The position numbers were made by a program, and so were the translations under genes. The notes under the pieces were generated by a model that saw only the letters and a list, made by a program, of their open reading frames with translations, searched no databases and was not told the DNA's origin. Shown here one piece after another: positions 1 through 64,000 of a stretch of 64,000 nucleotides of DNA; positions within the stretch are counted from its first letter, which is position 1, and each line of letters starts with the position of its first letter. The stretch covers positions 9,223-73,222 of the forward strand of contig JAFZUW010000013.1 of the NCBI GenBank assembly GCA_017618195.1. The letters run 5' to 3'. This stretch comes from Lachnospiraceae bacterium. GTDB lineage: Bacteria > Bacillota > Clostridia > Lachnospirales > Lachnospiraceae.

Positions 1-366
1 GGCATGCGCCCCGTCAGCCTCTTCCGCCTCAAGCGGCGGCAGCGTAATCCCGCAGCAGCTGATTAGCGCCTCTCCGACGGATTGAATCACGTTTCCGCAT
101 ACCGGGCATACATAAAACCTGCTCTTACGGATATTTGCGGAGAGGTTCTGATTGGTAATGTCTTCGCCGGACAGAAGCTCGATTACGGAAATATCTAACG
201 CTTCAGCCAGCGGTTCCAAAAGGCTGATATCCGGAAAACCCTGCCCGGTCTCCCATTTGCTGACAGCCTTACCGCTCACATGAATCCTTGCGGCAAGTTC
301 CTCCTGCGTCAGTTTCTTGTGCCCCCGAAGCCTTCTGATCACAGCTCCCGTAACATATTTATCCAT
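1..366 (-). CDS. XRE-family HTH transcriptional regulator with a C-terminal Cys-motif domain (partial; the C-terminus runs off the window edge)
   Basis: This gene is not in the ORF track because it is open at the window edge. Manual minus-strand translation from the ATG at 364-366 gives MDKYVTGAVIRRLRGHKKLTQEELAARIHVSGKAVSKWETGQGFPDISLLEPLAEALDISVIELLSGED...RFYVCPVCGNVIQSVGEALISCCG. This is a typical HTH_3 core (VSKWETG) followed by a CPVCGN metal-site-like motif. Confidence 0.7.
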   Translation of the reverse strand, partial: MDKYVTGAVIRRLRGHKKLTQEELAARIHVSGKAVSKWETGQGFPDISLLEPLAEALDISVIELLSGEDITNQNLSANIRKSRFYVCPVCGNVIQSVGEALISCCGITLPPLEAEEADGAHA

Positions 367-500
367 GGTATCTGCCTCCCTGTCGAAACACTGTTTCACA
401 TTTCATATTGCGATCATACCATGCCCATGCACGGAAGGCTACCTACGTATCGTGGAAGCGGCTTATCCGTTTTATGTTTATTGTATCAGAGCAACGTTTT

Positions 501-1889
501 TTACTGTCCGTCCCGCCGATGCTTCATCAATTCAACGGGTTCCCGTTTATAAAACGGGAAAAGAGCAGGAATTTCGATTAAAAGAACCATACCCGATATT
601 CCCAGGGATGTACCTAAAATAACCCCCGGGAGTGTCGTCCATTCCATTGTCCCCTGGTAATCGGAGAAAAGTTCCAAAAAACGGCATACTTCCCGAACAA
701 TAAATGGGGAAATCAGTGCCGAAACGGTTGTCGTAAACAAAGCCAAAAACAGAATCTCCAGAAAAGTAACTTTCAGAATATCGGGAAATCCCATTCCCAA
801 GGCTTTCTGCATTCCCCAATAAGGTATCCTTTTTTCCACATCGGAAATAATCACCGAGCAAAGATTAATGAATACCACTGCAACCATTATGACTGCAACA
901 ACCGACAGGATTTTATTAATCACCATTTGAATTCCGGAAAGCCGTTCTGATTGTCCCAATTCCCCCATGCATGAAATCCTGAAGTTACAATCAAGATGAT
1001 TACTTTCACTCAAAGCGTTTCCCAACTGTTCATAGGAATCAAAATAAACCATAGACCAGGTACTCTTGCCGAATTTCTCAGACAGGAACTCCGAATCCGT
1101 CAGTATCACCTGCGGATAGTCCTTCCACCCGTTCAAATAATACAGCCGGCTGTCTAAAATCCCGCTCAAAACCACATCCGAAACGATTTCTTCTCCCTCC
1201 GCATACAGACTTACATGTCTCCCTATGATACTATTCCATTTGTCCTTCGGAACACCGAAAGTTTTCAGCACATAGTCGGTTACAAGAAGCCCGTTTGTCA
1301 CCAAATCCCCTTTGCCGTATAAAACAATCGGATCGTCATTATATCTGCTTTGGAAACCTCTTAACATTTTTGCGGTCGGAAAGGAATCCCCTTTCGCAAG
1401 CATGATTTCAAAAGGCACGGTGTATTCCTCTTTCAGGTAATTCAGCCACTTTTCCTTTCGAAAATCGAAAGAGTAATCGTTTTTTCCCTGATACCGCTCT
1501 TCGCCGATAACCATCTGAACCCTTTCGTTATTTACAAAAATCCACTGTTCTTTTTTTTCAAGAACCTCGACTAAATCCGGAACAGATACGGCGATTTCTT
1601 CCGACGCACCGTCCATCTTACGGATCATCGATAAAGAGTTTTCTTCCGAAAGACGATATTCCTCGGCTTCCTGAGCCGGATCCGATGACGCCAGAATATA
1701 GCAATTTGCCGCGCTGTACCTTTCAAAACTCTTCCGATAGTTTCGAAAGAAGAAAAACATCGTCAGCCAGCTGACCACGGCAATAGAGAGAAACAATAAC
1801 TCTCCCGCGAAACGTATTGTGCGTCTTCTTCGGCTGAATATATTCCAAATCACAAGCCTCAAAGTATCTTTGTTCTTCATATTATTCAT
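501..1889 (-). CDS. FtsX-like ABC transporter permease (MacB-type)
   Basis: 462-aa ORF with an N-terminal TM helix, a large extracytoplasmic region and a C-terminal FtsX-type 3-TM bundle (MQKALGMGFPDILKVTFLEILFLALF...). It overlaps the upstream permease by 8 nt. Confidence 0.75.
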   Translation of the reverse strand: MNNMKNKDTLRLVIWNIFSRRRRTIRFAGELLFLSIAVVSWLTMFFFFRNYRKSFERYSAANCYILASSDPAQEAEEYRLSEENSLSMIRKMDGASEEIAVSVPDLVEVLEKKEQWIFVNNERVQMVIGEERYQGKNDYSFDFRKEKWLNYLKEEYTVPFEIMLAKGDSFPTAKMLRGFQSRYNDDPIVLYGKGDLVTNGLLVTDYVLKTFGVPKDKWNSIIGRHVSLYAEGEEIVSDVVLSGILDSRLYYLNGWKDYPQVILTDSEFLSEKFGKSTWSMVYFDSYEQLGNALSESNHLDCNFRISCMGELGQSERLSGIQMVINKILSVVAVIMVAVVFINLCSVIISDVEKRIPYWGMQKALGMGFPDILKVTFLEILFLALFTTTVSALISPFIVREVCRFLELFSDYQGTMEWTTLPGVILGTSLGISGMVLLIEIPALFPFYKREPVELMKHRRDGQ

Positions 1890-3054
1890 CCACCGGTTTT
1901 AGCATCCTTATAATTTCTTTTTTCAAGGATAAACTTGTCAATACCGAAATCAGTAAAATCATTCCGAGAATGATTCCTAAGCTGATCAGGGAAACGGCTG
2001 CGGATTTTATGTCTCCGCCTCGGGTTATGTTTCCAAGCAGCTCATCAATGACTGCAAATAAGTCCTTTGTTGTCCTGTATGAGACAAGATATGCAAAAGG
2101 CGCAGCACATACGGCGGTGAAAGAAACCGTCCCTCCGATCAGTTGTCCGATTTCTCCCCTGCTCATTCCCTGCGTCATCAGGATCGCATGCCACATTTTC
2201 CTTCGGGAAGCCTCTAATCGTATAATCGAAGATAATACGACCACAACTATTCCCCAGCAAAACACACAAATAAGATTAACCGCGTGAGTAAAACCGATAA
2301 GAGAATCAATCTCCTGCAATTGATCCCCGCTGTAAATCAGGTCAAATCCGTTTTCTTTGAGAAAGGCTATGTCATCACGAATGTCTTTTGCCTTTCTTGA
2401 ACATACCGAGATTTCAAACGAATCCGTATGCATTAACTCCATATAGGTGCCTTGCGGTAAAAGAAAATCAGGAGTATTGCCCATATCTCTCCTCATATAA
2501 CGATATACTCCGGCCACAACACTTCCCTCAATTATTGTGTCGCCTGTTTCCTCCGACCACCCGTTCAGATTAATTCTGTCACCGGCTTTCCACCCATATC
2601 GTTGGGCAATTCGGTCGGAGACCCATACCTTATGAAGGAAATTGTCTTCATACCGAAAGGGCTCGCCTTCTATCATCAACTCCGCGATGATGCCTCCCCA
2701 GTAATTCCCGGACTCTTTTCCGCAATACTCGACACAGCCCTCATATTCATCAACATCCCCGAGATGAACGAAATAATCCCGAAATAAAACCGATTCGTCC
2801 ATGTATAATCCGCACAACAGCAAATCCATCCTGTTCTCGATGAAATCCGCTTCTTTCGGCGTCAAAGAAAGAACATCCACGGCTCCCAAGTGAGATGTAT
2901 GCAAATATGTATCCACTTTTCCCGGCAGACTGAAAGCAATTACATTCATCGTAAAAACCATTATCAGAAGTGCTGCCAGAAGGATGAACCGGAGGAATGC
3001 AATAACCGGTGAATGACAGATTTCCCGTATAATCAGAAACCCCGATTTTTTCAT
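1882..3054 (-). CDS. FtsX-like ABC transporter permease (second copy)
   Basis: 390-aa ORF with the same topology and a C-terminal FtsX motif region (LMTQGMSRGEIGQLIGGTVSFTAV...). It has a 4-nt ATGA overlap with the ATPase gene. Confidence 0.75.
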   Translation of the reverse strand: MKKSGFLIIREICHSPVIAFLRFILLAALLIMVFTMNVIAFSLPGKVDTYLHTSHLGAVDVLSLTPKEADFIENRMDLLLCGLYMDESVLFRDYFVHLGDVDEYEGCVEYCGKESGNYWGGIIAELMIEGEPFRYEDNFLHKVWVSDRIAQRYGWKAGDRINLNGWSEETGDTIIEGSVVAGVYRYMRRDMGNTPDFLLPQGTYMELMHTDSFEISVCSRKAKDIRDDIAFLKENGFDLIYSGDQLQEIDSLIGFTHAVNLICVFCWGIVVVVLSSIIRLEASRRKMWHAILMTQGMSRGEIGQLIGGTVSFTAVCAAPFAYLVSYRTTKDLFAVIDELLGNITRGGDIKSAAVSLISLGIILGMILLISVLTSLSLKKEIIRMLKPVDE

Positions 3055-3716
3055 CCTTCTGTTATCCTTCCGTCTTCCATAAGAATTCTGCGGCTTGCAT
3101 ATCGGGCATCCTCTTCACTGTGCGTTACCATAAGTATGGTAACCCCCGTTTCATGGATTTTCGATAATATCTCCATTACCTGCTTTGTGTTCTGACTGTC
3201 CAGACTCCCGCACGGTTCATCGGCAAGTATAATATCCGGATTATTAACCAGTGCTCTGGCTATACATATTCGTTGCTTTTCCCCACCCGAGAGAGCACCA
3301 GCAGGAGTTCTTCCCCTGCTATCCATTCCTACCGCTTTCAGTGCTTCTTCCGCCATTTGTCTCCTGACATCTCTCTGTATACCGGAAATCACCAGGGGAA
3401 TTTCCACATTTTGCATTGCAGAATATGCGGGATCTAAATAGAAAGACTGGAAAATGTATCCGATCCTTTTATTTCGAAATCTCGCCTTTTCCTTTTCCGA
3501 GATTGAAAGAATGCTGTTTTCTTCAAACAGGATATCTCCGGACGTAGGTTTATCTATCAAACCCAGCATATTGAGCAATGTTGATTTTCCGCAGCCGGAT
3601 TTTCCTCGAATGACGACAAATTCACCCTTTTCTACAGATAGCGAGATTCCGTTCAGCGCAATCACTTGATTATTCCCTTCAGAATATACCTTTTTCAAAT
3701 CGACACATTTAATCAT
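3051..3716 (-). CDS. ABC transporter ATP-binding protein (MacB/LolD-like)
   Basis: Walker A GKSGCGKST, signature LSGGEKQRICIARAL and Walker B ILADEP are present. The start is trimmed to MIKCVDLKKVY (Met36 of the 256-aa ORF) because the upstream extension overlaps the lipoprotein gene and has no ABC homology. Confidence 0.9.
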   Translation of the reverse strand: MIKCVDLKKVYSEGNNQVIALNGISLSVEKGEFVVIRGKSGCGKSTLLNMLGLIDKPTSGDILFEENSILSISEKEKARFRNKRIGYIFQSFYLDPAYSAMQNVEIPLVISGIQRDVRRQMAEEALKAVGMDSRGRTPAGALSGGEKQRICIARALVNNPDIILADEPCGSLDSQNTKQVMEILSKIHETGVTILMVTHSEEDARYASRRILMEDGRITEG

Positions 3717-3784
3717 TTCAACTCTTAACCTCATAAAAGGAAGCAGAATTCCCTCCTCTATCGGAAAGAATTCTGCTCTTATTC

Positions 3785-4294
3785 CTACTCTTTTAATTTG
3801 TATGGCGCTCCTGCTATCCAAAGAATACGGGAATCACGTTCATAACTGCCTGACAGAAAATCCAACTCGCTTCCGTCGGAATCCAACGTGTAAATCCAAT
3901 CTGTATCCGGATACTCCTCACTGAATTCCAATCGGAAAGAATACTCTTTTCCTTCATATGGAGCAGAAGTGAATTCCTTCATCAGCCTGTCTCGTATGCT
4001 GTTTTCCATCTCTTCATCAACGACATATCCCTCGGCACGCTTTCCCGTTACCTCGTCCAAACATCTCGGGAAGGCGTACATTCTCGCAGTAACCTCCCAA
4101 TCCGGCTTGCACAAAACTACAGAGTCCTTCTTAATCTCAACGAAACATTCCGAATTGTTTTGTCCGTAATATGTGCCGGTTGGAATTGTCTGCTTTGAAC
4201 CTGCCTTCTCTGATTCCGAATTCTGCCGTGTTCCGCATCCGACAGTGCCGATTGCAAAGAGAAAGAGGAATATCCACCCAATATACTTCTTCAT
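3785..4294 (-). CDS. Lipoprotein of unknown function (first gene of the MacB-type ABC operon)
   Basis: Signal peptide plus lipobox (MKKYIGWIFLFLFAIGTVGCGTRQ). The start is taken at the MKK Met. Confidence 0.6.
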   Translation of the reverse strand: MKKYIGWIFLFLFAIGTVGCGTRQNSESEKAGSKQTIPTGTYYGQNNSECFVEIKKDSVVLCKPDWEVTARMYAFPRCLDEVTGKRAEGYVVDEEMENSIRDRLMKEFTSAPYEGKEYSFRLEFSEEYPDTDWIYTLDSDGSELDFLSGSYERDSRILWIAGAPYKLKE

Positions 4295-4467
4295 TCCAAT
4301 AATCCTCATGTCTAAAGAAAAATGTCAGTGCATATTTTCATAAGTAACCGTTCCGGAAATCTTTCCGTTCGATAAAGCTGTGGCAAATATGATATCCGCA
4401 CTCACATTCCGAAATTATTAAAAGTCGCATCAATTTTTTCCAAACATTGATCGGATAGCTTTAAAAA

Positions 4468-4496
4468 ATTTTAACATGGTTAAGGTGGAAAGTCAA
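4468..4496 (-). promoter_or_regulatory. Promoter of the lipoprotein/MacB-type ABC operon
   Basis: TTGACT, 17 nt, TAAAAT on the minus strand. Confidence 0.55.
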
Positions 4497-4581
4497 CACT
4501 TCCGCTTCTGCTGATCCGTCCAGTTTTCTTCCCGCTTTAAAACAGCCGGAAACATCGGTCTTGTTTTAACGGAATAGCCTT

Positions 4582-5226
4582 CTATGTCAGATTCAGAACA
4601 TCCGCCGGTCCTGCTGCCAGATAATCCGCTCCGGCGCCGGTCAGTTCTTCTTCGGATCCGTATCCCCACAGCACGCCGACGCTCTTAAGCGCATTGGCCT
4701 TGGCTCCGGCAATATCCTGGTCACGGTCGCCGATCATCAAAACGGCATCCCGGTCGATGCCGCCGAGACGGCTTAAAAGATCCGCGATCACATCTGCCTT
4801 CCGGCTGATCCGTCCGTCCATCGTGGCGGCTCCGAAATGATCAAAGTATTCATACAGCCCGAAATGCTCGAGTATCCGCACTGCAAATTCATACGGTTTC
4901 GATGTCGCCAAAGCAACCGTCACGCCTTTCTTCTTCAGTTCGCGAAGAAGCTCCGGGATGCCTTCGTATACTGCGTTCTCAAAGATTCCGGTTTCGCGGA
5001 AATACTCCCGGTAATAGGCTACCGCCTGCGCGGCCTGCTCCTCGGAAAATCCGAAATACTTACGGAACGAATCCGGAAGCGGCGGTCCGATAAACGGATA
5101 CAGTTCGCTCCGGTCCGAAACCTCAATCTGAAACTTTTTCAGCGCATACTTGACGGAATTGGTGATTCCGATCCCCGGATCCGTTAATGTTCCGTCAAGG
5201 TCAAATAAGAAATACCGATAATTCAT
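4582..5226 (-). CDS. HAD-IA family hydrolase (phosphoglycolate phosphatase / 5'-nucleotidase-like)
   Basis: HAD motif I FDLDGTLTD, motif II ATSK and motif IV GDRDQDI. Confidence 0.85.
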   Translation of the reverse strand: MNYRYFLFDLDGTLTDPGIGITNSVKYALKKFQIEVSDRSELYPFIGPPLPDSFRKYFGFSEEQAAQAVAYYREYFRETGIFENAVYEGIPELLRELKKKGVTVALATSKPYEFAVRILEHFGLYEYFDHFGAATMDGRISRKADVIADLLSRLGGIDRDAVLMIGDRDQDIAGAKANALKSVGVLWGYGSEEELTGAGADYLAAGPADVLNLT

Positions 5227-5248
5227 TCAAACACTCATCCTGTCTTTA

Positions 5249-6052
5249 TTATTCCGCCTCTGCTCCCGCCAGCGCAAGGATCATATCCGGCATAACGACC
5301 TTCCTTCCGCGGTCGTAAAACCGTTCCTCCGCTTCGGTCCTGCCGACCAAAGCGGCTCCGGTCGCGGAATTGTCGGATACGACCAAAAGGGCAACGCCCG
5401 GAATCTCAAAAAGGTCGGTCATCAGATAGAAGGAACTTGTCTCCATCTCGATCAGATCGGTATCAAAGGAGCGGATCTCGTCCAGATGGATATATTCAAG
5501 AGCGATCGAAGGCGTACAGAATACGCTTCCCCTGCGGATCTCATGACCGCGACTTCGTCCGAGTTCGATCACCTTTTCCGTAAATTTCTCATCCGGATAA
5601 ACCTTTTCAAATAGCATGCTGCCGCGGATGGATTCCTGCGTAAGGTAAGCATCGGCAACGCTTCCCGACACCGAATACGACGGAATGCATATGTCTCCGA
5701 GCCGGTAATCCGCCTTCAGCGCGCCGACCGCACCGATGAAGATTGCCGTACGGAAATTAAGCTCCGCGCAGATTGCCATATGGTCGATCAGATTGCCCGC
5801 CGAAGAGGCGATTTTGATCCATGCGATTTTCTTTCCGTCCTTTTCCACCAGATACCCGCCGATATACGAGCCTTCGCGAAGCGTTGTCACCTTGCAGTAC
5901 CCGTCCATGCCGAGTTTGTACGGCGTGAAACTCGGGGCAATGACCAAAGCGTCGTAAGCGATTTCATCGCTCAACCCGAAAGCCTGCATAGCCATGTGTT
6001 CCGAGTTGTATTTATGGAACGTATCCACAATCTTCTTTAATTTCTCTTTCAT
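5249..6052 (-). CDS. Nucleoside phosphorylase-family protein (PNP_UDP_1 superfamily)
   Basis: Motifs GAVGAL, LIEMETSSF and VVSDN. The start is moved to the ATG at Met5, which is preceded by GAGGGA; the track start is a GTG. Confidence 0.65.
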   Translation of the reverse strand: MKEKLKKIVDTFHKYNSEHMAMQAFGLSDEIAYDALVIAPSFTPYKLGMDGYCKVTTLREGSYIGGYLVEKDGKKIAWIKIASSAGNLIDHMAICAELNFRTAIFIGAVGALKADYRLGDICIPSYSVSGSVADAYLTQESIRGSMLFEKVYPDEKFTEKVIELGRSRGHEIRRGSVFCTPSIALEYIHLDEIRSFDTDLIEMETSSFYLMTDLFEIPGVALLVVSDNSATGAALVGRTEAEERFYDRGRKVVMPDMILALAGAEAE

Positions 6053-6159
6053 CTTATCCCTCACAAAATCGAACCAATCCGCTGACTTTCCATCCGGTGT
6101 CAGTCCGATCCGCTCCTTGGCTGCTCCGCCCTCCGGAGTCAGTTCGATCCGTTCCGCGC

Positions 6160-6858
6160 TTACTCCCCGTCCAATGCCAGCTCGATCAGCTTACGGATGT
6201 GGATCTGCACGGCATCCAGACAATGTACCGGACAATTCCCGGAATTCAGCAGAAGCGGAAGTTCCGTACATCCGAGGATGACGCCTTCGATGCCGTCCTG
6301 CTCCTTCATTCTTTCCATGATCCGCTGAAACTCATGAAGCGTTTCAGCTTTCACGATTCCGTTTTCCAGTTCTTCGAATATTCTCTTTGCGATGAGCTCT
6401 CTTTCCTGCTCATTCGGAACGAAGACCTGCACGCCTGCGGCCTTCAGATCCTTTTTCATGTACTCCTGCGACATCGTAAACGCAGTGCCGAGAAGCCCCA
6501 CCCTGCGGATTCCGAGCCGCACCGCTTCTTCGCTCACGGCTTTCGGAATGCTGACAAGCGGAGTTTTCACCTTGGCTGCAAGCTCGTCCCAGACGATATG
6601 CATGGTAACCGCAGTCAGGGAAACCACTTCCGCACCGCCGCCGATCAGCGCATCGGCCTTTTCCGCCAGATAATCCGCGAGCGGTCCGTACTGCTCCTTT
6701 ACGACATAATCCCAAGCCCTGCGGAAATTCACGCTTTCGATTGCAATATCCGGCATGCTCCGTCCGTTCGTCAGCCGGTCAATCTCCGAATTGAGTATTT
6801 TATAATACATTGCCGTGGATTCCGGTCCGGTTCCGCCGACAAGTCCGATCTTCTTCAT
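6160..6858 (-). CDS. Aspartate/glutamate racemase-family protein
   Basis: MKKIGLVGGTGPESTAMYY N-terminus and the second catalytic-Cys region VILGCTELPLL. RBS GGTGGA. Confidence 0.85.
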   Translation of the reverse strand: MKKIGLVGGTGPESTAMYYKILNSEIDRLTNGRSMPDIAIESVNFRRAWDYVVKEQYGPLADYLAEKADALIGGGAEVVSLTAVTMHIVWDELAAKVKTPLVSIPKAVSEEAVRLGIRRVGLLGTAFTMSQEYMKKDLKAAGVQVFVPNEQERELIAKRIFEELENGIVKAETLHEFQRIMERMKEQDGIEGVILGCTELPLLLNSGNCPVHCLDAVQIHIRKLIELALDGE

Positions 6859-6939
6859 TCTTCCACCTTCTTCTTTCGTTTCATTCCGGTTTTATAACCA
6901 TTAAGCCGGAAAATGCACCCGTCTTCCCCGCAAATTCTG

Positions 6940-7842
6940 TCAATTCTGCTTCAGCAGCGCCTGCACTTCCTCGAGCTTCGGCGGATTTAACGGCAAAGGA
7001 AACCTTGAGATTGCGACTCCTGAGCAGGCACTCGAAAAGCGCACCGTTTCCTCATCCGACATGCCGTTAAGAAGCGCGTAAACGCAGCCCGCCTTGAACG
7101 TATCGCCGGCGCCGAGCGTACTTCTCACTTCCACCTTGAAGGGACGCATGCGGTGAATCGGGCCGTCTTTCCTTCCGTAAAGCATCTCTCCGCCGCCCTG
7201 CGTAAGGATCGTGAGCCCTTCCGCCTCATTAAGCATCAGTTCCATTACGGCTTCCGGCGCCATGCCCGCATAATGGCTGCCCGTACATTCCTTCGAAACG
7301 ACATTGACCGCGGCATGCTTATGAAGATATGACTCATGCGGCGCATCTATCGTTACATACGGAATTCCGAGCCGCACGCAGATTTCCGCCGCGCGCAGGG
7401 TTTCCTCGCCGAAGAACGGATCAATCGCCGCCGCTTTGCAGCCCGCGATGTCCTCCTCGTTCGGAATGCTCCACCAGCGCTCTCCGGTTGAGAAAAGCGT
7501 CTGGAAGCGTCCCATCGGGGAACGCACAAGTCCTGCAATCACAACGTAATCCATTACGCCTTTATCTTCCGTAAAATGTAACGGCGACAGGTCTACCTTC
7601 TTGTCCTTGTAGAACTCCTTAAGCATCGGCGCGACCTGCGTCCCGATCCACGTACCGTCCATGCGGACCGAAACGCCGAGCGAATCAAGAACCGTACATG
7701 CGGTTCCGGTTTCGCCGCCGGGCAGGAAATACTGCGCGTCGATTTCCGAATACTCATCGGGCTGCAGGAAACCGCCCCTTAACAGAAAAGAATGTGTTCC
7801 GAGTACCTGCCCGAACAGGTATGCTTCCGCTTCTTTCTTCAT
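6940..7842 (-). CDS. PfkB-family carbohydrate/nucleoside kinase
   Basis: C-terminal PfkB signature TLGAGDTFKAGCVYALL. RBS AGGAGAAGG. Confidence 0.8.
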   Translation of the reverse strand: MKKEAEAYLFGQVLGTHSFLLRGGFLQPDEYSEIDAQYFLPGGETGTACTVLDSLGVSVRMDGTWIGTQVAPMLKEFYKDKKVDLSPLHFTEDKGVMDYVVIAGLVRSPMGRFQTLFSTGERWWSIPNEEDIAGCKAAAIDPFFGEETLRAAEICVRLGIPYVTIDAPHESYLHKHAAVNVVSKECTGSHYAGMAPEAVMELMLNEAEGLTILTQGGGEMLYGRKDGPIHRMRPFKVEVRSTLGAGDTFKAGCVYALLNGMSDEETVRFSSACSGVAISRFPLPLNPPKLEEVQALLKQN

Positions 7843-7865
7843 GGAAACCTTCTCCTTAAGTGTTT

Positions 7866-8432
7866 TTATTCTTTCTTACCCCATTTGGCGTAGGATTTTT
7901 CGTATTGCGCCGTAAACTTCCGGTACAGATCCAACATACTCACTCCCCTCTCAAAGAACGGCGCGAACGTCGCGTCTTGGGGCGTGAAATCCATCAGTTT
8001 CCGGACCAGTTTATCCATCTGCGGGCCGTACGAGGTTTTCTCAAAGAAAACCTTGACGCCGCTGTCATTATGGTACCCCTGATGCCCGAAGTCTTCAATC
8101 AGGTAGATTCGGTCAAGGTCGTTAATCTCCGTCTTCTTCAAAATGACATTCAAAAGCCGCGCGGCATACAGGTCGCTGTTTTCGGTGTAGGAACGGCTGA
8201 TTGCGTCAATGATGATTCTCACGTCTCCCGATTCACAAGACTTTGGCCCGGATGCGGTCAATCGGTCAAACGCCTTCTCAACCATCTCCTCGTCCCAGCC
8301 CGCCTTGACCTCGCGCGGAATCTGCATGGCCCTGTATTCGTTGTATGCTTTCTCGCCGATCTCATGCCACATGTAGTAGCCTTCGTTGCCGTTAACAAAC
8401 TTATAGTTTTCCTCAGCCTCTTTCAGTGTCAT
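7866..8432 (-). CDS. Hypothetical cytoplasmic protein
   Basis: 188-aa ORF with a good RBS (GGGAGG), co-directional and tightly packed with its neighbours. I recognise no motif. Confidence 0.5.
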   Translation of the reverse strand: MTLKEAEENYKFVNGNEGYYMWHEIGEKAYNEYRAMQIPREVKAGWDEEMVEKAFDRLTASGPKSCESGDVRIIIDAISRSYTENSDLYAARLLNVILKKTEINDLDRIYLIEDFGHQGYHNDSGVKVFFEKTSYGPQMDKLVRKLMDFTPQDATFAPFFERGVSMLDLYRKFTAQYEKSYAKWGKKE

Positions 8433-8525
8433 TCCGATGCCTCCCGTAAGAATCTCATTTTCCTGCGTCCCGTGTTCCGGTATCGTATTATTTTACCACA
8501 AAATTATACGAATTGTCGACCGATA

Positions 8526-9326
8526 CTATGCTTCCGGGGCAATCGTACAAAGCTTTCCCCTGAGAATGTAGCCGATCTTTTCGTAGCATGCGTTCGACGC
8601 GGCATAGTCCGCATCGGTGTAAAGCATCGGCATATAGCCGGCTTCTCTTGCGATGTTCGTCACCTGATAAACAAGGTTCTCCGCATAATGCTTTCTGCGC
8701 TCGCCGAGGCTCGTGTACACAAGCCCGATCACCGCCATATCGGCCACCGGGTGCCAGGTACAGCTCGAAACGTTCTTCCCTTCCGCGTTCTGCCAGAAAT
8801 AAATGCCGCGGTTCTTCAGGGCTTCCTCGGCTTTCCTGCGGTACGCTTCCATGCTCTCGTGATCCATGTCGATGTCCCGGTGGAACAGGTCCATAAACTC
8901 GACCGCTTCGTCAATATCCTCATCCGGGTTCGGCTGATGCAGGCACCCGTCGGTCGGCGTCGGCGCGATGGAAACGGGGCAGTCATACGCGAACATGTTC
9001 GTCTCAACGGCAAATGCCACGCCGTCCTTCTTAGCCCTCCGGGTCAGGAAATCCGCCAACTCATAGCGGATGTTGAAACGGTGCTTTCCGTCCATCAGAC
9101 CGTTCTCCCGAAGAAGCCCGTACAACTTCTCGAGTTCTTCTGCGGATGCGTCCTCAGCGGTCCAGATCCATACCGGGAACGGATCTTCCGAGAAGCAGAT
9201 GATCATCCTCTCGTGGTCCGTCAGCAGAAGCGTGTTGGTTCCGCCGAGAAGCCTTGTTAAAACGCTAAATGTGTATTTGTCCCTGCTTAATAAAGCGTAA
9301 TCCTTCTCATTTGCAAAAGAATCCAT
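8526..9326 (-). CDS. GNAT-family N-acetyltransferase (long form)
   Basis: C-terminal acetyl-CoA-binding-like region (VIGLVYTSLGERRKHYAENLVYQV...YEKIGY). RBS AAGGAG. Confidence 0.6.
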   Translation of the reverse strand: MDSFANEKDYALLSRDKYTFSVLTRLLGGTNTLLLTDHERMIICFSEDPFPVWIWTAEDASAEELEKLYGLLRENGLMDGKHRFNIRYELADFLTRRAKKDGVAFAVETNMFAYDCPVSIAPTPTDGCLHQPNPDEDIDEAVEFMDLFHRDIDMDHESMEAYRRKAEEALKNRGIYFWQNAEGKNVSSCTWHPVADMAVIGLVYTSLGERRKHYAENLVYQVTNIAREAGYMPMLYTDADYAASNACYEKIGYILRGKLCTIAPEA

Positions 9327-11010
9327 CTTCGAGTCTCCTTAAAAATACCGCTACGCCGTCCTCGTCGTTTGAGAGCGTTACGGCGTCCGCTTTTGTTTTG
9401 ACCTCGGGAAGCGCGTTCGCAACCGCCACGCCGAGTCCGCATTTTACGATCGGCTCGATATCATCGTTATCGTCGCCGAAATAGACCGCCTGTTCCGCGG
9501 GAATTCCCGCGTTTTGAAGAAGCTGAAGGATGCCGTTCCATTTGGTCGCGGTGCGCGCCATAAACTGGATCAGTTTCCTGTCCGCAACCGTGCAGTACAC
9601 GTCGTCCGGCATCGGTACGGCAAGGCTTTCCGGAGGCATGTCCGGATGACTCGCAAGAATTTTATAAACCGCATCCCGTTTTGCAACTCCCGCAAGATCC
9701 TCGGTGACAATCGGCTGCCAGATCGGAATGTCGATATTCGAGTATAACCCGGACTCCGCTTCAATCGAAATGACCGTTCCCGGGATTGCTTCCAGTTCGG
9801 CAAGGATAGCGGCGGCACTTTCCGTTGAAATCGCATTGGCCTCGGTTCCGTGGGGCGTAACCGAACGCGCGCCGTTCAGCGTCACAACCGAAGTAACGCC
9901 GAGCGCGTCACGGTATTCGGTAATGGCGCGTTCCGGTCTCGCCGAAGCGATAAATACCTGCGCGCCCGCTTCCTGCCAGTCGGAAAGCACCTTCTTCGTA
10001 TCGTCTGTGATGCTCTTATCGGAATGTAAAAGCGTACGGTCCAGATCCACAATAATCGCCCGGTACGGCTGGATTGTGCGGTTCCAGATTTCGTATCCTT
10101 TCTCCCATGTTTCGACCGCGAACGGACGCCGGCTGTCCCCGATCCGGTTCGCGTATTCTTCGAGAAAACGGAGGAACGGCATCAGGTGCTCCCGCGCCGT
10201 AAGAATCTCCTTCATGATGACTTTGGTCCAGACCTTTGCCTGCTCATATTGTGCAGACTTCGTGAGCGATTCCGCATATCCTTTTACATCAAATGTGACT
10301 CTTCTCTCATCGACCGAAACCTTGCCGTCATCACTGACCTCCAATATCACATACGGTACCGTTCCGGCAAGGCAGTCAAGCGGAAGTCCGCAGGAACCGG
10401 GGTTGATCAGAACAATGCGTCCGTCCTTCGAGCGGTAGCTCCACTGGATATGCGTGTGTCCGAAGATGTATACGCCGTCCGGGAGTTCCCGAAGCCTTTC
10501 CTGAAGCATCTCGTCAGCGTCATTGTCCTTTCGGATGCCGTTGTCCAGCTGTTCTTTCGTCACAGGGGCGTTTCCGTACTTCTCCCCGAACAGAAAGGAA
10601 CTCCAGTGCGTTCCCTCAATCTTACCGAGGAAAGCCGACCTATCGTGCGCAATATGAATTGAGACCCCGCTGCATGCAATATCAATCGTGTGCGGCAGAG
10701 CCTCCAGATAATCCCGGTTTTCCTTCGGTACGGCGCGGTAAGAGTAGTAAGAAATCTGCATCTGGCCGTCCGTCCAGGTTTTCGGATCGGTTCCGTTCAG
10801 CTTTTCGAGATATGACTCCTCATTGCCTCTTACAATATAAGCGTTCGGCATTTCCCGGATCACTTTCAGGCATTCGTTCGGATACGGTCCGGAAAGGCAG
10901 TAATCTCCGGCAAATATGTAGCCGTCCGCCCCCTGCTTTGCTGCATCCGAAAGCACTGTTTCAAGCGCCTGAAGGTTTCCGTGAATATCGGCTAGTACGG
11001 CATATTTCAT
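9307..11010 (-). CDS. Fusion protein: calcineurin-like metallophosphoesterase (N-terminal) + Cof-type HAD-IIB phosphatase (C-terminal)
   Basis: N-terminal MPE motifs: ADIHGN, GDY, GNEE, GHTH. C-terminal HAD motifs: VDLDRTLL, IASARP, FGDDNDD. RBS AGGAG. Confidence 0.8.
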   Translation of the reverse strand: MKYAVLADIHGNLQALETVLSDAAKQGADGYIFAGDYCLSGPYPNECLKVIREMPNAYIVRGNEESYLEKLNGTDPKTWTDGQMQISYYSYRAVPKENRDYLEALPHTIDIACSGVSIHIAHDRSAFLGKIEGTHWSSFLFGEKYGNAPVTKEQLDNGIRKDNDADEMLQERLRELPDGVYIFGHTHIQWSYRSKDGRIVLINPGSCGLPLDCLAGTVPYVILEVSDDGKVSVDERRVTFDVKGYAESLTKSAQYEQAKVWTKVIMKEILTAREHLMPFLRFLEEYANRIGDSRRPFAVETWEKGYEIWNRTIQPYRAIIVDLDRTLLHSDKSITDDTKKVLSDWQEAGAQVFIASARPERAITEYRDALGVTSVVTLNGARSVTPHGTEANAISTESAAAILAELEAIPGTVISIEAESGLYSNIDIPIWQPIVTEDLAGVAKRDAVYKILASHPDMPPESLAVPMPDDVYCTVADRKLIQFMARTATKWNGILQLLQNAGIPAEQAVYFGDDNDDIEPIVKCGLGVAVANALPEVKTKADAVTLSNDEDGVAVFLRRLEDGFFCK

Positions 11011-11876
11011 CTGGTTTCTCCTTTGTCCCTGTACGCTTTTTTCAAAAACTCCGCAACCGCGTCCTCCTCGTTGGTTCCGATCACCGCCGTGGCAAGCTTC
11101 TTCAGTTCGGGGATCGCATTGGCCACCGCATATGCTTCGTCCGCAATCCGGAACATCGGCATATCATTGACCGAGTCTCCGAAGACGACCACGCGTTTAT
11201 AACCGAGGCGTTCCTTCAGTTTGAGAATCGTCTTGGCTTTCGTGCAGTTCTGCGGACAGATTTCAAGCCAGTAATCGTCACTGTAAGTGTCTTTTGAAAA
11301 GACGCATTCCCAGCCGCCGTATGCAGCTTTGATGCGCTCGTAAATCGGTGCAATGCAGTCCCGCTCCCCTACAAGCGTCACATACCCGGGCTGCCCGCGG
11401 AACATGTCCGCAAGGTCGCCCGCTTCCTGCATGGAAGGGTCGTTTGCGTAGTAATCAATGTATGTCTGAAGTCCTTTCGTATGGATTCCGCTGAGATACA
11501 TGCGGAGCATAACCTCCCCGGTAAAGCACGATACGAAGCCGCACTCCGGCAGTTCCGGAAGGAGTTTCTTTAACAGTTCGTTCTCTTCCTTCGTGAAAAG
11601 CGCCTTCTCGATGTGCTTTCCGGTATTGTTGTCCGCTAGCACCGCGCCGTTCCGCGTGATCACCGGCAGCTTAAGCTTAAGCCCTCCCGTAATCTTTCTG
11701 GCACTTTCGATCGATCGCGCGGTGGCAAATGTGAATGCCATCCCGTCTGCGACCAGCTCGTTGACGGTCTCAATCGTGTGCGCGGAAACCGTTTCGTTAT
11801 TTCGAAGCAAAGTACCGTCCAGATCGGTTATATAGAGGGTATCCGGCTTTGCTTCGTTCTTCTCGTAAAGTTCCAT
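11007..11876 (-). CDS. Cof-type HAD-IIB sugar-phosphate phosphatase
   Basis: Motifs TDLDGTLL, TARS and FGDSVNDMPMF. The start is trimmed to MELYEKNE, preceded by GGAAGGGGAG. It has a 4-nt overlap with the downstream fusion gene. Confidence 0.85.
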   Translation of the reverse strand: MELYEKNEAKPDTLYITDLDGTLLRNNETVSAHTIETVNELVADGMAFTFATARSIESARKITGGLKLKLPVITRNGAVLADNNTGKHIEKALFTKEENELLKKLLPELPECGFVSCFTGEVMLRMYLSGIHTKGLQTYIDYYANDPSMQEAGDLADMFRGQPGYVTLVGERDCIAPIYERIKAAYGGWECVFSKDTYSDDYWLEICPQNCTKAKTILKLKERLGYKRVVVFGDSVNDMPMFRIADEAYAVANAIPELKKLATAVIGTNEEDAVAEFLKKAYRDKGETR

Positions 11877-12000
11877 TTTTCTCCCCTTCCGTACGGGTTG
11901 TTTCATATCATCCCAAAACGGTTTTAATCCCGTTCCGATAAGGCTTGCATCCCGTCCCAATACGGGTTGTTTCCCGTAAACCCGTGCCTGCGCGCCCTCT

Positions 12001-12768
12001 TTATCGGGCGCCTCCGGTTACATAATCGGCAAGCGCCAAAGCAATGTCGAAATGTCCGACGTCATGCTGTCCGCCGCTCGTGTATTCTTTGCCGCGGTCG
12101 TCCCATTCGGGTGCGTCCAGAAGGTCTCCGCTTGTAAAAAACGCATACAGATCAAGTCCGCGGAACGTGCACATCGCCTGCACGCCGGCGCTCTCCATCT
12201 CAACGGAGATGCATCCGTCAGCCTTCCGCTTTTCGAAATTGTTTCTCGTCTCACGATAGAACGAGTCCGTCGTCCATGTCTTACCGAGCACGTACGGGAT
12301 TCCGAACTCCTTCATGAATGCCTCCACCACGGGCGCGTTCGGCATATCCACATAGTCCGACGCCGGCATATAGTGATAGGATGTGCCCTCGTCGCGGTAT
12401 CCCGCCGTCGGCACCATAACCTTTCCGTGCGCGATTTCCTTATTCAGGCAGCCCGCGCCGCCGAACAGGATATACTTCTTACATTTCAATTCCGTTAAGG
12501 TATCCTCGATAAATCCGGTCGTAATCGGTGCCCCGACATACGTCTTATAGAACGCGAAACGCTTGCCGTTTCTCTCAATCAGATATACGGGCGTCTTGCC
12601 GGTCGCGCACCAGAGCGCCGCAATCTCGCCGCTTACAAAATTCTCAATTACGTATTTCTCGATCCTGTCGGAAAATGTGATGATGCACGCATCCACCGGT
12701 ACCGCGTCTTCCTTGACGGCGGGATTGATGATTGCTTCCGACTGATTGTCAAATGTATCCGTTATCAT
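12001..12768 (-). CDS. Nucleoside phosphorylase (uridine-phosphorylase-like, PNP_UDP_1)
   Basis: Motifs FGGAGCL, YRDEGTSYHY, TTDSFYRET and VEMESAG. Confidence 0.75.
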   Translation of the reverse strand: MITDTFDNQSEAIINPAVKEDAVPVDACIITFSDRIEKYVIENFVSGEIAALWCATGKTPVYLIERNGKRFAFYKTYVGAPITTGFIEDTLTELKCKKYILFGGAGCLNKEIAHGKVMVPTAGYRDEGTSYHYMPASDYVDMPNAPVVEAFMKEFGIPYVLGKTWTTDSFYRETRNNFEKRKADGCISVEMESAGVQAMCTFRGLDLYAFFTSGDLLDAPEWDDRGKEYTSGGQHDVGHFDIALALADYVTGGAR

Positions 12769-14348
12769 AATTTCCGATCTCCTTTCAAAAAGCAGTGATA
12801 CCGCGTAACCTCACCGTCCGGATACTGCTTCGCCTCGCTTGTAACCGTAAACCCGCAGGAGCGGTAGAACTCTACCCCGTCACTGTCCGTCTGCGCGTAA
12901 TATGTGTCATAACGGCCGGATTCCATCGCTTTTCGGAGCATTTTCCGGCCGATTCCGAAATAGCGGCAGCCCGGATCGACTGCGATACCGATAATCTCGG
13001 CGGTGTTCTTTGTTCCGTCCTGCCCGCTGCGGATATCCATCCGGTTTTCAGCGCCTTCCTGCCTGCTTAAGCCGTCCTTCGCTGCAAGAGCAAGCATTCC
13101 GGAAATATAGTTCTCGGTCCGGTATACATAGATTTCCGCCGACGGATTCCGCATTAGCTCTGTCATCTTTTCGAGATACTTCTCATAGGCCGGCTCATAC
13201 ATGCACGAGGAATAAATCTTATATGCGTCCTCCGAAAGGATCCGCTCCCGGTCCGTGCACGGAATAACTTCCTTACGCTGCAGCACCGACACATGCGTGA
13301 TGCCGTTTGTTTCGTCCGGAAACTCCCGAAGGAATGTCATTCCGATAGCTTCTGCGGTTTTATAAGATGCTTCGTTGGTGTATTTGCAGTAAGAATAGAG
13401 TGCCGGGTAGGATGTATGGCGGAGCGCCCAATCCCTTACGGCTGCGGCGGCTTCCTTTGCATAGCCGTTATTCTGCATGTCGCGGCGGATGTGATAACCG
13501 ATTTCCGGCAGGATCTCGCCGTCAATATTCTGAAGCGTCAGCCCGCAGTCTCCGATCATCTCGCCGGTTTCCTTTAAGCATACCGCCCACAGGCCGAAAC
13601 CGTACTGCTGATAGCGGTCCCGGTTCCTTGAAATCCAATCGCGTACACGCGCCTCATCAAAAGAATAGGGATAGTGCCGCATGTTGTCAGGGTCTGCCAG
13701 AACCTTGCTGAGCGCTTCATAATCGTCCGCGGTCATCTCGCGAAGCACAAGCCTGTCCGTTTCCATACGAAACGGTGCGGCCTGCTCCTCTAATTCCGCA
13801 TGTTCCGAAAGCGCCTTCTTCGTATCAATGCGGTAATCCACGACCTCTTTGTGATCCGGCTCATCCTCATAATACTGCCGGATGCGGACGCCTCCGAGCG
13901 ACTCCATCGTCTTCCAGGACGCGGGATTGTCAAGGTCCGCATCCAAAAGCACGGTTTCAATCCCGTATTGGTTGCATACCTTCAGCGCAAGATACAGATT
14001 GATCTTGTTATATCCTTTGCCGCGCTCGGTCGGACGGATGCTGTAGCCGATGTTTCCGCCGTACTTTTTGAGCCGCTCGTTTAAATCGATACGGATGTTG
14101 ATCATGCCGACGATCTTCCGGTCCTCTTCCCGCACAAAGAAGAACTCGCGCGCGGGCACCTTCATCTTGTTCGTTTCGACCAGATTGTGGGCTTCCGTCG
14201 CTCGAAGCCACCCTTCGTAATCCTTCAGGTAGTGGTTAAGACCTCCGGCACCGTTGACGTTCGAACCGTATTCATAAAATTCATTGATATATGCGATTGC
14301 TTCTTCTTTCCGTTCTGCCGACGGAACTTCCAGATAAAACTTCTCCAT
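12765..14348 (-). CDS. Triple GNAT-domain acetyltransferase fusion
   Basis: There are three successive GNAT-like cores. Core 1: RPTERGKGYNKINL. Core 2 is RimJ/RimL-like: LVLREMTADDYE...IRRDMQNNGYAKEA. Core 3: IAVDPGCRYFGIGRKML...YRSCGF. RBS GGGGGAG. Confidence 0.75.
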   Translation of the reverse strand: MEKFYLEVPSAERKEEAIAYINEFYEYGSNVNGAGGLNHYLKDYEGWLRATEAHNLVETNKMKVPAREFFFVREEDRKIVGMINIRIDLNERLKKYGGNIGYSIRPTERGKGYNKINLYLALKVCNQYGIETVLLDADLDNPASWKTMESLGGVRIRQYYEDEPDHKEVVDYRIDTKKALSEHAELEEQAAPFRMETDRLVLREMTADDYEALSKVLADPDNMRHYPYSFDEARVRDWISRNRDRYQQYGFGLWAVCLKETGEMIGDCGLTLQNIDGEILPEIGYHIRRDMQNNGYAKEAAAAVRDWALRHTSYPALYSYCKYTNEASYKTAEAIGMTFLREFPDETNGITHVSVLQRKEVIPCTDRERILSEDAYKIYSSCMYEPAYEKYLEKMTELMRNPSAEIYVYRTENYISGMLALAAKDGLSRQEGAENRMDIRSGQDGTKNTAEIIGIAVDPGCRYFGIGRKMLRKAMESGRYDTYYAQTDSDGVEFYRSCGFTVTSEAKQYPDGEVTRYHCFLKGDRKL

Positions 14349-14363
14349 AACTCCCCCTGTCCG

Positions 14364-15938
14364 TTATTTCAGCATGCTCTCCTCCCAGCTTCCGTAAGGC
14401 TTAAGCCCCATCAGCTCCGCAATCGTCGGCGCAACATTCGCCAGTCCGAATGCTCCTTCCTTAAGTTCATGCCGTATATTCTTATCGTAAATGATGAAAG
14501 GCACGGGATTCAGGCTGTGCGCAGTTCTTACTTCCACCACGCCCTTCTTATTCTTCTCAAGCATCTGATCCGAATTTCCGTGATCGGCCGTAACAACCAG
14601 AATGCATCCCGCGGCATCGCATGCCTTTTTAATGCGGGCAAGCTCCAAATCCACGCTTTCGACGGCAATCTCGGTTGCATCCGGATTGCCGGTGTGTCCG
14701 ACCATGTCCCCGTTCGGGAAATTGCAGCGGATAAAGCCGTATTTTCCGCTTTCGATTGCCTCGATTACCTTATCGGCAATCTCGGTTCCCTTCATCCACG
14801 GGCACTCATCAAATGAGCGCACATCGCTCGGAATCTCGCAATAATCTTCCAGTTCTTCCGAGAACTTCTCGGAGCGGTTTCCGTTCCAAAAGTATGTCAC
14901 ATGTCCGTATTTCTGTGTCTCGGATACCGCGTACTCACGGACTTTGTTCGCTACAAGCAGTTCGGTAAGCGTCTCGCGGATCTGCGGCGGGTTCACAAGA
15001 TAATGCTTCGGTATCTTAAGATCTCCGTCATATTGAAGCATTCCGGCGTATTTGACCTGCGGAATAAAGCCGCGGTCGAACCGGTCGAAGGAATCATCTC
15101 CGTCAAATGCCATCGATAGTTCAAGCGCCCGGTCTCCGCGGAAGTTGAACAGGATTACGCCGTCGCCGTCTTCCATCGCGCCGGCCGGCCTGCCGTCCTT
15201 CTCAATCACAAAGGCAGGCAGATCCTGATCGATCGCCCCGGTCTCCGCCCGCAGGGTTTTAATGGCTTCCGTACAGTTTGCAAACCGGCGGCCTTCTCCG
15301 TGTACGTGCACGTCCCATCCGGCCTTCACCATCGGCCAGTTTGCCTGATAGCGGTCCATCGTTATCTTCATCCGGCCGCCGCCCGAAGCGATGCAGCCGT
15401 CAAAATCATTGTCATTTAAAGAAGCAAGCGTTTCCTCGAGCATATCGACATACTCAAGCGCCGAAGTTGCGGGAACATCCCGACCGTCTAACAGCACGTG
15501 AACACGAGCCCTGCAAACGCCCTCCTTCTTTGCTTCCTTAAGCATTGCGAGAAGATGCCGGATGTTGGAATGCACGTTTCCGTCTGACAGAAGTCCGATG
15601 AAATGTAACGTCTTTCCGGCGGATACGACGCTGTTCACGATATCTTTCCATGTCTCACTGCGGAATACGTCTCCCGATTCAATCGATTCATTGACCAGCT
15701 TCGCGCCCTGCGAATAAATCTGTCCGCAGCCGAGCGCGTTGTGTCCGACTTCGCTGTTTCCCATATCGTCATCGGAGGGAAGTCCGACGGCGCCGCCGTG
15801 TGCTTTGATGCACGTCCACGGACAGCTCGCCTTCAATGCGTCCAAGGTAGGCGTATTTGCCCTCAGAACCATATTCCCGAGCTCCTCCTGTGTCTCGCCG
15901 ACACCGTCCATAATTACGAGTACAACTGTCTTTTCCAT
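14364..15938 (-). CDS. gpmI: 2,3-bisphosphoglycerate-independent phosphoglycerate mutase
   Basis: Full-length iPGM-like protein (VLVIMDGVGE, NSEVGHNALG, ADHGN). The start is trimmed to MEKTVVLVIMDG, preceded by GGGAGG. Confidence 0.9.
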   Translation of the reverse strand: MEKTVVLVIMDGVGETQEELGNMVLRANTPTLDALKASCPWTCIKAHGGAVGLPSDDDMGNSEVGHNALGCGQIYSQGAKLVNESIESGDVFRSETWKDIVNSVVSAGKTLHFIGLLSDGNVHSNIRHLLAMLKEAKKEGVCRARVHVLLDGRDVPATSALEYVDMLEETLASLNDNDFDGCIASGGGRMKITMDRYQANWPMVKAGWDVHVHGEGRRFANCTEAIKTLRAETGAIDQDLPAFVIEKDGRPAGAMEDGDGVILFNFRGDRALELSMAFDGDDSFDRFDRGFIPQVKYAGMLQYDGDLKIPKHYLVNPPQIRETLTELLVANKVREYAVSETQKYGHVTYFWNGNRSEKFSEELEDYCEIPSDVRSFDECPWMKGTEIADKVIEAIESGKYGFIRCNFPNGDMVGHTGNPDATEIAVESVDLELARIKKACDAAGCILVVTADHGNSDQMLEKNKKGVVEVRTAHSLNPVPFIIYDKNIRHELKEGAFGLANVAPTIAELMGLKPYGSWEESMLK

Positions 15939-16025
15939 GCAATACCTCCCGGAATTCTTTCCATTGACAACCATATGCGCCGATATCACATATTTCGGTC
16001 ACTTTGAAACATGCGGATCTTCTCT

Positions 16026-16553
16026 TTACAAACTGTCGATAATTTCCTTTGCCCTCTTAAGAATCGGAAGCTCGCGGTTCGCGATCAGTCTTCCGATCGG
16101 CGTCTCGCGGTACTGCTCATACGCGGCAACCGCCTCTTCGAAGGTCTTCCGCTCCATGGACAGGTGAAACACTTCAATCTCGTCGTCCGTCATATGCGAA
16201 TCCCCGAACGAAACGATACGGCACAGATAATAGTTGGTCAGATTGTGGCGGTGGATTACGTTGTAATAGTCGCTGACCATGCCGATTTTGCAGATGATTT
16301 CCACCTCAACACCGAGTTCCTCACTGAGCTCGCGGCGGATCGCCGTCTCCAGATCCTCGCCGTCCTCAACGCCGCCTCCGGGCGTCTCCAGATGTGTTGC
16401 CTTTCCGAACAGGTCGTCTCTTTCCGCTTTTACGAAATAGAACCGTCCCTGCGCGTCAAATACGACTCCTCTCGCGATTCTGCGGTCATGGCTGATGTAT
16501 TCAAGCGGCCATTCCTTATCCTCCAGATCGAGTCTGATTTCCTCATTAACCAT
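16026..16553 (-). CDS. NUDIX hydrolase
   Basis: Nudix box GGGVEDGEDLETAIRRELSEELGV. Confidence 0.85.
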   Translation of the reverse strand: MVNEEIRLDLEDKEWPLEYISHDRRIARGVVFDAQGRFYFVKAERDDLFGKATHLETPGGGVEDGEDLETAIRRELSEELGVEVEIICKIGMVSDYYNVIHRHNLTNYYLCRIVSFGDSHMTDDEIEVFHLSMERKTFEEAVAAYEQYRETPIGRLIANRELPILKRAKEIIDSL

Positions 16554-16577
16554 TCCGATACCCCTCCTTATATCATC

Positions 16578-17057
16578 CTACCGGTCGTCCCTTAAGAAGT
16601 ATTTTACCACATGTTCCGGATGGGACAACTCGGTTTTGAAAAACGTCGGGAACATTTTGATCTCGTCATCAACGGAAACCCACCGCAGATGCTCCGTTGC
16701 TTCACCCTCCTTAAAATCCTCGCTGACCGGCGAGAAGTCCTCCGGAACCTTCATGTAATAGTAAAGGGACATTTCGTAGATCGTCTTCCCGAGATTGGAC
16801 GGGGAATCGCCGTAGAAATAAACTTCCGACACGAATCCGAGCCGGTCGATCTCCATCCGCACTCCCGTTTCTTCCTCCACTTCGCGGACAACCGCCTGTT
16901 CCGAAGTCTCGCCGAACTGAATGCGTCCGCCGACCGAATACAGATAGTTCTCGCGGTCGTTTCCGACCATCAGAAACCTGCCGTCCTTTAAAATGATCGC
17001 TCCGACCCGGATGTTGATCAGTCCGTCGCCGCAGGGGACCGTCATGTCTTTACCCAT
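16578..17057 (-). CDS. NUDIX hydrolase
   Basis: Nudix box GGRIQFGETSEQAVVREVEEETGV. The start is moved to MGKDM, 9 nt after GGAAGGAG. Confidence 0.85.
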   Translation of the reverse strand: MGKDMTVPCGDGLINIRVGAIILKDGRFLMVGNDRENYLYSVGGRIQFGETSEQAVVREVEEETGVRMEIDRLGFVSEVYFYGDSPSNLGKTIYEMSLYYYMKVPEDFSPVSEDFKEGEATEHLRWVSVDDEIKMFPTFFKTELSHPEHVVKYFLRDDR

Positions 17058-17177
17058 TGGAATCATCTCCTTCCGTTTTGACCGGCCTCAAAGGCCCTGT
17101 TTTACTGTGTTTCATACATTTTCCGCGCCCCCGGGATACTCCTCAAAAATGGGTCCCGCGAAAAAAATATTTCGACC

Positions 17178-17186
17178 AGTATATCA
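17178..17186 (-). promoter_or_regulatory. Extended -10 element upstream of the NUDIX genes
   Basis: TGaTATACT on the minus strand. Confidence 0.4.
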
Positions 17187-17265
17187 CAATGTCCGGTGTC
17201 TGAACAGCCCCAATTTGCGGGAAAATGCAACTTTTTTCGCGCCGGTTTCCGGAACGTCCGCCGCC

Positions 17266-17319
17266 CGAAAACAAATGACCGCAGTCGCCTCTTCGGATCT
17301 CCCGAAAACGACTGCGGTC
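17266..17319 (-). terminator. Rho-independent terminator after the alarmone synthetase gene
   Basis: Minus strand: GACCGCAGTCG...CGACTGCGGTC (11-bp stem) followed by ATTTGTTTTCG. Confidence 0.7.
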
Positions 17320-17338
17320 TGTATGGTCCGCCCGGATT

Positions 17339-17974
17339 TTAACCGTTAACCTGTATTCTGCTGTGAATCGGAATCTCTTCCGAACACCCTAAGGACTCCT
17401 GAATGATCTCCCTTATCGTCTGCATGGATATGTCAACCGACGCGATCTCGTCGGCACACCGCTTCAATTCGTCGCGGATCATTCTCTCCGCCGGAATTTT
17501 CTTCTTGTATTTGAGCTGGTGCTCAAGCGTTGCCCAGAAATCGGTTGCGATCGTTCGGATCTGGATCTCCGCGGGCATGCCCGACGTCAGGTGATTCAGC
17601 TGGATATGATAACTCCGGTAGCCGTTCGGCTTCGGATATGCATAATAGTCTTTCTCGCGGATGATTTTGATATCCGGCTGTTTTCTCAGCCATTCCGCCA
17701 TCCGGTATACGTCCGAGGCGAATGCACACACCACACGGATACCGATCAGATCAAACAGGTTTTCAAATGCCGATTCCACGCTCGGCTCGATTTCCTGCAC
17801 CCTGCACTTGCGGAGCACGCTCTCCGGTGATTTCAGCCGGGAGCAGAAGTATACTACCGGTTTCACTCCGCTCTCTTCAAATGTTTCCGTATAAGCGGAA
17901 ATCTTGTCTAACAATTCCTGCTCCGTCTGCTTCATCTGCGGCAGAGCCGACCCGTAAAACTCCTCATAAGTCAC
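17339..17974 (-). CDS. Small alarmone synthetase (RelP/RelQ-type GTP pyrophosphokinase)
   Basis: Single RelA_SpoT synthetase domain: RLKSPESVLRK, DLIGIRVV, GYRSYHIQL, EIQIRTIATDFWATLEH. Apparent GTG start. Confidence 0.85.
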   Translation of the reverse strand: MTYEEFYGSALPQMKQTEQELLDKISAYTETFEESGVKPVVYFCSRLKSPESVLRKCRVQEIEPSVESAFENLFDLIGIRVVCAFASDVYRMAEWLRKQPDIKIIREKDYYAYPKPNGYRSYHIQLNHLTSGMPAEIQIRTIATDFWATLEHQLKYKKKIPAERMIRDELKRCADEIASVDISMQTIREIIQESLGCSEEIPIHSRIQVNG

Positions 17975-18005
17975 GTACCATCACCCCTGTCCTGCATTCC
18001 TTCCG

Positions 18006-24865: not shown

Positions 24866-25756
24866 TTACTGATAGGCTTCCATCCGTTTCAGGCACTCCT
24901 TCGCGGTATTATCGCCGAAGCACTGAAGCTTCAGCGCGAAATCCCCCGCAAAGTATGCTGTCAGAGCTTTCCGCTGTTCCTCACCAAGAGCGGGAAATGC
25001 CATCACCGCCTCACAAACCGCTGCTGCCAGTTCCGTCTTTTCTTCCGTGCTTTGTTCCGGCCCGCAGAACCATATTTCTTTCGAAATCTTGTTCAACAGA
25101 AACTTTCCGAGTTCCGTAATGTTCCCTGCAAGCGCCGACGCAAATTCCGGCGTATCCTTCGAAAACAGCTGCTCGCTCTTCTGTCCGGCAGTCTGGTACC
25201 AGTCCGGCAGTTCTCTTCGGTAAAGCGCGAGCGCCTCTTCGGTCTTTCCCGCGGCGTGAAGAAGCTTTCCCTTCATCACATAGGCGTCTCTTCTGAGAAA
25301 CGCGTCGGTACATCCGTTCAGTATCCGGCCGCACAGGCTGTCGATCTCATCGCAGTGTTGCAGAAGCACTGCAGGGTCGTTATCCGCGTATCCGCCGGCC
25401 AGGTCCCACATGTAGCAGCTCATCACGCGGTAATCGTTCGGATACCGCGTATAAGCATCCGCCGAGAGCGTCAGCAAACCTCCGAAACGGCCCTCCTCAG
25501 CCGCCTTCGCGTGCGCATTCAAAAACTCCTGTATCTCCAGTTCCACCGCACAGGCATCATAGCTCATCAGTTCATCAATCGTAACCTGAAAGAAGTAGGC
25601 GAGTTTCGGAAGCAGTGCGATGTCCGGCATTGTCTCGCCGCGTTCCCATTTGCTCACGGCTACCGAAGACACGTTGAGCGCCTCCGCAAGCTGTTCCTGC
25701 GTAACCTTCCTCTGCGTACGCAGGCGTTTGATATTGTCTCCGATCCGAATTGTCAT
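24866..25756 (-). CDS. XRE-family HTH regulator with a long helical (TPR-like) C-terminal domain
   Basis: N-terminus IGDNIKRLRTQRKVTQEQLAEALNVSSVAVSKWERGETMPD, followed by about 230 aa of helical repeats. The start is at MTIRIG, 8 nt after AGGA. Confidence 0.75.
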   Translation of the reverse strand: MTIRIGDNIKRLRTQRKVTQEQLAEALNVSSVAVSKWERGETMPDIALLPKLAYFFQVTIDELMSYDACAVELEIQEFLNAHAKAAEEGRFGGLLTLSADAYTRYPNDYRVMSCYMWDLAGGYADNDPAVLLQHCDEIDSLCGRILNGCTDAFLRRDAYVMKGKLLHAAGKTEEALALYRRELPDWYQTAGQKSEQLFSKDTPEFASALAGNITELGKFLLNKISKEIWFCGPEQSTEEKTELAAAVCEAVMAFPALGEEQRKALTAYFAGDFALKLQCFGDNTAKECLKRMEAYQ

Positions 25757-25917
25757 AAGTATCATCCTTTCACAGTTTATTACGATATCGCAATTTCAGT
25801 ATACCCGATCGGTGTGTTGTTTCCAGATAATGAATGGTTGATATGGCTTAACCTCCAGTTAATATTTTAACTTATATCGTCTTGCCCGTCTATCGTCCGA
25901 GCCGGTTATTCCGCATC

Positions 25918-25940
25918 AAAAAAGCCCGCATTAAGCGGGC
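25918..25940 (-). terminator. Rho-independent terminator after the membrane metallophosphoesterase gene
   Basis: Minus strand: GCCCGC-ttaat-GCGGGC followed by TTTTTT. Confidence 0.8.
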
Positions 25941-26027
25941 TCTCCTAATCTGCAGGGTGTCTTCTGCTTTATCATTGCCGTGATCTGCTCAAAATCATCG
26001 TTCCCGGTATAAAGCCGGCAGCGGTTT

Positions 26028-27134
26028 TCATTTCACATTCCCGACAAGATCGATTATCACATACTCCGACTTCGTGCCGGTCTTGAAGTCGAGTGCCCAG
26101 CAGGAGATTCCGGACGTTACGAGGAATGTCGTGCTGTTCCGCTTCTCCATACCGTAGGAGCGGTCGTCCGCGCCGCTTAAACGTCCGATCAGGCCGATCG
26201 GTATCATCTGCCCGCCGTGCGTATGTCCCGAGAGGACAAGGTCCGGACCGGCCTCCGCCTCCGCCTTATAATCATTCGGCTGGTGGTTGAGAACGATCGT
26301 ATACAGGCTCGGATCTATGCCTTCCATCAGTTCCGCCATGCCCTTCCGGCTGCGGTCGCTGCGATCCTTACGGCCGATCAGGCATACACCGCTGCTCAGC
26401 ATGACATTTGCGTCCTCGAGAATCGTTACGCCGTTCTCCCGAAGGTTCGCCGCAAGCTCGTCTGCGGTAAAGCCGCGGCTGTTATAGTATCCTTTGTCGT
26501 GATTGCCGTACACGAAATAAACGCCGTACTTCGCTTCGAATCCACCGAGTGCCTGTCCCGCGCGGAGCATGTCCTCCTTTGTCGAACTGTCATCCACATA
26601 ATCGCCGACGATCACGAGGACGTCCGGCTTCAGCTTCTGGATCTCCGCGAGATGCCGGGCGAAGCCTTCGCCGTCAAAAGTGCTTCCTACGTGGCAGTCC
26701 GCGATCAAAGCGATCCGGAGCTTCTGCTGCCCGAGATCCTTTTCGGTGAGGATTGTGTAACTCTTGCGGGAAACCTGATGCGCGCAATAGTAGCCGATCA
26801 CAAGATAAACCGCACACGCGAGGATTGCAATCCATGCTGCGGCGTATGCTTTGGCCTTTTTCTTTCCTTTGCCGCGCTTTGAGAAAAGCAGAAACAGCAA
26901 GTCCGCGGCTATCCAGAATACGGTCAGGTGAATCAATACGATCACCGCATTTACGAAATCCCAGACCGCAAATCCCGCGAAAACGGCAAGCGGAATCAGG
27001 CGTACGACCCATCGGCCGAACGCATTCTTCCCCGCAATCTTACCGAGCAGCGGAAAATGTGACATCCTGCTTCCGAGGTAGATCAGACTGCCTATCATCA
27101 GGATGCATACCGCGATTAAAACTATCGTCCACAT
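26028..27134 (-). CDS. Membrane-anchored calcineurin-like metallophosphoesterase (YkuE-like)
   Basis: N-terminal TM helices, then the MPE motifs IADCHVG, GDYVDD, GNHD and SGHTHGGQ. Confidence 0.8.
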   Translation of the reverse strand: MWTIVLIAVCILMIGSLIYLGSRMSHFPLLGKIAGKNAFGRWVVRLIPLAVFAGFAVWDFVNAVIVLIHLTVFWIAADLLFLLFSKRGKGKKKAKAYAAAWIAILACAVYLVIGYYCAHQVSRKSYTILTEKDLGQQKLRIALIADCHVGSTFDGEGFARHLAEIQKLKPDVLVIVGDYVDDSSTKEDMLRAGQALGGFEAKYGVYFVYGNHDKGYYNSRGFTADELAANLRENGVTILEDANVMLSSGVCLIGRKDRSDRSRKGMAELMEGIDPSLYTIVLNHQPNDYKAEAEAGPDLVLSGHTHGGQMIPIGLIGRLSGADDRSYGMEKRNSTTFLVTSGISCWALDFKTGTKSEYVIIDLVGNVK

Positions 27135-27179
27135 GCTTTGTTCTCCTGCAAATCAGCCGCCCGAAGGCGGCTGGTTATA

Positions 27180-29150
27180 TTATTCTTTGCCCGCGAAATA
27201 CGAAGAATCACCGCTCGGGAAGTCCGCGAAAACACTGCCCGGATCCCCGGCCTTTGCTATTGCTTCGGCCTGTTCTTTTGCTTTAGCTTCTTCGGAAGCC
27301 TCAATCTTCTCCATGTTGCCGAGAGGACGGTTGAACTGCGTATTGTAAAGCTCGGTGTATACGCCGCCGAGTTTAACAAGCTCGCTGTGCTGGCCGCGCT
27401 CCACGATTGCTCCGTCCTTCACGACGAGAATTTCGTCGGCCGCAAGGATCGTCGAAAGACGGTGCGCGATCAGAATACTCGTGCGCTCTTCGATGATCGG
27501 ATCGATTGCTTCCTGAATCTTGCTTTCCGAGATGGAATCAAGCGCCGAGGTTGCCTCGTCGAAGATCAGAAGCGCCGGATTCTTTAACAGTACTCTTGCG
27601 ATCGAGATACGCTGCTTCTCACCGCCCGACAGCTTCAGTCCGCGGTTTCCGACCATCGTATCAAGACCTGCCTCCTGGGAGGAGATGAAATCGTAAATGT
27701 TGGCCTTCTTGCAGGCTTCGATCATTTCTTCTTCGGTTGCATCTTCCTTCGCGTATAAGAGGTTCTCGCGGATCGTTCCGTTAAAGAGGTATGTCTCCTG
27801 TGATACTACGCCGACATTCTTACGAAGGAACGCCAGATCGAGTTTGCGGACGTCGATTCCGCCGAACCGTACCGCGCCTTTCTGAACATCATAGAGACGA
27901 GGGATCAGATTGATGATCGTACTCTTACCAGAGCCTGACGGCCCGACGATCGCAATGCTGTGCCCGCTCTCCAGGCGGAAGGAAACGTCTTTAAGAATCT
28001 TTCTCTCCGGATCATACGAGAAATCAACATGGTCAAACTGAACTTCGCCGTTTGTGTAATCGGGAGTAACCGCATCGGGCGCATTTTCAATCTCAACCGG
28101 CATATCGAAATACTCGAAGATACGGGTAAAGAGTGCCATCGAACGCATCCAGTCAACCTGAATATTTAACAGGTTGTTGACCGGCATATAGGTACGTCCG
28201 AGCAGTCCCACAAGTACGGTAATGTCACCGGGGGAGATGTTCTTATGGTAATCAATGATCAAAATACCGCCGACCAGGTACAAAAGCATGGGACCGATGT
28301 TCGTAACGGTATTGAGTACGACGAAGAACCAGCGGCCTGCCATGCGTTCACGGATATTGAGGCGGATCATGCGGCCGTTCGCATCCTTGTAGCGCCCGTA
28401 CTCCCGCTCTTCCTTGCCGAAAAGCTTTACGAGAAGCTGTCCGCTTACCGACATCGTCTCGTTCAGGATACCGTTGATCTCGTCGTTACACTGCTGTGCT
28501 TCGCCGGTCAGTTTCCAACGCGTCTTGCCGGCCTTTCTCGTCGGGATAACGAACAACGGGATAATGCAGACACCGAGCAGCGCAAGCATCCAGTTCATCC
28601 GGAACATCATCACAAGCGCTACGATCAGCGTGATGGAGTTCGAGAGAATGTTACGGAAGGTATTCGTGATAACGGATTCAACACCCGAGATATCACTCGT
28701 CATACGGGTGATGATATCGCCCTGGTTGTTCGATGTGAAGAACCGCTGCGACATCTTCTGCAGATGTTTGAACATCTGGTTACGCATATCGTACGTGATG
28801 TGCTGCGCGATCCACGCGTTCAGATATGCCTCCAGTACGCCGATCAGGTTGGATGCCAGCGTCAGACCGAACGACGCGATGATCAGAATGATCAGCATCT
28901 TCTTGTTCCGGCCGATGATACCTTCATCGAGAATCTTACCTGTCAGTACCGAAGGGTACAGTGACATTACGGAGGAAACCGCGATACATACAAGTACAAA
29001 TGCAAACTGTTTCCAATACGGTGTGAGATACGAAAATACTCTTTTCAGCAGAGCTTTCGTGATCTTCGGCTGGTTCGCTTTCTCCTCTTCCGTCATGAAG
29101 CCCCTCGCAAAAGGGCCCCCTCCTCCCATACGTCCGCCTCCGCCTGCCAT
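27180..29150 (-). CDS. ABC exporter, fused TMD-NBD half-transporter (MsbA/multidrug-like)
   Basis: Six-TM ABC_membrane region, Walker A GPSGSGKST, signature LSGGEKQRISIARVL and Walker B LIFDEATS. It also has a Gly-rich N-terminus (MAGGGGRMGGGGPF) and an acidic/Ala-rich C-terminal tail. Confidence 0.9.
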   Translation of the reverse strand: MAGGGGRMGGGGPFARGFMTEEEKANQPKITKALLKRVFSYLTPYWKQFAFVLVCIAVSSVMSLYPSVLTGKILDEGIIGRNKKMLIILIIASFGLTLASNLIGVLEAYLNAWIAQHITYDMRNQMFKHLQKMSQRFFTSNNQGDIITRMTSDISGVESVITNTFRNILSNSITLIVALVMMFRMNWMLALLGVCIIPLFVIPTRKAGKTRWKLTGEAQQCNDEINGILNETMSVSGQLLVKLFGKEEREYGRYKDANGRMIRLNIRERMAGRWFFVVLNTVTNIGPMLLYLVGGILIIDYHKNISPGDITVLVGLLGRTYMPVNNLLNIQVDWMRSMALFTRIFEYFDMPVEIENAPDAVTPDYTNGEVQFDHVDFSYDPERKILKDVSFRLESGHSIAIVGPSGSGKSTIINLIPRLYDVQKGAVRFGGIDVRKLDLAFLRKNVGVVSQETYLFNGTIRENLLYAKEDATEEEMIEACKKANIYDFISSQEAGLDTMVGNRGLKLSGGEKQRISIARVLLKNPALLIFDEATSALDSISESKIQEAIDPIIEERTSILIAHRLSTILAADEILVVKDGAIVERGQHSELVKLGGVYTELYNTQFNRPLGNMEKIEASEEAKAKEQAEAIAKAGDPGSVFADFPSGDSSYFAGKE

Positions 29151-29246
29151 AGGCTTAGTCTCCTTTCTGCACGGTAGAAATTAAACGCCTTATCTTAAGC
29201 CCGAAAAGCATTCTTTCCGGGCTGTTTCCTTCATCTAACGGTTTTT

Positions 29247-29774
29247 TCAGACTCTGTAAACGTAGTTCTCCTTACGGGGAGCGGGTGCATTTGCCGGTCC
29301 GGCGGCATAGCCGAGTGCGCAATGGCCGATTCCCTCGTAGTCGCCCTCGATACCGAGCTTCTTCATCAGATTCTTACCGAAATCCGCCTCGAATTCTTCC
29401 TTCGCGCGGTGGATCCAGATGCTTGCAACGCCGAGACTCTCGGCTGCATTCATAAGATTGCCCATAACAAGCGCGCCGTCATAAATATGAGTTACAACGG
29501 ATTTGTCAGCAAGGACGATCAAAATCACGGGTGCTCCGTAGAACGGATCATAGCCGTCCTGGGAACCGATGACTCTGCGGTTGGCTTCCATCAGCTCGTT
29601 CCGCACTTCGGGATCCGTAACCGCGATGATGATCGGGCTCTGGCGTCCCATTCCGGTTGCCGCATAGGTGCCTGCCTTCAGAATCTGCTGCAGCACATCC
29701 TCGGGGATCATCTTGTCGGGAATGAAATTCCGGCAGCTGCGTCTCTGCTCCAATACCTTTAACGTTTCGTTCAT
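29247..29774 (-). CDS. Nitroreductase-family protein
   Basis: N-terminus MNETLKVLEQRRSCRNF, typical of FMN nitroreductases. The start is trimmed to this Met, preceded by GAGGAGGAAGG. Confidence 0.85.
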   Translation of the reverse strand: MNETLKVLEQRRSCRNFIPDKMIPEDVLQQILKAGTYAATGMGRQSPIIIAVTDPEVRNELMEANRRVIGSQDGYDPFYGAPVILIVLADKSVVTHIYDGALVMGNLMNAAESLGVASIWIHRAKEEFEADFGKNLMKKLGIEGDYEGIGHCALGYAAGPANAPAPRKENYVYRV

Positions 29775-29930
29775 AATACCTTCCTCCTCACATAAATAGT
29801 TTTTGTGTACCCTTTTCCGCCGGGACAATCGTCCGATTCCCCGTATAATCCCAGTTTACGGGCACGGGGAGGTTTCTTACAATAGAAAATCGTATACAGT
29901 GCTTGTGTAATTCTTGTTTCGACCTCTTCT

Positions 29931-31403
29931 TTAAAGCAGCATTCCGACTGCTTCCTTCCATCCGCGGATGCGCTCCTCCCGCTCGAAATCGCTCATTGCC
30001 GGGCGGAACAGGCTGTCGCCGGTATTTCCTTCCGCAATCTCCTTCTCATCCTTCCAGAAACCGGTAGCGAGTCCCGCAAGATATGCGGCACCGAGCGCGG
30101 TCGTCTCCACGCAGGAAGGCCTTACCACGCATGTATTGCTGATATCCGCCTGCGTCTGCAGGAGATAATTATTGACGCTTGCGCCGCCGTCCACGCGGAG
30201 CGTTCCGACCATGCGGCCGGCATCCTGCTCCATCGCCGTTACGATGTCATTTACCTGATACACGATCGCGTCAAGCGCCGCCCGGATAATATGATAACGT
30301 CCGACGCCGCGCGTAAGCCCCGTAATGACTCCCTTTGCCTCCGGACGCCAATAGGGCGCTCCGAGGCCGGTAAATGCGGGCACGATGTAGCATCCGTTCG
30401 TATCGTTTACTTTGCGGGCGAGTTCTTCGGTCTCCGATGCCGACTTGATCAGTCCGATCTCGTCGCGGAGCCATTGCACGATTGCGCCGCCCATGAATAC
30501 CGAACCCTCAAGCGCATAGGTTACCTTTCCGTTCCGCCCCCATGCGATTGTTGTAACGAGTCCGTTCTTTGAGGTGATCGGAGTTTCGCCGATGTTCATC
30601 AAAAGGAAGCATCCGGTCCCGTACGTATTCTTCATGTCCCCGACGGCGTATGCCTTCTGCCCGAACAACGCCGCCTGCTGGTCGCCCGCCGCGCCTGCGA
30701 TCCGGATCGGTCCGCCGAGAAATTCCGGCGCCGACTCTCCGTAAAGCTCGCTGTTTCCGACCGGCGTCGGGAGCATGCACATCGGGATTCCGAGAAGCCC
30801 GCAGATTTCCTCATCCCAACTGAGCGTATGAATGTTAAAGAGCATCGTGCGGCTCGCATTGCTGTAATCCGTCACGTGCTTCGTTCCTTTGGTCAGTTTC
30901 CAGATCAGCCACGTTTCCACGGTTCCGAACAGCAGCTCGCCTCGTTCCGCTCGCTCTCTTGCCCCTTCCACGCGGTCTAATATCCATGCAAGCTTGGTCG
31001 CGGAGAAATACGGGTCGACAACGAGTCCGGTCTTTTCGCGGATCCGCTCCGCGTACGGCATAAGCCGGTCGCAGTAATCGGTCGTGCGGCGGCACTGCCA
31101 CACGATCGCGTTATATACCGGACGTCCGGTCTCCCGTTCCCATACGATCGTCGTTTCGCGCTGGTTTGTGATTCCGATAGAATCAATCCGGGAGGCATCG
31201 ATTCCCGCCTTGCTCATCGCCTCCACCGCAACACCGAGCTGCGCGGACCAGAGCTCCATCGGGTCGTGCTCCACCCATCCCGCCTGCGGATAGTACTGCG
31301 TGATCTCCTTCTGCGCTACGCTGACGATCTGTCCGTCATGATTGAATATTACCGCACGCTCCGATGTCGTGCCGGCGTCAAATGCCATCACATAACGTTC
31401 CAT
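29931..31403 (-). CDS. glpK: Glycerol kinase
   Basis: [26 protein letters not shown] and full-length FGGY kinase similarity. Confidence 0.95.
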
Positions 31404-32359
31404 TCCGTTTCTCCTTCCTGTCCGGTAAGAAACCGGAGCACATCTTCGCGCACGGTCTCTTTGCAGCGCTCGCGAAGGATTTCGTGGCGCATGCCGGGAT
31501 ACATTTTCCCCTTCGTATCGGAATAGCCCTGCTTCTTAAGAAGCCGCACCGCGTCACTGAGTTTCTTCTCGGAAACGGCGCACGGATCGTCCTGTCCCGA
31601 GAAGAACCGGATCGGAAGCGCCGGATTCTTCATGGCATATCCGCCGTCTTTATAAGTAAGCATCGTCATGCCGATCAGATTGATATGTCCGTTCAGCGTG
31701 AAGCGGAAACCGCACAGCGGGTCATCCAGATACATCCGGACCTGTTCGGGGTCGGAGTTGGTCCAGGCAAACGGTCTGCCTTCCTTCCGAAACGGTTTTT
31801 CAAATGCGCCGCCTACCAGAAAATCCACGAGCCTTGAGTGTCCTTTTCCGCCCTTGAAGAGCGCGATCGTCTTCGCAATCAGAAGCCCCGGAAGCATTCC
31901 TCCTCGTTTGGAAGGGCATCCGAACAGGCATACCCGGTCAACCATGTCGTCGTATTTTCGAAGGAAGCACCTCGTAATCAGCGTTCCCATACTGTGCGCC
32001 AATAAAACGCACGGAACGTTCTTTCCGGCCCGCTCCGCCGTGTACGCCTTCGTTTCGTCTGTGATTTCCTTAAGATCCTCGATGAAGCCATTGTAGCCCG
32101 CATCGTACAGATATCCGAGATCTTCCGGGGTGCGGACGCTTCCGCCGTGCCCGCGAAGATCGAAAATAACCGTAACATATCCGTGCTCCGAAAGAAATGC
32201 GACCGTCTCGTCGTATCTTCCCTTATGCTCGCACATGCCGTGTACGATCACTGCGCTTCCGATGATTTCGGAAGCGTCGTCCGGCTCGGTTCTCGTCACG
32301 CACAGTTCCAGTCCGTCCGTTCGGGAAACATGCCGGTAATCCGTTTTCTTACATGCCAT
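31388..32359 (-). CDS. Alpha/beta hydrolase (lysophospholipase / monoacylglycerol-lipase-like)
   Basis: HG oxyanion motif VIVHGMCEH and nucleophile elbow LLAHSMGT. It overlaps glpK by 16 nt. Confidence 0.8.
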
Positions 32360-32459
32360 ATCTTATTCCGTCCTCTTTTCTATTCCGCGCTATCGTCAGC
32401 GCTTTTCGGCACTTTGCGCTGCGCTTTCTTTTACTTTTCTTCGGCTGCTTGGTACTGCG

Positions 32460-33035
32460 TTACTGCTCGCTCTCCTCATCCTCTTCGGGTTCCTCGTCGC
32501 GGAACTTATAATGGTTCCTTCGGATCGAACCGAGTATGAACAGAAACACCAGAAGCAGACCGCCGCACAGATATATTGCGTCCCTTGTAACTCCCGGGAT
32601 CAATTCCCCGAGTGCGAGTACTTCTTTGCTTTCCGCGATGTAGCAGCCGATCAGCGCAGTCAGGAGAAGCGCCGCGATCAGATCGACGATTCCGAACAGG
32701 CTCCTTGACGGATCCACATCCGAAATGAGCTCAACATCAAGCGTTTCCGCAAGCTCGTACGCGCCTTTCGTAAAGCTTGCATTTGTGATCACCATCGCCC
32801 GGTCGCAGCCGTAAAAGGATGCGCCGGCGTAAACCTCCTGAACGGCTTTGTTTCCGACCGGAGTGGCGTAGTATTTGCATTGAACGGCGTATGTCTTACG
32901 GTGTTTCTTACATAAAATGTCAACGCCCTGATCCCGGCTTGCCTTCGTTACGCGCACTTTGCGGAAGCCCTTCCGCCGAAGGTATTCCGCGCAGACTTTT
33001 TCGTAATCGTATCCGGTGATTGCTCTCCTTGCCAT
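32460..33035 (-). CDS. Mrr_cat-type restriction-endonuclease-fold domain protein with two C-terminal TM helices and an acidic tail
   Basis: YEKVCAEYLRRKGFRKVRVTKASRDQGVDILCKKHRKTYAVQCKYY (D...D-x-K/QxK PD-(D/E)xK pattern), followed by 2 TM helices. The start is trimmed to MARRAITG, preceded by GGGGGA. Confidence 0.65.
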   Translation of the reverse strand: MARRAITGYDYEKVCAEYLRRKGFRKVRVTKASRDQGVDILCKKHRKTYAVQCKYYATPVGNKAVQEVYAGASFYGCDRAMVITNASFTKGAYELAETLDVELISDVDPSRSLFGIVDLIAALLLTALIGCYIAESKEVLALGELIPGVTRDAIYLCGGLLLVFLFILGSIRRNHYKFRDEEPEEDEESEQ

Positions 33036-33065
33036 GCATTCACGTCCCCCTTTTCCGTTCTGATT

Positions 33066-33074
33066 ATTATACCA
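33066..33074 (-). promoter_or_regulatory. Extended -10 promoter element upstream of the Mrr_cat gene
   Basis: TGgTATAAT on the minus strand. Confidence 0.45.
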
Positions 33075-33099
33075 TATCCCGAGGGAAGGCGCAATCTGA

Positions 33100-33131
33100 G
33101 GCAAAAACAAAAAGCCCTCCGAACGGAAGGC
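33100..33131 (-). terminator. Rho-independent terminator after the small secreted protein gene
   Basis: Minus strand: AGCCTTCC-gttc-GGAGGGCT followed by TTTTGTTTTTG. Confidence 0.75.
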
Positions 33132-33153
33132 TTTTCGCATGCATGATCGGACG

Positions 33154-33468
33154 TCAATACCCGTGATAATACATATTCGGGATGCCGGGATCCGTATAAC
33201 CGGTAAATACCGGCGTGCCGGGAATGCTTCCCCTGCCGAACTCAAGACCGCAATACGGACACCAGTCCTTAAAGAACGTCATTCCGAACAGATAAATGTT
33301 CGGATCGCCCTGCCAATAGGTTCTCACCGAAATATGCTTGCAGGTATAGCTTGCCGCGCTTTGCGCCTTTGCTTCCGGTGCCGGAGTGCCCTGTTTTACG
33401 GTTCCGATGCAGATTACGATCATCAGCATCGCCAGGGCAAGAGCTGTTCGTTTTACGATTTTCTTCAT
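33154..33468 (-). CDS. Small secreted protein with a WCPYC motif
   Basis: 104 aa with a signal peptide (MKKIVKRTALALAMLMIVICIGTV). The mature part is about 78 aa and contains FFKDWCPYCG. RBS GGGGG. Confidence 0.55.
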   Translation of the reverse strand: MKKIVKRTALALAMLMIVICIGTVKQGTPAPEAKAQSAASYTCKHISVRTYWQGDPNIYLFGMTFFKDWCPYCGLEFGRGSIPGTPVFTGYTDPGIPNMYYHGY

Positions 33469-33656
33469 TTTCGTAAACCCCCTTATAATATATTATTAAG
33501 GCTTTTGATTCGCCTTGCCTTGTATTATATAACAAAACTTTCAAATTTCCAAGTGTACTTTTAAAATTTTAGCATTTGGCTTTTAAATTTTTCGCATTTT
33601 AAGCGTCTTCGGAACGATTCCGGCGCAGCAATGGCATTTTCCTTCTCGGGAAAATG

Positions 33657-33665
33657 TGCTATAAT
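33657..33665 (+). promoter_or_regulatory. Extended -10 promoter for the tlpA-like operon
   Basis: GGGAAAATG-TGcTATAAT on the plus strand. The ATG that opens the 33654 ORF lies inside this element. Confidence 0.5.
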
Positions 33666-33758
33666 ATGCCCGATAAAGCACGGCCCGGCTTCCGTGGGGG
33701 GATTCGGGTACATCACAGAAAGGAATGCCGGAAGTCCATTCCGGTGAATGCATCATTT

Positions 33759-34397
33759 ATGTTTAAACTTACTAAAGGACTTCGTCCGATTATCCTGTTG
33801 TCCGTGTTCCTCATTATGACGGTTGTTCCGTGTTCCTGCGGCGGTTCTTCCACGCAGAGCTTCAATACGGCCGCTCCCACGCAGGCTGCCGATCCGACGG
33901 GCAGCGAATCAACGCCGAAGCCCAACCGCTTTCCGAACCGCCCGAATGCCGATCAGAAGACCGGCTCCGCAAAGGAACTCGCCAAAGGCGACGTGGCTCC
34001 CGAGTTCAGCGTTAAGCTCATCGACGGGACGACGTTCCGGATGTCCGACCACGACGACGGCGTTGTGCTTTTGAACTTCTGGGCGACCTGGTGCGGCCCG
34101 TGCGTAAAGGAAATGCCCGACCTGCAGAAGCTCTCGAATGACGGGATCGCGCACTTTACCGTGTGCTGCTTAAGCGTCGATGACAGCGCTTCCGATGTGA
34201 AAACCTTCTGCCAGAAGAATTCCTACAAGGAGTCTCTCTTCGGAACGGTAAGCGGAACCGCCATCGGCAGTTACTACCCGAGCGACTATATTCCGTACAC
34301 GCTCCTCATCAAAGACGGCATCGTACAGGAAATCTTCGTCGGTTCCCGCTCCTATGCGGATTACCGCAAGGCCGTGGATGCGGTCATGGGAAAATGA
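33759..34397 (+). CDS. TlpA/ResA-like thiol-disulfide oxidoreductase lipoprotein
   Basis: Thioredoxin-fold active site NFWATWCGPC. The signal/lipobox-like N-terminus is MFKLTKGLRPIILLSVFLIMTVVPCSCGG. The start is trimmed to this Met; a GTG at 33745 is an alternative. Confidence 0.85.
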   Translation: MFKLTKGLRPIILLSVFLIMTVVPCSCGGSSTQSFNTAAPTQAADPTGSESTPKPNRFPNRPNADQKTGSAKELAKGDVAPEFSVKLIDGTTFRMSDHDDGVVLLNFWATWCGPCVKEMPDLQKLSNDGIAHFTVCCLSVDDSASDVKTFCQKNSYKESLFGTVSGTAIGSYYPSDYIPYTLLIKDGIVQEIFVGSRSYADYRKAVDAVMGK

Positions 34398-34480
34398 TAC
34401 GGACAGCCCTGTACCGGTGAGAACCGCCAAGCCGGAAGGCCGCGGATACCGTCCGGGCCGATGATCCGAAAGGACTTATT

Positions 34481-35563
34481 ATGACCAGCAAAACAAACAA
34501 ACGAAGCCGCTTTCCGAAACGTCATTACGTGCAGCTGATGGCGGCCGTTTTGTACAACTGCAACTTCCGGGGATTTGCCGACGGAAAGATCTATAAGGGC
34601 GATACCAAGGGGCTCTGCGTTCCCGGGCTCAATTGCTATTCGTGCCCGGGCGCTGCCGCGTCCTGCCCGCTCGGAAGCCTTCAGAGCGCACTTGTCGGTT
34701 CCCGCTACCGGATTCCTTACTATATTCTCGGAACGATTCTTCTGTTCGGGCTCTTTCTCGGGCGGTTTATCTGCGGATTTCTGTGTCCGTTCGGCCTGAT
34801 CCAGGACCTTCTTCATAAGATTCCGACTCCGAAGATCGGAAAAAGCCGCGTCACACGGCTTCTTTCGCTGTTCAAATACGCTGTGCTCTTCGTATTTGTC
34901 TTAATCATTCCTCTTTGGAAACTGGCACCCGGCTTCTGCAAATACATATGCCCCGCCGGAACGTTTGAAGCAGGGATTCCTCTCGTATTCAAAAACCCCG
35001 TTCTGCGCGAGCTGACCGGGCGGCTCTTTACCTGGAAGGTGTTCCTGCTTTGCGTAATACTTCTTTTATGCATATTCTGCTTCCGCGCGTTCTGCCGGTT
35101 CGTATGCCCGCTCGGCGCGGTTTACTCGTTCTTTCAGCCGGTCGCGATATTCGGAATCCGCGTGTATCCTGACCGCTGCACGAATTGCGGTGCCTGCGTT
35201 CACGCCTGCCCGATGGATATCAAAAAAGTGCGCGACCGCGAATGCATCCATTGCGGCCAGTGCATCTCCTCATGTCCCGAAGGCGCGATACATTACGGGT
35301 TTAAGGATTCTGTGAAGGGGTCTTTGGAAGAAGCCGCCGCATCCGTTTTGGGACCTTCGGAGCATGCCTCCGCACCCGCCGGAACAGCGGCCGCTTCGGG
35401 AAAGCGTACCTTCGGTTCCCGTAAGACGATCCTTCTCGTCGTCCGGCTTGTCCTTTTCGTTCTCGGCGTCACGCTTCTGGTCGCCGGAATTCTCGGCGGC
35501 GGTTTCCGGGATGTCCTCAACAAGGCGATCCGGATATGTCACGAATGCATCGGCATCGGTTAA
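34481..35563 (+). CDS. Polytopic membrane 4Fe-4S-binding protein (NapH/MauN-like)
   Basis: Repeated CxxxCP motifs flank TM helices (CYSCPGAAASCPLG, CGFLCPFG, CKYICPAG, CRFVCPLG). There are two ferredoxin motifs (CTNCGACVHACP, CIHCGQCISSCP) and a C-terminal TM helix. Confidence 0.8.
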   Translation: MTSKTNKRSRFPKRHYVQLMAAVLYNCNFRGFADGKIYKGDTKGLCVPGLNCYSCPGAAASCPLGSLQSALVGSRYRIPYYILGTILLFGLFLGRFICGFLCPFGLIQDLLHKIPTPKIGKSRVTRLLSLFKYAVLFVFVLIIPLWKLAPGFCKYICPAGTFEAGIPLVFKNPVLRELTGRLFTWKVFLLCVILLLCIFCFRAFCRFVCPLGAVYSFFQPVAIFGIRVYPDRCTNCGACVHACPMDIKKVRDRECIHCGQCISSCPEGAIHYGFKDSVKGSLEEAAASVLGPSEHASAPAGTAAASGKRTFGSRKTILLVVRLVLFVLGVTLLVAGILGGGFRDVLNKAIRICHECIGIG

Positions 35564-35585
35564 AACCTTTCTGAAACTCAACACA

Positions 35586-35636
35586 TAAAAGCCGGCGGAC
35601 TGCAGTCTTTCGATTGCTCCGCCGGCTTATTTCTTT
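35586..35636. terminator. Bidirectional terminator between convergent operons
   Basis: AGCCGGCGGA...TCCGCCGGCT hairpin, flanked by an A-run (5') and a T-rich run (3'). Confidence 0.7.
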
Positions 35637-38082
35637 ACCATACTTCGATTTTCGTTGCGAAACGGTTCATGACCGCGCGGTCATGCGTAATAAAGATATA
35701 CGTCAAATGATACCGGTTATGCAGTTCCGCAAGAAGCGCCAGTATCTGCTCCTGTACCGTTACGTCAAGCGCGGATACGGGCTCATCCAGCACAAGGATC
35801 TCAGGCTGCGACATCAAAGCCATCCCGATCGCGACTCTCTGCCGCTGGCCGCCCGAAAGCTCCGTGATCTTTCTTGCGCCGTACTCCTCGGGGAGTCCGA
35901 TCGCGAGAAGCATCTCCTTTGCCTTCGCCTTTCGTTCTTCCTTCGGCACCTTCCGGATCCGAAGCGGTTCCTCAAGAAGCCACAATACCGATTTGGACGG
36001 ATTCAGGCTCCCGTACGGATCCTGGAATACCATCCCGACATTTCCTTTGATCTCCATCGTACCGACAAGCGGTCTTAACAATCCGCAGAGGCATTTCGCG
36101 AGTGTGGATTTTCCTGTGCCGCTTCGTCCGACGATGCCGTAAACCTCACCGCGTTTTACGGAAAGGTTATAGTTCGTAAGCACCTTCGTACGGTACTTCA
36201 GAGGTCTTAGGCCGTGCACCCTGCCGAATGCCATATGCAGATGCGAAACCTTTACAATCTCTTCGGAATCTTCGGGTACCTGCATGGTCTTTGCGAAGTC
36301 GGCACCCTCCGAAGCCGCGATCAGCTGCTTCGTGTAAGCGTCTTCCGGCTCCCGGAACAGCTTCTCCGCTTCTCCTTCTTCGACAACGACACCGTTATGG
36401 AACACCATAACACGGTCGCAAAGCCGCTTCACAATCCCGAGATCGTGCGAGATAAATAAGATCGCCGTCTGATACTTCTTCTGCAGCCGCGTAAGAAGCG
36501 TCAGTATCTGTTCCTGCGTTTCCGCATCAAGCGCCGTGGTCGGCTCGTCGCAGATCAGAACTTTCGGGTGATTGATCATCGCCATCGCGATCATGATACG
36601 CTGCCGCTGCCCGCCCGAAAGCTTGGACGGATAGCTCGAAAGAATCCGTTCCGTATCCTGCAGGTCAACCTCGAGAAGCGCTTCCGTGAGTCTTTCGTGA
36701 ATTTCTTCCTTGGTCCATCTGCGCTCGCCGTGCGTCAGCATCTCGGCCATCTGCCGACGGATCTTCATGGACGGATTCAGAGAAGACATCGGTTCCTGGA
36801 ACACCATCGCGATCTCGGCGCCGCGGTACCGCTGCATCTCTTTTGCATTGTAATGGGACATGTCCACCTTGTGGAAGCCCTCTTCATCTTCGTAAGTGAC
36901 CGAAATGTCGCCGATCGCGGCTCCCTTTTCCGGCAGAAGATGCATCACCGAAAGTGCCGTCACACTCTTGCCGCTTCCCGATTCTCCGACGATTCCGAGC
37001 TTCTCGCCGGGCTTCATCCCAAACGAGATTCCGTGAACCACTTCGTTCGGCTCACCGCTGTCGGAGGCAAATGCGATGCGCAGGTTCTTCACCGTAAGAA
37101 CCGCATCCGCCTGCGCGGCCTCTGCGGGTTTCGATTCATCCGCCCGAATGATTCCGGCGGACTCAGCCTCATCCGCCATTAAAGCATCCGCTGCTTCCGC
37201 GCACTCCTGCGCGCTTTCTTCGGGGTAGCGCTCACGGAGTATCCGGCGGATCTTTCTTCTTGCCTTAACCGGGTCTTCCGTATCGGCGGAATTACCGGAA
37301 TATACATCACTGATCAAGGTTACGCCGAGAACGCACAGCGCCAGAATAAGACCCGGAAACAACACCGTCCACGGGGACAGGCGGAGGTAACTCTGGCCCT
37401 CGCTGAGCATTCTTCCGAGACTCGCCTTCGGAGGCTGGACGCCGAGTCCGAGGTAGCTGAGGCCTGCTTCGGCAAGCACCGCGTTATTAAATCCGACCGC
37501 CATCGTAACAAGAAGCGTGGCGCGGATATTCGGCAGAATATGAACGAACAGGATGCGCATTTTCCCTGCGCCGAGGAGTTTCGCGTTCGCGACATAATCC
37601 ATCGGAACCTGCTTTTTGATCTCGCTTCGAACGACTCTTGCGATACTCGGGATGAACAGGATTCCGAGAGCAAGGATAACGTTCTTCTCGCCGGTACCGA
37701 AGATGCACACGAGTACAAGCGCCAGAAGGATGCTCGGAAATGCGAGCAGACTGTCGTTGATACGCATGACGATTGTGTCGAACAGCCCGCCGAAGTATCC
37801 GGCGAGAGCGCCGATCACGGTACCGATCACGCCGCCGATCAGAATCGTTGCGGCGCCGATCATAAAGGACGTCCTCGCACCGACCATGACGCGGCTTAAA
37901 ACATCGCGGCCGAGCTGGTCCGTTCCGAACGGGTGTGAAAGCGACGGACCGCAGTTTTTAAGTGCGGCGTTGATCGAAGTCGGATCATAAGGCGTACGGA
38001 TCAGGCCCCACAGCACGAGAAGCGCCGTCAGCCCTAAAAATACGCCTCCGCATATAAAGTTGAAGGAGCGGTATTTCTTCAT
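35635..38082 (-). CDS. Opp/Dpp-type ABC importer fusion: permease (DppC/OppC-like) + two ATPase domains (DppD- and DppF-like)
   Basis: The N-terminal BPD_transp_1 permease is followed by an acidic/Ala-rich linker. NBD1 has GESGSGKS and LSGGQRQRIMIAMAM. NBD2 has GRSGTGKST and LSGGQRQRVAIGMAL. Total length is 815 aa. Confidence 0.9.
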   Translation of the reverse strand: MKKYRSFNFICGGVFLGLTALLVLWGLIRTPYDPTSINAALKNCGPSLSHPFGTDQLGRDVLSRVMVGARTSFMIGAATILIGGVIGTVIGALAGYFGGLFDTIVMRINDSLLAFPSILLALVLVCIFGTGEKNVILALGILFIPSIARVVRSEIKKQVPMDYVANAKLLGAGKMRILFVHILPNIRATLLVTMAVGFNNAVLAEAGLSYLGLGVQPPKASLGRMLSEGQSYLRLSPWTVLFPGLILALCVLGVTLISDVYSGNSADTEDPVKARRKIRRILRERYPEESAQECAEAADALMADEAESAGIIRADESKPAEAAQADAVLTVKNLRIAFASDSGEPNEVVHGISFGMKPGEKLGIVGESGSGKSVTALSVMHLLPEKGAAIGDISVTYEDEEGFHKVDMSHYNAKEMQRYRGAEIAMVFQEPMSSLNPSMKIRRQMAEMLTHGERRWTKEEIHERLTEALLEVDLQDTERILSSYPSKLSGGQRQRIMIAMAMINHPKVLICDEPTTALDAETQEQILTLLTRLQKKYQTAILFISHDLGIVKRLCDRVMVFHNGVVVEEGEAEKLFREPEDAYTKQLIAASEGADFAKTMQVPEDSEEIVKVSHLHMAFGRVHGLRPLKYRTKVLTNYNLSVKRGEVYGIVGRSGTGKSTLAKCLCGLLRPLVGTMEIKGNVGMVFQDPYGSLNPSKSVLWLLEEPLRIRKVPKEERKAKAKEMLLAIGLPEEYGARKITELSGGQRQRVAIGMALMSQPEILVLDEPVSALDVTVQEQILALLAELHNRYHLTYIFITHDRAVMNRFATKIEVW

Positions 38083-39008
38083 TCGTTCTCGCCCCCTTTC
38101 TGAACAAGCGTTTCAATCACGCCGTTCAGCACGATCACGACGATTCCGATGTACAGAACCAGAGCCTGTACAACATCATAATCGCGGTTCGCTACCGAAC
38201 TGACCAGAAGCCGTCCGAGGCCGTTCACGCCGAACACCTGCTCAATTACGATGCTTCCGGCAACGATTTCCGAAACGATAACGCCGAGAAACGTTACCGA
38301 AGCCGCAAGAGCATTCGGCATCAGGTGCTTCCAGATGATCTCCCATTCGCCGAGGCCCTTGCTGCGCGCGGTGCGGACGTACTCCTTCTGCTTTTCCGTA
38401 AGAAGCGCGCTTCGAAGGAAACGGACGGTCATCGCAACCTTCGGAAGAGCGATCGAAAGTGCCGGGAAGAACAGGTACTCAAGGCACGGCCCGATGCCCT
38501 CATCATAGGAGACAAATGCGCCCGGGACGAACAGTTTGAGCCCGATCCCGAGGACAACCGAAATAATGATTCCGAGGAAAAATCCGGGAATCGCCATGAA
38601 AGTCTGGTTCAAAAAGACGCCGAACCGGTCGCCGATGCTTCCCGGATAGCGTGCATACAGCATGCCGAGCGGGAACGAAAGAACCAGAATGATCAGAAAC
38701 GCCAGTCCCGCAAGCAGAAGCGTGTTCGGAAGCATCTGTTTAAACAGATCCGAAACCGGACAGCGGAACCGGATGGAAGTGCCGAGGTCGCCGCGCAGAA
38801 CTCCGCCTGCCCAGCGTCCGTAGCGTACGAAGATGTTGTCGTTAAGACCCATCTCTTCCCGAAGCGCCTCGACCTGCTCCGGTGTCGCGTCAATTCCGAG
38901 TCTTGCCTGCGCGGCGTCGCCCGGAAGGACGGCAAATGCCAAAAAGGTAACAAAAGAGAGCACCACAACAGCAGCTGCCATCGATAAAATCTTTCTCGCT
39001 GCCTTCAT
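38079..39008 (-). CDS. Opp/Dpp-type ABC permease (DppB/OppB-like)
   Basis: 309 aa with 6 TM helices and a typical N-terminus. It has a 4-nt overlap with the fusion gene. Confidence 0.9.
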   Translation of the reverse strand: MKAARKILSMAAAVVVLSFVTFLAFAVLPGDAAQARLGIDATPEQVEALREEMGLNDNIFVRYGRWAGGVLRGDLGTSIRFRCPVSDLFKQMLPNTLLLAGLAFLIILVLSFPLGMLYARYPGSIGDRFGVFLNQTFMAIPGFFLGIIISVVLGIGLKLFVPGAFVSYDEGIGPCLEYLFFPALSIALPKVAMTVRFLRSALLTEKQKEYVRTARSKGLGEWEIIWKHLMPNALAASVTFLGVIVSEIVAGSIVIEQVFGVNGLGRLLVSSVANRDYDVVQALVLYIGIVVIVLNGVIETLVQKGGENE

Positions 39009-39042
39009 GGTGCTCCCTCCTTACTTGTCTTTCGAACCGGAA

Positions 39043-40563
39043 TTACTTTCCGTCCTTATAAAGTGCAGCCATATCCTGCACGTAAACCGGATAGAACGTG
39101 TATCCCGAAATTCCCTTCTTGACCGCTACCATCAGAGACGGGCTCTGAAGGAATACCGACGCTGCGTCGTCCGCGAGACACTGCTGTGCCTTCCGGTAAA
39201 GTTCCTTCTTCTTAGCATCGTCAGTGGTTGCCATCGCCTCTTTGTAAACGCGGTCATACTCACTGCTTTCGTAATTGATAAAGTTCTTCGCCGAACCGCC
39301 GATATAATACTTCAGAATATCGCTCGGTGCGAGCTGGGAGTCGAGTCCGATAATCGTGGACTCAAACTGATGTGCCTGGTATACGTCCGAAAGCCAGCTT
39401 GCCCATTCAATCAGCTGAATGTTCATCGTGATGCCGACCTTCTTATACTGGGAAACAAGAATTTCCGCAGTCTGTACGTGATACGAGTAGTTCGACGGAA
39501 CGGAACAGGTAAACGTAAATCCGTCCGGATAACCCGCTTCCTTCAAAAGCTGCTTAGCTTTCTCGGGATTGTACTCGTAAGTATTCGTGCATTCGTCATT
39601 GAAATAGCTCAAAAAGCCTGCGTAAACGCCGCTTCCGATCTTCTTTCCCTTGCCGCCGTTCAGCATCTGCAGGATTTCGTCCTTATCAACCGCATAGTTC
39701 ATCGCCTGACGGACTTTGGGATCGTCAAACGGCTTCACCTTGTTGTTCAGGAAAAGTCCCTGTACAAGGCTCATCTCTCCGACTTCGATGTTGTAAGAAC
39801 CCTTCAGCTGCTCCGCCTGGTCGACGGTCAGGTACGGGAACACATCGATCTCGCCGGCCTGCAGCTTCAGAAACGCCGCATCGGTGCTCTCGGAGATGGC
39901 AAATGTGACTTTGTCAAAATGTGCTTTCGTTCCGTAATAATCTTCGTACTTCTCCATGACAAAACTCTTCATGGGAGTATAGGAAACGAACTTGAAAGGG
40001 CCGGTTCCGACCGGCTTGGATGCCTGATCCTTATAATCCTTCGGGATAATGCTGCAGGTCAGATATCCGATCAGCTCGGTATTGGCTTCCTTTAAACGAA
40101 CAATGATGTAATCGGCTCCGTCTCTTTGTTCGGTAGTGATGTCGGATATAATAGAAAGGGCGGCCACCGCCTTCACCTCCGGATCGGAGGTCTCAAGCAT
40201 GCCCGCACAACGCTTCAGAGAATATATAACGTCCTCTGCCGTAACGGTCTTCCCGTTGTGGAACTTTACGCCTTTACGCAACTTGAAAGCGTATTCCGTT
40301 CCGTCCGTGGAAATCTGATAACTCTCCGCTACCGCAGGAACAAGACTGCCGTTTTGATCCGGTTTAACCAAACCTTCAAAAATGTTATACAGCACTTCTT
40401 TAGTTCCTGCCGCTACTGCTTTGTGTGGGTCAAGACTATCCAAATCCTGTGTGATTCCGACTGTCACCGAACCATCCCCGCTTTTCTTTGTGCCGCCTTT
40501 ACATCCGTAAAGTGCAGCCGCCGAAACGGTGATCAGAAGAGCCATGAAAAGAACTTTCTTCAT
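39043..40563 (-). CDS. ABC substrate-binding lipoprotein, family 5 (peptide/nickel type)
   Basis: Lipobox LYGCKGG and full-length SBP_bac_5-like sequence. The start is trimmed to MKKVLFMALL, preceded by GAAGGAGGAAAC. Confidence 0.9.
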   Translation of the reverse strand: MKKVLFMALLITVSAAALYGCKGGTKKSGDGSVTVGITQDLDSLDPHKAVAAGTKEVLYNIFEGLVKPDQNGSLVPAVAESYQISTDGTEYAFKLRKGVKFHNGKTVTAEDVIYSLKRCAGMLETSDPEVKAVAALSIISDITTEQRDGADYIIVRLKEANTELIGYLTCSIIPKDYKDQASKPVGTGPFKFVSYTPMKSFVMEKYEDYYGTKAHFDKVTFAISESTDAAFLKLQAGEIDVFPYLTVDQAEQLKGSYNIEVGEMSLVQGLFLNNKVKPFDDPKVRQAMNYAVDKDEILQMLNGGKGKKIGSGVYAGFLSYFNDECTNTYEYNPEKAKQLLKEAGYPDGFTFTCSVPSNYSYHVQTAEILVSQYKKVGITMNIQLIEWASWLSDVYQAHQFESTIIGLDSQLAPSDILKYYIGGSAKNFINYESSEYDRVYKEAMATTDDAKKKELYRKAQQCLADDAASVFLQSPSLMVAVKKGISGYTFYPVYVQDMAALYKDGK

Positions 40564-40615
40564 GTTTCCTCCTTCGCGGCATAAGATGTGCCGCATGTAT
40601 TCGATTTACAAGCGT

Positions 40616-40643
40616 ATTCTATCATATTTTCCGGGGAATGCAA
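40616..40643 (-). promoter_or_regulatory. Promoter of the Opp/Dpp-type operon
   Basis: TTGCAT, 16 nt, (TGa)TAGAAT on the minus strand. Confidence 0.55.
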
Positions 40644-40694
40644 GCCCTTTTTCACTGCCTCTGCCGGACGGATTGTGAAATATCCGTGGTTTCC

Positions 40695-40723
40695 TTGAAG
40701 CATTGCGGAAAATGTGATACGAT
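40695..40723 (+). promoter_or_regulatory. Promoter of the 40746 lipoprotein gene
   Basis: TTGAAG, 17 nt (ending in TGa), TACGAT on the plus strand. Confidence 0.55.
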
Positions 40724-40745
40724 ATCGTGCATGGGGGATATCAAC

Positions 40746-41558
40746 ATGAAGAAGCTGCTGATCATAACATGTATTGCGGTAACGGTCCTGTGTTCCGGCT
40801 GCCGGGGTGCGTCCGATCCGAAGCCTTCCGGCATAACCGCCTCACCTGTTCCGACCGGGGCGGAGAGCCCGACCGGAACGCCCGGACTTACCGAAACCCC
40901 TTCACCGGCCGTAACGCCTGAGCCCGGCCCGATTCACGTCGGGACATACGGCTTCACCAAAGAGGACGTGTTTTCGTATTTTCTGGAGGTAGGGCTTCAG
41001 GCGGAATACTCGGAGAAATCGGACACCGATTTCATCAAGAAATGGGTAACCCCGATTGTTGTCCGCACCGAAGGAACCCCTTCCGAAGAAGATTTAAGCC
41101 TGATCCGATCACTGTTTGACCGGCTGAATAAAGTCGAAGGTTTTCCCGGCATCCGCGAGCGGAAAGGAAACGAAGACGCGAACTGCGTTATCCGTTTTCT
41201 GGATTATGAAGAGTATGCGGGTTATGCCGAAAAAGCGGTTCACGACACCGCCACAGACGGATACGCTTTAATCCGTTTCCGAAACGGCGCCATCGAGGGC
41301 AGCGAGATCGGAATCCGGAACGACCTGACAAGGATGAATAAGAATCACGTGATCTTAGAAGAGGTTATACAGTCGCTCGGGCTTCAGAATGACAGTTATT
41401 CCTACCCGGACAGCCTGTTCTACCAGGGGTATAACGAACCTCAGCAGCCGAGCGATATGGACTGGCTGCTTGTCCGGTTTTTGTATCACAGCGAAATAAA
41501 GCCCGGAATGCGTGCCGCGGACTTACTCGAGGCTGCGGAGCGGATACTGGCGGATTGA
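40746..41558 (+). CDS. Lipoprotein, possibly DUF2927-like (HxxxE...Q.LGL.ND pattern)
   Basis: Lipobox VLCSGCRG, a Pro/Thr linker and HVILEEVIQSLGLQNDS near the C-terminus. The start is trimmed to MKKLLIITC, preceded by GGGGGA. Confidence 0.6.
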   Translation: MKKLLIITCIAVTVLCSGCRGASDPKPSGITASPVPTGAESPTGTPGLTETPSPAVTPEPGPIHVGTYGFTKEDVFSYFLEVGLQAEYSEKSDTDFIKKWVTPIVVRTEGTPSEEDLSLIRSLFDRLNKVEGFPGIRERKGNEDANCVIRFLDYEEYAGYAEKAVHDTATDGYALIRFRNGAIEGSEIGIRNDLTRMNKNHVILEEVIQSLGLQNDSYSYPDSLFYQGYNEPQQPSDMDWLLVRFLYHSEIKPGMRAADLLEAAERILAD

Positions 41559-41603
41559 TAAATACTCCCGGCAGACGGGATTACAGAAAGAAAAGAGGAC
41601 GAC

Positions 41604-42371
41604 ATGCAGGATTTGGACGGAAAGAAAACCGCACTTTCGGATGACGCGGAAATTTATAAGCTTCATGAGGAGCGTGCGGAAAGCCACTCGGCGAAGGAGC
41701 ATTGGAAATCGCTTGACCGCAAAGGCAAATGGCAGTATTTCTGCTCTTACTATCTTTGGTGGACGCTCGGCGGCATAGCCGTTCTGACGCTGATCGGCTA
41801 TATGATCTATTCCGCCGTGAAACCGAAGCCGGAGGAGCTGGCATTTGTCATAATCCTTGACTGCGCGATGGATACCGGCGTTGTTGACGATCAGTTTGAA
41901 AAAATCGTCGGGAAGTGCGGTTATGACACAAAGAAAGCGGAAATCAATTCGGATAAACGATTGACTTCCGCCAAAAACAATCTGACTGACATTCAGACCC
42001 TCTCCGCTTATATTTTCGCCGGTTCCGCAGACATCATGATTGGAACCGAAAGCGCTCTGTCACACTATGCGCAGCAGGGCATACTCCGTGATCTTGCCCC
42101 GATCCTTCCGCAGGATATCCTCGACGGGATTCCCGAAGAAGACCGCTACATTTATCATTATGTTCCGGAAAAGGATGACGATCCGGACGCCGTGGAACGC
42201 GATATCCTCATCGGATTCCGCATGGACGGTTGCGACCTCGTAAAAGAAGCCAAATATACGACCGGCGATACGGGCTTTATCCTCTCGCTCGTCGTATCCG
42301 GAAGCGACGACCGTCTTCCCGGAATCTATAAGATCATCCGCGCCCTGTACGGACTGCCTCAGGTGCAGTAA
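41604..42371 (+). CDS. Membrane-anchored hypothetical protein
   Basis: 255 aa with a single TM helix (YYLWWTLGGIAVLTLIGYMIY) after a charged N-terminus. I recognise no motif. Confidence 0.5.
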   Translation: MQDLDGKKTALSDDAEIYKLHEERAESHSAKEHWKSLDRKGKWQYFCSYYLWWTLGGIAVLTLIGYMIYSAVKPKPEELAFVIILDCAMDTGVVDDQFEKIVGKCGYDTKKAEINSDKRLTSAKNNLTDIQTLSAYIFAGSADIMIGTESALSHYAQQGILRDLAPILPQDILDGIPEEDRYIYHYVPEKDDDPDAVERDILIGFRMDGCDLVKEAKYTTGDTGFILSLVVSGSDDRLPGIYKIIRALYGLPQVQ

Positions 42372-42377
42372 CAGGGC

Positions 42378-42980
42378 TTATCTGGCGGAAGAATCGTATT
42401 TCGAAAGCTCTCCGTCCGCGCCGTTCGGAATCCCCTCGATCACGTTTTCACAGGATGCGACATAGCGCTGGTATACCGCGTTTTCGCGGAATTCCGCGAT
42501 CGTACTGTTGATCTCCGCAACCGTGTTGGCCATGGAGCAGTACAGCTCGCCGTTTTTCACCACTGCGGCGAAAACATACATACTTCCGACCTTCGGCAGC
42601 GTATCTCCGTCACTGATGAGGTACGTATGCTTGGTTCCCTTCCGCAATCCCCCTGCTTTTGTCAAGGGGATTTCTTTATTTCGGATCAGATTTCCCTTAA
42701 TGTTTTCGATAACGCGGACCGTATAATAGGTGACCGGCTTCTCGCCGTCCCCGTCTTCATATACCGTTTTGTCATAGGAAACCACTTCGGCGACAAATAC
42801 GTAAGAAGCGTACGTGGTAACCTGATAGATATCCTTTGAATTAACCGGCGGTTCCAAATAGAACGCGGCGATTTTCATATTCTTCGTTCCGATCGTTTCC
42901 GCAACCTCATACTCACTGCCGCAGCCTGTAAGGATGAGTGCCGTGATCGACAGCAGAACGGCCAGTAACCGCTTCTTCAT
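42378..42980 (-). CDS. Lipoprotein of unknown function
   Basis: Lipobox ALILTGCGSE and RBS AGGAGGGG. It lies directly behind a strong terminator hairpin. Confidence 0.6.
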   Translation of the reverse strand: MKKRLLAVLLSITALILTGCGSEYEVAETIGTKNMKIAAFYLEPPVNSKDIYQVTTYASYVFVAEVVSYDKTVYEDGDGEKPVTYYTVRVIENIKGNLIRNKEIPLTKAGGLRKGTKHTYLISDGDTLPKVGSMYVFAAVVKNGELYCSMANTVAEINSTIAEFRENAVYQRYVASCENVIEGIPNGADGELSKYDSSAR

Positions 42981-42999
42981 CTTGCCCCTCCTTTCTGAG

Positions 43000-43120
43000 A
43001 AAAAAGCAGCACAGCAAGAGCGCTGTGCTGCAAGTCAAACGATCATAATACCGATTTCATTCCCGCGGTATTTCAGACTTCTGACCTTGCGTCCCCGTAT
43101 TTCTGCGGGTATGCCCCCAC
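43000..43120 (-). promoter_or_regulatory. Candidate c-di-GMP-I (GEMM-like) riboswitch with an intrinsic terminator
   Basis: The minus strand reads GGGGGCATACC-CGCA-GAAA-TACG-GGGACGCAAGG. Compare the GEMM-I core GGCAAACC..GNRA..GGGACGCAAAGC as I remember it. A long second hairpin follows (AGGTCA...AATACCG[12 nt]CGGTATT...TGACTT). Then comes the terminator GCAGCACAGC-gctctt-GCTGTGCTGC plus TTTTTT (43000-43031), 8 nt before the RBS. Confidence 0.45.
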
Positions 43121-43124
43121 GATG

Positions 43125-43133
43125 ATTATAACA
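43125..43133 (-). promoter_or_regulatory. Extended -10 element upstream of the riboswitch candidate
   Basis: TGtTATAAT on the minus strand. Confidence 0.4.
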
Positions 43134-43226
43134 ACCTTAACATATTGTCTGATTCTCTGTCAAGGGAAGTCTTATACATTATCGTGAAAAGACGGGACGC
43201 AACATCTTTAAAACCGGTTCGGGGAA

Positions 43227-44324
43227 TTATTTCTTCGTAATGTATCCGAGTGCCACGAGGGTTTCCGCGGAAAGGATTGCTCCGCCGGCGGCACCGCGCT
43301 TCGTGTTGTGGGAAAGACCTACGAACTTCCAGTCATAAACCTTGTCCTCACGGAGACGTCCTGCCGAAACGCCCATACCGCCCTCGATATCGCGGTCCAG
43401 TGCGCACTGCGGCCGGTTGTCCTCTTCGAAGTAGTTGATGAACTGCTTCGGAGCGCTCGGAAGGTTCAGCTCCTGGGGAAGCCCCTTGAAGTTCTTCCAG
43501 CACTCGAGGATCTGTTCCTTCGTGGGCTTCTTCTTAAACTTTACAAATACGGCAGCCGTATGTCCGTCGGAAACCGGAACGCGGATACACTGCGTCGTGA
43601 TCACGGGACCCTCTGCCTTAACAATCTTTCCGTTCTCGATATGCCCCCAGATACGAAGGGGCTCCTGCTCGCTCTTTTCTTCCTCGCCGCCGATGTAAGG
43701 GATTACGTTGTCGATCATCTCCGGCCAATCCTTGAACGTCTTGCCTGCACCGGAAATTGCCTGATACGTCGTAGCAACCACTTCGTAAGGCTCGAATTCC
43801 TTCAAAGCGTGAAGCATGGGCGTATAGCTCTGAATCGAGCAGTTCGGCTTAACCGCCACGAAACCGCGCTGCGTTCCGAGACGCTTTCTCTGGAACGGAA
43901 TAATCTCATAATGCTCGGGGTTCAGTTCCGGAACAACCATCGGAACGTCTTCCGTCCAGCGGTGTGCGCTGTTGTTCGAAACAACGGGAGTCTCCGTCTT
44001 AGCGTAAGCATCTTCGATGGCGCGGATCTCGTCCTTCGTCATATCAACTGCGGAAAATACGAAATCTACCTCCGCAGCAACCGCTTCCACTTCGTTTACG
44101 TTGCGGACAACAAGACCGGCTACTGCCGCAGGCATCGGGCTCGTCATCTTCCAGCGGTCGCCTACCGCTTCCGCATACGTCTTTCCCGCGCTTCTCGGGC
44201 TTGCCGCAACCATTGTTACCTCAAACCACGGATGATTCTCCAAAAGAGCTATAAATCTCTGTCCAACCATACCGGTTGCGCCGAGAATACCTACTTTAAA
44301 CTTTTCTTTTACTTCGACTGCCAT
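43227..44324 (-). CDS. asd: Aspartate-semialdehyde dehydrogenase
   Basis: Motifs VGILGATGMVGQRF, active-site NCSIQ and a HNTKRGAAG C-terminal region. Confidence 0.9.
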   Translation of the reverse strand: MAVEVKEKFKVGILGATGMVGQRFIALLENHPWFEVTMVAASPRSAGKTYAEAVGDRWKMTSPMPAAVAGLVVRNVNEVEAVAAEVDFVFSAVDMTKDEIRAIEDAYAKTETPVVSNNSAHRWTEDVPMVVPELNPEHYEIIPFQRKRLGTQRGFVAVKPNCSIQSYTPMLHALKEFEPYEVVATTYQAISGAGKTFKDWPEMIDNVIPYIGGEEEKSEQEPLRIWGHIENGKIVKAEGPVITTQCIRVPVSDGHTAAVFVKFKKKPTKEQILECWKNFKGLPQELNLPSAPKQFINYFEEDNRPQCALDRDIEGGMGVSAGRLREDKVYDWKFVGLSHNTKRGAAGGAILSAETLVALGYITKK

Positions 44325-44476
44325 TGTCGGACCTCCTGACTGCGGAACCGTCTCATTTTCCTGCTGTATTCCGCCTTGTGTTTTTCTGTGGCGGACATTT
44401 GTCCGCGAACTTGACTTATTTTATACCAGAACATCGGAAAATGCAAGCCCTAATTTCATCTTTTTTCAAAAACCGG

Positions 44477-45859
44477 TCACTCTGCCGCCTTCAGTTCGGG
44501 GTAATACAGGTAAAACGACTGCACCATAACTCCGAGTGCCTCCTGCCAGTTCGGGAACGAAACCGCCATCTGCCCGCTGAAACCATTCTCGTCCTTGAAG
44601 GAACGGTCGATCACGCGGTACATGACTTCCATTTCATGATAACGGTCATCCACAAGCACGAATCCGTCCATATGGGCAGGCATCACATAGATCATGGTGA
44701 TGGACTGCCTGGATGAAGCAGCCTCCCGGTTATCCGGCCAGAAGATCAGTTCAATCTTGTCTCCGTTCATCGGATCGTAGAAGTAGATATGCGGCTGCAT
44801 CTCGTAATATTCCGCTTCCTTTTCGTTCAGGCCGGAAAACTCAATGCCCTTTTCGGTAAGAAGCGCGGCGCACTCCGAATAGTCCAGCTTCCCGACTCCG
44901 TTGAACAGTCTCGGCATCAGATAATCATAAATCTCCGTAAATGCTTCCTGCGGGTCCTGCCTGTCCGTGCGGGCCTTCTTCATTCCGTCCTCATACGGTC
45001 CCGCATATTCTTCCGCGAACGCTCCGGGATGCTCTTCGATCAATACGGTTCCGTCGTGCTGGAGACTGGTATTGCGGAACAGCTGTCCGTCTTCAAACCA
45101 GTAAAAGATTCCGAGATCCGAGCATACGAACGGAAGCGTGTTTTTATCAACGGCTTCGCTTACAACCTGCTCCCAGTTGTCCACCAAAACGGCGGCCGCG
45201 GCGTATTTGGTGCTGATTTCCTCACAGATTGCTTTCTTCAGTTCTTCTTTATCCTTGATGACTTCGGAAAGCGTAAGCGCTTCGCCGGTAGCGGTTTTCA
45301 GAGAATAGCCCTTGCGGCTGGTCTGCGGCATTCCGTCCGAAACCGACTCAACCTTCTGGATGAAGGAAAATACGACCGAGTCATTCCGGAACGGCACGAT
45401 CTGCGTGTTGTAATGCCGGCGTTCGGTAACGGTCTGTGTGATTCCCGTCTGCTCTTCCTGCCTGTCCGTTTCCTCCGACCATTCAAGGATCGCGGTCTGC
45501 GCCCTCCGGACGTTCACGTAATTCTCATTGCCGAGCTTTTTCACCGCCGCGGCAAGTGCGTCGTATCCGTCTTCCGTTATATATATGAAATCAAGCGATG
45601 TCGTGAAAATCTGTTCTTCATGATGATAAAATACGATGTCGTCCACGGCTCTTCCGACTGCAAACGAAGGTCCCTCTTCCACGCTTACAACCGGCTTGGG
45701 GGCCGGAGTGGGCTCAGCGGTCGGCTCTGCGGTCGGCGTTTCCGTAGGCGCCTCCGTTGCCTTCTTACGCTTGTCAGCTCCGTCATCGTTTCCTTTGCCG
45801 CAGCCTGCGACGCAAACGATCATGATTGCCGTTAACAGTAAAGCAATCAGCTTCTTCAT
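44477..45859 (-). CDS. Lipoprotein with a DUF3298/RsiV-like extracytoplasmic domain (paralogue of 48038-49465)
   Basis: Lipobox VCVAGCGKG, a PT(A)EPT linker and a SRKGYSLKTATGEALTLSEVI region. Confidence 0.65.
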   Translation of the reverse strand: MKKLIALLLTAIMIVCVAGCGKGNDDGADKRKKATEAPTETPTAEPTAEPTPAPKPVVSVEEGPSFAVGRAVDDIVFYHHEEQIFTTSLDFIYITEDGYDALAAAVKKLGNENYVNVRRAQTAILEWSEETDRQEEQTGITQTVTERRHYNTQIVPFRNDSVVFSFIQKVESVSDGMPQTSRKGYSLKTATGEALTLSEVIKDKEELKKAICEEISTKYAAAAVLVDNWEQVVSEAVDKNTLPFVCSDLGIFYWFEDGQLFRNTSLQHDGTVLIEEHPGAFAEEYAGPYEDGMKKARTDRQDPQEAFTEIYDYLMPRLFNGVGKLDYSECAALLTEKGIEFSGLNEKEAEYYEMQPHIYFYDPMNGDKIELIFWPDNREAASSRQSITMIYVMPAHMDGFVLVDDRYHEMEVMYRVIDRSFKDENGFSGQMAVSFPNWQEALGVMVQSFYLYYPELKAAE

Positions 45860-45884
45860 ACAAAATCCTCCGTATCATTACGTT

Positions 45885-46856
45885 TTATTCATCAAAAGTA
45901 TGTCCGGCATACTCCGATAACAAATCCTGCAGATCGCGGTAACCCGTAATCTCGTTGGCGCGCCTTCTGAGCGCCGCGGAATCCGGATATCCCGCAAAAT
46001 ACCACGCGACATGGCTCCGCATCGCCGGCATCGCACGCCGTTCGCCGTATCGTTCAATCGCCATCCGCGCGTGTCTGAGCGCCGTCTTACAAACTTCCGG
46101 TACCGAAGGCTTTTCGGGAACCGGCCGTCCGTCCAGCGCGGCGGCACATTGCGCGAAGATCCACGGATTGCCTCTTGCAGCCCGCGCGATCATGATGCAG
46201 TCAACACCCGTTTCCGCCTTCATGCTAAGCGCTTTCTCGGGACAGTTTACGTCCCCGCTTCCGATCACTGGTATTGAAACCGCTTCCTTAACCCTTCGGA
46301 TGCAGTCCCAGTCCGCGGTTCCGCCGTAGTATTCGCCGCGAAGCCTTCCGTGTACGGCGATCGCGGACGCACCGGCAGCTTCGCATATCTTTGCGACTTC
46401 CGCGGAGTTATCGCGGTCAAATCCTTTGCGGATCTTTACGAGAACCGGCTTTTTCTGCGCTTTGACCATGGCTTCGACGATCCTGCCGATCCGTTCCGGG
46501 TCCTTCATCAACGCGGAACCTTCCCCGTTGTTGACTACTTTCGGGACCGGACAGCCCATATTTATGTCAAAAAAATCAAACGACCTGTCTTCTAGACGGG
46601 CCGCCTGATCCGCCATGATTGCCGGATCGCTTCCGAACAGCTGGAGTGCGATCGGATGCTCCTCTTCCGACGTGCCGAGCAATTCCTCGGTGTTACGGTT
46701 ATTGTACATGACGCCTTTCGCGCTGACCATTTCCGTATAGAGGAGCCCCGCTCCCTGTTCTTTGCATAACAATCGAAACGGTAAATCGGTCACTCCGGCC
46801 ATCGGCCCGAGTGCCAGTTCGGTTTTTACGGTAATCTCTCCGATGCGAAAACTCAT
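45885..46856 (-). CDS. dusB: tRNA dihydrouridine synthase
   Basis: Motifs [23 protein letters not shown] and AVHGR. Confidence 0.9.
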
Positions 46857-47650
46857 GCTTTTTCCTTTCGCTTCGGCTGTCTTTCATAGATAATCTGAAG
46901 ACCCTTTAAAGTAAGGTCCGGATCATAAACATCGATCATGTCGGTTTCTTCGGAAATGATCCTTCCGAGTCCGCCGGTTGCTACAACCTTCATCTCGCTG
47001 AGGCCCGCTTCCTCTTTCACCTTTTTGATGATGTATTCCGTCTGTCCGATGCAGCCGTACACGAGACCGGCCTGCATACTCGAGGTCGTATCTCTCGCGA
47101 GAATGCTTTCAGGCTTCTCGATCGCGATCTCGGGAAGCTTGGCGGTCTCATTCCAGAGCGCGTTCGCGCAGATGCGGATGCCCGGGCTCGTGATACCAGT
47201 TTCGAAAATGCATCCCGGCAGTACGAGGTCGTATGTTGTCGCCGTTCCGAAATCGATTACCATAACCGGAGATCCGTACAGTTCATAACCTGCCACGCAG
47301 TCCACAACACGGTCCGCACCGAGTTCCTTCGGATTCGCCATATTGATTCTGAGTCCGGTCTTCATGCCCGCGCTCACCACGATCGGCGTGCGGTTCAGAT
47401 ACTTGATGATACCGGAATTCAGCGAATACATGATTCCGGGAACAACCGATGCAACGATAACGTCCTTCAGATCGTCAGGCGAGAACCCTTTGCCCTGTAA
47501 AAGCGACGTGATCCAGACGCCGAACTCGTCGCTCGTACGCTGCATCTTGGTCGTCATGCGGAACGTCCTAAGAAGCTCCTTTCCCCGAAATACGCCGAAT
47601 GTGATATTGGTATTACCGACATCGATTCCGAGCAGTAATTTCTTGTCCAT
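46853..47650 (-). CDS. coaX: Type III pantothenate kinase
   Basis: Motifs [16 protein letters not shown] and DFGTATT. Confidence 0.9.
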
Positions 47651-47686
47651 GTTTAATCCTCCCGTTCATCCTTCCGGCATGCGCCG

Positions 47687-48019
47687 TTACTCTCCGTCTT
47701 CCCCGAGGAAGAAAACCCGGAAATACATCTCCAAAGACTCCAAAAACTCCCTCTGTTCCGACTGAAGTTTCTTAATCTCAAGCGCGCTGCCGATCTCGTC
47801 AAACATCGCATCCGCCTCGTTCGCGGATACCGAGAATTCCAGATTCCCGTTCTCGTCGTATTCTAACATCAGCCGTCCGCCCACCTTTTCCGTAAAGAAC
47901 ACGCACATGATCTTCAGCTGATCCTTTACATCCTGCGGCAGATTGTCAAAATCCGGATTCAGATAAAACAGTTTTTCATATGAACTTGCTCCGCAGAGCA
48001 CTACCTTGTCCTGATACAT
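47687..48019 (-). CDS. Small acidic cytoplasmic protein, conserved-hypothetical type
   Basis: 110-aa ORF in operon context between the lipoprotein gene and coaX. I recognise no catalytic motif. Confidence 0.55.
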   Translation of the reverse strand: MYQDKVVLCGASSYEKLFYLNPDFDNLPQDVKDQLKIMCVFFTEKVGGRLMLEYDENGNLEFSVSANEADAMFDEIGSALEIKKLQSEQREFLESLEMYFRVFFLGEDGE

Positions 48020-48037
48020 GGTCTGTCCTTTTCCTCT

Positions 48038-49465
48038 CTATTCCTCATAAACCGTCTGGCGGACATCGTCATAGTAGCACGGAATCGTGATGATCATAAC
48101 ATCGAGCGCGGCATCGGCGTCGTAGACGTATGCGGAATCACGGCTCCCGTCGAAGGAGCAGTCAATGATGTTGTAACGGATATATCCGTCATCATCGAGG
48201 TCGACAATCAGGAAGGATTCATAATCCTCGAAATATAAGCTTATATAATCCATTACCTGACGGTTGCCCGTAATATCGCCTTCCGGCCAGAAGAAGACGA
48301 AGTAACGGTCGTCGAATTCACGGTCATAGAAAATCGCGTAAGCATCCGACTCACGCTCCGCGGCTTCCTCATCGCCGAAACCTTCATAGGCAATACCTAA
48401 GTCATCGAGATATGCCGCAAGGTCTTCCCAGTGCATCTCGCCGAGACCGTCCACTACGCCGGAGAACAGTTCTCCGTACTGTTCCGAACGGAAATAACCC
48501 CAGGAATCAAGCGGTCCGATCAGCCCTTCCGGATACTTCGATTTCTGCTCATATTCACCGTAGGCACCGATGAGGTCCGGATTAAACCGCGTGTAGTACT
48601 TCTCCACCGGGTATTCAATGCTCACTTCGCCGACAACATAAGGCGCCAGAACGCCGTTGTTGCACCATACCACAAGACCGTCATCCACGGCAGCCCAGCC
48701 GATAGTTCCTTCCGAAACGTTCTCACGGACGCGGTCTTCCCAGTTATCCCAGTAGCCGTATTCATCCGCGCAGACGGCGAACAGTTCAAGAATATCCTCG
48801 GTAAAGCCGTTCATATCGGTAATCATCGTCGCAAGGTTAATCGCCTCACCGGTCTTTGTATCAAAAGCGTAACCCTTTCTGGACAGGTAATTCTGCGCTC
48901 CTCCTAGATAGGAATCCACCGAACGGGTATACGCGAATACCCTGGAGTCGTTTCGCGTTACATCGATATAGTCAGTCTCATACCATTTGTAACTGAATTC
49001 ATACGTAACCTCGTCAAGCAGCTCACCCGCATTCTCACGAACCATGTCGAGTTTGTTGTATTCCTCAAGATTCTGCGCACGGATTGCTTTGCCGAGGGGT
49101 TCGAATTCCGGTTCGGTGATATACAGATAATCGATTTCGGAATCGAACGCAGGTCCTTCGCCGGTATAATAGTCGCAGTAGCGGTCACATCCGTCACCTC
49201 TTGCGACAACATAAGAAGGTCCCTCCGTCACGTCGGGAACCGGAAGTTTCGAAAGATCCGGCGTCGGTGTGACAACCGGTCCGTCCGTCGGTTCCGGACC
49301 GTCGGTCGGCGTAACCGGATTCGTCGGCTCAGCGGTCGGGGTACCCGTCGCATCGCCTCTGTCTCTGGATTTACCGCTCTTTGCGGAGTCGTCCTCACTG
49401 CCGCAAGCGGTGATACTCAATAACAGCACGATTATCAAAAAAATGCTTCCGATCCTCTTTAACAT
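48038..49465 (-). CDS. Lipoprotein with a DUF3298/RsiV-like domain (paralogue of 44477-45859)
   Basis: Lipobox LSITACGSE, a PTAEPT linker and a SRKGYAFDTKTGEAINLATMI region. It is collinear with the paralogue over most of its length. Confidence 0.65.
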   Translation of the reverse strand: MLKRIGSIFLIIVLLLSITACGSEDDSAKSGKSRDRGDATGTPTAEPTNPVTPTDGPEPTDGPVVTPTPDLSKLPVPDVTEGPSYVVARGDGCDRYCDYYTGEGPAFDSEIDYLYITEPEFEPLGKAIRAQNLEEYNKLDMVRENAGELLDEVTYEFSYKWYETDYIDVTRNDSRVFAYTRSVDSYLGGAQNYLSRKGYAFDTKTGEAINLATMITDMNGFTEDILELFAVCADEYGYWDNWEDRVRENVSEGTIGWAAVDDGLVVWCNNGVLAPYVVGEVSIEYPVEKYYTRFNPDLIGAYGEYEQKSKYPEGLIGPLDSWGYFRSEQYGELFSGVVDGLGEMHWEDLAAYLDDLGIAYEGFGDEEAAERESDAYAIFYDREFDDRYFVFFWPEGDITGNRQVMDYISLYFEDYESFLIVDLDDDGYIRYNIIDCSFDGSRDSAYVYDADAALDVMIITIPCYYDDVRQTVYEE

Positions 49466-49476
49466 GTCAGTTCACC

Positions 49477-50481
49477 TCAAAACTTAAGGTCTTCCTCACT
49501 GAGCGTAGCAAACATAACCGCCTTGATGGTATGCATACGATTCTCGGCCTCGTCGAAAACCTTGCTGTATTTTGATTCGAATACTTCGTCGGTAACTTCC
49601 ATTTCATTCAGTCCGAACTTTTCGCTGATCTTCTGACCGATGCCGGTATTAAGATCATGGAAGCTCGGCAGACAGTGTAAGAAGATCGCGTCGTCAGCGG
49701 CGTTCTCCATGCACTTCATGTTTACCTGGTAAGGAAGCAGGTCATGGATACGCTCGTTCCAAACCTCGTCGGGCTCGCCCATCGATACCCAAACGTCGGT
49801 GGAAATAACGTCGGCGTCCTTCGTTCCCTCGTTTACGTCCTCGGTAAACGTGAGGATTGCTCCGGACTCCTTCGCATAGCCTTCGCAAACCTTGCGGAGT
49901 TCTTCGTTCGGCCAGTACTTCTTCGGTGCGCAGCATACGAAATGAAGACCGAGCTTGCTGCATACGATCATCAGCGAATTGCCGGTATTGTAGCGGGCGT
50001 CTCCGAGATAAGCGAACTTGATGCCCTTGAGACGTCCGAAATGATCCCGTACGGTCAACATGTCGGCAAGCATCTGCGTCGGATGATACTCGTTCGTAAG
50101 GCCGTTCCAAACCGGAACGCCCGAATACTTCGCAAGCGTCTCAACGATTTCCTGACCGTAGCCGCGGTACTCGATGCCGTCGAACATTCTGCCGAGCACT
50201 CTCGCGGTATCGGCAATGCTTTCCTTCTTGCCGATCTGCGAAGCGGACGGATCCAGATACGTCGTTCCCATACCGAGATCGTGCGCGGCAACCTCAAAGG
50301 AACAGCGCGTTCTCGTACTCGTCTTCTCGAAAATAAGCGCAATATTCTTGCCTTCGCAACCGGTCACGCGGATCCGGTTCTTCTTTCTTCTGCGAAGTTC
50401 CTCGGCCAGATCGAGAAACTCGATAATCTCCTCCGGCGTGTAATCCTTCAATGTCAAAAACGATCTTCCTTTGATATTCAT
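49477..50481 (-). CDS. argF: Ornithine carbamoyltransferase
   Basis: Motifs [17 protein letters not shown] and HCLPSFH. The start is trimmed to MNIKGRSFL, preceded by GGGAGG. I cannot tell from sequence whether the role is anabolic or catabolic. Confidence 0.85.
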
Positions 50482-50538
50482 GTCCGTACCTCCCGTATGG
50501 TATCTGAGGGGATTCATCCCCGTATATTTCATTCTGTT

Positions 50539-51300
50539 TTAGTATTCCACTGACCTTAGCGTCAGCCCGTGTGCCGGAGCCGTCGGCCCCGCCAGCGTCC
50601 TGTCTCCGCCCGCAAGGATTTCCTTCATCTCTTCGGGCTTCCGTACGCCTTCTCCGATCTCGATCAGCGTTCCCGTCAGGATTCTTACCATGTTCGGCAG
50701 AAATCCGTTTCCGGAAAATGCGACCGTTACTTCCGGAAATACCGCTTCGCCTTCGGTCCTCTCCGATTCCGTTACGGTAATCCCGTAGATCGTTCGGACG
50801 GTTGACTTCTTGTAGTGGCGGTTTCCGAGAAAGCTCTTAAAATCATGCTCTCCGATCAGATATTCCGATGCCTTCCGCATCGCCTCAAGGTCTAACGGTT
50901 CCGGATGCCAAAGCACGTACTGCCTTCCGAACACCGGCCGGATTTCACCGGTCACGATCCGGTAGCAGTAGGTCTTTCGTTTCGCGTTCAGGCGCGCATG
51001 GAACCTAGCATCGGTCAGCCGGCAGTCGGTAACGACGATATCCTTCGGAAGGAAGGTATTCATCCTCTCCATCACCTTTGCCGGTCCGAGATCGGTCTGC
51101 ACCGCAAAGCTCGCGACCTGTCCGACGGCGTGTACTCCCGCGTCGGTCCGCCCGGAGCCTTGGATCTCAACCTCCTGCTCAAACAGCTTCGAAAGCATCG
51201 CTTCGATCCGTCCCTGAATTGTATTGTCTGTGTTGCCCTGCTTCTGCCAGCCGTCATAGCGGCTCCCGTCATACTGCAGGGTCACGCGGAAATGCTTCAT
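50539..51300 (-). CDS. truA: tRNA pseudouridine(38-40) synthase
   Basis: Motif GSGRTDAGVHA and full-length TruA-like sequence. Confidence 0.9.
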   Translation of the reverse strand: MKHFRVTLQYDGSRYDGWQKQGNTDNTIQGRIEAMLSKLFEQEVEIQGSGRTDAGVHAVGQVASFAVQTDLGPAKVMERMNTFLPKDIVVTDCRLTDARFHARLNAKRKTYCYRIVTGEIRPVFGRQYVLWHPEPLDLEAMRKASEYLIGEHDFKSFLGNRHYKKSTVRTIYGITVTESERTEGEAVFPEVTVAFSGNGFLPNMVRILTGTLIEIGEGVRKPEEMKEILAGGDRTLAGPTAPAHGLTLRSVEY

Positions 51301-51410
51301 AACCCTTATCCGTGCAGGCTTTTTCTTAACCGGTAACGCGCCTGCGGCGCTGCCGGTCCGGTCCGATTATCCGTCGAACCGTTTCCTATGCAAATAAAAA
51401 GACATTTTAC

Positions 51411-51419
51411 ATCATATCA
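51411..51419 (-). promoter_or_regulatory. Extended -10 element upstream of truA
   Basis: GGAAAATG-TGaTATGAT on the minus strand. Confidence 0.4.
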
Positions 51420-51450
51420 CATTTTCCGAAACAAGACAAACGATTCTTTT

Positions 51451-51480
51451 GAAAATACGAAAACCGCCCCGAAGGGCGGT
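51451..51480 (-). terminator. Rho-independent terminator after the YD-repeat gene
   Basis: Minus strand: ACCGCCC-ttcg-GGGCGGT followed by TTTTCGTATTTTC. Confidence 0.75.
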
Positions 51481-51510
51481 AAAACGTATGTTATTCTATT
51501 TTCAAATCCA

Positions 51511-52809
51511 TCATTTCCAGTAAAAAATACCCGGCAGGTCTTCGGGAAAATACGCATAAAACTCGGCATTTTCCGCAGCCTGAGCCTTGGGAACATCTAT
51601 TTTCACGTAAGTATAGGTATATTTCTCCCTGTCATTTTTCCTTTCCGTGAGATTCCCGTTATCATCATACAGGTATTCCGTTTCCACGGGGGTTATGCCG
51701 AGGTATATCTCCGACACTTTCACAACACGCCCGTTTTCGTCAAACTCCGGGGCGTAGGAGTATTCCAATACTCCGAACACAGTCTTCTTCTCGGAAATGA
51801 TGCGTCCGTCCTTGTCATACTCACACTCCGAAATTGTTGTCTCTCCGTTCTTCGGATCATTTTCATATGCCTGATAGACACTCTTTGTTACCAGAATACC
51901 GCGTTCCGTTTCCTCATACTCATAAGAGATTCTCGATTTCACAAAGGAGCCCTGCGAATACTCTTCTTTGATGATCCTTCCGTCCTTATCATATTCCCTG
52001 ACGCCGGTGTGGTCAGCGGAATACCCTCCTTTTGCGTAGATTTTCTCTTCCCGTCCTTCGTTAAAATACGTCACGTAAAGCGTCAGTTCTTTTTTCCCGC
52101 CGTCTTGCGGAGAGTCATAACTTCTTATGACACATCCTTCCGCATTGCACTCATTGTTTTTTACGATAACGCTTTCGCCGGCTGTCCCGCCGACGTTTTC
52201 CCTCTTTTCCTCCAGGACAACATGCCCATACGCATCATAGGAATACAGAGTGACCGTTTCCGTATAAGGCGTGGATGCGCTCTCGTGCTGAACCGTCAGA
52301 CTCAGAGGTCTTTCCTGCTCATCATACTGCGTCGCTTCCACATGGAAGTAAGTGTCGCATGATTCGTTCTTCACCTGAAAACGGATTCTGCCGTCCGGCA
52401 GAAACTCTTTTGTTATGATTTCCTCATCCGCCGTTTGGGTAACTCTCGTAATCGGGATTCCTTCGTCGTAATAGTACGAATACTCATAGGTTCCTTTTTT
52501 CGCGTCACTGTATATCACATACAAAAGCCGCCCCTTTTCGTCATACTCGCACCGGAACACGAGCGACTCCCTTCCGGCGGAATCGGTACGGAATTCCTCC
52601 GTAAGAAACCACGGCCCCCTGTCCGTCTCAGCGGAAGCCTTCTTCCCCGCTTCGGGCTTCCCCTTCCCTGGCTTTTCCTCACGGAAAATGGAAACCATCA
52701 GCACAATCCATGCCGCGATTACCGCTACGCAGATTCCGGCAATCGCCGTTGCGATCTTCTGTTTCCTGCCGAACTTATTTTTTAAATTCTTCCCTGCTTT
52801 TCCTTTCAT
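51511..52809 (-). CDS. Membrane-anchored protein with YD/RHS-like repeats
   Basis: N-terminal TM helix (IAGICVAVIAAWIVLMVSIF) followed by at least five Y/F-D-x-x-G-R/N-x repeats (EYDEKGRLL, EYDKDGRII x2, EFDENGRVV, LYDDNGNLT). The gene has low-GC composition. Confidence 0.6.
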   Translation of the reverse strand: MKGKAGKNLKNKFGRKQKIATAIAGICVAVIAAWIVLMVSIFREEKPGKGKPEAGKKASAETDRGPWFLTEEFRTDSAGRESLVFRCEYDEKGRLLYVIYSDAKKGTYEYSYYYDEGIPITRVTQTADEEIITKEFLPDGRIRFQVKNESCDTYFHVEATQYDEQERPLSLTVQHESASTPYTETVTLYSYDAYGHVVLEEKRENVGGTAGESVIVKNNECNAEGCVIRSYDSPQDGGKKELTLYVTYFNEGREEKIYAKGGYSADHTGVREYDKDGRIIKEEYSQGSFVKSRISYEYEETERGILVTKSVYQAYENDPKNGETTISECEYDKDGRIISEKKTVFGVLEYSYAPEFDENGRVVKVSEIYLGITPVETEYLYDDNGNLTERKNDREKYTYTYVKIDVPKAQAAENAEFYAYFPEDLPGIFYWK

Positions 52810-52873
52810 TTCCGTCCCCCTGCTTCGCTATCCCGTCCTCCTTGACGGTTGTCTGTCACACAGACATATTATT

Positions 52874-52882
52874 ACTATATCA
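52874..52882 (-). promoter_or_regulatory. Extended -10 element upstream of the YD-repeat gene
   Basis: GGAAAATG-TGaTATAGT on the minus strand. Confidence 0.45.
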
Positions 52883-52941
52883 CATTTTCCTTCTTTTCGT
52901 GATAAAATGTGAATCTTTTTTGCAAAAAGGGCAATCTGCCT

Positions 52942-52969
52942 TTACACTCTTTTGAAAAACCTTTATAAT
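52942..52969 (+). promoter_or_regulatory. Promoter of the VTC-DUF4956-CotH operon
   Basis: TTACAC, 16 nt, TATAAT on the plus strand. Confidence 0.5.
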
Positions 52970-53057
52970 GCTATCGTAAACGGCAGTCCGTGCCTGTTGC
53001 AATTGTGTGCGGAGGCGGTGCGGCCGTCTTTCGAATTCGGTTTTCGGGGCGTAATTT

Positions 53058-53792
53058 ATGAGGTTTTTACGGTATCAAAATCCATTTGCAAAGAAGAAGG
53101 GAAGGCATGAGATTAAAATTCTTCTGACCTATCCGCAATACATGGAGCTTCGCGCACGGGTTTCCGGCATCCTGACCCCTGATCCGAACATGCCGGGTCC
53201 CGAGGGCTATCTGATCCGGAGCGTTTACCTCGATACGATTCGAAACGACGCCTACTACGAAAAAGACAGCGGCGTGGAGCACCGGAACAAATACCGGATA
53301 CGCGCCTACAACGGCAGCGATTCCTATATCATGCTCGAGAACAAAGAGAAGATTGACGACCGGATCATAAAAACCGGGGCGAGGATCACGCGGGCGGACT
53401 ACGACGCGATCCTGAAGGGCGATTTCTCCGCACTCGGAGCATACGACGACCCGCTCTGTAAGGAAGTTCTTGCGAAGCATACTTCCGCCGGGCTTTCGCC
53501 GAAAGTGATCGTCGAGTACTACCGTGAAGCGTTCATCCATCCGCTTTCGAGGGTGCGCGTCACATTTGACCGCCTGATTGCGGCGGGTATGAACACGCTC
53601 GACATGTTCGACGAAAACCTGCACACCTCGCCGGTGTTCGAAAAACGCGAGGTCGTTCTCGAAGTCAAATACGACGACGCCTTTCCGATGTACTTAAAAC
53701 AGCTTCTCACCAATAACGGGATCCGGCTTGCGGTTTCCAAGTTCGTCCTGTGCACCGAGAAACTGAAAAACAACTATACCGTATTACGATAA
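53058..53792 (+). CDS. VTC-domain protein (polyphosphate-polymerase / triphosphate-tunnel-like)
   Basis: RHEIKILL start of the tunnel fold, followed by YLDT..ND.YYEK, YRIRAY and LENKEK in the order typical of bacterial VTC-domain proteins. Confidence 0.7.
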   Translation: MRFLRYQNPFAKKKGRHEIKILLTYPQYMELRARVSGILTPDPNMPGPEGYLIRSVYLDTIRNDAYYEKDSGVEHRNKYRIRAYNGSDSYIMLENKEKIDDRIIKTGARITRADYDAILKGDFSALGAYDDPLCKEVLAKHTSAGLSPKVIVEYYREAFIHPLSRVRVTFDRLIAAGMNTLDMFDENLHTSPVFEKREVVLEVKYDDAFPMYLKQLLTNNGIRLAVSKFVLCTEKLKNNYTVLR

Positions 53793-53803
53793 GGAGCATC
53801 CAC

Positions 53804-54466
53804 ATGTCAGAATATATTGACGAAATCAAAAGCCTGATGGGTCAGGCTGATTCCCTGAGCAGCACGACGCCCGCCCAGATCATTGCCTGCCTCACTTATA
53901 CGATGCTTTGCGCCGCAATCATCTATTGCATCTACCGCTTCTTCTACCGCGGCGCCTGCTACAGTGAAAACTTTGCCGTGCTCCTTGTTCTTGTTACGCT
54001 TATCACGGCGATGATCATTCTGACCATCAGCTCAAGCGTCGGACTTGCGCTCGGCACGATCGGCGCGTTGAGCATTATCCGCTTCCGTTCCGCTATCAAG
54101 GATCCGCTTGACGTCGGATTCCTGTTCTGGGCGGTTGTTGCCGGACTGACTACCGGTGCGGGCATGGTTCCGTTCGCGGTAATCGGTTCCGTCTTCATTG
54201 CCGTCGTTTATATTCTGCTGACCTTCCTGCGCACCTCGCGGGGCACGTATCTGCTTGTGATCCGCTACACGGATGAAGCTTCCGACGAGGTAATGCGCAT
54301 CGTTACTTCGCTGAAGGGACGTTTAAAGAACAAGTCCCTCTACAAGGAAGAGACCGAGCTTACCGTTCAGATCCGCTTCCGCGGTACGGATACGCCGTTC
54401 ATGAAGGAACTGACGGACCTTTCGGGCGTGAACAGCGCGGTTTTAGTGGAATTTACCGGCGAATAA
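53804..54466 (+). CDS. DUF4956-family membrane protein
   Basis: Three or four TM helices with LSIIRFRSAIKDPLDVGFLFWAVVAGLTTG. RBS AAGGAG. It lies 11 nt after the VTC gene. Confidence 0.7.
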   Translation: MSEYIDEIKSLMGQADSLSSTTPAQIIACLTYTMLCAAIIYCIYRFFYRGACYSENFAVLLVLVTLITAMIILTISSSVGLALGTIGALSIIRFRSAIKDPLDVGFLFWAVVAGLTTGAGMVPFAVIGSVFIAVVYILLTFLRTSRGTYLLVIRYTDEASDEVMRIVTSLKGRLKNKSLYKEETELTVQIRFRGTDTPFMKELTDLSGVNSAVLVEFTGE

Positions 54467-54508
54467 ACCGTTCTTTTTCAAACATATCTTATATTGGGGG
54501 AGATACAC

Positions 54509-56917
54509 ATGGAAAAAGGAAAATCAAACAAAATACCTTTGTTTCTGGCCCTGGGGCTTTTCGCCCTGCTTGCCGTGATCATCGTTCTTGCGAAGAGAAG
54601 CGGAGAGGGTCCCGCGGCTCCGACCGTAGCGCCTCTTCCGGAGCCTACCGCCGCCGTTCCGCCGTCGCCGCATACGCAGACGCCTGACTACACGGGCGAC
54701 AATTTCACTTTCACGGACGACATGGGCGATATCGTTCTTTCGCACAACAGCTACTTCTATTCGGAAAATATCACGTTAAAGATTTATTCCCGAAAAGCCG
54801 GAACAATCTGTTACACGACGGACGGCTCCTGTCCGACCGCCAAATCGACCGTCTATTCCGCCGAGTCGGGTATTTCCCTGATTGCATCACGCGGGGACGA
54901 TCCGAAAGTATACTGCGTTCATGCCAAAATTTTTTATGAAGACGGTACGGAATCCGACGAGATCGTTCACACCTATCTTCTCGGTAAAAACGTAAACAAG
55001 CGGTATGATAATCTTCTGATCTTCTGTATCAGCGGCGAGCCGAAAGACCTGACGGCGTCTCCGGACGGAATCTTCTTCGGACTGAACTACGAGCAGCGCG
55101 GCAAGGCAAGCGAGCGTCCGGTTTATGTGGAAGTACTGAACCGCGCGGGATCATTGATCAACGCCCAGAAGCTCGGTGTCCGCATCAACGGCGGATACAA
55201 CCGACAGAATTCCCAAAAATCCATGAAATTCTTTGCCCGGAAGAAGTATTCTCCCGATTCCGGCAACGCATACCTGAACTGCTTTGACCTTTTAAGCGAA
55301 GACGGTACACAGATCGTACGCTATGACAAATTCGTGCTCCGCGCGGGCGGCAACGACTTCCGCTTTGCGTTCTGCCGTGACGAGCTCAATATGATGCTCG
55401 CGAAGGATGCCGGATTTGACGATTATGAGCCGGTATTCCCGGCAATCGCTTACATGAACGGTTCCTATTTCGGCTTTTACTGGGTACACGGCTCCTACTG
55501 CGACGAGTTCTTCAAGCGCCGTTACGGTCCGTCTCCCGCAGAGCAGGCCGCAAAGGACGAAAACTTCAGCGAAGGTGAATTTGTCATCATCAAAGGCACC
55601 GACACGAAGAAGAAGCCGGACGACGATGCCGATCCGATCGAGGAACAGCTTGTTGAAGAGTTTAACGCCGCTTATGCGAAGTTTGCTTCGAAGGATCTGA
55701 CCAAGAACTCCGAATACCAGGCACTTCAGAAGTTCATGGATGTCGAGAACTATCTCGACTATATGGCATATAACATCTATCTGTGCAACAAAGACTGGCC
55801 GCACAACAACGTCACGTGCTACCGCTACGTTCCCGCCGAAGGCGAGAGTTACGGCGAAGGCGTATACGACGGCCGCTGGCGCCACCTGCTGCACGACATC
55901 GACTATACGCTCGGCCTGTACGGTCAGGACGAGGTAATGAACTCCTACGATACGTTAAAGCACGTTATGACGATTGACGGAGACCGCCATTCCGACCTGT
56001 TTGAGGCCTTGATGGAGCGTGCCGACTGCCGTGAATACTTCATCAAAAAATCTTTGGATTACGGTGCCGGAGCACTTTCCTATTCGTCCGTCGTATCGAA
56101 GCTCAACATGATCACCAAGAACCGTTCGGGTGAGATGCCGTATTATTACGATTATCTCGTTTCCTTAAACGGACCGGACGTTTCGTGGGTAAATGTAAAC
56201 CAGCTTGAGGGCAATCTCGAAACCATTCTCGATTTTGCCGAGCGGAGAGCGGACCGTTCCGCGACCTACCTGAAATACGGCTTCAACCTTTCCGGAAGCC
56301 GCTACAATCTTCTGATCAAGAACCCCGATGGCGCACGCATTCAGGTCAACAGCTATAAGACCAAGGACGGCGGTGATTTCGCCGGAATCTACTTTACCGA
56401 TTATGCAACCGACGTTTCGGCGGAATTCGTAAGCGGCAAGGCATTTGACTACTGGGAGGTAAACGGAAAGCGCGTCGACAGTAAGACCCTTAAGATTACC
56501 TCAAAGGACGTTTCGGACGGCGCCGTCAATATCGTCCTTCACATCAAAGACGCTCCGCTTGATCACCTTACCATCGCTTCCTTCTGCGCGAAGGACGGGG
56601 ATTACATTACGATTGAGAACCTTACGGGCGCCAAAGCGGACCTGACCGGCTATGTTCTTTCGGACGGCACTTATGAGTATCCGTTTGAATCCGGCGACAG
56701 TATCGGCGCAGGCGAAAGCATTACCGTATTCGGAGAGAACGCCGCCGCACCCGAAGGATCTCGGAAAGCAATCTTCAAGCTTTCCGAAGGCGACGTGATC
56801 ACTTTAAAGAATGCTTCGGGCCAGACGGTTGATTCCGTCACGGTTCCGAATGCGCACTCCGGATTCATTTTCAAACGGAATCCTTTCACGGGACGGTTTG
56901 AAGAGGTTCAGCCCTAG
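54509..56917 (+). CDS. Membrane-anchored CotH-family (atypical kinase fold) protein with a C-terminal lamin-tail domain
   Basis: N-terminal TM helix. CotH-type motifs are VLRAGGNDF, NKDWPHNN and RWRHLLHDIDYTLG. The C-terminal ITIENLTGAKADLTGYVLSDG is LTD-like. The start is trimmed to MEKGKSNK, preceded by GGGGGAG. Confidence 0.8.
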   Translation: MEKGKSNKIPLFLALGLFALLAVIIVLAKRSGEGPAAPTVAPLPEPTAAVPPSPHTQTPDYTGDNFTFTDDMGDIVLSHNSYFYSENITLKIYSRKAGTICYTTDGSCPTAKSTVYSAESGISLIASRGDDPKVYCVHAKIFYEDGTESDEIVHTYLLGKNVNKRYDNLLIFCISGEPKDLTASPDGIFFGLNYEQRGKASERPVYVEVLNRAGSLINAQKLGVRINGGYNRQNSQKSMKFFARKKYSPDSGNAYLNCFDLLSEDGTQIVRYDKFVLRAGGNDFRFAFCRDELNMMLAKDAGFDDYEPVFPAIAYMNGSYFGFYWVHGSYCDEFFKRRYGPSPAEQAAKDENFSEGEFVIIKGTDTKKKPDDDADPIEEQLVEEFNAAYAKFASKDLTKNSEYQALQKFMDVENYLDYMAYNIYLCNKDWPHNNVTCYRYVPAEGESYGEGVYDGRWRHLLHDIDYTLGLYGQDEVMNSYDTLKHVMTIDGDRHSDLFEALMERADCREYFIKKSLDYGAGALSYSSVVSKLNMITKNRSGEMPYYYDYLVSLNGPDVSWVNVNQLEGNLETILDFAERRADRSATYLKYGFNLSGSRYNLLIKNPDGARIQVNSYKTKDGGDFAGIYFTDYATDVSAEFVSGKAFDYWEVNGKRVDSKTLKITSKDVSDGAVNIVLHIKDAPLDHLTIASFCAKDGDYITIENLTGAKADLTGYVLSDGTYEYPFESGDSIGAGESITVFGENAAAPEGSRKAIFKLSEGDVITLKNASGQTVDSVTVPNAHSGFIFKRNPFTGRFEEVQP

Positions 56918-56950
56918 AACAACAGAAGGGCTTTTTCCCGGAAATGAATA

Positions 56951-56980
56951 AGGGCAGCCATTTCGGCTGCCCTTTGTTAT
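56951..56980 (+). terminator. Rho-independent terminator after cotH-like gene
   Basis: AGGGCAGCC-atttc-GGCTGCCCT followed by TTGTTATT. Confidence 0.75.
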
Positions 56981-57008
56981 TACGTTATTAAGTTGAATCC
57001 GCCGGTTC

Positions 57009-58049
57009 CTACTGCGCTACGGCGTTATCGAAGATTACCTTCAATGCAAGATCATAAAGCATGCTCTTACGGATTCTTTCGGCGGTATAATCCTGCTCGA
57101 ACTTAGCCTTATCCGTATATCCGTAACGGGACATGTAAACCTCGATCATCGAGTTGTAATTCTCTTCGGTAAGCGAAATCTTTTCCTTCGAAATGATTTC
57201 TTCAAGAACGATCTCCTGCTTAACGGTATCCTCCGCGGAAGCCTTCATCTCCGCGTAAAACTCCTGCAGGCTCTTGGTATATCCGCTTTCCTTTACGTAA
57301 TCCTCAAGCGACATATTGTTCTGTGATGCAAGCGAGTTGTAGTACTTGAGAAGATCCTGATAGCATTCGTCAACCTTTTTCTCATCAAGCTTGTCAAACG
57401 TTGTGGATGCAACAATCTTATCAAGCAGTTCACCCTTCACTTCGGTTTTGAACGATGCTTCTCTCGATGCCAGAATGTATTCCTTCGCATAATCCTTATA
57501 TGCCTGAATGGTCGTAATCTTTCCGTCGGTATAATCGCTGATCAGGCTGTCGGTCAGCTCGGGAAGGACTTTCTTCTCGATCGCATTGATCTTAACAGTA
57601 AATACGACTTTCTTGCCGGCATATTCCGGATAATACTGCTCGGGGAAAGTAAGATTCAGCGTAACCGTATCGCCGACTCTTGCTCCGATCAGACCGTCCT
57701 CGAATCCGGGAATAAACTGGTTCGCACCGATCTCAAGATGCGTTCCCTTTGCGGTTCCGCCGCTGAACGGCTCGGTCTGTCCGTCAAGGATGCCGGAATA
57801 ATCGATGTTAACGACATCGCCCTTCTGTACGGGAGTTTCTTTACGCTCTTCTAACGTTTCGTACTTCAGGTAGCTGTTCTGAAGACTTGCAAGGAGCGAT
57901 TCCATATCCTCTTCCGTTACTTCAATCGTCTTATTTGTGTACGTGAGCCCCTTGTACTCTCCGAGTTTGAACCTGCTCTTTTCTTTGCAGGCGGTAAGTC
58001 CGACGATCATAAGGCCGGCGATCAATAACATAAGTAATCTCTTCTTCAT
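57009..58049 (-). CDS. Lipoprotein with trigger-factor-like FKBP PPIase and C-terminal chaperone domains
   Basis: Lipobox VGLTACKEK. The FKBP region is VQKGDVVNIDYSGILDG...FIPGFEDGLIGARVGD. A trigger-factor C-domain-like helical tail follows. The start is trimmed to MKKRLLMLL, preceded by GGAGGAAC. Confidence 0.75.
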   Translation of the reverse strand: MKKRLLMLLIAGLMIVGLTACKEKSRFKLGEYKGLTYTNKTIEVTEEDMESLLASLQNSYLKYETLEERKETPVQKGDVVNIDYSGILDGQTEPFSGGTAKGTHLEIGANQFIPGFEDGLIGARVGDTVTLNLTFPEQYYPEYAGKKVVFTVKINAIEKKVLPELTDSLISDYTDGKITTIQAYKDYAKEYILASREASFKTEVKGELLDKIVASTTFDKLDEKKVDECYQDLLKYYNSLASQNNMSLEDYVKESGYTKSLQEFYAEMKASAEDTVKQEIVLEEIISKEKISLTEENYNSMIEVYMSRYGYTDKAKFEQDYTAERIRKSMLYDLALKVIFDNAVAQ

Positions 58050-58069
58050 GGTTCCTCCGGGACGACTTA

Positions 58070-59329
58070 TCATCCCTTTCCTTTCTCTTTCATCTTTTCT
58101 TTCAATCTATCGTGAATGCGATACATTTCGTTGGGAATACCGCTCCCGATGCTCTTCAGATAGAATATCGTTGCGCTGCAGACTGCTTCCGCTCCCGCTG
58201 TGCCGTCCTCAAGCGACATGTTCCGAATGACCGGCAGCGGCGGGGTCGGTATGTGGTCACGGAACGGTTCCGTGAAGTCGGCAATGAAAACCGCCGTCTC
58301 TATCGGGTGTTCCGCCATGTCAACCGATCCGTCACAATGGTTTCCGATGGCCCGAAGCATCTCCGCATCGCGGATTTTGTAACGCTCTCTCGCAAGAATG
58401 CGTCCTGCGGGTCCGTGATGGATGCCCTTGATCGGAAGCACCTCTTCACTGAGACGCACCCTGTGCTTCTTCAGATAAGCTTCCGTTTCCTGCTCGCCCA
58501 TACTCTTCGCACAGTCGTGCAGAAGACCGGCAATCAAAGTCTTGCGGACAAGCTGCTTCTCCTGCGCAGTACCCTTCAGCCCTTCCTTTTCAAGCCACTC
58601 CGACATCAATTCCGCCGACCAGAACGCCACACCCTTTGAATGGTTTAGCCGGTGCGCGCTGATCGTTCCGGAAAGCTTCTCCGTGAGTTCCTCATAGCGT
58701 TTCCACGTGTCTCGGCGGATTGCATACGGTTTGCATCCGTACAGTCCGAAACGGCGGATGTACGTGTCGGTCCGCTCCGCCAACGCGGGATGCGGTCCCT
58801 GCGCCTTTGCGATCTCACTGCGGATATCCGTCGAGGAAACATCCCGAAACGGAATGGAAAGCGCCTTGAAAACGCCGCCGAACTCTTCGTTTCTTTTCGC
58901 AAGCAGCTCCTGAAAATGCGACTCGTCCGAGCTTCTTACCGCAACCAGTATGGTCGCAAGCGAAGCGATCGTCTTCGGCTCGTGCCAGGTAACGAAATCC
59001 TTCAGCGAGTCTTCCCCGATGATATAGTATAACGTATCGCCGGGATGTCTCTCATGAAGAAGCGTAAGCGTATCGGATGTATAGGAAACCCCTTCGCGTT
59101 CGAATTCCGTAAGGTCGAGCTCAATCCCTTCTCCTACGGGAAGCGCCAGAGTGATCATCATCAGGCGGTGGACGTCTTCCGTAACGGCTTTGGTCTGTTT
59201 GTGAGGAGGAATCCGTGCCGGCATGATCCGGACCATATCGAGTCCGAACTGTTCCTTTGCCGCCCGGGCGATTGCGATATGCCCGAGGTGGATCGGATCG
59301 AAGGTTCCTCCGAATATGCCTACTTTCAT
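58070..59329 (-). CDS. nadD: Fusion: nicotinate-nucleotide adenylyltransferase (NadD) + HD-domain YqeK-like phosphohydrolase
   Basis: The N-terminal part has GIFGGTFDPIHLGH and ISSTDIR-like VSSTDIR. The C-terminal part has HSKGV...LLHDCAK HD motifs. The start is trimmed to MKVGIFGG, preceded by GGGGAGGAG. Confidence 0.85.
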   Translation of the reverse strand: MKVGIFGGTFDPIHLGHIAIARAAKEQFGLDMVRIMPARIPPHKQTKAVTEDVHRLMMITLALPVGEGIELDLTEFEREGVSYTSDTLTLLHERHPGDTLYYIIGEDSLKDFVTWHEPKTIASLATILVAVRSSDESHFQELLAKRNEEFGGVFKALSIPFRDVSSTDIRSEIAKAQGPHPALAERTDTYIRRFGLYGCKPYAIRRDTWKRYEELTEKLSGTISAHRLNHSKGVAFWSAELMSEWLEKEGLKGTAQEKQLVRKTLIAGLLHDCAKSMGEQETEAYLKKHRVRLSEEVLPIKGIHHGPAGRILARERYKIRDAEMLRAIGNHCDGSVDMAEHPIETAVFIADFTEPFRDHIPTPPLPVIRNMSLEDGTAGAEAVCSATIFYLKSIGSGIPNEMYRIHDRLKEKMKEKGKG

Positions 59330-59363
59330 GTCTCCTCCCCGAAAAGTTCCAGTATACTGCACC

Positions 59364-59372
59364 ATTATATCA
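59364..59372 (-). promoter_or_regulatory. Extended -10 element upstream of nadD-yqeK
   Basis: TGaTATAAT on the minus strand. Confidence 0.45.
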
Positions 59373-59373
59373 C

Positions 59374-59402
59374 TTGACAAAGGATTTTTCTACTATTATT
59401 AT
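59374..59402 (+). promoter_or_regulatory. Promoter of the MATE transporter gene
   Basis: TTGACA, 17 nt, TATTAT on the plus strand. Confidence 0.55.
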
Positions 59403-59499
59403 AAGTCCGTTTGATGAGCAAAGAAATAACGGAAACAAGGACTGTTCCGCTCTCCCGCGGAACGCTTCCCATGCGCACGGCGCATAAAAGGAATAAAAC

Positions 59500-60903
59500 A
59501 TGAGTGATACGTTAAAAGAAAACAAAATGGGCATCATGCCCGTCAACAGGCTGCTTGTCGGCATGGCGGTTCCGATGGTTCTCTCCATGCTGATGCAGGC
59601 ACTTTACAACGTTGTCGACAGCATCTTCGTCGGCCGTTTCGACCAGAATGCCCTCTCGGCGGTAACGATGGCATTTCCCGCACAGACCTTGATGATTGCG
59701 CTTGCCGCAGGTACCGGCGTCGGCGTAAACGCGCTGCTTTCCTACAGTCTCGGCAAGAAGGATTACGCCTCCGCCAACAAAGCGGCCACGCACGGCATAT
59801 TCCTCTCCCTCTGCTCCGCGTTACTTTTCTGCATTCTCGGTCTGACGCTTGCGGAATCGTTCTACCGCTGGCAGATTTCCGCAAAGGAATGGCGCGAGAA
59901 CCCCGAAACATGCCGGCAGATCATCCGCTACGGTAAAGATTACTTATCAATAGTCACCGTATTCAGCCTCGGTATCTATCAGCAGGTAACGCTCGAACGT
60001 CTTCTGCAGTCTACCGGCAAGACGTTTTACGCGATGATCACGCAGACGACCGGCGCGGTCCTGAATATTTTCCTCGATTACATCCTCGTATTCGGTAAGC
60101 TCGGATTTGCACCGATGGGTGCAAAGGGTGCCGCAATCGCTACCGTAATCGGACAGTGGACCGCAATGATTTTCGCATTGATCTTAAATGTCTGCAAAAA
60201 CAAGGAAATCAGCCTCTCCTTCCGCGGCTTCCGCATTGACTGGGCGGTTATCCGCACAATCTTCCGCGTCGGTCTGCCGAGCATTATCATGCAGGCGATC
60301 TCGTCGGTTGTCACATTTGTCCTCAACAAGCTGTTAAACGGCTTCTCACAGGTTGCGGTCAACGCGTTCGGAATCTATTTCAAGCTGCAGAGCTTCATCT
60401 TCATGCCTGTTTTCGGCGTGAACAACGGTATGGTTCCGATCATTGCCTACAACTACGGTGCGCGACACAAAAAGCGTATCCTTGATACGATGAAACTGAG
60501 TTATCTGATCGCGGGAAGCATTATGGCGGTCGGAACGATTGTCTTTCTCGCATTTCCGAAGCAGCTGCTGTCGCTGTTCTGTAAGCCCGAGTCGCTCGAT
60601 GATCTTGCGCGCTACGGCGTACCGTGCCTGCGGATCATCTGCGTACACTTCGTGGTCGCCGCATTTTCCATCATTACGATTTCGGTGTTCCAGGCTCTCG
60701 GAAACGGTTTCTACAGCATGATCGTCTCGCTGTGCCGCCAGCTTGTCATCCTGCTTCCGGTTGCGCTCTTTATGGGTCTTGTGATGAAGAACGTGGATCT
60801 GGTATGGCTCAGCTATCCGATCGCGGAAATCGCATCCGCCTCAATGTGCGCATATTTCCTGGCAAGAATTTATAAGAAGAATCTGAAGGATCTGCCGGAC
60901 TGA
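59500..60903 (+). CDS. MATE-family efflux transporter
   Basis: 467 aa with 12 TM helices. The N-terminus PVNRLLVGMAVPMVLSMLMQALYNVVDSIFVG is typical of MATE proteins. Confidence 0.9.
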   Translation: MSDTLKENKMGIMPVNRLLVGMAVPMVLSMLMQALYNVVDSIFVGRFDQNALSAVTMAFPAQTLMIALAAGTGVGVNALLSYSLGKKDYASANKAATHGIFLSLCSALLFCILGLTLAESFYRWQISAKEWRENPETCRQIIRYGKDYLSIVTVFSLGIYQQVTLERLLQSTGKTFYAMITQTTGAVLNIFLDYILVFGKLGFAPMGAKGAAIATVIGQWTAMIFALILNVCKNKEISLSFRGFRIDWAVIRTIFRVGLPSIIMQAISSVVTFVLNKLLNGFSQVAVNAFGIYFKLQSFIFMPVFGVNNGMVPIIAYNYGARHKKRILDTMKLSYLIAGSIMAVGTIVFLAFPKQLLSLFCKPESLDDLARYGVPCLRIICVHFVVAAFSIITISVFQALGNGFYSMIVSLCRQLVILLPVALFMGLVMKNVDLVWLSYPIAEIASASMCAYFLARIYKKNLKDLPD

Positions 60904-60907
60904 TAAA

Positions 60908-60983
60908 CAAAAAAAGAAACGCTCCCTCCGCCCGACGTACCCGGAAACCCGGGAAACATCGAAGCGGGGAGAGCGTTTTTTTG
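60908..60983. terminator. Bidirectional terminator between the MATE gene and the ABC-2 operon
   Basis: Long hairpin AAACGCTCCCTCCGC...GCGGGGAGAGCGTTT with a flanking A-run and T-run. Confidence 0.7.
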
Positions 60984-61739
60984 TTATAATTGTTTCTTTT
61001 GAATCAGGGCGATTCCGCCGGCCGTGCAGAGCGCAATGCTTACCATCACGATCACGAACGGAACCGTGAAGTCGGACGGAACCGCTCTTCCCTGCATCAA
61101 TCCGAGGCCGCCCGTCAAAGCGGTCGGAAGCTTCGGGGCGAGCTTCGGTACGAACTCCGAGAACGAACATACGAAGAACACTCCGCCGACACCCAAAAGC
61201 ACCTGCATGGCCGTATCGGCAAATGACGAGAACAGTCCGAGTATTCCGAGCAGCCAGAGGCCGTAAAGCCAGTACATTCCGACGCTTAGCGCGACATTCT
61301 TAAGTTCTCCGTTCCCCCAGTAAAAATCACTGTAAAAATAGAATACGCCGAAATACAGGGCATATCCGCCGGTCCATACGAGAGCCGCCGAAGCCATCTT
61401 CGATACGAAGATGCCCGTGCGGGACAGTCCCTTCGTTACAAGCGGGATCAGCGTATGCTTCTGATACTCGGTCGTAAAGGAGCCGGACCAGAGGATCAGG
61501 AACACGATCAGCGGGATGTCGATGTTCTTAAAGTACTGTCCCCATGCGTCCCAGATGTCGGATTCCGTCTTGTCCATCGTAAACCCGGGCATCTGGTCGG
61601 CAAACATCTCAAGGATCAGCGGGGTCAGCTTGGCCGTTACCACGCCGAGCACCGCGAAGAGAAGGAACAGAATTCCGATCACGAAAATCCTCTTGCGCCG
61701 CATATGCTCGGTCATTTCTTTTCGAAAGAATGCACTCAT
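60984..61739 (-). CDS. ABC-2-type transporter permease
   Basis: 251 aa with 6 TM helices. It overlaps the ATPase gene by 4 nt. Confidence 0.7.
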   Translation of the reverse strand: MSAFFRKEMTEHMRRKRIFVIGILFLLFAVLGVVTAKLTPLILEMFADQMPGFTMDKTESDIWDAWGQYFKNIDIPLIVFLILWSGSFTTEYQKHTLIPLVTKGLSRTGIFVSKMASAALVWTGGYALYFGVFYFYSDFYWGNGELKNVALSVGMYWLYGLWLLGILGLFSSFADTAMQVLLGVGGVFFVCSFSEFVPKLAPKLPTALTGGLGLMQGRAVPSDFTVPFVIVMVSIALCTAGGIALIQKKQL

Positions 61740-62689
61740 GCGTTGCTCACCTCCGTTTCCTTAACGGAAGCAGTTTCCTTCGTTACCGAGAGGAACAGGT
61801 CCTCAAGGGTGGCTTCCGCCCACTCCGCGCTGCGGATCGCAATATCCTTCTCCGCAACATACGCGAGCACTCTACGGAAGTCTTCACGGCTTCCCTTCCT
61901 CCACCGGAGCACGTTCTCCTGTCCGCTAATAACCTCCTCTTCGAACTTCGGAAAATGCGCCCGCAGCGCTTCCGTTTCCTCCCGTCCCGAAGCAGCTACC
62001 AGAAAATCGTTTCCGTTCTTACGCGCGTGGAGTTCCTCCATCGTTCCCGAAAGCACGATCTCTCCGTTATGAAGGATTGCCGCCCGGTCGCAGATGCGCT
62101 CCACATCCGACAGGATGTGTGTCGAGAACAATACGGTCGTCTGCACCTTTGCCGCCTGCAGGGCATCGAGGATTTCCTTCCGCCCGGTCGGATCCAGTGC
62201 CGAAGTCGGCTCGTCGCAGATTAACAGCTTCGGCTTATGGAGCAATGCCTGCGCGATTCCGAGACGCTGTTTCATTCCGCGGGAGAACCCCTTGATGCGG
62301 TGCTTCTCGTCGGCAAGCCCGACCATTTTAAGCATTTCTTCGATCCGCTGCTTACGCTCCCCTGCCGGAACTCCGGCAATCTCCGCGCAAAGCCGCAGAT
62401 ACTCTCTTGTCGTCATGTAATCATAAAACTCCGGCACGTCCGGAAGATACCCGACCATACGGTTCGTCTTTGTATTTCCGTAGGTCACCTTCTCGCCGAA
62501 CACCGTGATCACGCCCTCATCCTGCTGAAGCAGTCCGAGGATCGTCTTCATCGTTGTCGTCTTGCCGGCACCGTTCTGTCCGATAAAGCCGAATACGCTG
62601 TTCTCGGGTACGGAAAAGGAGACTCCCTTAAGAACTTCCTTTGTCCCGAATCGCTTCTTCAAGCCTTCCACCTGCAATGCGTTATTCAT
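61736..62689 (-). CDS. ABC transporter ATP-binding protein (ABC-2 / bacitracin-type)
   Basis: Walker A GQNGAGKTT, signature FSRGMKQRLGIAQAL and Walker B LICDEPTSALD. Confidence 0.9.
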   Translation of the reverse strand: MNNALQVEGLKKRFGTKEVLKGVSFSVPENSVFGFIGQNGAGKTTTMKTILGLLQQDEGVITVFGEKVTYGNTKTNRMVGYLPDVPEFYDYMTTREYLRLCAEIAGVPAGERKQRIEEMLKMVGLADEKHRIKGFSRGMKQRLGIAQALLHKPKLLICDEPTSALDPTGRKEILDALQAAKVQTTVLFSTHILSDVERICDRAAILHNGEIVLSGTMEELHARKNGNDFLVAASGREETEALRAHFPKFEEEVISGQENVLRWRKGSREDFRRVLAYVAEKDIAIRSAEWAEATLEDLFLSVTKETASVKETEVSNA

Positions 62690-63158
62690 ATTGTTTTCCT
62701 TTGACTATCGTTATGATGATTAAGATCAGGTTTCCGACGAGAAGTCCCCCGACCGAACCGATCCAGAACCACATCGTAATCTTTACTTCATATGCCGTCA
62801 TCAGGACAAATGCGCAGAACATCGCCGAGATCAGCAGCTGATCGAATTCCAGCATGTATTTCATAAGCCGGTATACGATAAAACTGTTGTTGTCGGTAAT
62901 CTTGATCGGGATGTTCCACATTTTCGGATAATGTGAAATCACACACATCATGATCACCATCGCTGCGGCAAGTCCCAATATAACGAACAGCATCGTTTTG
63001 CTTCCGTTTCCGTCCGGTGTTCCGTCCGCGGCAAAATGAATTGCGATCTGATCCGGGATTTCACTCCAGCGGCTCAAAACAAGCACTGCGGAAACCACAC
63101 ACATAACGAAGGGGAGGATCAGCGCCGCCCAGTCGAAAGCATTGTTTTTGATTTTCAT
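62682..63158 (-). CDS. DUF1648-like membrane protein
   Basis: The N-terminal TM helix is followed by WSEIPDQIAIHFAADGTPDGNGSK, typical of DUF1648/SdpI-N-type domains. There are 4 TM helices in total. Confidence 0.6.
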   Translation of the reverse strand: MKIKNNAFDWAALILPFVMCVVSAVLVLSRWSEIPDQIAIHFAADGTPDGNGSKTMLFVILGLAAAMVIMMCVISHYPKMWNIPIKITDNNSFIVYRLMKYMLEFDQLLISAMFCAFVLMTAYEVKITMWFWIGSVGGLLVGNLILIIITIVKGKQYE

Positions 63159-63159
63159 G

Positions 63160-63396
63160 TTACTCGTCCTCTTTTCCGATGATGAAATATAAGATCGGTC
63201 CGATAAACTGCATTCCTACAATCGCAACCACGTTCCAAAGTGCGCGGGTGCCGTGCTTGTAGTTCTCATGCGTATTAATGTGCCAAAGCGTATATGCCAG
63301 AAGTCCCAGCTCAATGATAACAAGCGGGATCAGAAGCGGCAGAAAATCTTTAATCTTCTCAAGATCAGCGGTTGACATATTCATGTCTCCTTTCAT
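63160..63396 (-). CDS. Small PLDc_N-domain membrane protein (YxlE-like)
   Basis: Two TM helices with the C-terminal LWNVVAIVGMQFIGPILYFIIGK motif. The start could be Met6 (63381). Confidence 0.6.
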   Translation of the reverse strand: MKGDMNMSTADLEKIKDFLPLLIPLVIIELGLLAYTLWHINTHENYKHGTRALWNVVAIVGMQFIGPILYFIIGKEDE

Positions 63397-63425
63397 AAAT
63401 CCATAGTTCGATGTGTCTCATAAGG

Positions 63426-63620
63426 TTAAACGTCAAGATCCGGCGGTACGTCGATCTCCGTCCCGACATAAGCCCCGTTCTTCTTTCTCTGTCTCACACA
63501 TTCCGAAAGGAGATATTCTATCTGTCCGTTAACCGACCGGAAATCATCCTCCGCCCACGCCGCAATGGCATCGTACAATTTCTCAGACAGTCTGAGCGGA
63601 ACCTGTTTCTTCTCTGCCAT
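63426..63620 (-). CDS. Arc/MetJ-type ribbon-helix-helix DNA-binding protein
   Basis: The 64-aa sequence KKQVPLRLSEKLYDAIAAWAEDDFRSVNGQIEYLLSECV fits a beta-alpha-alpha RHH pattern. Confidence 0.6.
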   Translation of the reverse strand: MAEKKQVPLRLSEKLYDAIAAWAEDDFRSVNGQIEYLLSECVRQRKKNGAYVGTEIDVPPDLDV

Positions 63621-63711
63621 TGTCTTCTCCTTTCCGAAGGCTCTGAGCCTTCCATGGGTTCGGTATTATGCCGGGGACGTTTCCGCCCCCGGCCGTTTCA
63701 TTCTGAAATCT

Positions 63712-64000
63712 TTAGTAGAGGCTGCCGGAATTCACTACCGGCTGTGCGTCATGGTTGCCGCAGAGTACTACAAGAAGGTTGGAAACCATAGCGGCCTTCC
63801 GCTCTTCATCAAGCTGAACCATATTGGTTTCATTCAGGCGCTCAAGAGCCATCTCAACCATGCCTACCGCACCGTCCACGATCATCTTTCTCGCATCGAT
63901 GATTGCGGAAGCCTGCTGACGCTGAAGCATAGCGGCTGCAATCTCAGGTGCGTATGCAAGATACGTGATTCTTGCCTCAATGATCCGAAGACCCGCGATC
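63712..64000 (-). CDS. SPFH/Band-7 (stomatin-like) protein, C-terminal part (the N-terminus lies beyond the window)
   Basis: The reading frame is open to the window edge. It reads ...[52 protein letters not shown]. Confidence 0.7.

Follow-up and report, generated by a model that had tools for sequence, protein, structure and literature searches.

A Pel-independent instance of the VTC-DUF4956-CotH gene module in a rumen Lachnospiraceae genome

Genes for a VTC protein and a DUF4956 membrane protein form an obligate unit. Its exported partner has at least two alternatives, CotH in some loci and a Cthe_2159 beta-helix lipoprotein in others. The instance described here lies in a window of 64,000 nucleotides (the whole stretch of DNA that was analysed) from a rumen Lachnospiraceae genome that is 98.8% complete, and its VTC, DUF4956 and CotH-LTD genes are predicted to form one operon (Table 1). 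A preliminary description of this DNA had stated that no function was assigned to the combination, which is right, but the combination itself had already been published in 2010, 2020 and 2025 (PMC2879425; 10.1101/768473; PMC12345266). The window triad is a new, Pel-independent instance of this known module: no match to Pel, with PelG searched specifically, was found in this nearly complete genome (98.8%).

Predicted operon and its three products

Table 1. Features of the VTC-DUF4956-CotH region (positions in the window)
Feature	Position	Strand	Details
sigma-70-type promoter TTTACA-17-TATAAT	52941..52969	+	11/12 match; ~90 nt upstream of VTC start
VTC gene	53058..53792	+	244 aa; ORF list
DUF4956 gene	53804..54466	+	220 aa; ORF list
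CotH-LTD gene	54509..56917	+	802 aa; ORF list
signal-anchor/TM segment, aa 9-27	54533..54589	+	hydropathy 3.03 over 19 aa
CHB_HEX_C_1 PF13290 / Fn3_assoc Ig-like domain	54758..54865	+	Pfam E 3.6e-7 and 3e-5
CotH kinase domain PF08757	55178..56251	+	Pfam E 5.8e-21
lamin-tail domain LTD PF00932	56594..56845	+	Pfam E 6.5e-12
intrinsic terminator hairpin, bidirectional	56950..56974		stem 10-11 bp, 7 GC, detected on both strands

The ORF coordinates agree with the three plus-strand genes described earlier, separated by 11 nt (VTC to DUF4956) and 42 nt (DUF4956 to CotH). The VTC stop codon (TAA, 53790-53792) overlaps the strong ribosome-binding site AAGGAG located 7 nt before the DUF4956 ATG at 53804, and a likewise strong GGGGGAG site lies 6 nt ahead of the CotH ATG at 54509. 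The single promoter initially read as TTACAC-16-TATAAT is the site of Table 1 read one base over; in its corrected form it is the best of the seven sites found when positions 51500-58500 were scanned. As shuffled sequences yield 6.0 such sites, there is no excess of promoter-like sites in the region, and the assignment thus relies solely on position and match quality. The leader following the promoter has no Rfam match and its structure is not unusual. The genes are indeed closed by a single terminator, whose hairpin is common to the operon and a convergent PPIase gene, and no plus-strand terminator of comparable quality was found within the operon. Purifying selection acts on all three genes, with dN/dS values against a syntenic relative (L052) of 0.064 for VTC, 0.091 for DUF4956 and 0.106 for CotH (NadD: 0.101).

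All families named in the preliminary description (VTC, DUF4956, CotH and LTD) were recovered by Pfam, the scoring being conducted with the longer ORF starts 53750 and 54494. The VTC protein (PF09359, E 4.8e-34, 118 bits for a cut-off of 23) has no predicted TM segment and, judging from sequence and model, is a soluble cytoplasmic triphosphate-tunnel enzyme of the Vtc4 subfamily with a complete catalytic tunnel. The family profile matches Vtc4 (3g3q) with an E value of 7.9e-23, against 1.7e-12 and 3.8e-8 for Vtc2/3 or other tunnel enzymes. Likewise, the top Foldseek match of the AF2 model (pLDDT 88) is Vtc4 (3g3r, E 8.5e-15, TMq 0.72), while non-VTC tunnel enzymes reach 5e-8 or weaker. Invariant tunnel residues are R16, E18, K20, K78, R80, R82, E94, K96, K105, Y154, R156, R167, D171, E202, K204, S227 and K228.

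The DUF4956 protein (PF16316, E 4.4e-13, 49.8 bits for a cut-off of 30.6) is predicted to contain four to five TM segments followed by a soluble, ACT-like C-terminal domain (aa 148-216, predicted cytoplasmic), and residues Y44, G87, R93, F94, R95, G114 and G118 are invariant in the family. The protein is distantly related to MgtC: it matches the NCBIfam MgtC/SapB family weakly, 13 of 23 DUF4956 family members match Pfam MgtC weakly, and the C-terminal domain of its AF2 model resembles the ACT and MgtC C-terminal domains. Neither the sequence nor the TM part of the model, which is of low confidence (pLDDT 55-65), showed any likeness to the membrane channel of yeast Vtc1/Vtc4.

The CotH-LTD protein is predicted to be an exported, N-terminally anchored CotH-fold kinase with both catalytic aspartates intact. 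Its TM segment is preceded by the basic stretch MEKGKSNK and followed by the Pro-rich linker PAAPTVAPLPEPTAAVPP. The topology check suggested earlier places CotH, with its one N-terminal TM segment, outside the cell, and VTC is predicted inside. The CotH family profile matches B. cereus CotH (5jd9) with an E value of 4.5e-46, and the motif residues N427, D429 and D463 are retained, the latter two corresponding to D228 and D251 of B. subtilis CotH, in which D228Q and D251A are catalytically dead (PMC7821199). The window protein is a divergent family member (78 bits), with HDIDY instead of PWDYD. Going by their retained catalytic residues, both the VTC and CotH enzymes look active.

Distribution of the pair and of its exported partners

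VTC and DUF4956 were matched in the very same 21 of the 151 genomes of the phylum surveyed, which represent 18 families. Each of these genomes has as many copies of one gene as of the other, and the two are always adjacent on one strand; the major clades of their trees agree. Among the 19 loci examined for neighbours, CotH adjoins the pair in 14, in three different gene orders. Synteny in other genomes, a check suggested in the preliminary description, is thus strong. The same triad is also found in Actinomycetota, and control genomes of Bacteroides, Corynebacterium and Methanosarcina gave matches to all three families. That the three genes are mere neighbours with no shared function is highly improbable: nothing specific speaks for it, and the perfect association of VTC and DUF4956 across 18 families, the recurrence of CotH in several gene orders, the triad in another phylum, and the tight spacing and coupled ribosome-binding sites of the window operon all argue against it.

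The product of the third gene is exported in 17 of the 19 loci. Of the 15 CotH proteins encoded next to the pair, 14 clearly carry a signal peptide, a lipobox or a TM segment, and the remaining one (L040) probably has a miscalled start, while the 355-aa spore-coat CotH proteins have no export signal and are not adjacent to VTC. Six of the 21 VTC genomes are without a CotH match, and conversely one genome without VTC or DUF4956 matches (G013) has an exported CotH. In three of the 19 loci, which form a separate VTC/DUF4956 clade (support 100/100), the third gene encodes the Cthe_2159 lipoprotein.

This replacement of CotH by a non-kinase, carbohydrate-binding beta-helix family would fit a core that exports polyphosphate as a surface or matrix polyanion, with the third protein serving to bind, anchor or trim this polymer rather than using it as phosphate donor. 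CotH would then bind or cap polyphosphate, or process it enzymatically, as would Cthe_2159 elsewhere. The divergence of the window CotH, with its extra Ig-like binding domains, is consistent with such a role, as is the extracellular polyphosphate reported to be PPK-independent in B. cereus, although that species has no VTC (PMC13484657). However, the conservation of N427, D429 and D463 under purifying selection argues for catalysis, and polyphosphate binding is known for neither family. We regard this explanation as quite unlikely.

Possible roles of the module

The explanation that we prefer, with little confidence, is that the module acts as a polyphosphate synthase-exporter working for an exported partner, with VTC and DUF4956 as the core and CotH as an exchangeable component. 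The VTC enzyme would dock on DUF4956 from the cytoplasmic side, the side predicted to carry the invariant R-F-R motif and the ACT-like domain, and make from ATP a phosphate chain that would be passed across the membrane. Outside, where ATP is absent, the anchored CotH may act with or on this chain, phosphorylating or decorating a surface polymer, a glycan or a wall protein, with the CHB_HEX and LTD domains possibly holding the substrate. The single envelope machine proposed in the preliminary description, in which polyphosphate or a triphosphate substrate could be made or translocated in connection with extracytoplasmic phosphorylation, is partly supported by the families, topology, synteny and intact residues, but DUF4956 is MgtC-like and not Vtc1-channel-like. 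Also in favour of the synthase-exporter are the obligate pairing of VTC with DUF4956, the exported third gene, the purifying selection, the genome context and surface-glycan loci described below, and the effects of the S. intermedius DUF4956 and CotH deletions on Pel level and aggregation. To our knowledge, no CotH-fold kinase uses polyphosphate. Counting against a synthase-exporter are the resemblance of DUF4956 to MgtC, known as a regulator and not a pore, the occurrence of exported CotH and of the pair without each other, the lack of a reported phenotype for the S. intermedius VTC deletion, and the opposite directions in which the DUF4956 and CotH mutants move Pel (PMC12345266).

PPK1, PPK2 and PPX have no match in the window genome (98.8% complete), which carries a second triad; its two VTC proteins are thus the sole polyphosphate-synthase candidates found. 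This is consistent with VTC and DUF4956 being a membrane-tethered synthase whose product is kept inside, with the MgtC-like partner as regulator and CotH co-expressed but independent and using another phosphate donor. The product would serve in phosphate or energy storage, or in local buffering at the membrane. Such a role, which we consider unlikely, fits the lack of channel likeness, the resemblance to MgtC, whose regulatory role is linked to ATP and phosphate homeostasis (PMC12345266), and the dispensability of CotH. A purely cytoplasmic role nonetheless leaves the usually exported third gene unexplained, and the triad recurs in surface-glycan loci: it is found in exopolysaccharide loci of P. 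xylanivorans, Planococcus and C. perfringens, and in streptococcal pel loci. Moreover, PPK1 is present in 8 of the 21 VTC genomes (16 of the 130 without VTC), so VTC is no simple PPK1 replacement, which fits a specialised role.

In S. intermedius, deletion of the VTC gene (SIR_1593) had no reported effect, although deletions of its neighbours did: those of DUF4956 and CotH alter Pel level and aggregation, with more Pel in the former mutant and less in the latter (PMC12345266). These opposite shifts look regulatory, as if VTC and DUF4956 formed a sensing device in which the tunnel enzyme hydrolyses or converts a triphosphate ligand and the ACT membrane protein signals the state of the cytoplasm outward. 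The recipient would be an exported enzyme or a polysaccharide machine. Triphosphatases and cyclases do occur among tunnel enzymes (Foldseek neighbours), ACT domains are ligand sensors, and an OmpR-type two-component pair adjoins 7 of the 19 loci. Yet VTC clearly falls in the Vtc4 subfamily with polymerase residues, other tunnel enzymes matching at least seven orders of magnitude more weakly, and we know of no precedent for such signalling; we find this possibility doubtful. No assay of a bacterial VTC, DUF4956 or exported CotH protein was found in the literature searchable here.

Comparison with known systems

Among the closest known systems are the cotH, polyphosphate-polymerase and DUF4956 genes that accompany pel in Gram-positive bacteria (Whitfield et al. 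2020, 10.1101/768473; S. intermedius SIR_1592-1594, PMC12345266). There, too, the three families lie side by side, CotH is likewise predicted to be secreted, and the DUF4956 protein is similarly described as an MgtC-like TM region with an ACT domain. The window triad differs in having no pel locus, and its CotH carries CHB_HEX and LTD domains instead of FN3; no DUF4832 gene is annotated beside it. A published remark that triad synteny is absent outside pel loci does not hold, as a recurrent pel-type neighbour was found in none of the 19 loci. The triad order is also the same in C. perfringens NELoc-2 and in a Planococcus plasmid cluster (VTC, DUF4956, CotH, a 689-aa protein, HEAT, GT2 synthase). 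Those clusters run on into a chitin-synthase-like glycosyltransferase system, whereas the window operon stops at its terminator with no glycosyltransferase nearby.

Each product also has known counterparts. The Bacillus spore-coat kinase CotH (5jd9/5jda) has the same kinase fold and both catalytic aspartates, but is a protein of about 360 aa without signal peptide that uses ATP in the mother cell and is not accompanied by VTC or DUF4956 genes (of the three families, only CotH was matched in the B. subtilis control), in contrast to the multi-domain, membrane-anchored window protein predicted outside the cell. The MgtC/SapB/YhiD family, to which DUF4956 is weakly matched by both profile and fold, shares with it about five TM helices and an ACT-like domain at the C-terminus. 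DUF4956 proteins nevertheless fall in Pfam DUF4956 and not in MgtC, have their own invariant GALSI(V/I)RFR motif, and their gene is always accompanied by a VTC gene. Finally, the eukaryotic VTC complex (Vtc4/Vtc3 or Vtc2/Vtc1; 3g3q, 7ytj, 8i6v) has the same tunnel-domain subfamily and residues, and is, like bacterial VTC, obligately tied to a membrane partner. The window VTC, however, has no SPX domain, its tunnel domain is not fused to any membrane domain, and its membrane partner appears unrelated to the Vtc1-type three-helix domain (in sequence, and in fold only as far as a weak model indicates); the target here would be the cell exterior instead of a vacuole.

Organization and maintenance of the predicted operon

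The host is an uncultured rumen Lachnospiraceae, represented by a 98.8%-complete assembly of 2.75 Mb. Pfam recognizes in the window the four families that the preliminary description had named (VTC, DUF4956, CotH and LTD), and the ORF coordinates reproduce the gaps of 11 and 42 nt that it had reported between the three genes. The promoter and terminator said to bracket these genes were located as well (see table). An AAGGAG motif, overlapped by the VTC stop codon, lies 7 nt 5' of the DUF4956 ATG, and GGGGGAG is found 6 nt upstream of the CotH ATG. A riboswitch or structured leader was ruled out, as the operon leader has no match in an Rfam search and its folding is not unusual (fold z-score 0.56).

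Features of the operon and of neighbouring genes (window positions)
Feature	Position	Strand	Evidence or remark
Promoter TTTACA-17-TATAAT	52941-52969		11/12 match; best in 7 kb
VTC-domain protein	53058-53792	+	ORF, 244 aa; Pfam VTC E 4.8e-34
DUF4956 protein	53804-54466	+	ORF, 220 aa; Pfam DUF4956 E 4.4e-13
CotH-LTD protein	54509-56917	+	ORF, 802 aa; Pfam CotH E 5.8e-21, LTD E 6.5e-12
CotH-LTD protein, extra domain CHB_HEX_C_1 / Fn3_assoc			Pfam E 3.6e-7 / 3e-5
Terminator hairpin, 7-GC	56950-56974		3' end of operon; common to convergent gene
YD/RHS-repeat protein	51511-52809	-	432 aa, membrane-anchored; divergent from operon
Lipoprotein	57009-58073	-	FKBP + trigger-factor C-terminal domains; convergent, terminator hairpin common with operon
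MATE-family gene	59500-60903	+	2.6 kb 3' of operon

The nearest public relative, a goat-omasum MAG (locus L052), is syntenic over the whole neighbourhood. Against this relative, dN/dS equals 0.064 for VTC, 0.091 for DUF4956 and 0.106 for CotH (0.101 for NadD, taken as a comparison), so that all three genes are maintained by selection. The YD/RHS-repeat protein is also syntenic in L052 and, with only 53% identity to the copy found there, is fast-evolving. MATE homologues are located at most five genes away from the VTC-DUF4956 pair in 4 of the 19 pair loci that we retrieved; as MATE genes are common, this proximity may be due to chance.

Predicted properties of the three proteins

Single-sequence phmmer searches with the VTC and CotH proteins against PDB sequences returned zero matches, and family profiles were required. 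The VTC protein, which has no TM segment, scores 118.4 bits with Pfam VTC (cut-off 23) and covers positions 2-234 of the 235 profile positions. A profile of 22 bacterial homologues matches the catalytic domain of yeast Vtc4 (3g3q) at E 7.9e-23, and the non-catalytic Vtc2 (1.7e-12) and Vtc3 (3.8e-8) more weakly. The AF2 model (pLDDT 88.3, pTM 0.85) predicts a closed beta-barrel tunnel fold nearest to that of Vtc4: 3g3r/3g3q are the top Foldseek matches (best E 8.5e-15, TMq 0.72), while other tunnel enzymes (YgiF, CYTH cyclases, thiamine triphosphatase) are matched at 5e-8 or weaker. Residues R16, K20, R80, R82, K96, Y154, R156, R167, E202, S227 and K228 are invariant in alignments of 22 and 34 sequences. 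They align with Vtc4 R196, K200, R264, R266, K281, Y359, R361, R373, E426, S457 and K458 (numbering obtained from the alignment offset), tunnel residues reported to matter for catalysis (Hothorn et al. 2009). Because profile and fold are both closest to Vtc4 and the tunnel residues are invariant, the window protein can credibly be placed among the active members of the polymerase subfamily.

The DUF4956 protein scores 49.8 bits with its Pfam family (PF16316, cut-off 30.6), which is matched by all 23 aligned homologues. According to hydropathy and the AF2 model, an N-terminal helix is followed by five membrane helices and then by a beta-alpha-beta-beta-alpha-beta domain (residues 148-216). By the positive-inside rule, this C-terminal domain and the invariant R93-F94-R95 would face the cytoplasm. 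Foldseek matches were obtained for the C-terminal domain only, and consist of ACT domains and of MgtC C-terminal domains (7qa5/2lqj, weak matches with E ~5e-3 and TMt 0.55). Of the 23 relatives, 13 weakly match Pfam MgtC (best E 1.1e-5), and the window protein matches NCBIfam MgtC/SapB at E 6.8e-4, far under the cut-off. A Vtc1-like channel was also considered, and neither Foldseek nor a profile search against the membrane subunits of 7ytj/8i6v supports it; confidence in the membrane portion of the model is low (pLDDT 55-65). In one competing explanation, polyphosphate would be made internally and the enzyme would have a regulatory partner: the weak resemblance of DUF4956 to MgtC and its lack of channel likeness would suit this, and the export of the third partner would be left to account for.

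The CotH protein of the window scores 75.8 bits with Pfam CotH (PF08757, cut-off 23.8). It is a divergent member, with 78 bits compared with 140-250 bits for the other partner CotH proteins. Because of this divergence, jackhmmer seeded with the window protein missed most partner CotH proteins, which Pfam coordinates and clustering then brought in. A search for related loci with this single protein yielded 2 relatives only. A profile built from 15 partner CotH proteins matches Bacillus cereus CotH (5jd9) at E 4.5e-46, and at the sequence level the window protein qualifies as a CotH-family member with the kinase fold. It retains N427 and D429 (in NKD) and D463 (in HDIDY). In a mapping that leans on the 23-residue spacing, D429 aligns with the catalytic D228 and D463 with the metal-binding D251 of B. 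subtilis CotH, which is killed by D228Q and D251A (PMC7821199). The preliminary description had raised the question of the side of the membrane on which the CotH domain lies. A single N-terminal TM segment, preceded by basic residues and followed by a Pro-rich linker, puts everything beyond it on the outer side of the membrane.

Distribution of the pair and its third partner

Gene neighbourhood and co-occurrence, which the preliminary description had proposed as a check on its grouping of the genes, bear it out most clearly for the first two. Among 151 genomes evenly drawn from the phylum, VTC and DUF4956 occur in an identical set of 21 genomes from 18 families, with equal copy numbers. Wherever both genes are called, they lie on the same strand and are separated by at most 76 nt, frequently overlapping. 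CotH is present in 18 of the 151 genomes, 15 of which are within the 21 VTC genomes. The third gene encodes an exported CotH in 14 of the 19 pair loci, a Cthe_2159 beta-helix lipoprotein (E ~1e-98) in 3, and neither in the remaining 2. A clear signal peptide, lipobox or TM segment is found in 14 of the 15 adjoining CotH proteins, and the exception (L040) probably has a miscalled start. Spore-coat-type CotH proteins (355 aa) exhibit none of these signals and do not adjoin VTC.

The main clades of the VTC and DUF4956 trees are concordant, and Cthe_2159-type loci form their own clade (100/100 support). In this variant (L034, L036, L037, L060 and L061, from Paenibacillus and others), VTC and DUF4956 are followed by the Cthe_2159 lipoprotein in place of CotH, and are accompanied by a divergent OmpR-type response regulator and histidine kinase; we found no paper linking Cthe_2159 to VTC. 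Such regulator and kinase genes adjoin 7 of the 19 loci overall, as supported by separate gene calls in Paenibacillus. They speak for a second competing explanation, in which VTC and DUF4956 would form a sensing device; the closeness of the VTC protein to a polymerase speaks against it.

Outside the phylum, VTC, DUF4956 and CotH follow in the same order in Nonomuraea (Actinomycetota), and all three families are matched in the control genomes of Bacteroides thetaiotaomicron, Corynebacterium glutamicum and Methanosarcina acetivorans. Module carriers among relatives include Pseudobutyrivibrio xylanivorans MA3014, Paenibacillus, C. glutamicum and B. thetaiotaomicron. One genome (G013, locus L057) encodes an exported lipoprotein CotH of 542 aa although neither VTC nor DUF4956 is matched in it; dependence on the pair is therefore not general among exported CotH proteins.

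The host genome carries a second VTC-DUF4956-CotH triad on its contig C26 (L009 5387-9060, minus strand). Its VTC and DUF4956 are 35% and 33% identical to the window copies, which points to an ancient divergence. The CotH of this triad (732 aa) carries an N-terminal anchor as well as a TM anchor at the C terminus, and its kinase domain is split by a low-complexity insert of ~190 aa rich in G/S/D, one part of which is S/G/K/R-rich and loosely resembles the Ser-rich proteins that Bacillus CotH phosphorylates. Contig C27 (L010 ~8580-10941) bears a further CotH gene, the third of this genome, which stands alone and is not adjoined by a VTC-DUF4956 pair; its product is a lipoprotein (signal ...LIAC) that combines two LTD domains with a CHB_HEX_C_1 and a CotH domain.

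PPK1, PPK2 and Ppx-GppA have zero matches in the 98.8%-complete host genome, from which the canonical polyphosphate enzymes thus appear to be missing, leaving the two VTC proteins as the only candidate polyphosphate synthases found. The idea that VTC replaces PPK1 was ruled out, as PPK1 is found in 8 of the 21 VTC genomes versus 16 of the 130 others. Since VTC is not a substitute for PPK1 across the sample, the module fits a specialised role rather than storage.

Relation to pel loci and possible function

The triad was listed in the Clostridium perfringens NELoc-2 locus in 2010 (PMC2879425), assigned in 2020 to the accessory genes found in Gram-positive pel loci (10.1101/768473) and analysed genetically in Streptococcus intermedius in 2025 (PMC12345266). 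In the latter study, deletion of DUF4956 raised Pel and lowered aggregation, deletion of cotH lowered both, and a change upon VTC deletion was not reported. It also stated that triad synteny is absent outside pel loci (PMC12345266), which is contradicted by the present data. PelG (PF16933) is unmatched in the 98.8%-complete host genome and the operon is flanked by a YD-repeat protein on one side and a PPIase lipoprotein on the other, which rules out a Pel accessory role in this genome. The window operon adds a new member, independent of Pel, to a published but uncharacterised module; in the literature that we searched, biochemical work on a bacterial VTC, DUF4956 or partner CotH protein was not found.

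Other triads lie in further glycan loci. On plasmid pNP95 of P. xylanivorans MA3014 (L062), the triad is within an EPS cluster with GT61, GT2 and GT4 glycosyltransferases, acyltransferases and pyruvyl transferases. On a Planococcus maritimus plasmid (L063), it is followed by a 689-aa protein (without Pfam match), a HEAT-repeat protein and a chitin-synthase-like GT2, a cluster that mirrors NELoc-2. In a third competing explanation, polyphosphate would be exported as a matrix polyanion and the partner would have a non-kinase role: the replacement of CotH by Cthe_2159 in 3 of the 19 loci speaks for it, the retained catalytic residues of the window CotH against it.

We tentatively favour the reading that VTC and DUF4956 would be a synthase-exporter core serving an exported partner that can be exchanged, in the window a CotH kinase that would act on a surface polymer, while recognizing that it could well be wrong. 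It is favoured because a soluble polymerase-type enzyme is obligately paired with a membrane protein, because the third partner is invariably exported and because ATP is absent outside the cell. What chiefly speaks against it is that VTC deletion was silent in S. intermedius, that DUF4956 weakly resembles MgtC rather than a channel, and that exported CotH occurs without VTC (G013) and VTC pairs occur in genomes without CotH. On the same evidence, the single envelope machine suggested in the preliminary description, which could make or move a polyphosphate or triphosphate substrate for phosphorylation outside the cell, is partly supported: the obligate pair and the exported partner speak for it, the silent VTC deletion and the lack of channel-like features in DUF4956 against it. 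The narrower proposal that the pair is a polyphosphate synthase-translocase whose extruded chain would be the phosphate donor of exported CotH kinases is improbable in our estimation; if true, surface glycans or proteins could be phosphorylated in this way where ATP is absent.

Should the synthase-exporter reading hold, it would provide a third, yeast-type bacterial route to polyphosphate and a first mechanism placing polyphosphate outside the cell, and would explain how secreted kinases function without ATP. Whatever the mechanism, the host genome demonstrates that the module is no accessory of Pel and that the obligate unit is VTC plus DUF4956 with an exchangeable exported partner (CotH or Cthe_2159); both points correct the literature picture.

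The window triad differs from three known systems that it resembles. The eukaryotic VTC complex has SPX and a Vtc-type TM domain, whereas Pfam detects neither in the three proteins of the triad. The accessory triad of pel loci is contiguous with pelDEADAFG, while that of the window is not. Finally, spore-coat CotH is cytoplasmic (in the mother cell) and acts on CotB and CotG, whereas the window CotH carries a TM anchor and extracellular-type domains.
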